This document shows, piece after piece, positions 1 through 40,427 of a DNA stretch of 40,427 nt (the stretch's first letter is position 1; each line of letters begins with the position of its first letter). The position numbers were made by a program, and so were the translations under genes. Under the pieces are notes generated by a model. That model was not told the origin of the DNA, ran no database searches, and saw only the letters and a list, made by a program, of their open reading frames with translations. Source of the stretch: a virus (lineage: Duplodnaviria > Heunggongvirae > Uroviricota > Caudoviricetes); the IMG/VR virus record IMGVR_UViG_2636416136_000013, positions 1 to 40,427 of that record; one strand, given 5' to 3'.

Positions 1-603
1 CTTCTATATGATAATCCATCATTATCCAACTCTGATATTCAGTTGTTGGCGACAAATCAATTGATTAGTTATCATGTTGTTTTAAATAATAAAATGCTTC
101 CTAATCAGTGCGCTCTTCTTCCTTTGTCGAAGTTAATTATTATTAGCGATAACTTTAGAAAGTTAGCAAAAAATGCTGATTATAATGGGCCGGAACTTTT
201 CACGCACGCACATCAATTCGTGGGACAAAATTACTTAGGATTTGGCGATTATACAATTACTGGCCAGGTACTAGATCTTGGAGGTGGTCAACCTTCTGCT
301 GTTGCCGCACATTTGGTGTTCAAGAATTTACAAGCGAATACAGTTTGGATTCGTCATTTTGTATCAAGCAACACGCAACGAGGAAGTTCAAATGTTACTG
401 CAAAATTTTTAGATGTTTCAGATCAAATTACAAATCTTGTTCCCCAACATCCAACCCAGTTTGGCAGCAACATTGGTCTTAACTATTATTATTACAATAG
501 TCAACCAACTGTAAGGCATTTCCCTGGGTTGCCAAAAAACAAACAGTATCAAATTACTCACCATATTTGTTTCATGCTGGATTTAATAGCAGGTCGTATT
601 TAA
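1..603 (+). CDS. Partial ORF, probably the C-terminal part of a protein starting upstream of the window; function unknown
   Basis: Reading frame is open from nt 1 (the track's Met at 43 is a TTG); AT-rich; the 3' end overlaps the 3' end of the convergent integrase by ~20 nt. No recognisable motifs. Confidence 0.3.
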   Translation, partial: LLYDNPSLSNSDIQLLATNQLISYHVVLNNKMLPNQCALLPLSKLIIISDNFRKLAKNADYNGPELFTHAHQFVGQNYLGFGDYTITGQVLDLGGGQPSAVAAHLVFKNLQANTVWIRHFVSSNTQRGSSNVTAKFLDVSDQITNLVPQHPTQFGSNIGLNYYYYNSQPTVRHFPGLPKNKQYQITHHICFMLDLIAGRI

Positions 604-1758
604 TAAGCTAGCGTACCATTCCATCATTACTTGTCGATCTTTAATATATTGCGCATGATTGTAAGTACCTCGAATAGAGTTCTTATCAACATGCGCAAGC
701 TGCATTTCAATCCAGGCACTTTCAAACCCATGCTCATGCAAGATGGTGCTCATGGTATGCCTGAAACCGTGACCCGTTAACCGACCGTGATAACCCAGTA
801 GTTTTATCACTTTGTTGATGCTGGCTTCGCTCATTGGTTTACTGACGTCATTCCGGCCAGGGAAAACGAGGCTGTAATTCCCTGTTATTTCTTGCAGCTT
901 TTTCAGGATATTGATCGCCTGAGTTGATAACGGAACCAGATGGGGGCGGCGTTTCTTCATCCGTTCTTTGGGGATCTCCCATAAGGCATTATCTAAATCA
1001 AACTCAGCCCATTCCGCTGCACGTAGTTCAATTGTTCGCACGCCTGTTAGCATCAACAGCTGCGTGGCGTATTTGGTAACTAAACTGCCCTGATAGTTAT
1101 CCAGAGCATTAACGAACTCGGGCAACTCGCTTTCAGTCAGGAACGGGAAGTGTTGGGTTTTAGGTTTGTTGAGTGCGATAGCTAAATCGGGTGCAAAATT
1201 ATACTTTGCTCTACCAGTGGCAACAGCATAACGAAGCACTTCACCACAGCGGCGGCGGATCTTACTGGTTTGCTCTAGCGCACCTCTTTTCTCTATTTTT
1301 TGCAGGACGGTTAGCAGTTCTAATGGTTCAATCTGCTCAATTGGGCGCTGGCCGATAAAAGGAAAAATATCCTTTTCCATACAATTGAGAACCTCTTTTG
1401 CATAACCCTCTGACCAGGTGGCTTTTTTCGATGAGTGCCATTCTCTGGCCACAGACTCAAAGCTGTTCTCATGCGCGAACTGCAAAGCAATCTTATCTGC
1501 TTTTCTGGCTTCACTTGGGTTTATCCCGTTGGCTAACATCGAACGCGCTTCATCACGTTTGGTACGTGCCTGTGCCAACGACACATCGCCATATACGCCA
1601 AAGGAAATCATCTTAGGCTTACCTGCAAAGCGATAGCGAAAACGCCAGCCTTTACTGCCCGCTGTGTCGATCAGGAGTGATAGCCCCATACCATCGTTAA
1701 GCGTATAGGGTTTGTCCTTCGGTTTTGCTCTTTTTATTTGGATGTCAGATAGCAGCAT
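583..1758 (-). CDS. int: P4-family tyrosine integrase (site-specific recombinase)
   Basis: N-terminus MLLSDIQIKRAKPKDKPYTLNDGMGL is a typical P4/CP4-57-type arm-binding start; C-terminal catalytic region has HGFRHT...LAHVDKNSIRGTYNHAQY (R..HxxR..Y). Start set at the internal Met (MLLSD), not the track's upstream Met. Confidence 0.9.
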   Translation of the reverse strand: MLLSDIQIKRAKPKDKPYTLNDGMGLSLLIDTAGSKGWRFRYRFAGKPKMISFGVYGDVSLAQARTKRDEARSMLANGINPSEARKADKIALQFAHENSFESVAREWHSSKKATWSEGYAKEVLNCMEKDIFPFIGQRPIEQIEPLELLTVLQKIEKRGALEQTSKIRRRCGEVLRYAVATGRAKYNFAPDLAIALNKPKTQHFPFLTESELPEFVNALDNYQGSLVTKYATQLLMLTGVRTIELRAAEWAEFDLDNALWEIPKERMKKRRPHLVPLSTQAINILKKLQEITGNYSLVFPGRNDVSKPMSEASINKVIKLLGYHGRLTGHGFRHTMSTILHEHGFESAWIEMQLAHVDKNSIRGTYNHAQYIKDRQVMMEWYASLLNTTCY

Positions 1759-2006
1759 GTGTATAGAAAAAAGATCGAACTCAGTTATACACAATGTTAT
1801 ACGCAAAGATGTATAGATTCCATTAGAAATAATGGTACTTTGCTGGACGAGTATAAGGAGATGATATCAGTTAAAACAGTGAGTTATGGAATTAATTGAA
1901 CTTAGTGAGAAGTGTTCATGGTGTCCCCTGCAGACATCTACTTGAGGCGGCAGGGGATTGATTGGAATGGTGTTTTTTAGATGTGAAAAATATTTTACCC
2001 GCTATT

Positions 2007-2207
2007 TTACCCATTGGCGCGGCTTAAGAGCTTATTTTTGAATTCACAATGGTCACGATATAACCATCTTGCTCGCCCGTGGATAACTTTGGCTTTTGGC
2101 AGGTCGCCGGACTTAATCCGGTCGTAGATGAAGGTTTTACCGAAGCCAGTATCGGCCATGATGAATTTCAAATCAACCAGTGAATCAGGCTGTAGTTCGT
2201 GTTGCAT
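2007..2207 (-). CDS. AlpA/TorI-family small DNA-binding protein, likely excisionase/recombination directionality factor
   Basis: 66 aa; LVDLKFIMADTGFGKTFIYDRIKSGDLPK...GRARWL matches the AlpA-type helix-turn-helix pattern; sits directly upstream of int on the same strand. Confidence 0.75.
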   Translation of the reverse strand: MQHELQPDSLVDLKFIMADTGFGKTFIYDRIKSGDLPKAKVIHGRARWLYRDHCEFKNKLLSRANG

Positions 2208-2249
2208 GAGTGCTATCTCCGAATAGGGAATCGAACCTGCAAATCAGGC

Positions 2250-2273
2250 AATAAAAAACCGCCATCAGGCGGC
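2250..2273 (-). terminator. Rho-independent terminator (minus strand)
   Basis: Stem CCGCC/GGCGG with a 4-5 nt loop, followed on the minus strand by a T-run (plus strand shows taaaaaa upstream). Confidence 0.55.
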
Positions 2274-2432
2274 TTGGTGTTCTTTCAGTTCTTCAATTCG
2301 AATATTGGTTATGTCTGCATGTGCTATCTGCGCCCATATCATCCAGTGGTCATAGCAGTCGTTGATGTTCTCCGCTTCGATAACTCTGTTGAATGGCTCT
2401 CCATTCCATTCACCTGTGACTCGGAAGTGCAT
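2265..2432 (-). CDS. Small hypothetical protein (55 aa), below the ORF-track size cutoff
   Basis: Manual minus-strand translation: MHFRVTGEWNGEPFNRVIEAENINDCYDHWMIWAQIAHADITNIRIEELKEHQAA. GGAGA Shine-Dalgarno 6 nt upstream of the ATG; flanked by terminator hairpins on both sides. Confidence 0.4.
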   Translation of the reverse strand: MHFRVTGEWNGEPFNRVIEAENINDCYDHWMIWAQIAHADITNIRIEELKEHQAA

Positions 2433-2443
2433 TTATCATCTCC

Positions 2444-2470
2444 ATAAAACAAAACTCGCCGTAGCGAGTT
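2444..2470 (-). terminator. Rho-independent terminator (minus strand) downstream of the 93-aa moron gene
   Basis: Stem AACTCGC/GCGAGTT with loop, followed on the minus strand by TTTTGTTTTAT. Confidence 0.6.
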
Positions 2471-2520
2471 CAGATAAAAGAAATCCCCGCGAGTGCGAGG
2501 ATAGTTACTTGTTCATATTA

Positions 2521-2802
2521 TTAATCGTCAATATATTTTGAGCATTGTGGGCAATCATCAATCCCACAATACGATTCATATGCATCCTTTATTGCGTCGC
2601 GGGCTTCAGTAAGAGTATTGAATAAGTTGCAGCTATTATCTTTTTGATATAGGTAAGTTCCTAATTTATAAGCAGAAGAAGCATCATTTCCGCTGTCTAA
2701 AATTACATCGTTATGGATTCTGCACCTTGCAAGAACTCCTGATCCCATAAGGGTCTGCATAGCCCATTGCTCTTGATCTTCACACAAATCATGAATGCTC
2801 AT
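2521..2802 (-). CDS. Hypothetical small Cys-containing protein (moron gene in an AT-rich segment)
   Basis: ORF 2521..2820; start set at the ATG preceded by GAGAGG (MSIHDLCEDQ...). The surrounding ~400 bp is visibly AT-rich compared with its neighbours, with an AT-rich upstream region and a downstream terminator. Confidence 0.5.
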   Translation of the reverse strand: MSIHDLCEDQEQWAMQTLMGSGVLARCRIHNDVILDSGNDASSAYKLGTYLYQKDNSCNLFNTLTEARDAIKDAYESYCGIDDCPQCSKYIDD

Positions 2803-2916
2803 TTCAACACCTCTCTTCACGTTTCACACACGTTAAGATTAACAGTGTTTTTACATGCTTTGGAAGATTTATTTTATAAAAACTCTTTTAATACAAATAG
2901 ATATAATAGTTCACTA

Positions 2917-3558
2917 TTATAGCTCCTTTAATCGAGGCGGTTCTGGTAGCGGCATCCAGTGTGATGGAATCCACGACGCACCAGGTATTACCCACCCATC
3001 ATTAGCGTCAGGATGCCCCGGGATGTAAGTCGCCCATTTCATTCGCCAGTCACCTTTCCTGTCAAACTCCCTGGCAACAAGAACGGCTGTTTTGGTATCC
3101 GGCATTCGCTCACTACAGCTTATCCAACCATCCGGAGTTACCGGATAGTTGCCGGGTTCTTTAATGTGCAAGCGAGGCTCACCATCTTTTGGCTCAGGCC
3201 ACTGGCGCTCCATGTTGATCTTCAATTTATCTTCCATAGCAGCGGTAATTTCAGCATCGCTGATGCCAGCACGGCGCTGTGCATCCCACAACAGAAACTG
3301 CATATCAGCCCACTCGCTAAGATCTTCTGGTTCGGCTGCGGCTTCCAGTGCCTCTTTTGAGAGGTGTTTCAGTGGACCAATGGGGCCAACGCAGCCAAAT
3401 GTGGAGTCAGACCATTTGGCATGCTCGTGGCGAATCTGTTCGCGTTCCAGTGATGCCAGTGCAATTCGTGCCAGTTCCATTTGTTCGCCACGAGTAAGCC
3501 CGTTTTCAAGCGGATTTTTAATGAACAATTCAATACGTTCTTTGGTAATAGTGGTCAT
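2917..3558 (-). CDS. Hypothetical early-left protein (213 aa); C-terminal W/P-rich region resembles DUF551-type phage proteins
   Basis: ORF with GGTG Shine-Dalgarno; C-terminus ...DGWVIPGASWIPSHWMPLPEPP. Domain assignment is from recollection, not a search. Confidence 0.55.
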   Translation of the reverse strand: MTTITKERIELFIKNPLENGLTRGEQMELARIALASLEREQIRHEHAKWSDSTFGCVGPIGPLKHLSKEALEAAAEPEDLSEWADMQFLLWDAQRRAGISDAEITAAMEDKLKINMERQWPEPKDGEPRLHIKEPGNYPVTPDGWISCSERMPDTKTAVLVAREFDRKGDWRMKWATYIPGHPDANDGWVIPGASWIPSHWMPLPEPPRLKEL

Positions 3559-3560
3559 GG

Positions 3561-3752
3561 CTATTTCACCTTAATCTCAACATTTCGCAGTTTTAGCTCC
3601 ACTGGCAGGTCTGACTTTCCGGTTAAAGCTAATGCGAGATTTTCTGGAGTAATGAGAGCTGTTATTGTTTTCCCCATCGCCAGACGAATAATCATTCGTA
3701 TTTCGCGATCGTCACATGCTCCTGGTCGAACAATTGATATCTGTCCGTTCAT
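3561..3752 (-). CDS. Hypothetical protein (63 aa)
   Basis: Start set at the internal Met (MNGQISIV...) with an AAGGAG Shine-Dalgarno; begins 1 nt after the stop of the upstream gene. Confidence 0.45.
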   Translation of the reverse strand: MNGQISIVRPGACDDREIRMIIRLAMGKTITALITPENLALALTGKSDLPVELKLRNVEIKVK

Positions 3753-3753
3753 C

Positions 3754-4461
3754 TCACTCTCCTTTGATGCGAATGCCAGCAAGCCAGTTTCTTATGCCGA
3801 TATATTCAGCGTTCCTGAAACCGCTTTTTACATATATAAATGGCAAGCGAAGATTGTGACCATTGGCTGCCAGGTAGTCTTTACAACCCTGTTCGGTGAA
3901 ACAGCAGGTAACGAATTCATCAATATCTTTCACAGCAACGCGCCGCCATTTTTCTGGTGGCTCTCGAAAGTTTTCGTGAAGTAGTTCGAGACGACGACTT
4001 TGGCGTTTATTGGCTTCATTGCCATCTTCATCAACCCAGACAATCCGGTCATAGTCATAATCAGCATCAACAACGATTTCGCGCTTTTGATACACACAAA
4101 ACATGGGATCTGACGTTATTCGATTGTCCTGTGTTCGAATATTTTCACCGATGATGCCAAACGAATCTGGTGCAGATTTTGTCTGCATCTCTTCGATACG
4201 TTCAGCCATCGCAGCACACTCTTCAAAGTTGCTTAATGCTTTTCGCTCCCATTCGGCGCATTGTTTTTCCAGTTCTGCTATGCGCTTACTTCCATCCGAG
4301 ATAACACCTTCGTAATACTCACGCTGCTCGTTGAGTTTTGATTCAAGTTCACCTAACTTACGGACAAGATATTCAGCGTTTGTTTCGTTAACCTTTAAAT
4401 CTCGTGGGATGCATTTACCTTTCAGAAATCCATCCATCTCAATTAGTGGCATTTGTTTCAT
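3754..4461 (-). CDS. Hypothetical early-left protein (~235 aa) with coiled-coil-like N-terminal half
   Basis: ORF 3754..4479; start set at an ATG that forms an ATGA overlap with the stop of the upstream 61-aa gene, suggesting translational coupling. Confidence 0.55.
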
Positions 4462-4640
4462 TTCTTCCCACTCCGCCACATCGCATTCAGATATTTGTTG
4501 TCATTAACAGAACCGAAACTCTTTCTCTTAAGCAATTCCTCTCTCGATGGCATTGGCTTTACGCGTTGGCGAATAATCATTTCTGCCGGAAGAATGCCGG
4601 GATTGTATGCAAGTCCTCTCATGGTAAATTCCTCAGTCAT
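4458..4640 (-). CDS. Hypothetical protein (61 aa)
   Basis: Start MTEEF... overlaps the stop of the upstream 97-aa gene (ATGACTGA); ends in an ATGA overlap with the next gene. Confidence 0.45.
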
Positions 4641-4926
4641 TACTGATAGCGCCATAGCGTGAGCGGTAATTACGCAGGCGCGGGTCAATTTCAGGGAAGT
4701 GGGTATATGTGGCTTTGCGGAATGGTCGGATTGATGTCTGGTAAATTCGCTCGCGTTCTTCTTTCTCTGCAAGCCATATACAGTGGCGAAATTCCTTTTC
4801 CTCTTTCGTTTCCTGCGGTAGAGACATTATTCGATCGTAGTTTTTTCTGAATTTATCCAGCACCTCCGATACGGAATTGCCGGAACAGCGGCGCGCGTCG
4901 TCCTCACCATACAGAGGCGCTGGCAT
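4633..4926 (-). CDS. Hypothetical 97-aa protein; possibly Abc2-like anti-RecBCD protein
   Basis: Lies downstream of erf/ssb, where P22-like phages carry abc genes; the 97-aa length and [10 protein letters not shown]...CSGNSV start recall P22 Abc2. Identity is from memory only. Confidence 0.5.
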
Positions 4927-4949
4927 AATGGAATCCTTATGTTGCTACT

Positions 4950-5333
4950 TTAGAAGGGAATTGAATCGTCGTATTCAGGATGATTTTGATGATTGCTACT
5001 TTGCTGCTGTTGGCTGTTTCCTGAAGCTGCAAATCCAATCTTCGCATTCAGTAATTCAAGAGTGATTGATTGACCATTTTGCCCCTGATAAACATCAACC
5101 CTGATGTTTTCTCCGGTAATTTCCACAATGCCACCTTCAACAAGAACACTACGGTAGTAATCCGCTTGAGCTCCCGGCTTGGCAAATACAACGGCGCTGT
5201 AGTTTGTCCACTCTTTCTTTTTTGTCTGGCGATCGTAATACTGAACGCCAGCACGGATGTTGAATCCGATATTTTCCCCGGCCTGAAACTCTCTTGCGGG
5301 CTTGTTTAGTCTTACAGTAATCGAATGTGCCAT
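4950..5333 (-). CDS. ssb: Single-stranded DNA-binding protein (short phage SSB)
   Basis: OB-fold-like N-terminal region, Q/N-rich linker and acidic C-terminal tail ...EYDDSIPF, the characteristic SSB tail. Start ATG overlaps the erf stop (TAATG). Confidence 0.75.
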   Translation of the reverse strand: MAHSITVRLNKPAREFQAGENIGFNIRAGVQYYDRQTKKKEWTNYSAVVFAKPGAQADYYRSVLVEGGIVEITGENIRVDVYQGQNGQSITLELLNAKIGFAASGNSQQQQSSNHQNHPEYDDSIPF

Positions 5334-5938
5334 TAAGCAGTTGCCCCTTCTAATTCGTCTCGTCTGATGTTGTAAACGTCCTGCGCTTTGTGCTGCTCCG
5401 GTGTGCCTTCGAGCATCTTCCACGCTTTGGCGAACGCCTGTTTAAGCTCTTCTACGGTGTTTTTCTGCATTGCTGCGTCAGTGAATGCTTTTAGAACCTG
5501 TTCAGGTGTAGGTGATGGTTTTGATTGCTTTGCTGCTGCGTTCTGCTGATGTTTATGCTCGTCTGTATCTGCATCTTTCGCATCATCAATGCCGAACAAA
5601 CCATTGAGGCAATACTTGCGCGCATAAGAGCTTGTAGCTCCCGTAACTTGTGCAGAATCCATTCCTTTCTTGCTTTCTTCCTCTCGTGCAAGAGCGGTTG
5701 CCGTATGGCTGCTTTCGCCATCGGTAATAGTTGCCGTGGCTTTCACGTAATACCGATCACCAATCAGCACAACTTCATCGCTGATTGATAAAAACAGGCC
5801 ATTCAGTAGCGGCTTAACGCCTTCAAGAATGTCTTCGCAGCTTCTGTATTTATATTTACCGAATGAGTTGTACTGATTCTTTGGCGCGTTCAGATTCTCC
5901 TGAATAGCTGCCAGTCTTGCGTAAAACTCTTTGCTCAT
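5333..5938 (-). CDS. erf: Erf-family single-strand annealing recombinase
   Basis: MSKEFYARLAAIQENLNAPKNQYNSFGKYKYRSCEDILEGVKPLL... closely recalls P22 Erf; start set at MSKEF rather than the track's upstream Met. Confidence 0.85.
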   Translation of the reverse strand: MSKEFYARLAAIQENLNAPKNQYNSFGKYKYRSCEDILEGVKPLLNGLFLSISDEVVLIGDRYYVKATATITDGESSHTATALAREEESKKGMDSAQVTGATSSYARKYCLNGLFGIDDAKDADTDEHKHQQNAAAKQSKPSPTPEQVLKAFTDAAMQKNTVEELKQAFAKAWKMLEGTPEQHKAQDVYNIRRDELEGATA

Positions 5939-6039
5939 ATGTTTGATCTCAGAATGGACACGGCCCAAGGAAATAACGCTGATTTAATACTTCGACTCGG
6001 GACAAATTAAGGCATACCCGCATTCCTTCGCGGTCACCA

Positions 6040-6198
6040 TTATGGCGATACCAGAGAGCTTTCTGCGTGTACATGCGCCTCTGTAACTTGCTCTCCTTCA
6101 CTGTGGTTGCAAGTGACATGAATATCTCCTTCGTTACCGATTAATTCTTTCATCTGACGAATGAATTCTTCGTCTGACCAGTTATCTGTAAAACTCAT
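6040..6198 (-). CDS. Hypothetical small protein (52 aa) in the kil position
   Basis: ATG forms an ATGA overlap with the cIII stop; no recognisable similarity to lambda Kil. Confidence 0.35.
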   Translation of the reverse strand: MSFTDNWSDEEFIRQMKELIGNEGDIHVTCNHSEGEQVTEAHVHAESSLVSP

Positions 6199-6365
6199 GG
6201 ACGGCCTTGTTGTTTCAAAATATCCCAAAGCTTTTCGAGCAAACTTTTCATTCTTGGTTGTTTAAAGTCTGCTCCGGTTAAAATATTTTTTCGTGAATGC
6301 TGTACCGATAAAATCGGGTTGAAAGGGCGAACCGATGCCGCCCCTGCAATAGCGAACTGTTGCAT
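6195..6365 (-). CDS. cIII: CIII-like protein (protease inhibitor that stabilises CII)
   Basis: MQQFAIAG... start and ...SLLEKLWDILKQQGRP match the lambda CIII pattern (MQYAIAG..., ...LIDILNQPG); AGGAG Shine-Dalgarno 7 nt upstream. Confidence 0.7.
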   Translation of the reverse strand: MQQFAIAGAASVRPFNPILSVQHSRKNILTGADFKQPRMKSLLEKLWDILKQQGRP

Positions 6366-6430
6366 AGGATGCTCCTTCTGTTTGATTGCATAACGAAAAC
6401 GCCTCAAGTGAAGCGTTATTGGTATGCATA

Positions 6431-6456
6431 TAAAAAAGCCCTCACATTGGAGGGCA
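6431..6456 (-). terminator. Rho-independent terminator (minus strand), tL1-like, between the 107-aa gene and cIII
   Basis: Stem GCCCTC/GAGGGC followed on the minus strand by TTTTTTAT. Confidence 0.55.
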
Positions 6457-6582
6457 AAGAAGATTTCCAATAATCAGAACAAGTCGGCTCCTGTTTAGTT
6501 ACGAGCGACATTGCTCCGTGTATTCACTCGTTGGAATGAATACACAGTGCAGTATTTATTCTGTTGTTTATGCCAAAAATAA

Positions 6583-6604
6583 AGGCCGACTATGCGGCCT
6601 TATC
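6583..6604 (-). terminator. Candidate terminator hairpin (minus strand) overlapping the 3' end of the 107-aa gene
   Basis: Stem AGGCCG/CGGCCT followed on the minus strand by TTATTTTTGG. Confidence 0.45.
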
Positions 6605-6913
6605 TACATTCCTGAACCAAACGCAGATCGGACCGTCTTCTGTATCGTGAATCGAACCAACAAACCATCCTTCTCCATCTGGCATGCTTGGCTCCCATCC
6701 GCTGATGTTTGGATTCCCATCTTCAAAATACGAGTCAATTACCGTTTGATTGTTGTCGTTTTCCATTTCAACAATTGATGATTCAATGCCATGCTGCTTG
6801 CAGAAAGATCTGAACTCATCAACTGAAATTACCTCTCTATCCCCAAACAGGTTGGCGTATTCTGGGTGCGTCCAGTAGCCATCCTCGCTTCGCTCTACTA
6901 CTAATGCTTCCAT
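6590..6913 (-). CDS. Hypothetical highly acidic protein (107 aa), first gene after N
   Basis: About 23 Asp/Glu against about 6 Lys/Arg in 107 residues, counted by eye; occupies the position where lambda encodes ral. Confidence 0.6.
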   Translation of the reverse strand: MEALVVERSEDGYWTHPEYANLFGDREVISVDEFRSFCKQHGIESSIVEMENDNNQTVIDSYFEDGNPNISGWEPSMPDGEGWFVGSIHDTEDGPICVWFRNVDKAA

Positions 6914-6921
6914 ATCTCACC

Positions 6922-7248
6922 TCAAATAAGTGGTTTGCTGCCTAATTTCATTTTCTGGCGACCAACACAAGTCATACCCATTTCACTGCGTGGCTTGCTG
7001 TACCATGTGCGCTGATTCTTGCGCTCAATACGTTGCAGGTTGCTTTCAATCTGTTCGTGGTATTCAGCCAGCACCGTAAGGTCTATCGGATTCAGTGCGC
7101 TTTCTACTCGTGATTTCGGTTTGCGATTCAGCGAGAGAATAGGGCGGTTAACTGGTTTTGCGCTTACCCCAACCAACAGGGGATTTGCTGCTTTCCATTG
7201 AGCCTGTTTCTCTGCGCGACGTTCGCGGCGGCGTGCTTGTGCATCCAT
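6922..7248 (-). CDS. N: Antitermination protein N
   Basis: MDAQARRRERRAEKQAQWKAANPLLVGVSAKPVNRPILSLNRKPKSRVESALNPIDLTVLAEYH... is near-identical to lambda N as recalled (arginine-rich boxB-binding motif at the N-terminus). Start set at MDAQ. Confidence 0.92.
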   Translation of the reverse strand: MDAQARRRERRAEKQAQWKAANPLLVGVSAKPVNRPILSLNRKPKSRVESALNPIDLTVLAEYHEQIESNLQRIERKNQRTWYSKPRSEMGMTCVGRQKMKLGSKPLI

Positions 7249-7354
7249 CTGGATTCTCCTGTCAGTTAGCTTTGAGTAACGCGCCGTGATGCTTATCTCC
7301 ACGGTTGCTGTCTTGCAGCTGCATTTCGCGCTACTCAAAGCCTTCTGCTTTGAA

Positions 7355-7395
7355 TGCTGCCCTTCTTCAGGGCTAAATTTTTAAGAGCCTCACCT
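7355..7395 (-). promoter_or_regulatory. nutL site (boxA and boxB)
   Basis: Minus-strand reading gives GGCTCTTAAAAATTTAGCCCTGAAGAAGGGC: boxA-like CTCTTAA plus the boxB hairpin GCCCTGAAGAAGGGC (plus 7359..7373), matching lambda nutL. Confidence 0.8.
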
Positions 7396-7428
7396 TCAAT
7401 GGTGGTCAGTGCGTCCTGCTGATGGCTA

Positions 7429-7457
7429 AATAGTACGATTTGTACTTTATCGAGTCA
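7429..7457 (-). promoter_or_regulatory. Candidate PL promoter with overlapping OL operator
   Basis: Minus strand reads TTGACT, 17-nt spacer, TACTAT; the spacer and -10 overlap a perfect palindrome AGTAC-N5-GTACT (plus 7431..7445). Confidence 0.6.
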
Positions 7458-7522
7458 ATACAAAATGTTCTAAATATAATTAGTTTTTTATAACGCTTTG
7501 TATTTAATGGGTTTATATTTTG

Positions 7523-7553
7523 GAAAAAGAAAACCCGGCGCTGAGGCCGGGTT
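7523..7553 (-). terminator. Rho-independent terminator ending the cI / 348-aa gene transcript
   Basis: Stem CCCGGC/GCCGGG with 6-nt loop followed on the minus strand by TTTTCTTTTT, just downstream of the 348-aa ORF stop. Confidence 0.7.
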
Positions 7554-7562
7554 TGGAGTGCA

Positions 7563-8609
7563 TCACTCTGGTTCGCTGGGGAATATATTTATCAATTGCC
7601 CTGTTGAAATGTGCCCATTTTCTACAACCTCTAGGTATGAAATTTCAACAGTTGATTCTTTGGCTACAGCATTCAAAAACTCAAGAAGCTCATCAGTAGA
7701 TGTTATGTCGGCTGAGGTTTTTATGGTGAAAGATTCACCATTTGAAACCCTTATGACGTCAATATTTATGTCCTGATTTGTTTCTCCCGAGCGACGAACG
7801 CCAGTGACATAAAAGTTATCTCTTCTAGTTTCCTTTTTTCGATCAATTGATTGTCTTTGGTTTAAGGTATTCAACTGTTCTCTATTTACCACTCTCTGAC
7901 CAATTGTTACCCTCTCAACTGACGAGTCTTGAGCAAGCTTTTTAAGCAACTTGCTTTTACCATCCTCGCCGTGAGCCAGAACCTCTCTGCTAATGTTTGT
8001 TTGACCGCTAATCAACAACTTGAGCACATTGTCTTGTGCTTCGTTTACCGCTTTGGTGCTTTTTTCCACCAATTGCACCTGAGAATCTTGGTCATGTCGC
8101 TGTGTTTCGTAGTACTCATTGATCCACTTATAGCCTACCGTGCTGGCAGCTAAGACGATAGCGGCGACGGCGCATAGTGCTTGCCTTCCTGTCATTTTGC
8201 CTATCGCTTGAGTAAACACTGTCACCACTCCGTTTACAATCGGATCTGAGTCACCATCCGCTTGGCTTGAGCCTTCGCTTATTCGGTAGACAATATCCAG
8301 CAAACCTTTCTCTGCATCTTTTAGCTTCTGCCGATTATGAGTGCTGTGACTGACTACCGTAAATGCTTTTTGTATTTCATGCGTAAGCTCTGCCATACCA
8401 AAAAGCATTGACGCAGTCAATGAAGAATTATATCTATTTGGATCGCCTTTTACATTAATATTGATCTTTGGCCATCCACTGAAAACTACGTTAGGGAATG
8501 TGAAGTCGCTTGAGTCGATATCCTTCCTTCCGAGCATTTCTGTTACAAAAGATACAAAGTCGTCTTCTGACTTGATAACATATTGCGCAGGTTGATCAAT
8601 CGCTGACAT
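7563..8609 (-). CDS. Hypothetical 348-aa protein with one central hydrophobic segment, in the rexAB-equivalent position
   Basis: Starts 25 nt downstream of the cI stop on the same strand, with AAGGA Shine-Dalgarno 7 nt upstream; hydrophobic stretch ALCAVAAIVLAASTVGY mid-protein; followed by a terminator. No recognisable family. Confidence 0.7.
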   Translation of the reverse strand: MSAIDQPAQYVIKSEDDFVSFVTEMLGRKDIDSSDFTFPNVVFSGWPKININVKGDPNRYNSSLTASMLFGMAELTHEIQKAFTVVSHSTHNRQKLKDAEKGLLDIVYRISEGSSQADGDSDPIVNGVVTVFTQAIGKMTGRQALCAVAAIVLAASTVGYKWINEYYETQRHDQDSQVQLVEKSTKAVNEAQDNVLKLLISGQTNISREVLAHGEDGKSKLLKKLAQDSSVERVTIGQRVVNREQLNTLNQRQSIDRKKETRRDNFYVTGVRRSGETNQDINIDVIRVSNGESFTIKTSADITSTDELLEFLNAVAKESTVEISYLEVVENGHISTGQLINIFPSEPE

Positions 8610-8634
8610 TCTTAATCCTTAACATCCATTCCTA

Positions 8635-9288
8635 TCACCCAAACGTCTCTTCTGGCCACTGGCTGGCGATAACTTTCCCTACAACGGAACAGCTATCATT
8701 GCATGGGATCATTGGATATTGCGGGTTTAGTGGTTGTAGGAACACCTGACCGCTATCCCTGATCAGTTTCTTGAAGGTAAACTCGTCACCACCAAGTCTG
8801 GCTATGCAGAAATCACCTGGCTCAACAGCCTGCTCAGGGTCAACGAGAATTAACATCCCGTCAGGAAAGCTTGGCTTGGATCCTGTTGGTGCGGTCATGG
8901 AATTACCTTCAACTTCAAGCCAAAACGCACAATCACTGGCTTTTTTGGTTGTGCTGACCCATCTCTCCGCATCACCTTTGGTAAAGGTTCTAAGCTCAGG
9001 CGAGAACATCCCGGCCTGAACATGAGAAAAAACAGGGTACTCATATTGTTTTTTAACGGGGGCAGATGAGTATTCGCCAACAGGTGAAAATGTACCGTCG
9101 TGGTTGAATGAGACGTTATCAATACCAAGGTATTTAAACACCACACCAATCTCGTCAAGAGATGGATGACGAGATCCGCGCAACCAGTGACCAATTCCAC
9201 CCTGCGTCATACCAAGCTCTTCAGCCAACTTCTCTTGAGTTATGCCGAGCTCTTTCATTCTGGATCTAGCCAGTTCATACCATTTCAT
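8635..9288 (-). CDS. cI: CI-type prophage repressor (lambda-identical C-terminal domain, distinct HTH N-terminal domain)
   Basis: C-terminal ~130 aa ([38 protein letters not shown]...[12 protein letters not shown]) matches lambda CI including the Ala-Gly cleavage site and Ser/Lys catalytic residues; N-terminal HTH ([35 protein letters not shown]) differs. Start set at MKWYE (AGGA 7 nt upstream). Confidence 0.92.
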
Positions 9289-9350
9289 TTTCATATCCTT
9301 ATTATTACGCTCTGTACTAAAACCATCCATGCACAAGATGTATTTTTTGT

Positions 9351-9379
9351 TTGCATTCCAAAAGTACATATCGTATTAT
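9351..9379 (+). promoter_or_regulatory. Candidate PR promoter with overlapping OR operator
   Basis: TTGCAT (9351..9356), 17-nt spacer, TATTAT (9374..9379); the spacer contains AAGTACATATCGTATT, resembling the OL palindrome. Confidence 0.6.
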
Positions 9380-9405
9380 TGTCTCATGGTTACTATGGAG
9401 GGCAT

Positions 9406-9621
9406 ATGAGCAACCTACGAAAATATCGAGAGTCACTGAATATCTCTCAAACAACACTTGCTAAGGCGGTTGGATGCACACAGGGAGCTATTGGGCATTG
9501 GGAATCTGGTCGTCGCTTCCCAGACCTTAAAACATGCCGCGCTCTTGTTGCATGCCTAAACAAGTTAGGCGCAAAAGTCAGTCTTGATGACGTGTTCCCT
9601 CCGGAACACAAAGCCGCTTAA
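9406..9621 (+). CDS. cro: Cro-like HTH repressor (XRE family)
   Basis: 71 aa, MSNLRKYRESLNISQTTLAKAVGCTQGAIGHWESGRRFPD...; GGAGGG Shine-Dalgarno; divergent from cI across the operator region. Confidence 0.75.
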   Translation: MSNLRKYRESLNISQTTLAKAVGCTQGAIGHWESGRRFPDLKTCRALVACLNKLGAKVSLDDVFPPEHKAA

Positions 9622-9629
9622 GACATTCC

Positions 9630-9661
9630 CGCTCTTACACATTCCAGCCCTGAAAAAGGGC
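9630..9661 (+). promoter_or_regulatory. nutR site (boxA CGCTCTTAC and boxB GCCCTGAAAAAGGGC)
   Basis: Sequence between cro and cII matches lambda nutR boxA/boxB. Confidence 0.85.
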
Positions 9662-9740
9662 ATCAAATTAAACCACACCTATGGTGTATGCATTTATTTG
9701 CATACATTCAATCAATTGTTATCTAAGGAAATACTTACAT

Positions 9741-10034
9741 ATGGTTCGTGCAAACAAACGCAACGAGGCTCTAAGAATCGAGAGTGCGTTGCTTAACAAA
9801 ATCGCAATGCTTGGAACTGAGAAGACAGCGGAAGCTGTGGGAGTTGATAAGTCGCAGATCAGCAGGTGGAAGAGGGACTGGATTCCAAAGTTCTCAATGC
9901 TGCTTGCTGTTCTTGAATGGGGTGTCGTCGACGACGACATGGCTCGATTGGCACGACAAGTTGCTTCGATTCTCACCAATAAAAAACGCCCGGCGGCAAC
10001 CGAGCGTTCTGAACAAATACAAATGGAATTTTAA
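9741..10034 (+). CDS. cII: Transcriptional activator CII
   Basis: MVRANKRNEALRIESALLNKIAMLGTEKTAEAVGVDKSQISRWKRDWIPKFSMLLAVLEWGVVDDDMARLARQVASILTNKKRPAATERSEQIQMEF is essentially lambda CII; the upstream sequence ttgcatacattcaatcaattgttatctaaggaaatacttacat also matches lambda. Confidence 0.95.
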   Translation: MVRANKRNEALRIESALLNKIAMLGTEKTAEAVGVDKSQISRWKRDWIPKFSMLLAVLEWGVVDDDMARLARQVASILTNKKRPAATERSEQIQMEF

Positions 10035-10056
10035 TAACATCCAACTAGGCAATTAT

Positions 10057-10329
10057 ATGCGAAACAAAGGCTTTAATCCACCTGATACACACAAAGAAGC
10101 TAAGCGTTTGCGCTTCCTTCGTTCCATTGATGAAAGAACTCAAATCTCTTTTGTGAAAGTTGCCAGAACTGAGCTTCTGAAGGCTGAGGCGAGGGCGTTG
10201 CTCCCGTCTCTACCAAAAGAGGAGGGATATACGTTCATTCCAAACGCATTTCTGGAAAAGCTGCTCAAAGAAGACATATCCGTAAGTCAGTTTAACGATG
10301 TTCTTAAGGTCTTTCGTCAAGGCAGGTAG
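10057..10329 (+). CDS. Hypothetical protein (90 aa) between cII and the replication genes
   Basis: ORF frame 9784..10329, start set at MRNKGFNPPDTHKEAKRLRFL... just downstream of the cII stop. Confidence 0.5.
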   Translation: MRNKGFNPPDTHKEAKRLRFLRSIDERTQISFVKVARTELLKAEARALLPSLPKEEGYTFIPNAFLEKLLKEDISVSQFNDVLKVFRQGR

Positions 10330-10331
10330 TT

Positions 10332-11279
10332 ATGAGCAATACAGCAAAAATCTACGATTTCAGCGCCGCACACGAGCGCAGGAGCAACAGGATGGAGAAC
10401 CAGAAAACTGGTTACATTCCGTTGTACCGGAGCATTCTGAAACAGTCATGGGCGAAAGATGTTTATCTTCGCACCCTGTGGGAAAACCTTCTCCTGAATG
10501 CCGCCAGAAAGCCATACAAAGCGAATTTCAAAGGTCATGAATGGCATCTGCAACCCGGTCAACTGGTTGTGACAGCAGCTGATTTAGGTCTTCAGTTATG
10601 CGACAGGCATGGCAAGCCGGCAAGCCGTGATCAGGTTGAGCGGATGCTTCAGGTTTTTGTGAAAGAGGGGATGATCTCCATTGATGGGGAGAAGCAAAAA
10701 GGTCGTGTGATAACCATCACAAATTACCATGAATATGCTCAAAAAATGGACAATTCACCCGCACATGAAGCCGCACAAACAACCGCACATGAAGCCGCAC
10801 ATGATGAAGCCAGTAATGGCGCGGCTTTCAGCGCACATGCCGCACATGAAAGCGCACATGAAGCCACACAAACAACCGCACATCATGAACAAGAAGGTAT
10901 TAACAAGAATATAAATAATACCCCCCTACCCCCCAATGGGGGAGGCGATGGGCAGGTTAAACCTGAACGTCGCAAGGCAGAACGAATCGACTACGAATCC
11001 TTCCTGAACGCCTACAACACCGAAGTCGGTGACAGACTGCCACACGCTGTTGCGGTCAACGAGAAACGCAAACGCCGCCTGAAGAAAATCATCCCGCAAC
11101 TGAAAACGCCAAACGTGGACGGTTTCAGAGCGTATGTCAGGGCGTTTGTACATCAGGCCAAGCCGTTTTACTTCGGAGACAACGACACTGGCTGGACGGC
11201 AGATTTTGATTACCTGCTGAGGGAAGATTCGTTAACGGGAGTTCGGGAAGGGAAGTTTGCAGACAGGGGGATTGCATGA
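10332..11279 (+). CDS. O: Replication initiation protein (O-like; internal repeat-encoded linker)
   Basis: Located where lambdoid phages encode O / P22 gene 18; [10 protein letters not shown] start resembles lambda O; central region encodes repeated AHEA/TTAH units from DNA direct repeats; stop overlaps the helicase start (ATGA). Confidence 0.75.
10758..10899 (+). repeat. Iteron-like direct repeats inside the O-like gene (candidate replication origin) followed by an AT-rich stretch
   Basis: Multiple copies of CGCACATGAAGCC / GCACATG units within ~140 bp, then aacaagaatataaataata and a C-rich/G-rich inverted element; the same layout as ori-lambda inside O. Confidence 0.6.
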
Positions 11280-13669
11280 GACAGGATATCGAAGCGAGCG
11301 TTATCGGTGGCCTGCTGATTGGTGGATTAACTCCAACCGCCAGTGACGTTCTGGCAACGCTTGAGCCGGAAGCGTTTTCAATTCCGCTCTACAGGAAAGC
11401 CTTCGAAGTTATCCGTAAGCAGGCGAGAAACAGAAATCTAATCGACGCGCTGATGGTTGCCGAGGCGTGCGGAGAGGAGCATTTCACGTCAATCCTGATG
11501 ACCAGCAAAAACTGCCCGAGTACCGCAAACCTGAAGGGATATGCCGGAATGGTCGCGGATAACTATCACCGCCGTCTGGTGCTGGAAATCATGGATGAAA
11601 TGCGTGAACCAATTCAGAGCGGAACCATCGACGCGTCGAGTCAGGCGATGGATGAACTTGTAAAGCGTCTCTCAGCTATCAGAAAGCCCCGTGACGAGGT
11701 TAAACCGGTACGCTTAGGGGAAATCATCACCGACTACACTGACACGCTTGACAGGCGTCTGAGGAACGGAGAAGAGTCAGATACCCTGAAGACCGGAATC
11801 GAAGAACTTGATGCCATCACCGGAGGGATGAACGCGGAAGACCTGGTGATAATCGCTGCTCGTCCTGGTATGGGGAAAGCAATGGCGCTAAGCGAAGGGA
11901 TTTTACTTGCAGATGGCACCTGGACTACTCACGGAGAAGTCAAAATTGGCGATCGCATCGCGTCAATAGACGGGCTTCCTTCGGAGGTAATTGGCGTCTT
12001 CCCACAAGGGAAGAAATTCACATATTTAGTCACCTTTGAAGACGGACGTAGCGTGAAATGTGCCGACAACCACTTATGGGAAATTTCATCATCAAGATTT
12101 ACTGGTAAACGCGTTGTTGATACTGATGCGCTGGCTGGGATGCTACAAAAAACACGTTATCAGGGAAGAATAAGAGTGCCATCCTTGACCGGAGACTTTG
12201 GTAAAAATATTTCCCTTGATGGTTGGGTTATTGGTGCTCTACTTGGTGACGGTTCGTTGATAAAAGGCATCAAATTCACCAACTCGGAAGAATATGTCCT
12301 GAGCCGCATGAGTGATGCAATTGCACCATTGCGACTGGTTAAGGTAGGAGAGAATGATTATTTGATAAGCAACCAAAAAGGCCAGAAGAACCCACTATTG
12401 GACAAACTACGTGGCATTGGGGTGATCGGGAAAGGTGCGTCCGAGAAGGAAATCCCAGCAGAAATTTTTAGTGCTAGCAAAGAAATACGTACCGGTGTTT
12501 TAACTGGCCTTCTCGAGACAGATGGCTGGGTTGAGAAGTCCGGATGCATCCGCTTTAGTTCATCCAGTCAGAAATTAGCTAAAGGATTAGTAAGGCTTGT
12601 TAGATCTTTAGGTGGAACCGCCAAAGAATCCAGCAGGACGGGAATAGTTTACACGTACAAAGGAGAGAAGCATGACGGACTTGATGCACACATGGTCAGC
12701 ATGAAGTTGCCATCATCTTTGATAGAGCAAATTCACTCACCACGTTTACGCAAAAATCTCGGGATTAACAGGCTTGGCGACCTTGGTGTGGGTATCAAAT
12801 CGGTTGAAGTTGTTGAGCCAGAAGAGTGTCTCTGCATCATGGTAAGCCATCCTAGCCATCTCTATGTGACAACGGATTACATCGTTACGCACAATACGGA
12901 ACTGGCGCTGAAGATTGCCGAAGGCGTTGCAAGCCGCGTTATTCCTGGTTCTGACGTCCGGCGCGGGGTATTGATTTTCTCAATGGAAATGAGCGCATTG
13001 CAGATTGCAGAGCGAAGCATTGCCAACGCCGGGAGGATGTCGGTTAGCGTACTGCGAAATCCTGCATCGATGGATGACGAAGGCTGGGCGCGCGTTGCTA
13101 ACGGCATGAGTCAGCTTGCAGATTTGGATGTATGGGTAGTCGATGCCTCGCGGTTATCGGTCGAAGAAATACGCTCAATCGCAGAACGGCACAAACAGGA
13201 AAATCCAAACCTGTCACTCATCATGGCGGATTATCTTGGCCTGATTGAGAAGCCGAAAGCAGATCGCAACGACCTCGCAATTGCTCACATCTCCGGAAGC
13301 CTTAAGGCGATGGCGAAAGACCTGAAAACGCCTGTGATCTCCCTAAGTCAGCTTTCGCGCGATGTTGAGAAGCGACCAAACAAACGCCCGACAAACGCAG
13401 ATTTGCGTGATTCAGGAAGCATTGAACAGGACGCAGACTCAATCATCATGCTCTATCGGGAAGCGGTATATGACGAGAACAGTAGCGCCGCGCCATTTGC
13501 TGAAATCATCGTGACGAAAAACCGTTTTGGCTCACTTGGTACGGTTTACCAGCGGTTCTGTAACGGACACTTTGTTGCATGTGACCAGGATGAAGCCAGA
13601 CAGATTTGCACAGCATCAAATGCACCTGCTGCGCGTGGCAGACGATATGCACAAGGGGCTGACGTATGA
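11276..13669 (+). CDS. DnaB-family replicative helicase interrupted by an intein
   Basis: Walker A ...[11 protein letters not shown] is split from [10 protein letters not shown]...; C-terminal DnaB motifs follow ([49 protein letters not shown]). The exteins alone total ~458 aa, normal for DnaB. Confidence 0.9.
11879..12895 (+). mobile_element. Intein (~339 aa) with a LAGLIDADG homing-endonuclease domain inserted in the helicase P-loop
   Basis: Block A-like A(M)[13 protein letters not shown] after GMGK; block B NHLW; two LAGLIDADG motifs ([13 protein letters not shown] and [14 protein letters not shown]); block F ECLCIMV; block G YIVTHN followed by Thr. The exact N-terminal boundary is uncertain by about 2 residues. 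Confidence 0.8.
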
Positions 13670-13693
13670 CCATCTACATCACTGAGCTAATAA

Positions 13694-13727
13694 CAGGCCT
13701 GCTGGTAATCGCAGGCCTTTTTATTTT
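13694..13727 (+). terminator. Rho-independent terminator after the helicase gene
   Basis: Stem CAGGCCTGC/GCAGGCCTT with loop, followed by TTTTTATTTT. Confidence 0.7.
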
Positions 13728-13741
13728 GGGGAGAGGGAAGT

Positions 13742-14068
13742 GTGGCTGACTGGCAAATTCCAATCATCATTCTTGCCGGAGCTTCGCTGGTTGCTGGCTT
13801 TATCCTGCTGAAAAAGCATAAAGACCGTGATCAAAAAGTCGAAGTTCTCTATGGGTATCCAGCGAACAGCACAACATGGCTGACCATTTACCACTACCGA
13901 AAATCAGGACGCTGGGTATTCGAATGGGATGATCTATTCGCTGAAAAGCGATCAAAGTCATGGGGAGACATCAGCGAATGCATGATGTTTGAAGAAAGAA
14001 AATCCGGCGCAACCCGAGAAGAGTTTAACGAAGCGTGGGCGCGATTAAGTGAGAGAGGGTATCAATGA
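13742..14068 (+). CDS. Hypothetical small membrane protein (108 aa; GTG start)
   Basis: GGGGAGAGGGAAG Shine-Dalgarno then GTG; N-terminal hydrophobic segment IPIIILAGASLVAGFILL. Confidence 0.5.
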   Translation: MADWQIPIIILAGASLVAGFILLKKHKDRDQKVEVLYGYPANSTTWLTIYHYRKSGRWVFEWDDLFAEKRSKSWGDISECMMFEERKSGATREEFNEAWARLSERGYQ

Positions 14069-14301
14069 GCAAAATTAAATCTGGTTATCCAGGGAATGGG
14101 GAATACCCGAAGCCATATTTACCTGTAACTGTGACCACTCAATCTAGGCATCCACATCATTTCAAGCAAAGTGGTACAGCTTATTGGAGTGGCAATCGGT
14201 GGATAGGTATTGATGGGTTCAAAATTGGGTATGCAAAGGTAATTAAATGGGAATTTAACATCGCAAACTGGAGTTCATCCCATGAGGAAACTAACGTTTG
14301 A
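14065..14301 (+). CDS. Hypothetical protein (78 aa)
   Basis: ORF overlapping the previous stop; no recognisable motifs. Confidence 0.4.
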   Translation: MSKIKSGYPGNGEYPKPYLPVTVTTQSRHPHHFKQSGTAYWSGNRWIGIDGFKIGYAKVIKWEFNIANWSSSHEETNV

Positions 14302-14722
14302 ACTAAGAAGCCACATCCATCAGCAGAACGCTATTCACGCAGTACAGCAAATCATTCCAGACCCAACCAAACCAATCGTAGTAACCATTCAGGAACGCAA
14401 CCGCAGCTTAGACCAAAACAGGAAGCTATGGGCCTGCTTAGGTGACGTCTCTCGTCAGGTTGAATGGCATGGTCGCTGGCTGGATGCAGAAAGCTGGAAG
14501 TGTGTGTTTACCGCAGCATTAAAGCAGCAGGATGTTGTTCCTAACCTTGCCGGGAATGGCTTTGTGGTAATAGGCCAGTCAACCAGCAGGATGCGTGTAA
14601 ACGAATTTGCGGAGCTATTAGAGCTTATACAGGCATTCGGTACAGAACGTGGCGTTAAGTGGTCAGACGAAGCGCGACTGGCTCTCGAATGGAAAGCGCG
14701 ATGGGGAGATCGGGCAGCATGA
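14282..14722 (+). CDS. ninB: NinB (Orf-family recombination mediator)
   Basis: ...[89 protein letters not shown]... matches lambda NinB as recalled. Confidence 0.9.
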
Positions 14723-14892
14723 TGCGATGTTATCGGTGCGGTGAATGCAAAGAAGATAACCGCTTCCGACCAAATCAACCTTACTGGAATCGATGGTGTC
14801 TCCGGTGTGAAAGAACACCAACAGGGGTGTTACCACTACCGCAGGAAAAGGAGGACGTGTGGCGAGACAGCGACGAAGTATCACCGACATAA
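14719..14892 (+). CDS. ninD: NinD (small zinc-ribbon-like protein)
   Basis: [34 protein letters not shown]...; start overlaps the ninB stop. Confidence 0.75.
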
Positions 14893-15035
14893 TCTGTGAA
14901 AACTGCAAATACCTTCCAACGAAACGCTCCAGAAATAAACGCAAGCCAATCCCAAAAGAATCTGACGTAAAAACCTTCAACTACACGGCTCACCTGTGGG
15001 ATATCCGGTGGCTAAGACATCGTGCGAGGAAATGA
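14859..15035 (+). CDS. ninE: NinE-like protein (58 aa, GTG start; below the ORF-track cutoff)
   Basis: Manual translation: (M)[57 protein letters not shown]; overlaps the ninD 3' end in another frame as in lambda; stop forms ATGA with the next gene. Confidence 0.55.
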
Positions 15036-15421
15036 CAATGGATTATTCACAGTTAAGTGATTTTGAAATTAACGTGGCGGTATTCGAAGCCATTCATAAC
15101 GGATCACCGGATTACAAAGAAGGTGAGAATGGCGCGATGGTGTTTATCTCATTTGAGGGAGACATTGTAAACGGAGACGCAGTTGAAGTAGAGGTTGAGC
15201 GCGGATCCTTTAACCCATGCGCAAACCCAGCAGACGCATGGCCGATTATCACTGAAAACAACATCAGCATAATTTTAGACAATCCCTCAATGCCGTGCGC
15301 TACAGACAACGCAAGGGACTTATTTGATGATGCCGGACCGAATGTTGGTGTCGCATATGACAATCCACTCCGTGCCGCCATGATTGTCTTTCTCATGATG
15401 CAGGACGCCAATAATGCTTAG
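15032..15421 (+). CDS. Hypothetical nin-region protein (~130 aa)
   Basis: ORF frame 14996..15421, start set at MTMDYSQL... (ATGA overlap with ninE stop); acidic protein. Possibly NinX-like, from recollection only. Confidence 0.5.
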
Positions 15422-15590
15422 CCCATCCCAATCCCTTCAATACCAGAAAGAAAGCGTCGAGCGGGCTTTAACGTGCGCTAACTGCGGTCAGAAGCTGCAT
15501 GTGCTGGAAGTTCACGTGTGTGAGCACTGCTGCGCAGAACTGATGAGCGATCCGAATAGCTCAATGTACGAGGAAGAAGACGATGAGTGA
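15414..15590 (+). CDS. ninF: NinF (58 aa; below the ORF-track cutoff)
   Basis: Manual translation: [58 protein letters not shown], matching lambda NinF as recalled. Confidence 0.75.
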   Translation: MLSPSQSLQYQKESVERALTCANCGQKLHVLEVHVCEHCCAELMSDPNSSMYEEEDDE

Positions 15591-15795
15591 TTACCTGAAA
15601 TGGTATCTCTGCCACCGCTGGTTAATTAAGTTTGCTGTAAAAGACTGGATGACAGCGGATGCCAACAAGCTTAAGCAACGAAAGGACTATTACTACGCCA
15701 GAATGAAGGAAAACTACTGCTCAATTCGCACTCGCATATTTATTAAAAAAGACCTTCAGTCAATTCTTCAATTGCGAGGGAAGGTAAATGGCTAA
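15583..15795 (+). CDS. Hypothetical nin-region protein (70 aa)
   Basis: ORF whose start overlaps the ninF stop; no recognisable motifs. Confidence 0.4.
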   Translation: MSDYLKWYLCHRWLIKFAVKDWMTADANKLKQRKDYYYARMKENYCSIRTRIFIKKDLQSILQLRGKVNG

Positions 15796-16078
15796 CCTAC
15801 GCAAAGAAGCATGCGGCAGAGAATGCCAGGTACGTATTTACGGCGTATGCAATGGTAATCCTGAAACCACAGTTCTGGCACATTACCGGATGGCTGGAAT
15901 TTGCGGAACTGGAATGAAGCCTGACGACCTGATCGGCGCATGGGCTTGTAGCGCGTGTCACGATGAAATCGACCGACGCACCCATAATCTCGACAACAAA
16001 GACGCCAGGCTTTACCACCTCGAAGGCGTGATCAGGACGCAGTCGATACTGCTGAAGGAGGGGAAGATTAAGTCATGA
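15788..16078 (+). CDS. Hypothetical Cys/His-rich nin-region protein (96 aa), probably metal-binding
   Basis: CGRECQ...CNGN...CSACHDEIDRRTH pattern; a family assignment (DUF1364-like) is from memory only. Confidence 0.5.
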   Translation: MANLRKEACGRECQVRIYGVCNGNPETTVLAHYRMAGICGTGMKPDDLIGAWACSACHDEIDRRTHNLDNKDARLYHLEGVIRTQSILLKEGKIKS

Positions 16079-16437
16079 GCGAATATCAGTTTGTGCTTCC
16101 ATACCCGCCGTCGGTGAACACCTACTGGCGAAGACGGGGAAGCCAATACTACATCAGCGATAAAGGCCAGAAATACCGAAAAGACGTTCAGCAAATCATC
16201 CGCCAACTTAAGTTAGACATTTTCACCAAATCACGACTCCGCATCAAAGTCATCGCAGACGTTCCAGACTCCCGCCGCCGCGACCTCGACAACATCCTGA
16301 AAGGTTTACTCGACTCCCTTATCCACGCCGGATTTGCGGAAGACGACGAGCAATTCGATGACATTCGCGTAATTCGTGGCGTGAAAGTACCAGGCGGAAG
16401 GCTTGGAATAAAAATCACCGAACTGGAGAACGCATGA
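16075..16437 (+). CDS. rusA: RusA-family Holliday junction resolvase
   Basis: MSEYQFVLPYPPSVNTYWRRRG...DLDNILKGLLDSL...DDEQFDDIRV is the characteristic RusA pattern. Confidence 0.9.
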   Translation: MSEYQFVLPYPPSVNTYWRRRGSQYYISDKGQKYRKDVQQIIRQLKLDIFTKSRLRIKVIADVPDSRRRDLDNILKGLLDSLIHAGFAEDDEQFDDIRVIRGVKVPGGRLGIKITELENA

Positions 16438-16622
16438 ACGCCACAATTCAAACGATACCAGAGCTTCTTATCCAGACACGAGGCAATCAGACTGAAGTGG
16501 CAAGGATGCTTTCCTGCGCAAGAGGAACAGTGCTCAAGTACAACCGAGACAGCAAAGGCGAGCGTCATGTAATAGTTAACGGCGTCCTGATGGTCAAACA
16601 GGGCAAGAGGGGAAGACGATGA
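16434..16622 (+). CDS. ninH: NinH-like protein
   Basis: TIPELLIQTRGNQTEVARMLSCARGTVLKY resembles lambda NinH; sits between rusA and Q. Confidence 0.7.
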   Translation: MNATIQTIPELLIQTRGNQTEVARMLSCARGTVLKYNRDSKGERHVIVNGVLMVKQGKRGRR

Positions 16623-17242
16623 GACTCGAAAGCGTAGCTAAATTTCATTCGCCAAAAAGCCCGATGATGAGCGACTCACCACGGGCCACGGCTTCTGACT
16701 CTCTTTCCGGTACTGATGTGATGGCTGCTATGGGGATGGCGCAATCACAAGCCGGATTCGGAATGGCTGCATTCTGCGGTAAGCATGAACTCAGCCAGAA
16801 CGACAAACAAAAGGCTATCAACTATCTGATGCAATTTGCACACAAGGTATCGGGGAAATACCGTGGTGTGGCAAAGCTTGAAGGAAATACTAAGGCAAAG
16901 GTACTGCAAGTTCTCGCAACATTCGCTTATGCGGATTATTGCCGTAGTGCCGCGACGCCGGGCGCAAGATGCAGAGATTGCCACGGTACAGGCCGTGCGG
17001 TTGATATAGCCAAAACAGAGCAGTGGGGGAGAGTTGTTGAGAAAGAGTGCGGAAGATGCAAAGGCGTCGGCTATTCAAGGATGCCAGCAAGCGCAGCATA
17101 TCGCGCTGTGACGATGCTAATCCCAAACCTTACTCAACCCACCTGGTCACGCACTGTTAAGCCGCTGTATGACGCTCTGGTGGTGCAATGCCACAAGGAA
17201 GAGTCAATCGCAGACAACATTTTGAATGCGGTCACACGTTAG
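16619..17242 (+). CDS. Q: Late-gene antiterminator Q
   Basis: 207 aa, MRLESVAKFHSPKSPMMSDSPRATASDSLSGTDVMAAMGMAQSQAGFGMAAFCGKHELSQNDKQKAINYLMQFAHK... with zinc-finger CRDCHGTG...CGRCKG; matches lambda Q as recalled. Confidence 0.95.
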   Translation: MRLESVAKFHSPKSPMMSDSPRATASDSLSGTDVMAAMGMAQSQAGFGMAAFCGKHELSQNDKQKAINYLMQFAHKVSGKYRGVAKLEGNTKAKVLQVLATFAYADYCRSAATPGARCRDCHGTGRAVDIAKTEQWGRVVEKECGRCKGVGYSRMPASAAYRAVTMLIPNLTQPTWSRTVKPLYDALVVQCHKEESIADNILNAVTR

Positions 17243-17284
17243 CAGCATGATTGCCACGGATGGCAACATATTAACGGCATGATA

Positions 17285-17313
17285 TTGACTTTTTGAATAA
17301 AGTTGGGTAAATT
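17285..17313 (+). promoter_or_regulatory. Late promoter PR' (with adjacent qut region)
   Basis: TTGACT (17285..17290), 17-nt spacer, TAAATT (17308..17313); downstream sequence matches the lambda PR'/qut region. Confidence 0.8.
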
Positions 17314-17453
17314 TGACCCAACGATGGGTTAATTCGCTCGTTGTGGTAGTGAGATGAAAAGAGGCGGCTCTTACTACCGATTCCGCCTAGTTGGTCACTT
17401 CGACGTATCGTCTGGAACTCCAACCATCGCAGGCTGAGAGGTCTGCAAAATGC

Positions 17454-17512
17454 AATCCCGAAACAGTTCGCAGGTAATAGTTAGAGCCTGCATAACGGTT
17501 TCGGGATTTTTT
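17454..17512 (+). terminator. tR' terminator (end of the short 6S-like late leader RNA)
   Basis: Long hairpin AATCCCGAAAC...GTTTCGGGATT followed by TTTTTT, about 190 nt downstream of the PR' start. Confidence 0.8.
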
Positions 17513-17928
17513 ATATCTGTGCAACAGGTAAGAGCATTTGTAGAGTTCGACTCTCTACCGTGGGCTTTTTCCCGCGATGCGAGCCATAAATGCTCTTTCC
17601 GTTGTGCTGAATTAAGCGAATGCCGGAAGCAGAACCGGATCACCAAATGCGTACAGGCGTCATCGCCGCCCAGCAACAGCACAACCCAAACTGAGCCGTA
17701 GCCACTGGCTATCCTGAATTCATCAGTGATAGTTATGCTGCGGCTTTCTACACATGACCTTCGTGAAAGCGGTGGCAGGAGGTTGCGCTAACAACCTCAT
17801 GCCGTTTTGCCCGTGCATATCGGTCACGAACAAATCTGATTACTAAACACAGTAGCCTGGATTTGTTCTATCAGTAATCGACCTTATTCCTAATTAAATA
17901 GAGCAAATCCCCTTATTGGGGGTAAGAC

Positions 17929-18252
17929 ATGAAGATGCCAGAAAAACATGACCTGTTAGCCGCCATTCTCGCGGCAAAGGAACAAGGCATCGGGGCAATC
18001 CTTGCGTTTGCAATGGCGTACCTTCGCGGCAGATATAATGGCGGTGCGTTTACAAAAACAGTAATCGACGCAACGATGTGCGCCATTATCGCCTGGTTCA
18101 TTCGTGACCTTCTCGACTTCGCCGGACTAAGTAGCAATCTCGCTTATATAACGAGCGTGTTCATCGGCTACATCGGTACTGACTCGATTGGTTCGCTTAT
18201 CAAACGCTTCGCTGCTAAAAAAGCCGGAGTAGAAGATGGTGGAAATCAATAA
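17929..18252 (+). CDS. S: Holin S (dual start S107/S105)
   Basis: [62 protein letters not shown]... matches the lambda S holin with its Met1-Lys2-Met3 dual-start motif. Confidence 0.95.
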
Positions 18253-18712
18253 TCAACGTAAGGCGTTCCTCGATATGCTGGCGTGGTCAGAGGGAACTGA
18301 TAACGGACGACAGAAAACCAGAAATCATGGTTATGACGTCATTGTTGGCGGAGAGTTATTCACTGATTACTCCGATCACCCTCGCAAACTTGTCACGCTA
18401 AACCCAAAACTCAAATCAACAGCAGCCGGACGTTACCAGCTTCTTTCCCGTTGGTGGGATGCCTATCGTAAGCAGCTTGGCCTGAAAGACTTCTCTCCGA
18501 AAAGCCAGGACGCTGTGGCATTGCAGCAGATTAAAGAGCGTGGCGCTTTACCGATGATTGATCGCGGTGATATCCGTCAGGCAATCGACCGTTGCAGCAA
18601 TATCTGGGCTTCACTGCCGGGTGCTGGTTATGGTCAGTTCGAGCATAAGGCTGACAGCCTGATTGCAAAATTCAAAGAAGCAGGCGGAACGGTCAGAGAG
18701 ATTGAGGTATGA
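18236..18712 (+). CDS. R: Endolysin R (lytic transglycosylase)
   Basis: [53 protein letters not shown]... matches lambda R. Confidence 0.95.
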
Positions 18713-19146
18713 GCAGAGTAACCGCGATTATCTCCGCTCTGGTTATCTGCATCATCGTCTGTCTGTCATGGGCTGTTAATCATTACCGTGATAACGCCAT
18801 CGCCTATAAAGAGCAGCGCGATAAGGCCACATCCACAATCGCTGACATGCAGAAGCGTCAACGTGATGTAGCAGAACTCGACGCCAGATACACAAAGGAG
18901 CTTGCTGATGCTAACGCGACTATCGAAAGTCTCCGTACTGATGTTTCTGCTGGTCGTAAGCGCCTGCAAGTCGCCGCCACCTGTGCAAAGTCAACGACCG
19001 GAGCCAGCAGCATGGGCGATGGAGAAAGCCCAAGACTTACAGCAGATGCTGAACTCAATTATTACCGTCTCAGAAGTGGAATCGACAAGATAACCGCGCA
19101 GGTTAACTACCTGCAGGAGTACATCAGGACGCAATGCCTGAAATAA
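18709..19146 (+). CDS. Rz: Spanin inner-membrane subunit Rz (i-spanin)
   Basis: N-terminal [32 protein letters not shown] identical to lambda Rz; divergent coiled-coil periplasmic domain. Confidence 0.9.
18902..19093 (+). CDS. Rz1: Spanin outer-membrane lipoprotein Rz1 (o-spanin), embedded in Rz in the +1 frame
   Basis: Lipobox LLVVSAC followed by a Pro-rich segment ([13 protein letters not shown]); fully nested within Rz. Confidence 0.8.
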
Positions 19147-19177
19147 TTTTTTTGCAAATCACAAAGTCCATTTAATG

Positions 19178-19202
19178 AGCCTCGCGATGCGGGGCTTTTT
19201 TA
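19178..19202 (+). terminator. Candidate terminator after the lysis cassette
   Basis: Imperfect GC-rich hairpin (AGCCTCGC...GCGGGGCT) followed by TTTTTTAT. Confidence 0.45.
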
Positions 19203-19348
19203 TGTCCGCAGTAAACGCGCTTCACACGCGCGACTTCTGAACACAGAACCTTTCAGGATGACCCTTGAGGATGCCGGTTTGGTGATCGGTGCCTTTCTGT
19301 GGGCCGGAATCCTGTGTGACAAGGTTCATCACTAAAAGGTGATCACTG

Positions 19349-19879
19349 ATGAAGTACCCAACAGTTATTGTCAATGGTGTGTCCGTTCGTGTTGATGAGG
19401 ATGGACGCTACAACTTAAACGATCTCCATGCAGCAGCAGTTGCAAATGGAGAGGCTACAGAGCAACAGCGCCCAAGCCAGTTTTTGCGTAGCGCGCAGAT
19501 AAAACGCTTCATAAAAGCACTGGAGGCCAAAGTGCAAAAAAGCACTTTGGAACAAATTCAACCACTTAAAATAATCAAAGGTGGTGCAGAACCAGGTGTG
19601 TGGGGTGTTGAACTTCTGGCAATCAGATATGCAGCATGGATTAAGCCGGAATTTGAAATCGAAGTTTATGAAGTTTTCAAAACGGTCGTCCGTCTCGGCG
19701 TTGGCGCAATGTCCCGTCTGAATAGAATCGATCACATCATCAATACTGAAACCAAAGCGATAAGCCAGTGCGCAAGCCAAATGGCTAAGTGGGGCGTTGG
19801 TGGGCGAAAAAGATTGCTTCATGTTGCACGTGAGAGAGCGGCAAATGAAGTGCAAATGTATTTGCCCGGAATGGTGTGA
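19349..19879 (+). CDS. KilA-N domain protein (moron between lysis and packaging genes)
   Basis: N-terminus VIVNGVSVRVDEDGRYNLNDLHAAAV...RPSQFLRSAQIKRFIKAL fits the KilA-N pattern from memory; own upstream intergenic region. Confidence 0.6.
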   Translation: MKYPTVIVNGVSVRVDEDGRYNLNDLHAAAVANGEATEQQRPSQFLRSAQIKRFIKALEAKVQKSTLEQIQPLKIIKGGAEPGVWGVELLAIRYAAWIKPEFEIEVYEVFKTVVRLGVGAMSRLNRIDHIINTETKAISQCASQMAKWGVGGRKRLLHVARERAANEVQMYLPGMV

Positions 19880-20135
19880 TTTCGCAGGTTAATCCAGTTT
19901 TTGCATTACGGCAGTACCACGAAGCAACCCAAGCCAGTAAGTGGGGAAATAACACTGGCAGCCACTGAAAGATGAACCTCCTGCCTTATGGCAAAAAAGA
20001 TTCTTTGTGGTGGCGGACTGATGGAAAGACATCGGTTATTGCAGAGACCATTCAATGAGTGGTCTCGACAATGACTTATACCCTACACGGGATAACTTAA
20101 CTGATATCCCTTTTAACGGATAAACGGAGCCAACA

Positions 20136-20378
20136 ATGGCAGAGATTATTCCCATGACTGAAGAACAGAAATTCCAGTTAGAGATTTACAAACTGGTCAT
20201 GAACCAGAACGCAGCCGCAGAAGAAGCATTTCAGTTCATTGGCACTGACGAACTGAAGCTTGAGCTATTCAAAATTCACTTCCAGTCAGGCGGCGCTAAT
20301 TCAGATATCACGACCCGCACTATCGAAGCGGTGCGTAAATCGAAGGAAGCGTTAGACCTGTTCACCACCGGAGCATAA
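20136..20378 (+). CDS. Hypothetical protein (80 aa)
   Basis: ORF with Shine-Dalgarno (aaacggag), immediately upstream of terS. Confidence 0.45.
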   Translation: MAEIIPMTEEQKFQLEIYKLVMNQNAAAEEAFQFIGTDELKLELFKIHFQSGGANSDITTRTIEAVRKSKEALDLFTTGA

Positions 20379-20380
20379 AC

Positions 20381-20821
20381 ATGGCGCGCCCAACAAAGTA
20401 TCAAGAGGCGTACGCCGAACAGGCACGCAAACTGTGCTTGCTGGGCTACACCGATGCAGAGCTTGCTGATTTCTTCGAAGTCAGTGAGTCAACTATTAAC
20501 AAGTGGAAGCTTGATTATCCTGAGTTTTCGGAGTCCATAAAAAAGGGTAAGGCCGTCGCTGATGCAGAAGTTAGTGACCGTCTTTATCAACGCGCTATGG
20601 GCTTCGTGGCTCCAGACATCGATATTCGTGTTATTGAAAACAGAATTGTCGAAACTCCGCTTGAGAAGTATTACCCGCCTGATACAACCGCCGCCATCTT
20701 CTGGCTTAAGAATCGACAGAAGGATAAATGGCGCGACAAGGTTGATCACGAGCTAACAGGCAAAGACGGCGGCGCAATCCAGATTGAAACATCACCGATG
20801 AGCACTCTATTCGGAAAATGA
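20381..20821 (+). CDS. Terminase small subunit (Sf6 gp1-like)
   Basis: N-terminal HTH MARPTKYQEAYAEQARKLCLLGYTDAELADFFEVSESTINKWK; C-terminus ...TGKDGGAIQIETSPMSTLFGK recalls the Sf6 small terminase; directly precedes terL. Confidence 0.8.
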   Translation: MARPTKYQEAYAEQARKLCLLGYTDAELADFFEVSESTINKWKLDYPEFSESIKKGKAVADAEVSDRLYQRAMGFVAPDIDIRVIENRIVETPLEKYYPPDTTAAIFWLKNRQKDKWRDKVDHELTGKDGGAIQIETSPMSTLFGK

Positions 20822-22233
20822 CCTCGATTAATCCTATCTTTGAACCGTTCATTGAGGCGCATCGCTACAAAGTCGCCAAAGGCGGTCGAGGTAGCGGTAA
20901 GTCATGGGCAATTGCTAGGCTGCTTGTTGAAGCGGCGCGTCGGCAGCCTGTGCGTATTCTCTGCGCTCGTGAACTGCAAAACAGTATCAGCGATTCGGTA
21001 ATCCGGTTGCTTGAAGACACCATAAAGCGGGAAGGGTATTCGGCTGAGTTTGAAATTCAGCGTTCAATGATTCGTCATCTCGGAACGAATGCTGAATTCA
21101 TGTTCTACGGCATAAAAAACAACCCGACGAAGATTAAATCGCTAGAAGGTATTGATATCTGCTGGGTGGAAGAAGCGGAAGCGGTAACGAAGGAATCGTG
21201 GGATATCCTGATTCCAACCATCCGCAAGCCGTTTTCCGAAATATGGGTGAGTTTCAACCCTAAGAACATCCTCGACGATACCTATCAGCGATTCGTTGTA
21301 AATCCTCCCGATGATATTTGCCTGCTGACGGTGAACTACACCGACAATCCGCACTTTCCTGAAGTTCTCCGTCTGGAGATGGAAGAGTGTAAACGCAGAA
21401 ATCCGACACTGTATCGTCACATCTGGCTTGGTGATCCAGTAAGCGCAAGTGATATGGCAATCATCAAACGTGAATGGCTTGAAGCCGCAACCGATGCGCA
21501 CAAGAAACTCGGATGGAAAGCGAAAGGCGCTGTTGTCTCTGCGCATGACCCATCAGATACAGGGCCGGATGCTAAAGGTTATGCATCGCGTCACGGTTCG
21601 GTAGTTAAGCGCATTGCCGAAGGTCTGCTGATGGACATCAACGAGGGGGCTGACTGGGCTACTTCGCTGGCGATTGAAGACGGTGCTGACCACTACTTGT
21701 GGGATGGTGATGGTGTTGGTGCAGGGCTACGCAGACAGACAACGGAAGCGTTCTCCGGTAAGAAAATCACCGCCACGATGTTCAAGGGCAGCGAATCGCC
21801 ATTTGATGAAGATGCACCATATCAGGCTGGAGCATGGGCTGATGAAGTCGTGCAGGGCGACAACGTTCGCACTATTGGCGATGTGTTCCGCAATAAGCGA
21901 GCGCAATTCTATTACGCGCTGGCTGACAGGTTGTATCTGACATATCGGGCGGTTGTCCACGGTGAGTATGCAGACCCCGACGACATGCTGAGCTTCGACA
22001 AAGAAGCGATAGGCGAGAAGATGCTGGAGAAGCTGTTTGCAGAACTGACGCAGATTCAGCGCAAATTCAATAACAACGGGAAGCTGGAGCTTATGACTAA
22101 GGTCGAAATGAAGCAAAAGCTCGGTATTCCATCTCCTAACCTGGCTGATGCGCTGATGATGTGTATGCATTGCCCGGAGTCGGCTGCGCAACCCGACTAT
22201 TCCAGTTACTCAATTCCTTGTGGTGTAGGTTGA
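20818..22233 (+). CDS. Terminase large subunit (ATPase/nuclease)
   Basis: Walker A KVAKGGRGSGKSWA; Walker B-like ICWVEEAE; 471 aa; ATGA overlap with terS. Confidence 0.9.
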   Translation: MTSINPIFEPFIEAHRYKVAKGGRGSGKSWAIARLLVEAARRQPVRILCARELQNSISDSVIRLLEDTIKREGYSAEFEIQRSMIRHLGTNAEFMFYGIKNNPTKIKSLEGIDICWVEEAEAVTKESWDILIPTIRKPFSEIWVSFNPKNILDDTYQRFVVNPPDDICLLTVNYTDNPHFPEVLRLEMEECKRRNPTLYRHIWLGDPVSASDMAIIKREWLEAATDAHKKLGWKAKGAVVSAHDPSDTGPDAKGYASRHGSVVKRIAEGLLMDINEGADWATSLAIEDGADHYLWDGDGVGAGLRRQTTEAFSGKKITATMFKGSESPFDEDAPYQAGAWADEVVQGDNVRTIGDVFRNKRAQFYYALADRLYLTYRAVVHGEYADPDDMLSFDKEAIGEKMLEKLFAELTQIQRKFNNNGKLELMTKVEMKQKLGIPSPNLADALMMCMHCPESAAQPDYSSYSIPCGVG

Positions 22234-22234
22234 T

Positions 22235-24433
22235 ATGGCAGAAAAAAAGATGACTGACTGGCATCGCAAGGTGCTGTGCAACTTTGATAATGCCTGGTCA
22301 GCAACGCAGGATATGCGTGAGCAGATTATAGAAGCTCAACGCTTCGTCAGGGTGTCCGGCGCACAGTGGGAAGGCAGCACAAATGCTGGTTACTCATTTG
22401 ATGAAGGCAGGTTCGAGCATTATCCGCGCTTTGAACTGAATAAGATTGCCCGTGAATGTGATCGCATCATTGGCGAGTATCGACAGAATCGCATCAGCGT
22501 TAAATTCAGGCCGAAGGACGATAAGGCATCGGAAGCGTTAGCCGAAAAGATGAACGGCAAATTCCGCGCTGACTATCAGGAAACATCCGGTGGCGAAGCG
22601 TGTGATAACGCATTTGATGATGCTGTAACGGGCGGATTCGGTTGTTTCCGCATGTGTGCCGATTACGAAGATGAAATGGACCCAAGTAACGATCAGCGAC
22701 GCATCAGCCTTCTTCCTGTTTACGACCCAGCGACATGCGTCTTCTTCGATCAGGACAGCAAACAATATGACCGCTCTGATGCTATGTGGGCTATGGAAAT
22801 GTTCTCCATGACGCCCAAAGCGTTCGAGGCTGAATACCCTGATTCCATCGCAGCAAGTCTTTCTCGTGATGACACTGGCACTCAATATGACTGGTCAACG
22901 CCAGATGCCATCTATGTTGGTCGCTACTACGAAGTTCGCATAGAGAAGGTGAAGCTCACGGCATGGCGCAACCCTGTTAGCGGAGAAACGGCAATCTATG
23001 ATGAAGAGCAAATCAAAGATATTGTCGACGAGCTGACCGATGGCGCATTCGAACTGATTGGTGAGCGGACAGTGAAGAAACGCCGAGTTTATTGCGGTCT
23101 TCTGTCTGGCGCTGAATGGCTGGAAGAACCGAAGCGTATTCCGGGCGAACATATTCCTCTCATCCCGGTATATGGGCGTCGTTCATTTGTTGATAATCAG
23201 GAGCGAATCGAAGGCCACGCTGCAAAAGCGATGGATGCACAGCGTCTTGAGAACCTGATGGTTTCCATGATTGCAGATAACGCCACTCAGGCTGGCGGTG
23301 ATGGCATTCCTATCGTGGATGTTGATTTCATTCCCGGTCCATTAATGAATCACTGGGCAGAGAGGAATAAGAAAAGACCTGCAGTTCTTCCCATGACCAG
23401 CAAGAAGGACAAAAACGGAACGGTCATTTCAGAGGCTCAGGTTGCTGGCTGGACACCTCCGACACAAATGCCTCCTGCTCTTGCCGGGCTATTGCAGTAC
23501 ACCGGAACGGCCATTCAGCAAATTACAGGTGCGTCGCAGCTTGAGAACATGCCGAGCAACGTCGCTACCGATACCGTTGATAGTATCTTTAACCGGATGG
23601 ATACGCAGTCCTATATCTACATGGACAACATGGCTAAATCCATGCGTCGCGCTGGCGTTGTGTGGCTTTCTATGGCGCGTGAGGTCTATGGCAGTGATAC
23701 GCCGATGCGTATCGTTAATGAGGACGGCAGCGATGACGTGGCGCTGATGACTGGTGAAGTGGTTGACCGTCAGACAGGGCAGGTTATCGCGCTTAACGAC
23801 CTTTCGCAGGGTAACTATGAAGTGACTGTCGATGTCGGTCTGTCGTTCGCTACTCGCCGTGATGCAACGGTTAAGTCGTTACTTTCCATGCTGGCACTTA
23901 TCCCACCAGGTACGCCGAAGCACGACCTTGTATCGTCGATGATTCTCGACAATATGGACGGCGAAGGGATGAACGACCTGAAAGAATACAACCGCAATCA
24001 GTTGCTTCTGTCTGGCGTTATCAAGCCGAGAACTACTGAAGAACAGCAGATGGTTGAACAGGCGAAACAACAACAGGCCAGTCAGCCAGATCCGGCTATG
24101 GTTGCAGCGCAAGGTCAGCTTCTTGCTGGTCAGGCTGAATTGCAGAAGGCGCAGAACGAACAGGCAGCCATTCAGGTTAAAGCATTCCAGGCACAGACTG
24201 ATGCTCAGGTTGCTGCGGCAAACGTTGTGAAAATACTCGCATCTGCCGATAGTCAGCAGAAATCTGATATCCGCGAGGCTCTGAAACTGCTCGGACAGTT
24301 CCAGCAACAGCAAGGAGATAATGCCCGTGCTGATGCAGAGCTTGTCCTGAAAAGTCAGGCACAGGGCCATGCGCAGCGCATGGACATCAGCAGCATCCTG
24401 CAAAAATCAACTCAGCAACAACCACAGCAGTAA
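22235..24433 (+). CDS. Portal protein (P22 gp1-like)
   Basis: 732 aa directly after terL; size and position match the P22/Sf6 portal; Q-rich C-terminal tail. Confidence 0.75.
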   Translation: MAEKKMTDWHRKVLCNFDNAWSATQDMREQIIEAQRFVRVSGAQWEGSTNAGYSFDEGRFEHYPRFELNKIARECDRIIGEYRQNRISVKFRPKDDKASEALAEKMNGKFRADYQETSGGEACDNAFDDAVTGGFGCFRMCADYEDEMDPSNDQRRISLLPVYDPATCVFFDQDSKQYDRSDAMWAMEMFSMTPKAFEAEYPDSIAASLSRDDTGTQYDWSTPDAIYVGRYYEVRIEKVKLTAWRNPVSGETAIYDEEQIKDIVDELTDGAFELIGERTVKKRRVYCGLLSGAEWLEEPKRIPGEHIPLIPVYGRRSFVDNQERIEGHAAKAMDAQRLENLMVSMIADNATQAGGDGIPIVDVDFIPGPLMNHWAERNKKRPAVLPMTSKKDKNGTVISEAQVAGWTPPTQMPPALAGLLQYTGTAIQQITGASQLENMPSNVATDTVDSIFNRMDTQSYIYMDNMAKSMRRAGVVWLSMAREVYGSDTPMRIVNEDGSDDVALMTGEVVDRQTGQVIALNDLSQGNYEVTVDVGLSFATRRDATVKSLLSMLALIPPGTPKHDLVSSMILDNMDGEGMNDLKEYNRNQLLLSGVIKPRTTEEQQMVEQAKQQQASQPDPAMVAAQGQLLAGQAELQKAQNEQAAIQVKAFQAQTDAQVAAANVVKILASADSQQKSDIREALKLLGQFQQQQGDNARADAELVLKSQAQGHAQRMDISSILQKSTQQQPQQ

Positions 24434-24523
24434 TTAACCCATAACGTGCAATGGCTGTCTTTATGAGGCCTGGCACCCTATTGCCTTCCGATGGGCTGAA
24501 CATCGAGTAAACAGGGGTAACAA

Positions 24524-25417
24524 ATGGACCAGATGGCAGAAAACACACCAGAAGTTGAAATCGAAACCGACGCGTCAGAGCAGATTCCTGATGATGTCGA
24601 ACTGGCTGAAGAAGTCGAAACAGAAGATGGCAGTGAGTCCTCCGGCAATGATGCAGAGGAAGCTACTGAAACTGATGACGACGAATCAGAACAGGAATTC
24701 TACTTTGGTGACGAAAAGCTGGATTCGCCAACCAGAGAAGATAGCGCAGAGCATGGACTGGTAAAACACCTGCGCAAGACGATTAAAGAGAAAGACCGCG
24801 AGCTGAAAGAGCTGATGCGTCAGTCTCAGAAACCCGTCGAGCAGCAGCCGGTAATCACTCAACCACCGCGAATGCCAAAACTGGACGATGAGGACATCGG
24901 TTTCGATGAAGAAATCTACCAGCAACGCATGGCTAAGTGGGCAGAGGATAACGGCAAATACCAGGAGCAAGTACGAGAGCGGAAACGAGAGGAAGAGGCG
25001 CGTACCGCAACGCTTCAGCAGAAAGCAGCCAATTACATGCAGAGAGTAAAAGCACTGAAAGTGGCTGGCTACCAGGATGCAGAACAGGCTGTACGCGAAG
25101 ATGTTCCTGTTCATATTCAGGACATGATCCTTCTTGAGTCAGAGAAGCCGGAAATCGTTGTTCTGGCGCTTGGTCGCAACGCTGAACTGCGCAAGCAACT
25201 GGCAGAAGCTACCAACCCCGTAGCAATTGGTCGTCTGCTGGAACGTATCGAATCTAAGGCCAGAATCATGCCAAAAGCAAAAACCACGGCAGCCACAACC
25301 CCAACAGTTAAGGGGAGCAACGGCGCAGTAATCAATAACCTCGACAAACTGAAAGCCAAGGCGCTGGAAACTGGTGACTGGACGCCGTATTTCGCCGCTA
25401 AAAAGGCAAAAAAATAA
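24524..25417 (+). CDS. Scaffolding protein (P22 gp8-like)
   Basis: 297 aa with a highly acidic N-terminus and charged helical remainder, between portal and coat. Confidence 0.75.
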   Translation: MDQMAENTPEVEIETDASEQIPDDVELAEEVETEDGSESSGNDAEEATETDDDESEQEFYFGDEKLDSPTREDSAEHGLVKHLRKTIKEKDRELKELMRQSQKPVEQQPVITQPPRMPKLDDEDIGFDEEIYQQRMAKWAEDNGKYQEQVRERKREEEARTATLQQKAANYMQRVKALKVAGYQDAEQAVREDVPVHIQDMILLESEKPEIVVLALGRNAELRKQLAEATNPVAIGRLLERIESKARIMPKAKTTAATTPTVKGSNGAVINNLDKLKAKALETGDWTPYFAAKKAKK

Positions 25418-25435
25418 CCTATCGGAGCATTAAGC

Positions 25436-26689
25436 ATGGCTAACCAATTAGCAAAAGACCTTGAAATCATGTTCGAAAACTACGTTGAAGGCTTTGAGGC
25501 CGCCTGCGTAGTTTCCCGTAACGCTAAAAAATTCCGTCCCGGTGATACAGCAATGCAGCGAGCAGGTGATGTTCTGTATCGTCCGCAGCATTACCACATG
25601 AACATTGAGGAAGGCCTCGACCTCAGCAGCAAAACGCCAACAGCACTGGTTCAGCGCCTTGTTCCTTCTGTGTTCAAGGAGCCGAAAAACATTCTGTACA
25701 CTCTGGATGCGCGTGAAATGCGTGACCCGGAACATAAAACTGAAGCTGGTCGCGCCGCAGGTATGCGCCTTGCTGCACAGATTGACTCTGACCTGATTTC
25801 CATGGTCACGCAGCGTGCTACTAACGTGATCACAATGGCTGACTCAACCACAGGCACACAGGGACGTGATTTGTGGAACTGTGCGGCAGGTATTGATGCC
25901 ACCATGACGGCGATTGGTGTACCTCAGGGTATCAACCGTCGCTCTTTCTGGAACCCCTTCAACTACAAAGACCTTGCTGGCGAGCTTGGTCACCGAGCCT
26001 ACGCTCAGGGCGCAACCCTGACAGCATACGAAAAAGCGCAGATCCCTCCGGTTGCTTCCTTTGATAGCTACAAGACCGATATTTCTGGTCGATTACCGAA
26101 AGGAAGCACTGAATCCTTGACAGTATCAGGCCAACCTGAACACAAGGTTGAAGCGAAAGATTCAAATGGTATGCCAGTTGATAACCGACAGGGGACTATT
26201 ACGGTATCTGCATCTGGCTTGCAGGTTGGTGATGCGTTCACCATTGCCGGTGTGAATTCCGTACACCAGACCACAAAAGATACCACCGGGCAACCGCAGG
26301 TATTCCGTGTTCTGGCTGTTAGCGGAACTACCGTAACAATCTCTCCAAAGATTCTCCCTGTTGAAAATACCGATGTTGCGAGTCGTCCATATGCAAACGT
26401 CGATGCCAAACCGGCAGAATCAGCAGCAATTACCATTCTCAACAAGAATGCCGCACCGGCTAACCTGTTCTGGGCTGATGGTTCTGTTGAGCTGATGTAC
26501 GGCAAACTGGCGTTCCCGACTGGTCAGGGTCCACAGGTAATGACAGCAACCACAGAGCAGGGCGCTACGCTGATCATGTCTTACGCCTTCGACCACATCA
26601 AAGGCGTAACCACTGCTCGTTTCACCACTCTGTACGGTTGCTCTGTACTTGTTCCTGAATATACGGGCATCGTTATTGCCGGGCAGTAA
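25436..26689 (+). CDS. Major capsid (coat) protein, P22 gp5-like
   Basis: 417 aa; segments ISGRLPKGS, DNRQGTITVSASG, FTIAGVNSV, RVLAVSGTTVTISPK, YANVDA, ILNKNAAPANLFWADGSVELMYGKL parallel the P22 coat protein as recalled. Confidence 0.85.
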   Translation: MANQLAKDLEIMFENYVEGFEAACVVSRNAKKFRPGDTAMQRAGDVLYRPQHYHMNIEEGLDLSSKTPTALVQRLVPSVFKEPKNILYTLDAREMRDPEHKTEAGRAAGMRLAAQIDSDLISMVTQRATNVITMADSTTGTQGRDLWNCAAGIDATMTAIGVPQGINRRSFWNPFNYKDLAGELGHRAYAQGATLTAYEKAQIPPVASFDSYKTDISGRLPKGSTESLTVSGQPEHKVEAKDSNGMPVDNRQGTITVSASGLQVGDAFTIAGVNSVHQTTKDTTGQPQVFRVLAVSGTTVTISPKILPVENTDVASRPYANVDAKPAESAAITILNKNAAPANLFWADGSVELMYGKLAFPTGQGPQVMTATTEQGATLIMSYAFDHIKGVTTARFTTLYGCSVLVPEYTGIVIAGQ

Positions 26690-26694
26690 TTTTG

Positions 26695-26719
26695 GTGGGG
26701 CTTCGGCCCCATTTTTATT
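26695..26719 (+). terminator. Rho-independent terminator / attenuator after the coat gene
   Basis: Stem GGGGC-TTCG-GCCCC followed by ATTTTTATT. Confidence 0.65.
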
Positions 26720-26730
26720 GGGAGAAGACA

Positions 26731-26919
26731 ATGGCACGAACAATGCTCTATAAGCCTGGCAACATGATCACCTGTGGTCAGTTTGCTGTCGATTACATCA
26801 TTGTTGATGACGAAGAAGTTAAATCTCACCTGAAAAAAGGTTGGGTAAAAACTCCTGAAGAAACCGCAACGAAGCAAAAAGTGGCTAAGGCGGAAGAAGA
26901 TGGCGAAAACGAAGGGTGA
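26731..26919 (+). CDS. Hypothetical small protein (62 aa) between coat and gp4
   Basis: ORF frame 26692..26919; start set at MARTMLYKPG with GGGAGAAG Shine-Dalgarno. Confidence 0.45.
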   Translation: MARTMLYKPGNMITCGQFAVDYIIVDDEEVKSHLKKGWVKTPEETATKQKVAKAEEDGENEG

Positions 26920-27361
26920 TCTCGTTCTAAAGGCTTTACGAAAAGCCGGGCTGTATTCCAATGCCACGTTGACAGATGCTGACCCTCAGGCAATTGAAGA
27001 TGCCATTAATGACCTCGAAGACATGATGGCAGCATGGCAGGCTAAAGGTATCGAGCTTGGGTATCAGTTTGCTGATACAGAAAACGGCATCATGCCGTTA
27101 CCTGACGATGATTCAGGTATCCCGGCATGGGCAAATGATGGCGTCGCTTTGAAGCTCGCTGTGCAAGTGTGCATGGATAACGTCATTCAGCCGTCAGACG
27201 CTCTCCTTACCGCTGCTGACAGTGCATATCAGACAATCTGTATCGCTTTAACCAAAATACCACCACTTGAGCGGCGAAATGACATGCCTCGCGGTAGTGG
27301 TAACAAAAGCGCGTTTACGTGGAATCGGTTTTACATCGAGAAAGATGATCCGAGTACGTGA
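26900..27361 (+). CDS. Head completion / tail adaptor protein (P22 gp4-like)
   Basis: 153 aa; [44 protein letters not shown] resembles the P22 gp4 N-terminus as recalled; correct position. Confidence 0.75.
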   Translation: [153 protein letters not shown]

Positions 27362-27370
27362 GGTGAATAA

Positions 27371-28789
27371 ATGCCGATTCAGCAACTTCCGCTTATGAAA
27401 GGTGTCGGCAAAGACTTTAGAAACGCTGACTATATCGACTATCTGCCAGTGAATATGCTGGCTACACCCAAAGAAATCCTGAACAGCAGCGGATATCTTC
27501 GCTCATTCCCGGGCATTGCCAAACGTTCTGATGTGAACGGTATATCTCGAGGCGTCGAGTACAACATGGCGCAGAGTGCTGTTTATCGCGTGTGTGGTGG
27601 CAAACTGTATAAGGGCGAAAGTGAGGTCGGTGATGTTGCCGGAAGTGGTCGCGTATCAATGGCGCATGGTCGAACATCACAGGCGGTAGGCGTTAACGGG
27701 CAACTGGTCGAGTATCGCTATGATGGCACGGTTAAAACCGTCTCAAACTGGCCTACAGACAGTGGATTCACGCAGTATGAGTTAGGCTCAGTCCGCGACA
27801 TTACGCGCTTGCGTGGGCGTTATGCGTGGTCAAAAGACGGCACTGATTCATGGTTTATCACTGACCTTGAAGACGAATCGCATCCTGACCGTTACAGCGC
27901 ACAATATCGCGCAGAATCGCAGCCGGACGGCATCATCGGTATCGGCACATGGCGAGACTTCATCGTCTGCTTTGGTTCATCGACGATTGAATATTTCTCC
28001 CTGACGGGTGCAACCACCGTTGGTGCTGCTTTGTATGTCGCACAGCCATCTCTTATGGTGCAGAAAGGCATTGCCGGGACTTACTGCAAAACGCCATTCG
28101 CTGATTCCTATGCGTTTATCAGCAATCCGGCAACAGGTGCGCCGTCTGTGTACATCATCGGCTCCGGTCAGGTATCACCAATCGCCAGCGCGAGCATTGA
28201 GAAAATACTACGCTCCTACACTGCTGATGAACTGGCTGATGGCGTGATGGAGTCTCTGCGATTTGATGCGCATGAGCTGCTGATTATCCATCTTCCGCGC
28301 CATGTTCTGGTGTACGACGCATCTTCAAGCGCCAATGGTCCGCAATGGTGTGTGCTGAAAACAGGCCTGTATAACGATGTGTACCGCGCTATCGACTTCA
28401 TTTACGAAGGCAATCAGATAACGTGCGGCGATAAGCTGGAGTCCGTGACCGGGAAACTGCAGTTCGATATCAGCAGCCAGTACGACAAGCAACAGGAACA
28501 TCTGCTGTTTACTCCTCTGTTCAAAGCGGATAACGCCAGAGTTTTCGACCTTGAAGTTGAATCGTCAACTGGCGTTGCGCAGTACGCCGACCGCCTGTTC
28601 CTCTCTGCAACCACTGACGGCATAAATTACGGTCGTGAGCAGATGATTGAGCAGAATGAACCGTTCGTTTACGACAAACGCGTTTTGTGGAAGAAAGTAG
28701 GGCGCATCAGGAAAAACATTGGCTTCAAATTGCGCGTTATCACGAAGTCACCTGTCACTCTGTCTGGCTGCTCTATTAGGCTGGAGTAA
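27371..28789 (+). CDS. Tail hub protein (P22 gp10-like)
   Basis: 472 aa, the same length as P22 gp10 as recalled, in the conserved position after gp4. Confidence 0.7.
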   Translation: MPIQQLPLMKGVGKDFRNADYIDYLPVNMLATPKEILNSSGYLRSFPGIAKRSDVNGISRGVEYNMAQSAVYRVCGGKLYKGESEVGDVAGSGRVSMAHGRTSQAVGVNGQLVEYRYDGTVKTVSNWPTDSGFTQYELGSVRDITRLRGRYAWSKDGTDSWFITDLEDESHPDRYSAQYRAESQPDGIIGIGTWRDFIVCFGSSTIEYFSLTGATTVGAALYVAQPSLMVQKGIAGTYCKTPFADSYAFISNPATGAPSVYIIGSGQVSPIASASIEKILRSYTADELADGVMESLRFDAHELLIIHLPRHVLVYDASSSANGPQWCVLKTGLYNDVYRAIDFIYEGNQITCGDKLESVTGKLQFDISSQYDKQQEHLLFTPLFKADNARVFDLEVESSTGVAQYADRLFLSATTDGINYGREQMIEQNEPFVYDKRVLWKKVGRIRKNIGFKLRVITKSPVTLSGCSIRLE

Positions 28790-28791
28790 TA

Positions 28792-29286
28792 ATGATTTCA
28801 CATGAAGAGTTGAAGCGTCATTTATCATATGACCCAGAAACCGGGGTTTTTACCCGAAAAATATCAAATACAGCGAGCGTCACCGTTGGTGATGAAGCGG
28901 GAACCATGTGCACTGGTTATTTAAGGATAATGGTCTGTGGTAAGAGATACTTAGCGCATAGGCTTGCTTGGTTTTATATGACAGGAAAACCTGCAAATTG
29001 CTTAATAGATCATATTAACGGAGACAGAACGGATAACAGATTTTCAAATTTAAGATTGGCAAATAGATCCCAGAATGGGATGAACAGGAATATTCAAAGA
29101 AATAATAAGTCAGGATATCCGGGTGTCTGTTGGCACAAAAATCTCTGCAAGTGGACTGTTTCTTTCAATAAAAATAAAAAACAGGTTCACGTTGGATGCT
29201 TCGATGACCTGGACGAAGCTATCTCAGCATCAATGATGGCAAGAGCAGAAAATTTTGGAGAGTTTGCAAGGCAGAGGATTGAGTAA
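28792..29286 (+). CDS. Free-standing HNH homing endonuclease with AP2-like DNA-binding domain
   Basis: HNH-type motif [26 protein letters not shown]; AP2-like [16 protein letters not shown]...[14 protein letters not shown]; start and stop overlap the gp10 stop and gp26 start. Confidence 0.8.
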
Positions 29287-29987
29287 TGGCTGATTCGAAT
29301 CTCAATGAGCCAGTAATCATCCAGGCTACGCGGCTCGATACATCAATCCTTCCACGCAATATATTCAGCCAGTCTTACCTGCTGTATGTCATTAATCAGG
29401 GAGCTGATGTCGGTGCAATTGCTGGGAAGGCAAATCAGGCTGGTCAGGGCGCTTACGATGCCCAGGTAAAAAACGATGAACAGGACGTAGAACTGGCTGA
29501 TCACGACGCAAGAATCACCGCAAACACAAAAGCGATAAATCTCCTTGAGGTCAGGTTAACAACCGCCGAAGGGAAGATAGTCGTACTGCGTAGCGATGTT
29601 GATTACTTGCTGGATGAGGTTATCGATATTCAGGCGCATCTGGTCACTGTTGACCAAAGACTGGATGACGTAGAAAGCGATGTATCTGACATTAAGAGTG
29701 ATTACGTATCGAAAACCGTAACCGAATCGCAGTCTCTTGCGTCACCGCTGGATGTAAAAACATCATATTCAGTTGATGGAATTCAGGTTGTTGGAGCAAG
29801 AAATACCGGATGGACTGCAGCCACAGGTACACCTCTTATTGGCTCATTCAACGCTAACCAGTCATACGCTGTCGGCACTACGTACACACAATCCGAAGTC
29901 GCAGCTCTCGCTACAGGTTTGCAGCAGGCGCGGCAGCGTATTCTGGCGCTTGAAACAGCACTTAGATTACATGGGCTGATTGACTGA
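29286..29987 (+). CDS. Tail needle protein (P22 gp26-like)
   Basis: 233 aa; N-terminus [73 protein letters not shown] closely matches P22 gp26; coiled-coil middle; C-terminal LRLHGLID. Confidence 0.9.
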
Positions 29988-30442
29988 TGATTACATTCAA
30001 ACCAACGCGAAACATCGACCTGATCGAAGCAGTCGGAAATCACCCTGACATTATCGCCGGGAGCAACAACGGTGATGGATACGACTACAAGCCTGAATGC
30101 CGTTACTTTGAGGTGAACGTGCACGGGCAGTTCGGCGGCATTGTTTACTATCAGGAGATTCAGCCGCTTGCATTCGATTGCCACGCCATGTACCTGCCAG
30201 AGATTCGCGGATTCAGCAAGGAAATCGGGCTGGCGTTCTGGCGATATATTCTGACTAACACCACCGTTCAGTGCGTCACATCGTTCGCCGCACGCAAATT
30301 CCGCCACGGTCAGATGTATTGCGCAATGATTGGTCTTAAGCGTGTAGGAACCATCAAGAAATACTTCAAAGGCGTGGATGACGTGACGTTTTACAGCGCA
30401 ACACGCGAAGAACTAATCGACTTCCTGAATCACGGGAGATAG
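29987..30442 (+). CDS. Virion protein (P22 gp14-like)
   Basis: 151 aa in the position of P22 gene 14. Confidence 0.6.
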   Translation: MITFKPTRNIDLIEAVGNHPDIIAGSNNGDGYDYKPECRYFEVNVHGQFGGIVYYQEIQPLAFDCHAMYLPEIRGFSKEIGLAFWRYILTNTTVQCVTSFAARKFRHGQMYCAMIGLKRVGTIKKYFKGVDDVTFYSATREELIDFLNHGR

Positions 30443-30444
30443 CC

Positions 30445-31137
30445 ATGTTATATGCATTTAAGCTGGGCAGAAAACTGCGCGGCGAGGAACCTTATTGCCC
30501 TGAAAAGGGTGGGAAAGGTGGCAGTTCTGATAAAAGCGCAAAGTATGCAGCAGAAGCTCAGAAGTATGCCGCAGACCTGCAAAATCAGCAGTTCAACACC
30601 ATCATGAATAACCTGAAGCAGTTTACTCCTCTGGCTGAGAAGTATGTCGGCAGCCTCGAGAACTTATCGTCTCTGGAGGGGCAAAGTCAGGCACTTAACC
30701 AGTATTACAACTCTCAGCAGTACAAAGACCTTGCTGGTCAGGCGCGCTATCAGAGTCTGGCGGCAGCGGAAGCAACAGGTGGATTGGGTTCCACCGCAAC
30801 CAGTAATCAGTTAGCAACAATCGCACCAACGCTTGGTCAGCAATGGCTATCTGGACAAATGAACAATTACAACAACCTGGCAAATATCGGTCTTGGCGCT
30901 CTTCAGGGGCAGGCAAACGCCGGGCAAACATATGCCAACAACATGAGTCAGATTTCACAGCAAAGCGCGGCGCTGGCTGCGGCAAACGCCAACCGACCGT
31001 CAGCATTGCAGCAGGGGGTTAGTGGTGCTGCATCCGGTGCGCTTTTGGGTGGTGGCATAGCCAGTGCTCTCGAGCTATCAACTCCGTGGGGTGCTGGTAT
31101 TGGTGCTGGTCTTGGTCTGCTTGGTTCACTGTTTTAA
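30445..31137 (+). CDS. Ejection/internal virion protein (P22 gp7-like)
   Basis: 230 aa; Q/N/A/G-rich with Gly-rich C-terminus; size and position match P22 gp7. Confidence 0.65.
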   Translation: MLYAFKLGRKLRGEEPYCPEKGGKGGSSDKSAKYAAEAQKYAADLQNQQFNTIMNNLKQFTPLAEKYVGSLENLSSLEGQSQALNQYYNSQQYKDLAGQARYQSLAAAEATGGLGSTATSNQLATIAPTLGQQWLSGQMNNYNNLANIGLGALQGQANAGQTYANNMSQISQQSAALAAANANRPSALQQGVSGAASGALLGGGIASALELSTPWGAGIGAGLGLLGSLF

Positions 31138-31147
31138 GGGTTAATCA

Positions 31148-32563
31148 ATGGCTACGTGGCAACAGGGTATTAATTCTGGTGGTTTTCTGGCTGGCATCGG
31201 TACGCAAAATGAGAATGCGCCAAAGGCAAGCGACATTAACGCAACGCTTGGTCTGATCCGCGAAAACAATGAACTGGCTCGCTCAGGTGTAAATAACGTT
31301 GGCCTGACCGCGTTACGTGGTCTGGCTGGAGTTGCTGATATTTACAATCAGGAACAGCAACAGAAAGCTATTAGTGCGTTCAATAAGGTTCACGCTGATG
31401 CATGGGCTTCTGGTGATCCATCTGGACTATTTAAGTTTGCCCAGGAAAATCCAGCGTTTGTTGCGCAGGCACAACAGGCGTTTTCCGGTCTTAATGAGCA
31501 GCAACGCAACGATATGGGCGATTTAGCCATGAGGGCTAACGTCGCTCTTTCTCAGGGACCGGAAGCCTACAGTAAATTCATTACTGACAACAAGGACAGG
31601 TTAAATCGCGTTGGTGCTAATGCTGACTGGATGATTCAGACAGGTATCCAGAATCCAGAGCAGCTATCACACATGCTGACTACTATGTCTCTCGGTGCGC
31701 TTGGGCCAGAAAAGGCGTTTGCTGTTCAGGATAAGATGGCTGGTCGTGAAATTGACCGAGGCAGGCTGGCAGAGACAATCCGCAGCAATCAGGCTGGTGA
31801 AGCACTTCAGGCGAGAGGGCAAAACCTTTCCTATCAGTCAGCAATGACTGGGCACAATATCGCAGCACAACGCTTGGCTCTGGATCAGCAAGAGTTCGGG
31901 TTTAAGATGCAGCAAGCGCAGGAAAAGGCTCAGCAGTTGATTAGCGAAGCACCTAAGCTGTCAGTAAACATGGAAAAAGGCATCGAGACGGCTGTAAATA
32001 ATGCCACAGCATCATCAAACTCAGCCAATTCCATGAGTGCGCTTGCTCAACAGTTCAGAGCAGAAAAACCAACGACCGGTTTGTTCGGTAACGCACAGAA
32101 CATGTTCGCAAAACTTACCGGAAGCGATACGACATTGCGTGATTTGCGCATTCGCCAAAATGCCCTTGTTAACAGTCAGGTTCTTAAATTCCTACCTCCC
32201 GGCCCAGCAACGGATAAAGACGTTGAGATCGTTCGACAGGGTGCGCCAACTGACATGGATAACCCTGAGACGGTCGCAAGATGGCTTGATGCAATGGCAA
32301 ACCTTGAGCGACGAAATGCGCAGTTTAATGAGTTTAAAGCCGAGTGGATGAGCGCGAATGGCAACCCTGGACAATCGCGTAATGGCGGTCAGATATTGGG
32401 GTTGGATGTTAAAAAAGGTGAATCATTGGGGAGTGCCGTTAAGCGGTATATGTCAATGAATACTGACGCAGCGCCAGCACAAGATTCGACACCTTCAGGA
32501 GAACCACGGAATCAGGTTGGATCATATACCTCAAAATCAGGCATTCAATTTACGGTGGAATGA
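31148..32563 (+). CDS. Ejection/internal virion protein (P22 gp20-like)
   Basis: 471 aa; size and position match P22 gp20. Confidence 0.65.
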
Positions 32564-34791
32564 TGAAAGTAACTGCAAACGGTAAGACATTTACCTTTCC
32601 TGATGGTACGAGCACCGAAGATATTGGCACCGCCATTGATGAGTATTTTGCTGGTCAGGCTGTTCAGCAACAAACAGTTAATCAGGCCAATAATGCACCA
32701 ACACGGGAAGAACCATCATTGATGCAACAAGCTGGCGATTGGCTCACTGGTGGTCAAAGTGCAGGGCAAATTGTAGAACAGGCTGGTCGTGGTCTGGTAA
32801 ACATACCATTTGACGTATTGCAGGGTGGCGCAAGTCTGATTAATGCAATCAGCCAGGGGCTTGGTGGCCCCAAGGTTTTGGACGATGTCTATCGTCCAGT
32901 AGATCGACCGACAGACCCTTATGCGCAAGCTGGAGAGTCAATAGGCGGTTATCTTGTTCCTGGAGCAGGAGTAGCTGGAAACATGGTCATTGGTTCTCTC
33001 GCTGACGCGGCGAATCAACGGGGTGATTTTGCCGAAAATGCCGCTATTAATGCCGGACTTAACATTGCTACGCATGGCCTGATAAATGGCGTTACCCATG
33101 GTGTTCGTGGTGCATCAAATATAATTAGTGGCAATAAAACATCTGCACAGAGAGCGACCACTGCGCCAACAGAAACATCACCATTCTCCGGTGATGCCGC
33201 TGCAGCAACAAATCCTGCGGTTCATGCCGCAGAGGCAAGAGTAGCACAAGGTGTACCAATGACGCCTGCGACGAGGAACCCAGAGGAAGTCGTTCGCACA
33301 GTAGCAGCACAAAAAAGGCCAAATCTCGCTTCATCGCTTGATGAACTAGATATCAATCCTCAGGCTGAAGTTCTGGAGTCTGCTGAAAGGCTTAATGTTG
33401 ATTCATTACTCCCTTCACACTTTTCCGGTAACGAGCAATACAAGGCAGTTGAGCAAGCAATCAAGTCCCGTGCGGGTTCTGCTCTACAGGTGCAGGAAAA
33501 TGAAGCAATCAGGCAGCTAGCACAGGGCGCGGGGGAGATAATTGATCGCGTTTCCGGTGCAAAAGATGCTCTTGGTATGAGCGACAAGTTTATTGATACG
33601 GTCAATGGAAGAATGTCTGCGCTGATGAAACGAAGCGACCAGCTTTATCGCAATGTTGAAAAGGCGATGCCTGCAGGTGCAAAAATTGATGCGCCATCAA
33701 CAAGGTCAATGCTCAAACAGGTGGCAGAAGATCTTGGCGGGATGAAAAACCTTGACCCTATTGAAAAGAGAGTCTTTCGGGCAGTTAATCCAGGCAAGAA
33801 CGGCGCATTAACTTATGCAAATCTCAATAAGCAACGACGACTTGTTGGTGATGCACTTCATAAGAATTCTGGGCCATATAAAGATGCTGATCGCGCTGCT
33901 TTATCGAGGCTTTACGGTTCTCTCGCCGATGATCAAAAGGCGGCGCTGTCAGAGACAAATGCATTACGTGATTTTGAAGTTGCTCAGAGGCTTGTTCAGA
34001 TGCGAAAAAGCATGGAAGAGCAAATGATTAATCTAACTGGCAGAACGCTGAACGGTGATGTTTCTCGCAAAGCAACTACAGCACTACAGGCAATGTCGAA
34101 AGGCGATGCCAAAGGATTTCGTGAATTGATGCAAAACACGCCGTCCAGGAAGCTAAGAACCGAGCTACTGGGAACAGGTCTTCGGGATATGCTTTCGAAC
34201 GGAAAACGTGGCGCTGATTTTAATCCTGCAGGGTTTGCTGACTGGTATCAAAACATGTTAGCAAACGGGCAGATGCGCAATCTTGCCCGACATTTACCAA
34301 AAGAGACTATGTCAGGGCTGAACGATGTATATAAGGTCGCAAAGGCTATCAAAGACGCAAAATCTTACGAGATAACTACAGGAAGACTAAACGAGTTCGT
34401 CAAACGGTTTAATCGCGTCACTGCGGCAAATGAATTTGTTGCTAACCATGCCCAACGCATTGGCACTGCGGTTGGTTCAACTGTGTCAGGACCGTTCAGT
34501 GCAGTAGGTGCTGTTGCTGGGTCAGAAATTGGGGCAAAAGTCGCCAGCAAAATCAGGGCGATGGGCGGCGCTGAATCAATTGAATCTGCAGAAAAGCTAA
34601 TTAGCTCACCAGAATTCCAGAAAGCAGCAAGGCTGGCAGTAAAACAAGCACCAGAAAGCATCGTTGATACAACTGTAAGACGCTCTTCTGCTTGGCGCTC
34701 GTTTTACAACTCACTTCCAGAATCAGATAAGAAAACCATATCAAGGCTAGGCATCATGTACTGGATGAACAGTGATGATAACCAGAAGTAA
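32560..34791 (+). CDS. Ejection/DNA-transfer protein (P22 gp16-like)
   Basis: 743 aa; last gene of the ejection-protein trio before the accessory region. Confidence 0.6.
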
Positions 34792-34808
34792 CGGAAAGCC
34801 ACGGATGG

Positions 34809-35006
34809 TTAGTTGCAGTCTTTTTTATATAAATCTCTGAGCGTATCAAAGACAATTTTCTTTACCATATCGGATTGTTGGTCTGCAATACGCGATGCTA
34901 TTGGTAGCGATGAATTCAATCGCTTGTCGAGAGCTGGTATTGTCGCCTCGTTAAGCGGAATGGAGCGGGAGTAATTAGTAATCCACGGATGGATTCGTTT
35001 AGCCAT
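34809..35006 (-). CDS. Hypothetical protein (65 aa), distal gene of a small minus-strand operon
   Basis: ORF overlapping the stop of the upstream ~140-aa gene by 8 nt; no recognisable motifs. Confidence 0.45.
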   Translation of the reverse strand: MAKRIHPWITNYSRSIPLNEATIPALDKRLNSSLPIASRIADQQSDMVKKIVFDTLRDLYKKDCN

Positions 35007-35445
35007 CGGATAGGCGCTCTTTTGCCTCTTCGATTAAATCAGCACAAATAAGAGGTAGCTCTGATGAAACAACTTCCCAGCCAGATTTTTTAACAACTTC
35101 ATTTAACCACTCTTCTCGATCGTGAGTTCCTCTTCTTTTTTCTAGGAGGAATATTTGAGAGTAAATCTGAATGGCCTTCTCGTTTAGATAAAACGCATAT
35201 TGCCTGTTTAAAACAACATCTGCAAGTATATCAATGCCTTGTTGAGTTTTTGCCGCTACATCTGGCTCTACTCCCATACGAATAGATAAATCGCATAACT
35301 CAACGAATGCACGCTCTTCAGCGTCGTATTTCATTTTGTAAAAATGTGAAGCCAGTTTTTGTGTTTCGGCGAGTTCTGCCCTTAATTTTTTTATCTTGCT
35401 TCTCGTTAATATACCAAACACACCAACCTCCTTAGTTTTGAGCAT
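34999..35445 (-). CDS. Hypothetical cytoplasmic protein (~140-148 aa)
   Basis: ORF 34999..35445; an AAGGAGG Shine-Dalgarno lies just inside the annotated 5' end, so the true start is probably the GTG at plus 35419..35421. Confidence 0.55.
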   Translation of the reverse strand: MLKTKEVGVFGILTRSKIKKLRAELAETQKLASHFYKMKYDAEERAFVELCDLSIRMGVEPDVAAKTQQGIDILADVVLNRQYAFYLNEKAIQIYSQIFLLEKRRGTHDREEWLNEVVKKSGWEVVSSELPLICADLIEEAKERLSDG

Positions 35446-35474
35446 GACGAAATTAACCAGCCATCAGGATGGTA

Positions 35475-35657
35475 TTAGTCACATTCTATTTCTTTTGTCG
35501 AGGTCCATACATAAGGGTCTGAGCAAACAACCTCTCCATTTATCATGACGTCATAGCCCATTAGATATGAGTTACCACCAACAACCTGGGCGGCGATGAC
35601 GCTAATGCTGGCGGCGCAGGCTGCACCAAAAACGAAACCAATTAATATATTTTTCAT
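35475..35657 (-). CDS. Small secreted protein (60 aa) with signal peptide
   Basis: [25 protein letters not shown] resembles a signal peptide; the ~35-aa mature part contains two Cys. Confidence 0.45.
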
Positions 35658-35679
35658 TTTGATTCCAAATAGTTATAGG

Positions 35680-35874
35680 ATGAAAGTTACGACCATAGAA
35701 GAACGCCTGAACAACACTGAGTTAAACCAAACCCTGCTTGACCAGCGACTTTCAGATCTTGAACTTAAAGATCTTGATGCGCAAATATCAGAAGCAGAAG
35801 CCAAGCTCTCCAGCTTAAACCACCGCAAGAAGCAAATCCGCAACAGAATTACTCAGGGACGCGGAAGCTGTTGA
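35680..35874 (+). CDS. Possible small coiled-coil protein (64 aa)
   Basis: ORF frame 35596..35874 with internal ATG; heptad-like sequence; weak ribosome-binding context. Confidence 0.25.
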   Translation: MKVTTIEERLNNTELNQTLLDQRLSDLELKDLDAQISEAEAKLSSLNHRKKQIRNRITQGRGSC

Positions 35875-35895
35875 TGTAGGGCCACAATCCTATCG

Positions 35896-36285
35896 TTAAC
35901 ATTTTCTTTTTACTTTTCCAACAAAAGCTTTGGTTGAATCCATATTTCCATAACCGGAAATGGTTTTTGACATTAAAACTGTTCCAGTAGGATGTATTAC
36001 CCATGAGTCTATAACGCGTTGAGTTTCTCCATTCGCGCCAATTCCTAGGATGGAGTTTTTAGACAATGCTTTGTAAGCCATGCCACCCGCATCTGTCCCA
36101 GAATATGTGACGCTGGCATCTTCACCGCTTGTCTTAATGATGAATGTTCCACTAAAACCATCTTCTTCCGGTTGGAAATTATTTCGTTCTGAATAGTTTA
36201 TTCCGCGCATATCTCCAACGACCCAGCACTCCGCTGTAGCCCCAAAAGATATGAATAAGAACATAGCAGCAAGAAATTGCTTCAC
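35896..36285 (-). CDS. Secreted/periplasmic hypothetical protein (129 aa; GTG start)
   Basis: AAGGAGG Shine-Dalgarno 5 nt upstream of the GTG; signal-peptide-like N-terminus (M)KQFLAAMFLFISFGATAEC. Confidence 0.6.
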   Translation of the reverse strand: MKQFLAAMFLFISFGATAECWVVGDMRGINYSERNNFQPEEDGFSGTFIIKTSGEDASVTYSGTDAGGMAYKALSKNSILGIGANGETQRVIDSWVIHPTGTVLMSKTISGYGNMDSTKAFVGKVKRKC

Positions 36286-36402
36286 GCCAACCTCCTTAGT
36301 TTTGAGCAGGATACCATGAAAAAAGTAAACATCTTTTGTCTACTTCACATTTGAATGGTTTGTCATTAGGATGTTTCCGGTTTTTTAAATATGGAAATTG
36401 TT

Positions 36403-36822
36403 ATGAAGAGGATTATTGGCGTCGTTGCTGGCGCTATATTGTTATCTGGGTGCGCAACTATTGTTGGTGACGAAACGCAGCTTGTGCAAGTGAACAGCAA
36501 TCCCTCCGGTGCGAGCTTTAAGGTAAAAGACGAATCAGGCGTGATTGTTGCGCAAGGTAAGACCCCGCAAGGAGTAACTCTTGCCAAGTCAGATGGTAGT
36601 TATTTTGGCAAAAAGAGCTACCAGATCACTATGGAAAAGGATGGGTACGAACCAGTTACCCTGCCAATCAAAGCCAATGCTAATGGCTGGTATATTGGTG
36701 GAAACCTTGTGTTTGGTGGGTTAATTGGTTGGCTTGCTGTAGATCCTTTTAATGGTGGGATGTATACCTTGAAGCCAAAAGAGGCAAACGCATCTCTTAT
36801 ACCATCAACAAAGCAAGACTAA
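36403..36822 (+). CDS. Lipoprotein (PEGA-like fold suspected)
   Basis: Lipobox MKRIIGVVAGAILLSGC; mature part has KDGYEP and a Gly/Trp-rich C-terminus; followed by two tandem terminators. Confidence 0.65.
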   Translation: MKRIIGVVAGAILLSGCATIVGDETQLVQVNSNPSGASFKVKDESGVIVAQGKTPQGVTLAKSDGSYFGKKSYQITMEKDGYEPVTLPIKANANGWYIGGNLVFGGLIGWLAVDPFNGGMYTLKPKEANASLIPSTKQD

Positions 36823-36831
36823 TAAATAGGA

Positions 36832-36854
36832 CCCACCTTCAGGTGGGTTTTTTG
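36832..36854 (+). terminator. Rho-independent terminator 1 after the lipoprotein gene
   Basis: ACCCACC-TTCA-GGTGGGT followed by TTTTTTG. Confidence 0.75.
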
Positions 36855-36904
36855 TACAAATCCTTCAGCCAGTACATAACTACTGACAGATAACCAACGC
36901 AACG

Positions 36905-36929
36905 ACCCAGCTTCGGCTGGGTTTTTTTA
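36905..36929 (+). terminator. Rho-independent terminator 2 (tandem)
   Basis: ACCCAGC-TTCG-GCTGGGT followed by TTTTTTTAT. Confidence 0.75.
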
Positions 36930-36986
36930 TGCCCAAAATTCACCGTAGCTACGCTGCGGCGATTCCTTGTATCTGGAGCAAATTAA

Positions 36987-39161
36987 ATGACAGACATTAC
37001 AGCCAATGTGATCGTATCGATGCCTTCGCAACTCTTCACTATGGCTCGTTCTTTTAAAGCTGTAGCCAATGGCAAAATTTATATCGGTAAAATTGACACT
37101 GACCCGGTAAATCCTGAAAACCAAATTCAGGTTTATGTGGAGAACGAAGACGGCTCTCACATTCCCGTTTCGCAACCAATAATTATTAACGCTGCTGGCT
37201 ACCCTGTATATAACGGACAGATTGCCAAATTCGTAACCGTGCAAGGCCATTCTATGGCTGTTTATGATGCGTATGGTACACAGCAGTTCTATTTTCCGAA
37301 TGTGCTGAAGTATGACCCGGATCAGTTTAAATTACTTATTGGCGGTACAGATGGTAGTAAATATATCGGTTTCGGCGCTTCAACTGTTTACGATGCAATC
37401 AGGAAAACACCTCAATACTATGGAGCTAAAGCAGATGGATTGACATCAGATTCTGATGCCATTAATGCCGCAGCATTAGCTGCTTTTAATAATGGTGGCG
37501 GGGAAATATTTTACCCTCCAGGTGTTTATTTAATAGATTCTCCTATCATTCTTTATACAGGCGTTCATCATAAAGGCTCTGGAAAGAGAGCAACATTTCT
37601 GTATGTTAAAAAAGGTAGTAATACAGATGTATTTAAAACACATGGCTTTGGCGTTGTGGATAATCTGTCTGATGCGCCATATGGTTTTAGCATAAAAGAT
37701 ATGACCATTGATGGTAATTATCTTGACTTGCAAAGAGATACAAACTCATGGAGAACTTGCGACACTGTTAACAATGACTATGGAACTGCCATTAAAATAT
37801 TCGGCAGCATGTACCACATTGATGTTGAGATTAATAATGTTGCAGAACATGCTCTCTATTCAGAGGGGTATGGATCATTTCATGATAATCAGGAACACGC
37901 CTCTGAAGTGAGGATAACGGGAAGAATTTCAGGGAGAGAGGGGGTTGTGTTCAGGGGGCCAGGTGATATTAACCTAGATTATATTGTTTTTGGCCTGTGT
38001 GGACTTCCTCCTTACAGCACAAGATTAACAGCAACAAGCCAACAAAGCCTTCTTTATCCCGGAGAACCATGTCATGGAATTGTTCTTGATAATCAGTCTC
38101 CTTATACAGGACATGTCGATATAAATTACATCCATGTATATGCTGCGTATTATGGCTATGGATTTAAGACGCTGGGTGTTAACCGATTCAATGCGAGGCA
38201 TGTGTGTGTTGATAATAGTTTAGGTGGTTACTGGTTTACCAACGGGGCACATGGTGTTGTTGCCATCGCAGAAGCCAGGGCGTGCGGAAGAATGCCAGAT
38301 AACTACACTGGCGATTCAATTTCTCCTCTCCGCGACATGCTTCTGGATAACGGTACAATCTGGACACTTAACATCAATATAAAAGCACAAAGATATTCAC
38401 CTTCAATTGATGATGATGGGTATCAGATAGCTATATCAGGCAACAACAATGTAGTTACAATAAACCAAATTGGTCAGTTACAGAGTGACAATGCCCCTAT
38501 TAAAGCCTCGCTTCTTTCTGTTACTGGTGACAATAACAATGTTACTTTTACATCCAAGAGGATAAAAGGAAATTTATGTTACTTATCCGGCGGTGGTAAT
38601 AATATAAGAGGTTCGTGTGATAATTTGTTTTCGGGTTCTGCTCTTATTCGCGATGCAGTAAATTCAACAACAATTTGTTTTGCGAACAGCGTAGATATAA
38701 CTGCGAAGGGGCTTTCTTCTGATTGTACTGGATTTAACAGCATTGGCACATGTGCATCAGAGAATATAAGATTAATCACTTCAGGCGCAAATGGTTATAA
38801 TAGGTTTTTAGGTGATAGAATGGCAGCCCTTAACAGGACGTGTACGTGGACGATTATGGCAACAGTTGGAAACTCAATAAATGGGAAATCAACTGACGAT
38901 TATATTGAGTGGAATATGCCAAACCCAACAGGTAGCGAATCTAACGAGGTTGATATTGAGCATAATTTTCTGTATGCCCCAACACCAAACCAGATTGCTG
39001 TGTTGGGGTTTAGACAACCTGCTGGTTCTGCAGAAGGTGCAACTTTAAGTCCAATAGAAATTATCGGAACTCCAAGTGAGTCTTCTTTCAGAATTAGATA
39101 CCATTGGTCAGGCACTTTATCTTCTGGCTCTGCTCCAATTGTAATGTTCAGGATTAGATAG
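36987..39161 (+). CDS. Tailspike protein (P22 gp9-type head-binding N-terminus, divergent beta-helix receptor domain)
   Basis: N-terminal ~115 aa [58 protein letters not shown]...NVLKYDPDQ matches the P22/HK620 tailspike head-binding domain; the rest is different and has a pectate-lyase-like start [18 protein letters not shown]. Confidence 0.85.
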
Positions 39162-39211
39162 AATTAATTGATATTTTAAAAAATTAAATTATTAGTTGAT
39201 AAATTGTATGC

Positions 39212-39250
39212 GCAAGGCCTGTAACTTGAGTGCCAGGCCTTGCATGTTTT
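39212..39250 (+). terminator. Terminator between the convergent tailspike and integrase genes
   Basis: Stem GCAAGGCCTG...CAGGCCTTGC followed by ATGTTTTCATT. Confidence 0.6.
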
Positions 39251-39269
39251 CATTGATTTTTAAGATGGT

Positions 39270-40427
39270 TCACTCCACCTTATCATCTAACCAGTCAGCC
39301 CACCATTGCATCATTTCTCTGCGTTTATCGAGATACTGAGCATGGTTGTAAATTCCGCGCACAGATCCGCCGTTGGCATGTGCCAGTTGCACCTCAATCG
39401 CGTCAGCAGGCCATTCGTGCTCGTTCATAATCGTGCTGAATTCATGCCTGAATCCGTGACCGCTTTCCAGACCCTCATAGCCGATTTGTTTGATCACAAG
39501 CAATACCGCGTTCTCGCAGATTGGCTTCTTCTTATCGTTGCGCCCGGCAAAAACAAACTCTGATACTGGTTTAGTGATTGAGCTTAGCGTAGTGAGAAGT
39601 TCAACCACCTGGTCTGACATCGGGACCACATGAATTTTGCGTCCCTTCATCACACTGGCGTCGATGGTGATAATCCTGTTTTCAAAATCGACGTTCTTCC
39701 ATAGCATGGAACGAAGCTCTTTCGTTCTTAGGGCGGTGTAGCGTAAAACTTTGGTCGCAATGAGCGATACGATGCTTCCTGAAAATGTTGCCAGTGCTTT
39801 GTTAAATGCCGGGATCTGGTCTGCTGGAAGGAACGGGAAGTTCTTCTTGCGGTATCCTTTCATGGCGTCTGCAAGGTCAGGTGCCGGGTTATATTTAGCC
39901 CTTCCGGTGACAATAGCGTAACGGAAAACCTCGCCGCATCTTCTGCGTGCTTTGTTGGCTCGCTCCATTGCCCCGCGATCTTCAAATCTGCGGATTACTT
40001 CCAGCAGTTGCATCGGCTCAATATCCTGAATTTCAAGGCCGCCGATGATGGGTAAAATGTCGTCATCAAACATTTTTGCAAGTTCAGTTGCATAGCCTAC
40101 TGACCAAACTTGCTTCTTGTGCTCGTACCATTCCTTGTAAATCGCACTAAAGGAATTGTTGTTAGACGAAGCCTTTTTCGCTTTTACCGGATCGATGCCA
40201 ACCGAGATGTCTTTCCTCGCGGTCCATGCTTTATCTCTTGCCTCCTGCAAAGTCATTAGCGGATATTTTCCTACGGTCAGGATTTTCTCCTTACCGTCAA
40301 TCTTGTAGCGAAGCTGCCATACCTTTTTCCCTGACACAGGGACATAAAGGTACAGGCCATTACCATCGAGTAGGCGGTATGGTTTTTCTTTCGGCTTTGC
40401 TGCTTCAATCTGCTTAACGGTGAGCAT
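39270..40427 (-). CDS. int: P4-family tyrosine integrase (second copy; start codon at the window edge)
   Basis: MLTVKQIEAAKPKEKPYRLLDGNGLYLYV N-terminus parallels the left integrase; catalytic HGFRHE...LAHANGGSVRGIYNHAQY; the ATG is the last three bases of the window, so upstream signals are not visible. Confidence 0.88.
   Translation of the reverse strand: MLTVKQIEAAKPKEKPYRLLDGNGLYLYVPVSGKKVWQLRYKIDGKEKILTVGKYPLMTLQEARDKAWTARKDISVGIDPVKAKKASSNNNSFSAIYKEWYEHKKQVWSVGYATELAKMFDDDILPIIGGLEIQDIEPMQLLEVIRRFEDRGAMERANKARRRCGEVFRYAIVTGRAKYNPAPDLADAMKGYRKKNFPFLPADQIPAFNKALATFSGSIVSLIATKVLRYTALRTKELRSMLWKNVDFENRIITIDASVMKGRKIHVVPMSDQVVELLTTLSSITKPVSEFVFAGRNDKKKPICENAVLLVIKQIGYEGLESGHGFRHEFSTIMNEHEWPADAIEVQLAHANGGSVRGIYNHAQYLDKRREMMQWWADWLDDKVE

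Follow-up and report, generated by a model that had tools for sequence, protein, structure and literature searches.

We consider it rather probable that the region between the gp16 and tailspike genes of this virus is an HK620-type ant moron, a patchwork of cassettes whose genes are expressed from the prophage and act at the envelope, likely in exclusion or surface conversion. The DNA analysed, referred to here as the window, is the whole stretch of 40,427 nucleotides (IMG/VR record IMGVR_UViG_2636416136_000013). Five single-gene cassettes, each portable, would make up the slot, with recombination scars at the joins: the tMNT/tANT pair, one 3' relic each of gp16 and of a Kapi1_062-type gene, and two 3' relics of mnt (Table 1). 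The sieA expression slot would accept either the 129-aa periplasmic or the 140-aa cytoplasmic protein as cargo, and the GTG start of each would be the point of fusion to the conserved promoter-proximal leader and ribosome-binding site (RBS) of P22 sieA. In other phages such a leader-cargo unit stands directly after gp16, and the window would hold two of them in tandem. The fifth gene, encoding a lipoprotein, would be an autonomous moron with its own promoter-like site and the tMNT terminator. We infer prophage expression of all five genes and an envelope site of action for what they encode, which for the 140-aa protein would be the cytoplasmic side. The likeliest roles would be blocking the DNA delivery or adsorption of superinfecting phages, or another form of cell-surface conversion.

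Table 1. Features of the slot and its borders (positions in the window)
Feature	Position	Strand	Basis or remark
gp16-type DNA-transfer (ejection) protein	32560..34791	+	743-aa ORF; left border of slot
mnt relic 1, last ~28 codons (tetramerisation helix only)	34809..34893	-	Pfam Repressor_Mnt and P22 Mnt alignment
65-aa ORF, probable chance fusion of mnt relic 1 and antisense of gp16 relic	34809..35006	-	not under protein constraint
gp16 3'-end relic, different allele	34885..34974	+	aligned with STEC383 and p11A prophage gp16 ends
140-aa cytoplasmic all-helical protein, GTG start	34999..35421	-	family alignment, AlphaFold2, codon counts
sieA-type leader copy 1, RBS and GTG start, truncated	35419..35447	-	direct repeat; aligned with P22 PsieA
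60-aa secreted mini-protein: signal peptide and ~38-aa mature peptide, 2 Cys	35475..35657	-	phrog_37095, E=5.6e-46
64-aa coiled-coil protein	35680..35874	+	phrog_7586, E=1.6e-41
Kapi1_062-type gene 3'-end relic (NSFRVPE*)	35849..35872	-	C-terminal heptapeptide and stop in common with Kapi1_062
129-aa periplasmic protein (signal peptide)	35896..36285	-	phrog_2651, E=1.3e-59
sieA-type promoter-proximal leader copy 2 and RBS, fuller copy	36286..36334	-	aligned with P22 PsieA/sieA and epsilon34 gene 14
Candidate sigma-70-like promoter of lipoprotein gene (TTCACA-17-TAGGAT)	36344..36372	+	consensus match only
139-aa outer-membrane-type lipoprotein	36403..36822	+	LLSGC lipobox
tMNT, bidirectional terminator, common to lipoprotein gene and former mnt	36830..36853		hairpin and HK620 annotation
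mnt relic 2, last 9 codons and stop (LKDLYKKPT*), ends at immI deletion junction	36839..36868	-	epsilon34 alignment
tANT, terminator once 3' of deleted ant gene	36904..36927	+	hairpin, epsilon34 alignment, HK620 annotation
Tailspike	36987..39161	+	Pfam Head_binding (E=2.4e-66) and pectate-lyase-like domain; right border of slot

Identity and gene content of the slot

The flanks of the slot are homologues of gp16 (gene 16) and of the tailspike (gene 9). P22-like phages have their hypervariable accessory slot, the ant moron, at this position (Villafane et al. 2008, PMC2629481). Kapi1, epsilon34 and Sf101 have regions homologous to the gp16-type gene that bear the annotation DNA transfer protein. 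The synteny of the slot holds against P22, epsilon34, HK620, Kapi1 and Sf101, and comparison with Emek points to the same location. The slot contains non-morphogenetic genes together with remnants of immI (mnt, arc, ant), and its content differs in every comparator; its GC content is 0.38-0.44, compared with 0.45-0.51 in gp16. Judged by sequence, the region can be assigned to the ant moron of a P22-like (Lederbergvirus) E. coli temperate phage or prophage, a slot type that has already been published. The initial annotation had placed an accessory (moron) cluster here, and both flanks and synteny bear this out; all the ORFs that it listed are present. Its view that the slot holds a different set of genes from its relatives did not stand, as a hypervariable content is usual for the ant moron and each cassette is found in databases.

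Five small genes in the slot are real (140-aa, 60-aa, 64-aa, 129-aa and the lipoprotein), the plus-strand 64-aa gene having been missed by the initial annotation. They had been described as unrecognised, but PHROG families exist for four of them, and each of the five is found again in other P22-like phages or prophages. Because each recurs beside different neighbours elsewhere, we regard the genes as portable cassettes. Among 50,697 phage records and 5,426 E. coli genomes, the combination of the 140-, 60-, 64- and 129-aa genes and the lipoprotein without immI was found in none at ≥80% coverage, the best match to the whole combination being E. coli M172-1 with 74% coverage. The window thus appears to be a new combination of cassettes already known singly.

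Searches of Pfam, NCBIfam, PHROGs and PADLOC returned only families of unknown function, the Mnt C-terminal domain and a sub-threshold match of the lipoprotein to PEGA. PDB sequence searches gave nothing significant, and an Rfam scan of the region detected no RNA families. The PADLOC-DB defence models matched nothing except for coiled-coil noise of the 64-aa protein (PbeC, JetC; E about 2e-3), and likeness to SieA, Cor or PADLOC defence proteins was found for none of the five. Homology to virion structural components, which would have spoken against a conversion function, was likewise not seen in the slot genes.

Relics and the immI deletion

Nearest to gp16 lies the 3' end of an mnt gene. Residues 37-61 of the 65-aa ORF matched Pfam Repressor_Mnt (E=1.3e-12), and the relic is 73% identical to residues 56-81 of P22 Mnt. 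A complete Mnt has about 83 aa with an RHH domain and a tetramerisation helix, whereas only the C-terminal domain was detected here, with no Arc/RHH match. The gp16-end/mnt junction of Sf101 matches the window DNA at 94.8% identity, and PGAP annotates just a 19-aa CDS at this relic in E. coli M172-1. For the adjoining gp16 relic, the alignment with the genuine gp16 3' ends of prophages STEC383 and p11A takes in the stop codon as well as the downstream CCACGGATGG motif, which is duplicated in the window (copies at 34796 and 34980). The relic falls into cluster 1 of the gp16 C-termini, with which the 140-aa cargo is usually paired, and it appears to have arrived together with the 140-aa cassette.

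The 65-aa ORF had been annotated as a gene overlapping the 140-aa gene. It is a chimera of the two relics, synonymous and non-synonymous differences are about equal in its frame (8:8 and 9:10), and it is absent beside the 140-aa gene in p11A, STEC383, M15 and Serratia. The 65-aa ORF is probably not a gene.

At the other end, the two tandem terminators reported by the initial annotation were confirmed, each being a real hairpin with a U-tract behind it (about -14 kcal/mol, z about -3); they also proved to be a known deletion scar. The annotation of HK620 describes tMNT as "associated with remnant of P22 mnt gene" and tANT likewise with the P22 ant gene, and the annotated HK620 tMNT-tANT junction and that of the window are identical. 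The loss of immI (mnt-arc-ant) from the window is evident in the alignment with epsilon34, and the slot is in the HK620-type state with mnt-arc-ant deleted. The immI region is not simply absent, as had been assumed, because its scars persist in the two mnt 3' relics and the tMNT/tANT pair. With the HK620 ant moron (AF335538) the window shares the slot, the high flux of unrelated small genes, the mnt/ant remnants and the tMNT-tANT junction; it differs from this and other ant morons in having two tandem leader-cargo units, not one.

The sieA-type leader, its cargos and the neighbouring genes

A 29-nt repeat precedes both the 129-aa and the 140-aa genes, and none of 100 shuffles gave a match. The 129-aa gene has the fuller copy, which is nearly the same as the region upstream of P22 sieA for about 49 nt and holds an extended -10-like TGgTATCCT; the truncated copy lacks the TGGTATCC part. 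P22's annotated -35 element has no conserved counterpart upstream of the 129-aa gene, and the promoter calls in the slot are weak consensus matches. We identify the repeat, by alignment, as the promoter-proximal leader, RBS and GTG start of P22 sieA; 85 bp upstream of sieA are enough for single-copy expression and exclusion in P22 (PMC10883804). Since the leader copy of the 140-aa gene is without its upstream part, which seems to have been lost, this gene probably shares a transcript with the 60-aa gene.

The same leader, ending in ...TGGTATCCTGCnCAAAACTAAGGAGGTTGGnGTG, is fused at GTG to at least 12 unrelated protein families, including SieA itself (128 sites listed, mostly IMG/VR), and elsewhere the cargo lies next to the gp16 stop. 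The distance between the cargo stop and the convergent gp16 stop is a few tens of nucleotides at most sites, with family medians of 3-57 nt in 11 of the 12 families listed. For the 129-aa and 140-aa cargos the median elsewhere is 28 nt; in this window they lie 1108 nt and 211 nt from the gp16 stop, displaced by insertions. An N-terminal hydrophobic segment is present in 10 of the 12 listed families, and an eleventh has an annotated signal peptide. The cargos reassort against gp16 C-terminal alleles. The leader occurs in at least 214 of 5426 complete E. coli genomes, and a scan of species-representative genomes with two patterns gave zero matches. The commonest cargo among the matches listed is the 129-aa protein (30 of 128 sites).

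The two cargos share with P22 sieA the position (first leftward genes after gp16), the leader, the RBS and the GTG start. They differ from SieA in sequence and architecture. SieA proteins are inner-membrane proteins of ~160-200 aa with several membrane segments and a C-terminal FxRYPxEAxxFNK motif (PMC10883804), P22 SieA having 164 aa and four segments, whereas of the two cargo proteins the 129-aa one is periplasmic and the 140-aa one soluble, and neither has internal membrane segments. BLASTP of all six window ORFs against P22 SieA gave no significant match, and hhalign of the 140-aa family against SieA gave a probability of 0.3%. The leader nevertheless offers a concrete basis for inferring that the two genes are expressed like a superinfection-exclusion gene.

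The start of the 140-aa gene had been placed at ATG 35445. The gene itself is real, and because every member of the family alignment begins with MFG, its start is GTG 35421, which is preceded by an AAGGAGG Shine-Dalgarno sequence. The family is small (12 representatives among 1.84 billion proteins, 17 clusters; named members all Enterobacterales), is confined to this slot and is conserved down to 33% identity with invariant motifs. Codon counts (synonymous:non-synonymous 18:6, and 3-4:0 in closer pairs) indicate strong purifying selection. No match was found in Pfam, PHROG, PADLOC or PDB. The AlphaFold2 model is a helical hairpin (pLDDT 77), for which Foldseek against the PDB returned only generic coiled-coil or ESCRT-III/PspA-like hairpins (E≥0.24) that we judged uninformative. 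The protein has no signal peptide or membrane segment, unlike other cargos of the slot.

The initial annotation had several products targeted to the envelope, and this is supported by the N-termini of the 60-aa and 129-aa proteins and by the lipobox of the lipoprotein. The 60-aa protein has a Sec-type N-terminus and is 97% identical to Kapi1_060, in which residues 1-22 are annotated as signal; its codon differences are too few for a judgement on selection. The 129-aa protein, which takes the place of gene 14/hkcB of epsilon34, has a hydrophobic N-terminal segment with an A-T-A cleavage motif, and its mature chain has a Cys near each end. It is 96% identical to Emek orf129, and a synonymous:non-synonymous ratio of 6:6 suggests that purifying selection on it is weak. 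The 64-aa protein is 98% identical to Emek orf61, and its plus frame shows third-codon-position bias ([0,3,8] and [0,1,6]) with a ratio of 8:3. These codon counts speak for coding in the 64-aa gene, as do those of the 140-aa gene and the lipoprotein, and less strongly so in the 129-aa gene. Some pipelines label it "XhlA family", a label (PF10779) that we could not reproduce, as the 92-aa ORF has no XhlA match in Pfam or NCBIfam at E≤0.1. The hydrophobic N-terminal extension of that ORF is the antisense of the 60-aa gene's signal peptide, and the conserved 61-64-aa core has no hydrophobic or membrane segment.

The lipoprotein has a signal peptide with lipobox (MKRIIGVVAGAILLSGC) in which, among 66 homologues, Cys17 is invariant and Gly16 nearly so; Ala at +2 suggests outer-membrane sorting by the Lol rule. 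Its predicted parts are a transthyretin/PEGA-like beta-sandwich, a Gly-rich hydrophobic helix and a beta-hairpin. The family has 728 members with 25 invariant columns, and a ratio of 20:3 points to strong purifying selection. Its promoter candidate is the sole 9/12 match in the region and is conserved in epsilon34; this site, a strong terminator and the lower GC content of the slot would fit a moron, and transcription against or independently of the late operon, as initially proposed, is supported. The same lipoprotein is gene 15 of epsilon34 (98% identity), and in the phage collection tblastn gave matches to epsilon34, Gally and 720R6 only. Homologues with 68-71% identity lie between the tail-chaperone and tape-measure genes of siphovirus prophages, and the Proteus one has its own promoter-like site and terminators on its flanks. 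That slot, in HK97-like and Proteus prophages, is the one that houses gp15 of HK97, a moron with proven exclusion activity (Cumby et al. 2012, PMC3594210). Gp15 differs in being an inner-membrane YebO-like protein and not a lipoprotein, and homology between the two was not detected. Cor (phi80/N15) and Llp (T5) are likewise small outer-membrane exclusion lipoproteins of phages or prophages with a lipobox, but the likeness to the Cor PHROG is limited to the signal peptide and lipobox (aa 5-24, E=0.0036), and the predicted fold of the window lipoprotein is different.

The literature searched contained no exclusion or LPS-change function for any of the five genes. A search on the common leader, "ant moron", hkcB and PEGA lipoproteins returned as relevant only the 2008 epsilon34 and 2024 SieA papers. 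The Kapi1 transcriptome paper, which is without per-gene values, does not single out the homologues Kapi1_060/061 for high expression in lysogens. It is plausible that the genes are expressed in the lysogen and would serve in exclusion or conversion.

Alternative explanations and biological meaning

The initial annotation had considered a two-component toxin-antitoxin-like module made up of the 140-aa and 65-aa ORFs. Their 8-nt overlap (ATG inside ...GATGGCTAA) has a geometry that fits translational coupling, and toxin-antitoxin-type genes (PIN, YafO) are present in other E. coli ant morons. However, the 65-aa ORF is an mnt 3' relic fused to the antisense of a gp16 3' relic and is without protein-level constraint, the 140-aa gene stands partnerless against gp16 in the four prophages named above, and Pfam, NCBIfam and PADLOC contain no matching toxin or antitoxin domain. 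Membership in the type II systems is refuted on these grounds of conservation, and we hold such a module to be extremely improbable. It is also quite improbable that the cluster is decaying debris left after immI loss, with all ORFs functionless. At least four gene relics and one deletion scar lie within 2.1 kb, the promoter signals are weak, and the 129-aa gene shows no excess of synonymous changes (6 to 6). Yet the five ORFs are unbroken here and recur in that state in many prophages, the 140-aa gene and the lipoprotein are under strong purifying selection, and both families keep their invariant positions, the 140-aa family down to 33% identity.

A role in the phage lytic cycle, in lysis timing (through an XhlA-like protein or a spanin-like lipoprotein), control of read-through into the tailspike or help in DNA delivery, would agree with the location of the slot inside the late operon, with the XhlA label and with the lipoprotein homologues within tail-gene clusters. 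We think this improbable, since four of the five genes are opposite to the late-operon strand or have their own terminator, the XhlA label fails and the 64-aa core has no membrane segment, virion parts exclude exported lipoproteins, and many viable P22-like phages are without each gene. The envelope proteins could also serve host fitness or virulence instead of acting against phages, for example in serum resistance, adhesion or membrane stress tolerance, by analogy with lambda Bor and Lom. The lipoprotein family is widespread in Enterobacterales on phages of different morphotypes, which argues against a target specific to P22-like virions; a Gly-rich hydrophobic helix with a beta-sandwich is a feature of membrane-embedded lipoproteins, and precedents have been reviewed (PMC3594210). 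Against this stand the lack of homology to Bor, Lom or characterised factors and, for the 129-aa and 140-aa genes, the leader in common with sieA and the position against gp16, which point to phage-phage conflict. We regard a pure host-fitness role as unlikely, and prefer the reading of the slot as an ant moron with envelope-acting exclusion or conversion genes.

A bolder form of the preferred reading, which we offer only tentatively and think unlikely as a whole, is that the leader marks a site of cassette exchange with at least a dozen swapped exclusion factors aimed at the ejection conduit, and that the lipoprotein is a cross-morphotype exclusion factor. If this were true, P22-like phages of E. 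coli, Shigella and Salmonella would swap small unrelated proteins there, bounded by the gp16 3' end on one side and the leader on the other, and the window would carry two exclusion factors in tandem. With the soluble helical 140-aa family, a factor acting at the cytoplasmic face of the inner membrane would be known for the first time, and the lipoprotein would be used by podoviruses and siphoviruses alike (HK97 gp15 slot).

The slot itself is textbook for P22 specialists; its practical use could matter. The common sieA leader gives a simple rule for extracting candidate exclusion genes from P22-like prophages, and the existing single-copy galK assay for SieA could be reused unchanged on leader-cargo candidates. 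Because unrelated phage types carry it in two classic moron slots, the lipoprotein is a good candidate for a general envelope-conversion factor. Blockers of DNA delivery, if found, would offer a new way to probe the gp7/gp20/gp16 trans-envelope conduit and would bear on predicting the host range of O-antigen-specific phages.

Gene content of the gp16-tailspike slot

The virus is a P22-like (Lederbergvirus) temperate phage of E. coli, and its nearest relatives, phiv205-1, CUS-3 and Kapi1, matched it across the last 25 kb with 60-66% coverage and 94-96% identity. Its interval between the gp16-type gene and the tailspike gene is the gene-16/gene-9 interval of P22-like phages that Villafane et al. 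(2008) named the "ant moron", which varies in length, lacks morphogenetic function, differs in gene set between phages (ten types among sixteen genomes) and frequently holds immI (mnt-arc-ant) or its remnants (PMC2629481). The initial annotation had read the cluster as a moron, which was right but already established in that work. All the ORFs it listed were present in the window, and its description of the cluster was largely correct; the start of the 140-aa protein and a missed plus-strand 64-aa gene needed correction. The GTG was assigned as the 140-aa start because all family members begin MFG, and codon-position bias favoured the plus frame for the 64-aa gene.

Features of the slot and its flanks (window positions)
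Feature	Position	Strand	Remarks
gp16-type DNA-transfer protein, 743 aa	32560-34791		left flank
140-aa protein	34999-35421	minus	GTG start behind AAGGAGG
sieA leader, truncated copy	35419-35447	minus	
60-aa protein	35475-35657	minus	signal peptide; ~38-residue mature peptide with two Cys
64-aa coiled-coil protein	35680-35874	plus	overlooked in the initial annotation
Relic of Kapi1_062-type gene	35849-35872		last seven codons; further scar
129-aa protein	35896-36285	minus	signal peptide; Cys near both mature-chain ends; phrog_2651
sieA leader, fuller copy	36286-36334	minus	
Lipoprotein	36403-36822	plus	LLSGC lipobox
tMNT	36830-36853		terminator
tANT	36904-36927		terminator
Tailspike with P22 head-binding domain	36987-39161		right flank; then integrase

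The P22 ant moron contains sieA, orf59a, mnt, arc and ant. Every slot gene of the window has its counterpart in the same slot of another phage or prophage: epsilon34 gene 15 for the lipoprotein (98% identity), Emek orf129 for the 129-aa protein (96%), Kapi1_060 for the 60-aa protein (97%) and Emek orf61/Kapi1_061 for the 64-aa protein (98%). The 140-aa protein is of the WP_000467047 type, present in E. coli prophages. All five genes are real and mobile. No phage record and no complete E. coli genome searched held the complete five-gene array, and the best match to the whole array, E. coli M172-1, covered 74%. Judged from these comparisons, the combination is new, the individual cassettes are already known, and the slot is a known hypervariable one.

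Other E. coli P22-like ant morons held a PIN-domain protein with a partner and a YafO-family toxin with a partner (comparison loci L007, 3629-4887; L008, 5342-6345; L009, 4644-5180; H33/H36). ClpP-like protease, P63C-domain and Panacea-domain proteins were encoded at the same loci, and the ant moron appears to be a general hotspot of defence and toxin-antitoxin genes.

Deletion scars and the 65-aa ORF

At the right end of the slot, the window stays aligned with epsilon34 through the lipoprotein gene with its terminator and through the final nine mnt codons (LKDLYKKPT*), and then skips to sequence 3' of ant, where the ant terminator precedes the tailspike leader. Relative to epsilon34 it lacks about 1.5 kb of mnt-arc-ant, with a CCTTCAG heptamer at both break points. 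The junction in HK620 is identical, and there the GenBank entry names the hairpins tMNT ("associated with remnant of P22 mnt gene") and tANT ("associated with remnant of P22 ant gene"). The two tandem terminators recorded after the lipoprotein are present, each folding at about -14 kcal/mol before a U-tract, and therefore represent this known deletion scar.

At the left end, the 65-aa ORF that overlaps the 140-aa gene is built from further scars. The two ORFs had been proposed as a possible toxin-antitoxin-like module. The 65-aa ORF ends with the Mnt tetramerisation helix, which makes up its C-terminal 26 residues (Pfam Repressor_Mnt, E=1.3e-12; 73% identical to residues 56-81 of P22 Mnt), and the DNA at 34700-34893 was 94.8% identical to the gp16-end/mnt junction of Sf101. 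Its N-terminal half is the antisense of a relic 3' end from another gp16 allele; this relic (34885-34974) aligned with the genuine end of gp16 in both the STEC383 and the p11A prophage, stop codon included, and with the downstream CCACGGATGG, a motif with two window copies (34796 and 34980). Synonymous and non-synonymous differences were about equal in the ORF frame (8:8 and 9:10), and the PGAP annotation placed only a 19-aa fragment at this locus. The 140-aa gene directly adjoins gp16 in p11A, STEC383 and M15 with no downstream ORF, and a 50%-identical homologue from a Serratia prophage lies after mnt, abutting gp16. Domain searches found no toxin or antitoxin domain in either member. We rejected the toxin-antitoxin module, since the 65-aa ORF is a relic fusion, conservation of the pair is lacking and neither member has such a domain.

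The sieA leader and its cargos

A 29-nt direct repeat upstream of the 140-aa and 129-aa genes, with matches in 0 of 100 shuffles, is the P22 sieA promoter-proximal leader, Shine-Dalgarno and GTG start (P22 leader: ATGTTAACTTTTTTCATGGTATCCTGCACAAAACTAAGGAGGTTGGTGTG). Two of the five genes thus carry the sieA leader. The copy before the 129-aa gene, of which TGGTATCCT is part, was near-identical to P22 over about 49 nt. The 140-aa genes of other prophages have the proximal ~36 nt in common, and the window copy before the 140-aa gene lacks the TGGTATCC part. With no promoter-like site between them, the 60-aa and 140-aa genes probably lie on one transcript. Gene 14 of epsilon34 (hkcB-like) also has the leader.

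We scanned IMG/VR with a 22-nt leader core, which returned at least 120 stretches and, with the comparison loci, gave 128 usable sites. Among the matches listed, the ORFs fused at the leader GTG belonged to at least 12 families without relation to one another: the 129-aa protein (30 sites), hkcB-like (25), a membrane-anchored coiled coil of 109 aa (17), SieA (8), the 140-aa protein (8), Kapi1_059-type (5) and six others. The cargo stop in these matches lay mostly a few tens of nucleotides from the convergent gp16 stop, with family medians of 3-57 nt in 11 of 12 families. An N-terminal hydrophobic segment was present in 10 of the 12 listed families and an annotated signal peptide in an eleventh; the 140-aa family alone shows neither feature. 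Cargos were freely reassorted against gp16 C-terminal alleles, one allele being adjoined by five cargo families among the matches listed. These results suggest that the sieA leader is a docking site common to unrelated cargos.

The leader was carried by at least 214 of 5,426 complete E. coli genomes and by 0 of 185,579 species-representative genomes. The concept of conserved "boundary sequences" marking mosaic joints is established, and the CUS-3 annotation has one, bsq. A literature search returned no description of the sieA leader as common to unrelated genes. The sieA gene itself occurs in only 22 of 66 P22-like phages (PMC10883804).

Products, flanking genes and proposed role

Three of the products carry export signals: the lipoprotein and, with signal peptides, the 60-aa and 129-aa proteins. 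The divergent 60-aa and 64-aa genes have their start codons only 22 bp from each other (35658-35679), so the promoter of each must sit within the coding sequence of the other. This spacing also leads pipelines to lengthen the 64-aa ORF to 89-92 aa; the added part runs antisense to the 60-aa signal-peptide codons and yields a spurious hydrophobic N-terminus. The "XhlA" label of some pipelines was not reproduced, and the conserved core lacks a membrane segment.

The 140-aa protein lacks a membrane segment and matched nothing in Pfam, PHROG, PADLOC or PDB. It is predicted to fold into a long helical hairpin plus two more helices (pLDDT 77), and structure comparison of the model gave uninformative matches. 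The family is very small (12 representatives among 1.84 billion proteins, 17 clusters), its named members are all Enterobacterales, and it retains an invariant core (AAKTxEGxxILxxVVLNRQYAFYLNExAIQ) at identities down to 33%. The synonymous:non-synonymous ratio of 18:6 shows purifying selection on the gene. Serratia and Citrobacter homologues likewise lie in the gp16-tailspike slot. A Pantoea homologue (38-39% identity; loci L011/L012, 6001-6429) lies inside a degraded island beside an IS element, an integrase fragment and a convergent 141-aa ORF without domain matches, distant from any recognisable P22-like structural genes.

[quoted passage not shown] The Proteus homologue comes with a promoter-like site of its own and with terminators on its flanks, and one of the E. 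coli prophages carries a porin gene right after the tail genes. HK97 has gene 15 in this slot, a proven exclusion gene and the first to be named a moron (PMC3594210); the slots are alike, whereas the proteins are unrelated.

Among the flanking genes, the gp16-type protein gave nothing better than E=0.055 in a Pfam search, whereas SLT and Phage_P22_gp16 domains are present in a Serratia homologue. Mutations that escape SieA lie in the C-terminal region of gp16. The last 60 residues of the window protein were a singleton among 120 sampled gp16 C-termini, and for these two reasons this allele may have an unusual sensitivity to exclusion. Behind its head-binding domain, the tailspike has a pectate-lyase/rhamnogalacturonase-like receptor-binding domain (PF12708, E=1.4e-10), which suggests an O-antigen specificity different from that of P22, HK620 or CUS-3. 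The integrase gene begins only ~108 bp (39162-39269) after the tailspike stop, and the phage therefore lacks gtrABC or O-acetyltransferase conversion genes at this, their usual position, unlike P22, epsilon34 and HK620.

We infer from position, common expression signals, targeting and precedent that the leader-driven genes and the lipoprotein would be expressed from the prophage, as sieA is. Their products would act at the envelope, the 140-aa protein on its cytoplasmic side, excluding superinfecting phages or otherwise converting the cell surface. Published work on Kapi1 does not implicate its homologues Kapi1_060/061. We hold the structural and evolutionary account of the slot with high confidence and consider an anti-phage function of its genes possible but tentative; the explanation as a whole, with both parts joined, is moderately favoured. 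The one result of more general use is the sieA-leader rule for locating candidate exclusion genes.

Follow-up and report, generated by a model that had tools for sequence, protein, structure and literature searches.

A conserved 34-nt initiation region at the sieA position of P22-like prophages, present twice in one phage through apparent stacking of cassettes

Why should two small, dissimilar genes in a single phage begin with the same run of nucleotides? The window analysed here is the whole of a 40,427-nt sequence from a tailed phage (Caudoviricetes; IMG/VR record IMGVR_UViG_2636416136_000013), and the original prediction held that a sequence of about 22 bp precedes two of its genes, with AAGGAGG followed 5 nt later by GTG in each case. 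Both statements are borne out. The 22-mer TGCTCAAAACTAAGGAGGTTGG has exactly two occurrences, both minus-strand, copy A at 36287-36308 and copy B at 35423-35444, 1-2 nt away from where it was first placed; no further match exists in the window even when 3 mismatches are allowed, and none of 100 dinucleotide-preserving shuffles gave two matches. The pair extends to 29 nt with 2 mismatches, at a spacing of 864 nt, and outside these copies the window contains no TAAGGAGG in a sense context. Each copy has AAGGAGG, then five nucleotides (TTGGC or TTGGT) and then GTG (minus strand, 36283-36285 and 35419-35421), which heads an ORF lying directly after the element. The copies and their surroundings are as follows.

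36283 to 36316, minus strand: copy A, the full 34-nt conserved island, TGGTATCCTGCTCAAAACTAAGGAGGTTGGCGTG
35419 to 35447, minus strand: copy B, limited to the island's right-hand 26-29 nt, TGCTCAAAACTAAGGAGGTTGGTGTG
35896 to 36285, minus strand: slot gene D1, 129 aa from a GTG start, with a signal peptide and conserved Cys20 and Cys129
34999 to 35421, minus strand: slot gene D8, 140 aa from GTG, or 148 aa from an in-frame ATG at 35443-35445
32560 to 34791, plus strand: the gene-16 homologue, towards which both copies read
36987 to 39161, plus strand: the tailspike gene (gene-9 homologue); both copies, on the minus strand, lie between gene 16 and this gene
36391 to 36822, plus strand: a 143-aa lipoprotein gene (phrog_6823), the divergent neighbour of copy A, which defines the epsilon34-type context

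The two ORFs are as originally described, and their products are unrelated by BLASTP (E = 15). Both conserve their length and vary by codon position in a manner typical of coding sequence. All 48 homologues of the 129-aa protein are 129 aa long, with variation of 8/12/25 by codon position (third position dominant), and the corresponding figures for the 140-aa gene are 11/3/19. The 129-aa protein belongs to phrog_2651, a family of unknown function; its mature part is predicted to be all-beta, and a confident AlphaFold2 model (pLDDT 84) has weak best matches in the PDB to the NHBA C-domain, TbpB and calycin barrels (E ~5e-3, TM ~0.5). The 140-aa protein, predicted to be helical and devoid of a signal peptide or transmembrane segment, has no match in Pfam, PHROG, PADLOC or NCBIfam and belongs to a very narrow family (3 clusters only among 5.8 billion proteins); its model is mediocre (pLDDT 71), and a fold search with it gave no match. 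A large protein database returned only close relatives of either protein, and neither has a match informative of function in Pfam, PHROGs, PADLOC, NCBIfam or PDB sequences. As to where translation of the second gene begins, the ATG at 35445 had been named as a possible alternative; the 140-aa family is also found behind upstream contexts that lack this ATG, and the PGAP annotation of E. coli M172-1 has the 140-aa form, so that comparison across loci supports the GTG.

Copy A consists of a TGnTATCCT box (extended -10-like), an A-rich leader, a 9-nt Shine-Dalgarno sequence TAAGGAGGT, the 5-nt spacer from AAGGAGG, and GTG. When measured against the P22 sequence just 5' of sieA (P22 13828-13861, TGGTATCCTGCACAAAACTAAGGAGGTTGGTGTG), it is identical at 32 of 34 positions, while copy B, which lacks the TGGTATCC box, is identical at 25 of 26 over the right-hand part; by sequence identity, then, both are instances of one element. 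They differ in extent (34 versus 26-29 nt), share no homology beyond the element, and lie in upstream contexts of two kinds, epsilon34-type for copy A and Kapi1-type for copy B. Among related phages the element is an island of 34 nt (TGGTATCCTGCNNAAAACTAAGGAGGTTGGNGTG), the limits of which are sharp in a conservation profile of 83 distinct instances: it is nearly invariant in the form TGGTATCCTGC-NN-AAAACTAAGGAGGTTGG-N-GTG, and the DNA on either side is replaced wholesale. Positions -10 to -1 and +20 to +23, which lay outside the search pattern, are 84-100% conserved (at least 92% except for the variable base before GTG), and identity just outside falls to about 50%. By blastn the 34-mer matched 73 phage records, including P22 (33/34, immediately adjacent to both the sieA CDS and the promoter annotated for sieA) and HK620 (immediately 5' of hkcB), and it was found in 507 of 5426 complete E. 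coli genomes.

On viral contigs, 202 instances were followed by 16 protein clusters and preceded by 18; one cluster on each side consists of two low-GC contigs judged unrelated by sequence only, leaving about 15 families and 17 upstream contexts. IMG/VR prophages sample related strains redundantly, so these counts do not represent independent events. The slot families are unrelated to one another, mostly small membrane or secreted proteins, and include P22 SieA. With the exception of the two low-GC contigs and one chance genome match, every instance occupies the place that sieA has in P22, with gene 16 on one side and the tailspike gene on the other. Among representative genomes of 185,579 species one search pattern had no match and the other a single match, which was rejected as chance since it falls inside a permease-like ORF (assigned by sequence) of a Spirosomataceae MAG. 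The proposal of a portable ribosome-binding module thus holds in one respect, in that the search of related prophages it called for found the element, with its GTG, opening some 15 unrelated families, and fails in another, in that the element does not travel around the genome and is confined to one locus. The slot itself is an insert, the genes on its two sides adjoining each other in related phages, and its deviant base composition (GC 0.39-0.42, versus 0.46-0.50 in gene 16) is typical of a moron.

What lies on one side of the island says little about what lies on the other. Adjusted mutual information (AMI) was 0.148 between upstream and downstream types and 0.034 between upstream and gene-16 types, and all four combinations of the commonest upstream and downstream types occur. 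The slot gene stays linked to the gene-16 type (AMI 0.547). The almost independent reassortment of the two flanks argues that the island is a recombination joint, and megablast breakpoints against phages and E. coli genomes do fall at the copies (window 35413/35428 and 36283-36332). The exact points of junction vary. In most families the junction follows GTG; it can also follow AAGGAG, the incoming gene bringing its own spacer and ATG; in the MKRW families it comes after 4-5 shared codons; and on the upstream side junctions lie at -10, -2 or +3. This variation favours general over site-specific recombination. A homology of about 34 bp would suffice for phage single-strand-annealing recombinases (of the Erf or RecT type) or for RecA, so that co-infecting or co-resident phages could presumably exchange either side. 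Most cassette borders nevertheless fall exactly at the start codon and near the stop codon, a precision beyond that of random recombination alone, which needs selection or some further mechanism. Taken together, we think it likely that the element serves both as the resident expression head of the P22 sieA slot and as a short-homology recombination joint, and that the copies in the window belong to stacked cassettes.

The case for stacking is contained in the DNA between and beyond the copies, where the following features were recognized.

35892 to 35899, minus strand: Junction J, an 8-nt microhomology TTAACGAT that includes the stop codon of the 129-aa gene, from a three-way alignment
35596 to 35874, plus strand: an XhlA-like ORF of 92 aa (phrog_7586; the PHROG match spans residues 33-92)
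35475 to 35657, minus strand: a 60-aa secreted-protein gene (phrog_37095), directly upstream of copy B, in the Kapi1-type module (Kapi1_060)
35457 to 35472, minus strand: an imperfect hairpin CCATCCTGATGGCTGG, with TTAATTT after it, in the gap from the 60-aa gene to copy B
34983 to 34992, minus strand: the right-border motif CCATCCGTGG, 6 nt past the stop codon of the 140-aa gene
34885 to 34971, plus strand: a remnant of a G2-type gene 16, the last 29 codons of a gene 16 different from that of the window
34821 to 34898, minus strand: a remnant of the mnt repressor gene, its 3' end, encoding the C-terminal domain only
34799 to 34808: a second copy of the right-border motif, adjoining the stop codon of the real gene 16

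Junction J joins the module of the 129-aa gene (L004-type) to the Kapi1-type module; the blastn homologies on its two sides run 36400-35892 and 35902-35421, and many E. coli matches begin at window position 35892. The Kapi1-type module contains, besides the 60-aa gene, the XhlA-like ORF, which lies on the late strand, antisense to the stretch between the 129-aa and 60-aa genes, and whose homologue is named 'hemolysin XhlA family protein' by PGAP. This Kapi1-type homology (35902-35421) and a second, L061-type homology (35447-34885) overlap only inside copy B, with the former on the upstream and the latter on the downstream side, which places a crossover between the two parental types inside copy B. 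The homology of the 140-aa gene to loci L061 and L092 runs on through the 3' ends of their gene 16, and the G2-type remnant thus arrived together with the 140-aa gene. The mnt remnant was identified by Pfam (PF11423 Repressor_Mnt, E = 1.3e-12, residues 37-61) and by a blastn match to P22 mnt; joined to the gene-16 remnant read in antisense, it makes up a chimeric 65-aa ORF (34809-35006). The window would thus owe its two copies to the stacking of a pair of slot cassettes that differ in origin, in the order copy A, 129-aa gene, 8-nt microhomology junction, Kapi1-type module, copy B, 140-aa gene and foreign gene-16 stub. Besides the window, E. coli M172-1, which has the same arrangement, and one further prophage locus (L184) carry two copies, and the segment from copy B to copy A is covered to at least 80% in 12 of the 5426 E. 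coli genomes; stacking is rare, yet it recurs.

Direct repeats flanking a discrete segment with three small ORFs could also suggest a purely local event, either a target-site-like duplication around an 864-bp insert or the recent copying of a ribosome-binding site. Each copy, however, occurs singly and in the same context in other phages (46 fetched loci and epsilon34 for copy A, 5 loci and Kapi1 for copy B), the two differ in extent, the DNA between them contains neither a transposase nor terminal inverted repeats, and the Kapi1-type module (35421-35902), which forms the greater part of that DNA, ends on one side at the TTAACGAT junction and not at a repeat. These alignments indicate that the two copies are not a local duplication, a reading that is already largely refuted and that we regard as extremely improbable.

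If stacked cassettes account for the number of copies, the near-invariance of the island itself calls for a separate explanation. We propose that it is kept for the signals of the slot gene, namely a short A-rich leader, the Shine-Dalgarno sequence, GTG and, at its left edge, part of a putative core promoter. The Shine-Dalgarno sequence is fully complementary to the 3' end of 16S rRNA and optimally spaced. Candidates for the promoter are the internal TGnTATCCT box and an abutting T(A/T)TCAT hexamer, the latter being the PsieA -10 (TTTCAT) of the P22 record, which sits immediately beyond the island, in a stretch where most other contexts have a different sequence. We infer the promoter part, since the literature yielded no mapped transcription start, and likewise no transcript or protein, for the element in any phage. 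On the minus strand, a consensus promoter scan called no sigma-70 site upstream of copy A and no promoter near either copy (a sigma-70-like site at 36344-36372, plus strand, would serve the 143-aa lipoprotein gene), and on reading the sequences no consistent -35 was seen across the upstream contexts for any of three -10 candidates. The left half also persists in certain contexts with a co-directional gene ending 26-40 nt upstream, in which a private promoter would seem unnecessary. By analogy with P22, the slot gene, reading towards gene 16, would be expressed from the prophage: 85 bp of upstream sequence plus sieA in a single chromosomal copy give full exclusion (PMC10883804), and a sieA-yfp fusion is expressed in carrier cells and lysogens (PMC4697819). 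In the window, the absence of the promoter-like box from copy B makes it probable that the 140-aa gene is read from the copy A transcript, and it would then be translated from its own identical ribosome-binding site at copy B. A scan for terminators between the copies found none, only -10-like boxes and short hairpins being present on the minus strand; the hairpin at 35457-35472, which the scan did not call and whose stem is perfect (CCAGCC/GGCTGG) in most related loci, is a weak terminator at best.

Conservation over 34 nt nevertheless exceeds the needs of most ribosome-binding sites, and the island might instead, in line with the second idea of the original prediction, be an operator or RNA target through which a small RNA, or a protein of phage or host origin, co-regulates the slot gene. 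Such control would agree with the difference in sieA expression between carrier cells and established lysogens (PMC4697819) and with late transcription, which by gene order runs antisense across the island. The sequence nevertheless has no dyad symmetry; its two most variable positions (NN) lie in its middle; and copy B and several other loci have been retained with only the right-hand 20-26 nt. Folding was not significant for the island alone (z = +0.10) or for copies A and B with flanks (z = -1.84 and +0.82), and no Rfam family matched the element, two sub-threshold matches elsewhere in 34500-37200 being attributable to chance. An operator is in our estimation unlikely.

The left half of the island admits a further explanation that involves the opposite strand. 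All upstream contexts with the left half read AGGATACC(AG)ATG on the late strand, and this ATG is the annotated start of hkcC in HK620 (1136-1501 of locus L117); the epsilon34-type context retains the first six hkcC codons (MKKVNI), and the left half is missing from copy B, which has a co-directional upstream neighbour. The left half could accordingly be conserved as the ribosome-binding site and ATG of the late-strand gene (hkcC in P22 and HK620), with the right half alone serving the slot gene and the island being formed of two initiation regions placed back to back. A real ORF (121 aa) follows in only one of about 12 contexts, however, the others having 12-47 unrelated codons with the left half still kept. 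We rate this reading as rather unlikely, if the least so of the alternatives; it is in any event compatible with the expression head and joint proposed above, and it covers at most one third of the island. Since the late strand does read a ribosome-binding site and ATG, part of the conservation may serve, or stem from, that strand.

The near ORF-exact borders of the cassettes raise another possibility, that the island (of which GTG is a part) is one end of an integron-like exchange site, with CCATCC(A/G)TGG at the right-hand end and a site-specific enzyme acting on both. In many families the stop codon abuts CC.TCC.TGG or lies 3-6 nt from it; this core is invariant in 24 distinct right borders, which include several slot-gene and gene-16 types; and tandem stacking of cassettes does occur. 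A fixed crossover would not, however, leave junction points that vary from family to family on either side of the island. No inverted repeat is present in the island, a relaxed pattern found the right-hand motif in only 95 of 179 loci, and the hairpin potential of that motif is weak (73% of cells pair, with one covarying pair, and shuffle and slide controls were unconvincing). The contexts inspected showed no slot-linked gene that could be a recombinase, and the 8-nt microhomology at which the stack in the window was joined is related to neither motif. An enzyme-driven exchange of this kind appears very unlikely.

A broader form of this idea, marginally more probable though still decidedly doubtful, is that the sieA slot is a purpose-built exchange site in which the 34-nt head and CC.TCC.TGG bracket ORF-exact cassettes matched to the gp16 allele. 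Were it true, the cassettes would encode diverse blockers or modulators of DNA injection, the island would be recognized by a dedicated enzyme or kept for evolvability, and the strong coupling of slot gene to gene-16 type would be functional and not a by-product of adjacency. Mutations by which P22 escapes SieA map to gp16 and gp20, which makes a match between slot gene and gp16 allele plausible.

The preferred reading, an expression head that doubles as a recombination joint, has several uses. For annotation, genes behind the island in P22-like prophages should be started at the GTG 5 nt past AAGGAGG; gene callers at present run ORFs back through the island, creating false N-termini (...SGILLKTKEVGV), or choose a later ATG. 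For gene discovery, the island provides a handle on the full repertoire of P22-like prophages at the sieA position, the genes of which are candidates for superinfection exclusion or lysogenic conversion; to our knowledge only SieA has been studied among the 15 or so families. From an evolutionary perspective, an initiation region near the minimal length usable by recombinases joins freely reassorting modules, while the slot gene remains coupled to the neighbouring ejection-protein gene, and this provides a clean and quantifiable case.

The closest known counterparts are the regions upstream of P22 sieA and HK620 hkcB, which have the same sequence in the same position and orientation (convergent with gene 16), the element there too lying directly 5' of a GTG-initiated gene. 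The window differs in that its element heads genes for 129-aa and 140-aa proteins instead of sieA or hkcB and occurs twice, and in that copy B lacks the part that in P22 abuts the annotated promoter. Integron attI/attC arrays resemble the slot in placing a resident expression signal before an exchangeable gene, in their small promoterless ORFs of unrelated families and in occasional tandem stacking. Unlike them, the sieA slot has no integrase, no attC-like inverted repeat and variable crossover points, that is, neither a linked site-specific recombinase nor a fixed crossover in an imperfect inverted repeat, and its island supplies a ribosome-binding site and start codon, which integrons do not. 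Neither is the element a transposon target-site duplication, a MITE or a known structured RNA (Rfam). The slot lies in the ant moron of P22-like phages (Lederbergvirus), between ejection-protein gene 16 and the tailspike gene. This moron is a variable block of lower GC in the late operon, its genes being expressed separately from that operon, and the gene set of the window fits the description; ten types were found in sixteen genomes, in a region described as being in rapid flux (Villafane et al. 2008, PMC2629481) and lacking in Sf6 (PMC2629481).

In the literature on this region we found no description of a fixed 34-nt head common to different slot genes, or of its role as a point of exchange. 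Mosaic modules joined by linkers in lambdoid phages reportedly go back to the modular theory of Susskind and Botstein, and the HK620 paper is said to have introduced the term boundary sequence. The 'bsq' boundary sequences of CUS-3, annotated in the same region, are like the island short conserved joints between non-homologous modules; they are 100-480 bp long and adjoin ant and the tailspike gene, whereas the island is far shorter, lies elsewhere and, unlike them, coincides exactly with a translation-initiation region. As a short conserved sequence with reassorting, non-homologous alternatives on both sides, it has the character of a mosaic boundary. It is an unusually clean example of ordinary phage mosaicism, the general picture of which is unchanged.

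The window derives from an E. coli phage or prophage of the P22 kind, near CUS-3 and Kapi1, and its repeat sits between the homologue of gene 16, encoding an ejection protein, and the tailspike gene. This interval, named the "ant moron" or immI region, is in rapid flux (PMC2629481; PMC8022706), and the GC content of the repeat region is 0.39-0.42 vs 0.46-0.50 in gene 16. The sequence TGCTCAAAACTAAGGAGGTTGG has two minus-strand occurrences, copy A at 36287-36308 and copy B at 35423-35444, spaced 864 nt apart; no third match was found in the window with up to three mismatches tolerated, and two matches arose in none of 100 dinucleotide-preserving shuffles. The pair can be extended to 29 nt with two mismatches. 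As the original prediction held, the same sequence precedes both genes, and in each copy one variable base is followed by GTG, 5 nt beyond AAGGAGG. The features of this interval are:

32560-34791, plus strand: gene 16 homologue (ejection protein), 743 aa
34999-35421, minus strand: 140-aa ORF, opened by the GTG of copy B
35896-36285, minus strand: 129-aa ORF, opened by the GTG of copy A
36987-39161, plus strand: tailspike gene

Together with the next T, TAAGGAGG forms a 9-nt perfect complement to the 3' end of 16S rRNA; besides copies A and B, it occurs in the window only once, antisense within the tailspike gene. The two products bear no relationship to each other, and by comparative criteria both genes are judged real, since their lengths are constant and variation is in excess at third codon positions. 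A signal peptide and two invariant cysteines, Cys20 and Cys129, are present in the 129-aa protein, whose model is confident and all-beta (pLDDT 84) and only weakly resembles small outer-surface or calycin-type barrels; the PGAP start for its homologue is a later ATG, giving 122 aa. The 140-aa protein is predicted to be helical, without an export signal, and a database of 5.8 billion proteins contains only three near-identical clusters of it. Family, defence and structure databases gave no name for either protein; from position only, both may serve superinfection exclusion or lysogenic conversion.

A search of related phages and prophages, as originally proposed, revealed the element preceding many unrelated genes. 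Its 34-nt version matched 73 phage records, and it is the sequence immediately upstream of sieA in P22, where it shows 33/34 identity to the consensus query, ends with the annotated GTG start codon of sieA, and begins with the final base of the annotated sieA promoter. It also lies directly upstream of hkcB in HK620 and upstream of gene 14 in epsilon34, and 507 of 5426 complete E. coli genomes carry it. Representative genomes of 185,579 species yielded a single match, in a Spirosomataceae MAG contig (L206, 2082-2102), which was rejected as a phage element, being a chance coding match inside an ORF reading ...QKTKEVGVRKVLGAS, which we take to be a permease-like motif. In P22, one chromosomal copy of a sieA insert with 85 bp of upstream sequence suffices for full exclusion, the sieA start codon being uncertain (PMC10883804, mBio), and both carrier cells and lysogens express a sieA-yfp fusion (PMC4697819).

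Three exact-pattern scans of IMG/VR, with the window, provided at least 202 instances. The conservation profile was drawn from the first of these scans, which used a 20-nt anchor, so that neighbouring positions lay outside the search pattern. Ten positions upstream and four downstream of this anchor are nevertheless 84-100% conserved (at least 92%, the variable base before GTG excepted), and identity drops to about 50% immediately past them. These conserved flanks and the sharp drop delimit a 34-nt island, TGGTATCCTGC-NN-AAAACTAAGGAGGTTGG-N-GTG, within which two positions vary freely. In some island copies, those of Kapi1 (L003) and of four other loci (L014, L052, L060 and L153), a 7-nt tandem duplication in the spacer (GGTTGGT GGTTGGT GTG, or AGGTTGG AGGTTGG TGTG) increases the distance from Shine-Dalgarno sequence to start codon.

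The partners of the island are diverse. Among the matches listed, proteins encoded downstream fall into 16 clusters at 40% identity and upstream sequences into 18, one cluster of each kind representing two low-GC contigs judged unrelated on sequence only. Downstream families include P22 SieA (164 aa), hkcB-like proteins, phage L orf62 and the 129-aa and 140-aa genes of the window, and in the majority a signal peptide or transmembrane segment lies at the N-terminus. Starts of these slot genes (those headed by the island at the sieA position, reading towards gene 16) are called inconsistently (proteins P0001-P0003 and 2697-3065 of locus L001, among others), and some ORFs run back through the island to give N-termini such as ...SGILLKTKEVGV. 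Divergent upstream neighbours include hkcC, a lipoprotein, a DUF4065/Panacea-like ORF (judged by sequence) and a 343-aa ORF matching in size and position the P63C-domain gene in L001; co-directional neighbours include an Arc/Mnt-like repressor, an HTH protein and a 60-aa secreted protein.

Upstream and downstream types are nearly independent among the matches listed (adjusted mutual information, AMI, 0.148), as are upstream and gene-16 types (AMI 0.034); redundancy of related prophages inflates such associations rather than masking them, and these low values are therefore robust. Megablast matches to phages and E. coli genomes start or stop at both copies (window 35413/35428 and 36283-36332). 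Homology may stop after AAGGAG, the incoming gene then supplying spacer and ATG itself; in most families it stops after GTG, and in three MKRW... families after four or five common codons; upstream stop points lie at -10, -2 or +3. Such differences among families argue for general recombination followed by selection, rather than a fixed site-specific crossover. On this comparative sequence evidence, the island is an exchange point between freely varying flanks. Homology of 30-50 bp suffices for lambda Red-type recombinases in recombineering, which places a 34-bp island near the shortest useful length, and a RecT-family recombinase is among the annotated features of the Kapi1 match. The shared module of the original prediction does head unrelated genes; it does not, however, travel with them, but stays at a single locus as a recombination joint.

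The nearly ORF-exact borders suggest integron-like, site-specific exchange of cassettes, and so does a further short motif that is conserved between slot-gene stop and gene-16 stop, CCATCC(A/G)TGG (invariant core CC.TCC.TGG):

34983-34992, minus strand: CCATCC(A/G)TGG motif
34799-34808, minus strand: CCATCC(A/G)TGG motif

Across loci L004-L205 it follows the last slot gene in many slot-gene/gene-16 combinations, frequently adjoining the slot gene's stop codon directly, and could be a small hairpin (weak covariation) or a right-hand cassette border. However, a relaxed pattern found the motif in only 95 of 179 loci, its hairpin support is weak, junctions are variable, no recombinase was found in the contexts inspected, and the island has no inverted repeats. 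Slot genes, unlike upstream types, are strongly associated with the C-terminal type of the gene 16 beside them (AMI 0.547; L004-L205, among the matches listed). This could be functional or mere adjacency, the former being conceivable since SieA escape mutations in P22 are located in gp16 and gp20. In the same loci, one gene-16 type occurs with seven or more different slot genes.

The two copies in the window came with different modules, as a four-piece map from blastn indicates (first four lines; the last two give a junction and a stub within it):

36400-35892: epsilon34/L004-type block (lipoprotein gene, island, 129-aa gene)
35902-35421: Kapi1-type block (XhlA-like ORF, 60-aa gene, hairpin, right-hand part of island)
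35447-34885: L061-type block (island, 140-aa gene, last 29 codons of a different gene 16)
34877-34821, minus strand: mnt 3' end (C-terminal domain; stub about 34824-34898)
35892-35899: junction of epsilon34/L004-type and Kapi1-type blocks, an 8-nt microhomology, TTAACGAT
34885-34971, plus strand: foreign gene-16-type stub, last 29 codons

Overlap between the Kapi1-type and L061-type blocks is confined to copy B, which is thus a crossover between two parents. The 129-aa gene's stop codon falls inside the TTAACGAT junction, and homology to the window runs unbroken through this junction in L184 and in E. coli M172-1, the latter with the same stack, the former with a different one bearing two full islands. 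In 12 of 5426 E. coli genomes, matches cover at least 80% of the interval spanning copies B and A. The gene-16 and mnt stubs adjoin each other (34821-34971), and a 65-aa ORF here (34809-35006; Pfam Repressor_Mnt, E = 1.3e-12, residues 37-61) is a chimera of the two and probably not a gene. The mosaic map, and the occurrence of each copy singly in independent contexts, refute a local or target-site duplication.

We infer that the island is retained for what it would supply to the slot gene: a short A-rich leader, a maximal Shine-Dalgarno sequence at optimal spacing to offset the weak GTG start, and, at its left edge, a portion of a core promoter. Overlapping -10 candidates are TGnTATCCT within the island (extended -10 form) and the adjoining T(A/T)TCAT, the -10 used in the P22 record. 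No consistent -35 was seen by inspection of upstream sequences, and a consensus promoter scan called no -10 candidate, so that a promoter component has at best an even chance. Since copy B lacks the left box and no terminator was called between the copies, the 140-aa gene is probably read on a transcript starting at copy A, with translation from its own identical site. A function of the left half on the opposite strand may contribute to its conservation, or the half may be a vestige. Wherever kept, it reads AGGATACC(AG)ATG on the late (plus) strand, a ribosome-binding site and ATG that constitute the annotated hkcC start in HK620, but outside the hkcC context only 12-47 codons follow; in the window, where the left half lies at 36303-36316 (plus strand), a 12-codon ORF, MKKVNIFCLLHI, is left, its first six codons the same as in hkcC. 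A regulatory operator or RNA target lacks support, given that the island has no symmetry, significant fold or Rfam match, that its variable positions fall mid-island, and that truncated copies are kept.

Elsewhere in the window (10760-10883), a cluster of five overlapping 31-nt direct repeats, made of CGCACATGAAGCC/CGCACAAACAACC units at 12-nt spacing, resembles the iterons of a lambdoid replication origin within the O gene.

That this region is variable, and that sieA, hkcB and orf62 exist, is already published. We found no statement in the literature covered that one fixed 34-nt initiation region heads these genes, or of exchange there; Clark et al. 2001 (HK620), outside this coverage, may mention the sieA/hkcB joint. 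In kind, a moron slot with a conserved joint is a textbook arrangement.

What the first reader, a model, noticed from the sequence alone, without database searches (positions are those of the whole stretch)
36987..39161. Mosaic tailspike: conserved P22-type head-binding domain with a different receptor-binding beta-helix
Only the first ~115 residues match the P22/HK620 tailspike head-binding domain. The remaining ~600 residues are unrelated to the P22 endorhamnosidase as recalled and begin with a pectate-lyase-like motif ([18 protein letters not shown]). This implies a different surface-polysaccharide specificity (O-antigen or capsule), and therefore a different host range, which could be linked to the neighbouring accessory genes.
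Basis: partly seen in the sequence, partly recalled or inferred. Interest (0 to 1): 0.4.

Follow-up and report, generated by a model that had tools for sequence, protein, structure and literature searches.

The report
Mosaic P22-type tailspike of ST131 prophage
This is a normal modular phage tailspike: a P22-type virion-attachment domain joined to a rare, uncharacterised sugar-binding beta-helix that occurs almost only in prophages of the pandemic E. coli ST131 clone, so it probably targets that clone's O25b (and perhaps O16) surface sugar.

Summary
ORF 36987-39161 (+) encodes a 724-aa tailspike. Residues 1-113 are a P22-type head-binding domain (PF09008, E 2e-66; 73% identical to P22 gp9). 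The rest has no sequence similarity to the P22 endorhamnosidase. It starts with a PF12708 pectate-lyase-type cap and is predicted with high confidence (pLDDT 93) as a right-handed beta-helix plus a C-terminal beta domain. No solved structure is close (TM <=0.47).

The same receptor-binding block (residues 154-600, 95-99% identical) sits behind an epsilon15-type anchor in another E. coli prophage, with a sharp DNA junction at window 37446. This is textbook module swapping.

The module is rare: 35 clusters at E<=1e-30 among 1.84 billion. Eleven of 5426 complete E. coli genomes carry it. Seven of the ten P22-type lysogens have an O25-type rfb locus, one has O16, one is ST131 by literature only, and one is untyped. 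O25B and O16 share an alpha-Glc-(1->3)-alpha-L-Rha-(1->3)-GlcNAc backbone, a plausible common target.

The neighbouring accessory genes are not linked to this tailspike. It is a new member of a known kind, of modest interest. The specificity and the enzymatic activity are inferred, not shown.

The parts
36987..39161 (+). Tailspike gene, 724 aa, last late gene of a P22-like (Lederbergvirus) prophage
   Evidence: ORF. The window matches phiv205-1, CUS-3, Sf101 and HK620 over the late region. RefSeq names the 99% identical protein 'phage tailspike protein'.
36987..37325 (+). Head-binding (virion anchor) domain, residues 1-113
   Evidence: PF09008, E 2.4e-66. Aligns to P22, Sf6 and HK620 tailspike N-domains. 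73.3% identical to P22 gp9.
37326..37445 (+). Linker/neck and start of the beta-helix cap, residues 114-153. Not shared with the epsilon15-type homolog (27% identity).
   Evidence: Segment identities; DNA alignment A2; low pLDDT up to about residue 133.
37419..37652 (+). PF12708 pectate-lyase-type N-terminal cap of the beta-helix, residues 145-222, containing [18 protein letters not shown] (145-162)
   Evidence: Pfam E 1.4e-10, above the gathering score. This is the only part of the receptor-binding region that matches solved structures by sequence profile.
37446..38786 (+). Exchanged receptor-binding beta-helix block, residues 154-600. Includes the family signature [16 protein letters not shown] (311-327) and the conserved polar residues E318, D327, D368, H383, R400.
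   Evidence: 98.6-98.7% (154-450) and 94.7% (451-600) identical to the 781-aa epsilon15-type protein P0002. DNA identity jumps to about 99% at 37446. Megablast match to NR379 covers 37446-38983. AF2 beta-helix, pLDDT >90. Conserved residues from A1 and A3.
38787..39158 (+). C-terminal part, residues 601-724 (last helix rungs plus an all-beta C-terminal domain from about 615). More diverged between phage types (73% then 52% identity).
   Evidence: Segment identities. AF2 strands 619-723 at pLDDT about 86-96.
36904..36923 (+). Terminator-like hairpin between the upstream lipoprotein gene and the tailspike gene
   Evidence: Consensus scan. A pattern match only.
39270..40427 (-). IntS-type integrase, the prophage's own integrase. 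It converges on the tailspike, leaving 108 bp and no room for gtr/oac-type O-antigen modification genes.
   Evidence: Pfam integrase domains. In the lysogens the order is tailspike, intS, tRNA-Arg (argW), yfdC, and the far end is torI-dsdC.
34809..36822 (.). Accessory (immI-like) block, not linked to this tailspike type. It holds a Mnt-like repressor, a 148-aa ORF, a 60-aa membrane peptide, a 129-aa secreted protein and a 143-aa lipoprotein.
   Evidence: Pfam and PHROG; no PADLOC hits; mosaic distribution next to other tailspikes; a different block in CAVp367 and EC32.

Best explanation
The gene encodes the tailspike of a P22-like temperate phage that integrates at argW in E. coli. Shown: residues 1-113 are the conserved module that docks the spike on the P22-type tail. 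Everything from residue 154 onward is a different receptor-binding module, brought in by recombination at the conserved start of the beta-helix. A nearly identical block is used by an epsilon15-type (Uetakevirus) prophage of E. coli behind that phage's own anchor. Predicted: the module is a right-handed parallel beta-helix with a C-terminal beta domain, like other tailspike depolymerases. Inferred: it forms a trimer, binds the host's long-chain surface polysaccharide and cleaves it with an acid/base pair drawn from the invariant polar residues (E318, D327, D368, with H383 and R400). That would let the virion work its way down to the outer membrane. Inferred from host distribution: the substrate is most likely the ST131 O25b O-antigen (about 0.65). 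It may also be O16, through the alpha-D-Glc-(1->3)-alpha-L-Rha-(1->3)-D-GlcNAc backbone the two share (about 0.4). Because neither polymer contains uronic acid, a hydrolase (endo-rhamnosidase or endo-glucosidase) is more likely than a lyase.
For: Domain split. Recombination junction at 37446 and 95-99% identity of residues 154-600 to P0002. P0002's first 165-200 aa are an epsilon15-type anchor (71.5% to epsilon15, 98% to E. coli epsilon15-like phages), and the protein sits in a podovirus prophage. Beta-helix fold: AF2 pLDDT 93.1, pTM 0.88. Foldseek top hits are tailspikes (Pam1, Sf6, HK620, phi297) and AlgE epimerases. The only close fold is the second tailspike of Vectrevirus R4596 (TM 0.84 on the target, 27% identity). 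Other relatives carry other phage anchors (PF18668, PF03906) or sit in a Pseudomonas siphovirus-type prophage. Hosts: 10 of 5426 complete genomes carry the gene at >=99% DNA identity. Seven of them have the O25-type rfb locus: CAVp367, OZ039045, GN04171, OZ040950, AR_0058, Ecol_276 and MNCRE44. Strain 875 is an ST131 clone-mate of Ecol_276. EC32 is O16. The base rate of the O25 block is 462/5426. The epsilon15-type copy in NR379 is also in an O25-type background. O25 and O16 clusters share rmlBDAC and homologous wbbJ/K/L. The published repeat units share Glc-Rha-GlcNAc (PMC8260533; PMC11218652). Lederberg- and Uetakevirus prophage tailspike types are reported to track the host O serogroup (PMC10408124). 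No gtr or oac genes lie between the tailspike and int.
Against: No binding or cleavage has been measured, and no characterised enzyme lies within reach of sequence or fold comparison, so the chemistry is a guess. The lysogens are phylogenetically non-independent, all or nearly all ST131, so the O25 association may reflect only about 3-4 acquisition events. One lysogen is O16, which fits only if the enzyme recognises the shared trisaccharide. The window's own host is unknown. The closest whole-phage relative, CUS-3, uses a capsule rather than an O-antigen. A cellular homolog in Pseudomonas sits next to a capsule-type export locus. I could not obtain model coordinates to check that the conserved acidic residues cluster in a groove.
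Confidence: 0.7

Rival explanations
1. The receptor-binding module targets a capsule (K antigen) or another shared exopolysaccharide of ST131 such as colanic acid, not the O-antigen.
For: CUS-3, one of the closest whole-phage relatives, carries a K1 endosialidase on the same anchor. The P. putida homolog P0017 lies beside an ABC-transporter, capsule-type export locus. The best PHROG (phrog_8280) is labelled as colanic-acid degrading. The gene's presence in both O25 and O16 hosts would be explained trivially by a non-O-antigen receptor common to ST131.
Against: The PHROG label traces to Salmonella phage SEN22, whose tailspike shares only residues 1-128 with this protein. The solved colanidase Phi92 gp150 is only a weak generic fold hit (E 3e-4). 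The ST131 capsule locus is reported to be extensively mosaic, so no single K type is shared (PMC4192283); this was not checked in these particular strains. Colanic acid is made by nearly all E. coli, which does not fit a module confined to 11 of 5426 genomes.
Confidence: 0.2
2. The module binds polysaccharide but is not a glycosidase. It would be a pure adhesin, or it would modify the polymer, for example by removing the 2-O-acetyl group that O25B carries on rhamnose.
For: Fold neighbours include the non-enzymatic adhesin PfbA and the AlgE epimerases as well as hydrolases. O25B carries Rha2Ac, with the acetylation predicted from homology to O16. Tailspikes with esterase activity exist (title of PMC11654681).
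Against: A set of invariant acidic, His and Arg residues is kept down to 23% identity, including in Tat-signal cellular homologs that have no virion to attach. That argues for catalysis. No esterase-type domain was detected by Pfam.
Confidence: 0.08
3. The gene is a relic in a defective prophage and no longer functions.
For: The argW site holds the defective KplE1/CPS-53 remnant in K-12 (established knowledge; torI and intS are seen).
Against: The ORF is intact and differs by only 5-10 amino acids between carriers. Its 90% cluster has 148 member sequences. The window holds a full set of P22-like late genes.
Confidence: 0.02

Closest known systems
P22 gp9, Sf6 gp14 and HK620 gp9 tailspikes (Lederbergvirus)
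   Same: Same N-terminal head-binding domain (73%, 91% and 86% identity). Same position at the end of the late operon. Same overall plan of anchor, neck, right-handed beta-helix and C-terminal domain.
   Different: The receptor-binding part is not homologous by sequence to any of them. Fold similarity is only generic (TM 0.40-0.47, 10-12% identity). Their substrates (Salmonella O:4/9/1, S. flexneri Y, E. coli O18A1) are not those of the hosts seen here.
781-aa tailspike of epsilon15-like (Uetakevirus) E. coli prophages (P0002; WP_074158656 in NR379)
   Same: Residues 154-600 are 95-99% identical, so it is the same receptor-binding module in the same O25-type host background.
   Different: A completely different N-terminal anchor (epsilon15 type), a diverged C-terminal 120 residues (52-73%), a different phage type and a different integration site (yfgI/ppx).
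Second tailspike (gp49) of Escherichia phage vB_EcoP_R4596 (Vectrevirus, K1-5-like)
   Same: The only close structural relative: TM 0.84 on the target, rmsd 3.4 A, 27-30% identity over residues 145-678.
   Different: A lytic SP6/K1-5-type phage with its own adapter. Its substrate is unknown, and it plaques on a single strain whose serotype is not given in the text. At this identity the specificity may differ.
Pantoea stewartii WceF (PDB 6TGF)
   Same: The precedent for a bacterial, Tat-exported, EPS-locus-encoded protein with a tailspike fold (PMC7949094). WceF even matches this protein's head-binding domain (E 9e-10). The Pseudomonas homologs P0012, P0015 and P0017 look analogous, with RR signal peptides and a neighbouring export locus.
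   Different: WceF's beta-helix is not the same family as this receptor-binding module. The resemblance is in the N-domain and in concept only.
CUS-3 endosialidase tailspike
   Same: Same phage backbone, same anchor and the same argW/IntS arrangement.
   Different: Its catalytic part is an endosialidase for the K1 capsule, unrelated to this beta-helix. Similarity ends near residue 156.

Membership tests
P22-like (Lederbergvirus) tailspike | N-terminal head-binding domain (PF09008) | tested here: met
   E 2.4e-66, full-length match 1-113; aligns to solved P22 and Sf6 N-domains.
P22-like (Lederbergvirus) tailspike | Encoded at the end of the late operon of a P22-like genome, after the ejection-protein genes | tested here: met
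   Gene order in the window and in the lysogens. The late region is 94-96% identical to phiv205-1, CUS-3 and Sf101.
P22-like (Lederbergvirus) tailspike | Central right-handed parallel beta-helix | tested here: met
   AF2 model with pLDDT 93.1. All top Foldseek hits are beta-helix tailspikes or enzymes. This is prediction, not experiment.
P22-like (Lederbergvirus) tailspike | Homotrimer with receptor-destroying endoglycosidase activity | not testable with these tools
   Only monomer prediction is available, and no biochemistry.
P22 gp9 endorhamnosidase receptor-binding domain | Sequence homology of the beta-helix to P22 gp9 residues about 120-666 | tested here: not met
   phmmer aligns P22 chains only over 1-116. 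Pfam gives no P22-tailspike hit. P22 is absent from the top 50 fold hits.
PF12708 pectate-lyase-3 / RHGA-epimerase-like superfamily | N-terminal cap motif (GAxGDG...D..AIxxA) above the Pfam gathering score | tested here: met
   41.8 bits against a cut-off of 27, residues 145-222. Only profile positions 7-86 of 213 are matched.
GH28 or GH55 glycoside hydrolases (names some sources give to homologs) | Family-level sequence match including the catalytic region | tested here: not met
   The NCBIfam rhamnogalacturonidase model scores 27 bits against a cut-off of 500 and covers only the cap. GH55 and GH28 structures are weak generic fold hits.
Colanic-acid-degrading tailspikes (phrog_8280 label; Phi92 gp150) | Homology of the catalytic part to a protein with shown or claimed colanidase activity | tested here: not met
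   The SEN22 tailspike shares only residues 1-128. Phi92 colanidase 6e0v ranks 48th, E 3e-4, 10% identity.
O25b/O16-specific tailspike (proposed here) | Carriers share the O serogroup across independent phage backbones | tested here: inconclusive
   7 O25-type, 1 O16, 1 ST131 by literature, 1 untyped, plus the epsilon15-type copy in an O25-type strain. The base rate is 8.5%, but the hosts are closely related.

The most novel reading that the evidence does not exclude
The receptor-binding module is an endoglycosidase that recognises the alpha-Glc-(1->3)-alpha-L-Rha(2OAc)-(1->3)-GlcNAc element common to O25b and O16. It would therefore act on both O types of the pandemic ST131 clone. It would also belong to a rare enzyme family that moves between phage tails of three morphotypes and Tat-exported bacterial enzymes encoded beside polysaccharide export loci.
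Probability: 0.3. Interest if true: 0.55.

Novelty: new member of a known kind. Interest (0 to 1): 0.35.

Why it matters
Modular tailspikes are well understood, so the architecture itself is ordinary. The practical value is that this module is a candidate O25b (and possibly O16) specific binder and depolymerase for the most important multidrug-resistant E. coli clone. No O25b tailspike turned up among the solved structures searched or in the papers I could search. Such proteins are used for typing, for engineered pyocins or phages, and as anti-virulence enzymes. The family link to Tat-signal Pseudomonas proteins beside a capsule-type export locus adds a second example of the WceF phenomenon, in which bacteria use tailspike-like enzymes on their own polysaccharides.

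Tried and rejected
1. Colanic-acid lead. phrog_8280 matches full length. The label comes from SEN22, whose C-terminal part is unrelated, so I rejected it.

2. Sequence and profile searches of the PDB for the receptor-binding part matched only the 75-residue cap, so they give no functional transfer.

3. Two Foldseek PDB searches, with the full model and with the receptor-binding part alone, gave only generic beta-helix matches.

4. R4596's host serotype is not stated in the paper's text.

5. The paper by Pas et al. on E. coli tailspike-serogroup links does not cover O25. The SpikeHunter preprint text does not mention O25.

6. Capsule test. I tried to find the kps locus in CAVp367 by its offset from argW. 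That genome is rearranged relative to K-12, and the region fetched was leuX-valS-pyrB, so I abandoned the test and used only the literature on ST131 capsule mosaicism.

7. A search for an att repeat between the two ends of the window found none. The real attR turned out to be internal, at 1918.

8. PADLOC and Pfam searches on the accessory genes gave nothing informative.

9. The window's exact accessory block, and hence its own host, was not found among complete E. coli genomes.

Full report
OBSERVATION. The ORF exists exactly as reported: ATG at 36987, stop ending at 39161, + strand, 724 aa. Pfam finds PF09008 (head binding) over residues 1-113 at E 2.4e-66, and PF12708 (pectate-lyase-like cap) over residues 145-222 at E 1.4e-10. 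Both are above their gathering scores. Against all PDB sequences, the P22 tailspike aligns only over residues 1-116, and Sf6 gp14 over 1-217. Identity to P22 gp9 over 1-116 is 73.3%. It is 86% to HK620, 91% to Sf6 and 96.5% to phage HZ41. The quoted motif is residues 145-162. No record among 50,697 phage genomes covers 80% or more of the protein. The best match to the C-terminal part is 29.8% identity, in phage R4596.

CONTEXT. The window is a P22-like (Lederbergvirus) prophage. Its late region is 94-96% identical to phiv205-1, CUS-3, Sf101 and HK620. In complete genomes that carry the same tailspike, the order is ejection proteins, a short immI-like block, tailspike, intS (convergent), tRNA-Arg argW, yfdC. 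The other end of the prophage is torI-dsdC. That is the KplE1/CPS-53 site, so the IntS-type integrase at 39270-40427 belongs to the phage. Only 108 bp separate the tailspike and int, which leaves no room for gtr or oac-type O-antigen modification genes.

MODULE SWAP. A search of 5.8 billion proteins with residues 115-724 found 26 relatives. P0001 is the same protein (99%; 148 member sequences; named 'phage tailspike protein'). P0002 is a 781-aa E. coli protein that is 87% identical over this region. Its first 165-200 residues are an epsilon15-type anchor: 71.5% to epsilon15 and about 98% to E. coli epsilon15-like phages. It lies in a podovirus prophage at yfgI/ppx.

By segment, the window protein and P0002 compare as follows:
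- residues 1-146: 22-27% identical;
- residues 154-450: 98.6-98.7%;
- residues 451-600: 94.7%;
- residues 601-666: 72.7%;
- residues 667-724: 51.7%.

At the DNA level, identity switches to about 99% at window 37446, which is codon 154 within SDSDAINAA. The megablast match ends at 38983. The junction lies in the conserved cap motif, a plausible recombination site.

More distant relatives (40-74% identity) occur in Atlantibacter, Pseudomonas and Agrobacterium with yet other N-termini, including PF18668 and PF03906 phage adapters and a siphovirus-type Pseudomonas prophage. The Atlantibacter protein is itself patchy: 55% identity over residues 154-300 but 93% over 301-450.

STRUCTURE AND CHEMISTRY. 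With a 46-sequence alignment, AlphaFold2 models residues 117-724 at mean pLDDT 93.1 and pTM 0.88. The model has a capping helix, a long stack of beta rungs, and an all-beta C-terminal region from about residue 615. An earlier full-length model agrees.

Foldseek against the PDB gives only generic right-handed beta-helix matches: the Pam1, Sf6, HK620 and phi297 tailspikes, phi29 gp12, AlgE4/6 and PfbA, at TM <=0.47 and 10-12% identity. Against predicted viral structures, the one close match is R4596 gp49 (TM 0.71 on the query, 0.84 on the target, rmsd 3.4 A). That protein is the second tailspike of a K1-5-like Vectrevirus with unknown substrate.

The family is rare. Among 1.84 billion cluster representatives, 128 match at E<=1e-10 and 35 at E<=1e-30. 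Residues that stay invariant or nearly so down to 23% identity include R313, E318, D327, D368, H383, R400, H405, R555 and E592, with a signature GRxSGxEGxxxRGPGD at 311-327. I infer that these form the catalytic and binding site. I could not inspect coordinates to confirm that they cluster.

WHICH POLYSACCHARIDE. Eleven of 5426 complete E. coli genomes carry the module: ten as the 724-aa P22-type protein at >=99% DNA identity, and NR379 as the epsilon15-type protein.

I read the rfb locus directly in eight of the ten:
- O25 family flippase with identical cluster proteins: CAVp367, OZ039045, GN04171, OZ040950, AR_0058, Ecol_276 and MNCRE44.
- O16 wzx and wzy: EC32.

Strain 875 is a documented ST131 clone-mate of Ecol_276. 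MNCRE44 and AR_0058 are documented ST131. EC20 could not be typed. NR379 has the O25-type cluster with a clean 4.6-kb deletion from rmlB to wzx. The O25 wzx-wzy block occurs in 462 of 5426 genomes, or 8.5%, so the enrichment is strong. The carriers are closely related, however, so it amounts to only a few independent events: the O25 lysogens, the O16 lysogen, the epsilon15-type copy, and the window's own variant.

The O25 and O16 clusters share rmlBDAC (90% DNA identity) and homologous wbbJ, wbbK and wbbL (68, 55 and 60% aa). The published repeat units are:
- O25B: ->4)[beta-Glc-(1->6)][alpha-Rha-(1->3)]alpha-Glc-(1->3)-alpha-L-Rha2Ac-(1->3)-beta-GlcNAc-(1-> (PMC8260533);
- O16: ->2)-beta-Galf-(1->6)-alpha-Glc-(1->3)-alpha-L-Rha-(1->3)-alpha-GlcNAc-(1-> (PMC11218652).

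They share a Glc-Rha-GlcNAc trisaccharide, which could explain one tailspike serving both. The O25-host and O16-host proteins differ at five residues: T98A, Y102N, D251Y, M330L and A387V. Published work reports that Lederberg- and Uetakevirus prophage tailspike types track the host O serogroup (PMC10408124).

A capsule remains possible. CUS-3 uses K1, and the ST131 capsule locus is variable (PMC4192283). I could not type kps in these strains.

The 'colanic acid' label of the best PHROG does not transfer, because the SEN22 tailspike it comes from shares only the anchor.

ACCESSORY GENES. Between the ejection-protein genes and the tailspike, the window has a Mnt-like repressor, a 148-aa ORF, a 60-aa membrane peptide, a 129-aa secreted protein and a 143-aa lipoprotein. 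All belong to PHROGs of unknown function and have no PADLOC hit. Lysogens with the same tailspike have a different block here. This block is not found intact in any complete genome, and its parts lie beside other tailspikes, including in O111 strains. There is no evidence of a functional link to the tailspike.

VERDICT. This is a real and correctly described mosaic tailspike: a new member of a well-known kind. The architecture and its origin by recombination are shown. The beta-helix fold is predicted with high confidence. Trimerisation, enzymatic cleavage and O25b/O16 specificity are inferred. Interest is modest (0.35). It would rise if the dual O25b/O16 specificity were confirmed.

Noticed in passing
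window 1-1933 and 39270-40427: The window holds two integrases that are 45% identical. The argW 3' core ATGGTGTCCCCTGCAG sits at 1918-1933, exactly where homology to the CAVp367 prophage ends. So attR is at about 1918. Window 1-1917 (integrase 583-1806 on the minus strand, plus an AT-rich 186-aa ORF at 43-603 with no family hit) is a second element inserted in tandem at the duplicated tRNA core.
   Followed up: yes
L004 10001-11989 (Pseudomonas putida CP069080) and proteins P0012, P0015, P0017: Chromosomal, non-phage homologs that are 45-48% identical over the whole receptor-binding module. They start with twin-arginine-type signal peptides (MVSRRKILKLSALGS...). P0017 lies divergently next to an ABC-transporter, capsule-type export locus (ABC2_membrane, ABC_tran, Poly_export, a KdsA-like gene). 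This looks like a second case of the WceF phenomenon.
   Followed up: partly
L018 (NR379 rfb) and L021 (AR_0058 rfb): Two of the eleven strains that carry this module have a damaged O25 cluster. NR379 has a 4.6-kb deletion from rmlB to wzx, and AR_0058 has an IS1 that truncates a GT4 glycosyltransferase. This would fit selection on the O-antigen by phages that use it, but it is anecdotal.
   Followed up: partly
window 37446-38786 compared with P0003 (Atlantibacter hermannii): There is mosaicism inside the beta-helix itself. The Atlantibacter protein is 55% identical over residues 154-300, 93% over 301-450 and 79% over 451-600. This suggests that sub-domain exchange, or very uneven constraint, centres on the conserved GRxSGxEG...RGPGD region.
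   Followed up: no
window 36391-36822 (+) and 35896-36285 (-): These are moron-like genes just upstream of the tailspike: a 143-aa lipoprotein (lipobox LSGC, weak PEGA-domain hit, phrog_6823) and a 129-aa protein with a signal peptide (phrog_2651). Both are widespread in P22-like prophages with other tailspikes. Their function is unknown; superinfection exclusion is a guess.
   Followed up: partly
PHROG phrog_8280: The family annotation 'tail spike protein with colonic acid degradation activity' appears to be inherited from one RefSeq record (SEN22). It groups proteins that share only the head-binding domain, so it is misleading for this protein.
   Followed up: yes
L014, L015, L019, L020, L022, L023 (O25 rfb clusters): In every O25-type cluster I fetched, PGAP marks the gene between the GT4 glycosyltransferase and wbbJ as a 'frameshifted hypothetical protein'. 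From its position it is probably wzy, so the flag is likely an annotation artefact of this serogroup rather than a real defect.
   Followed up: no
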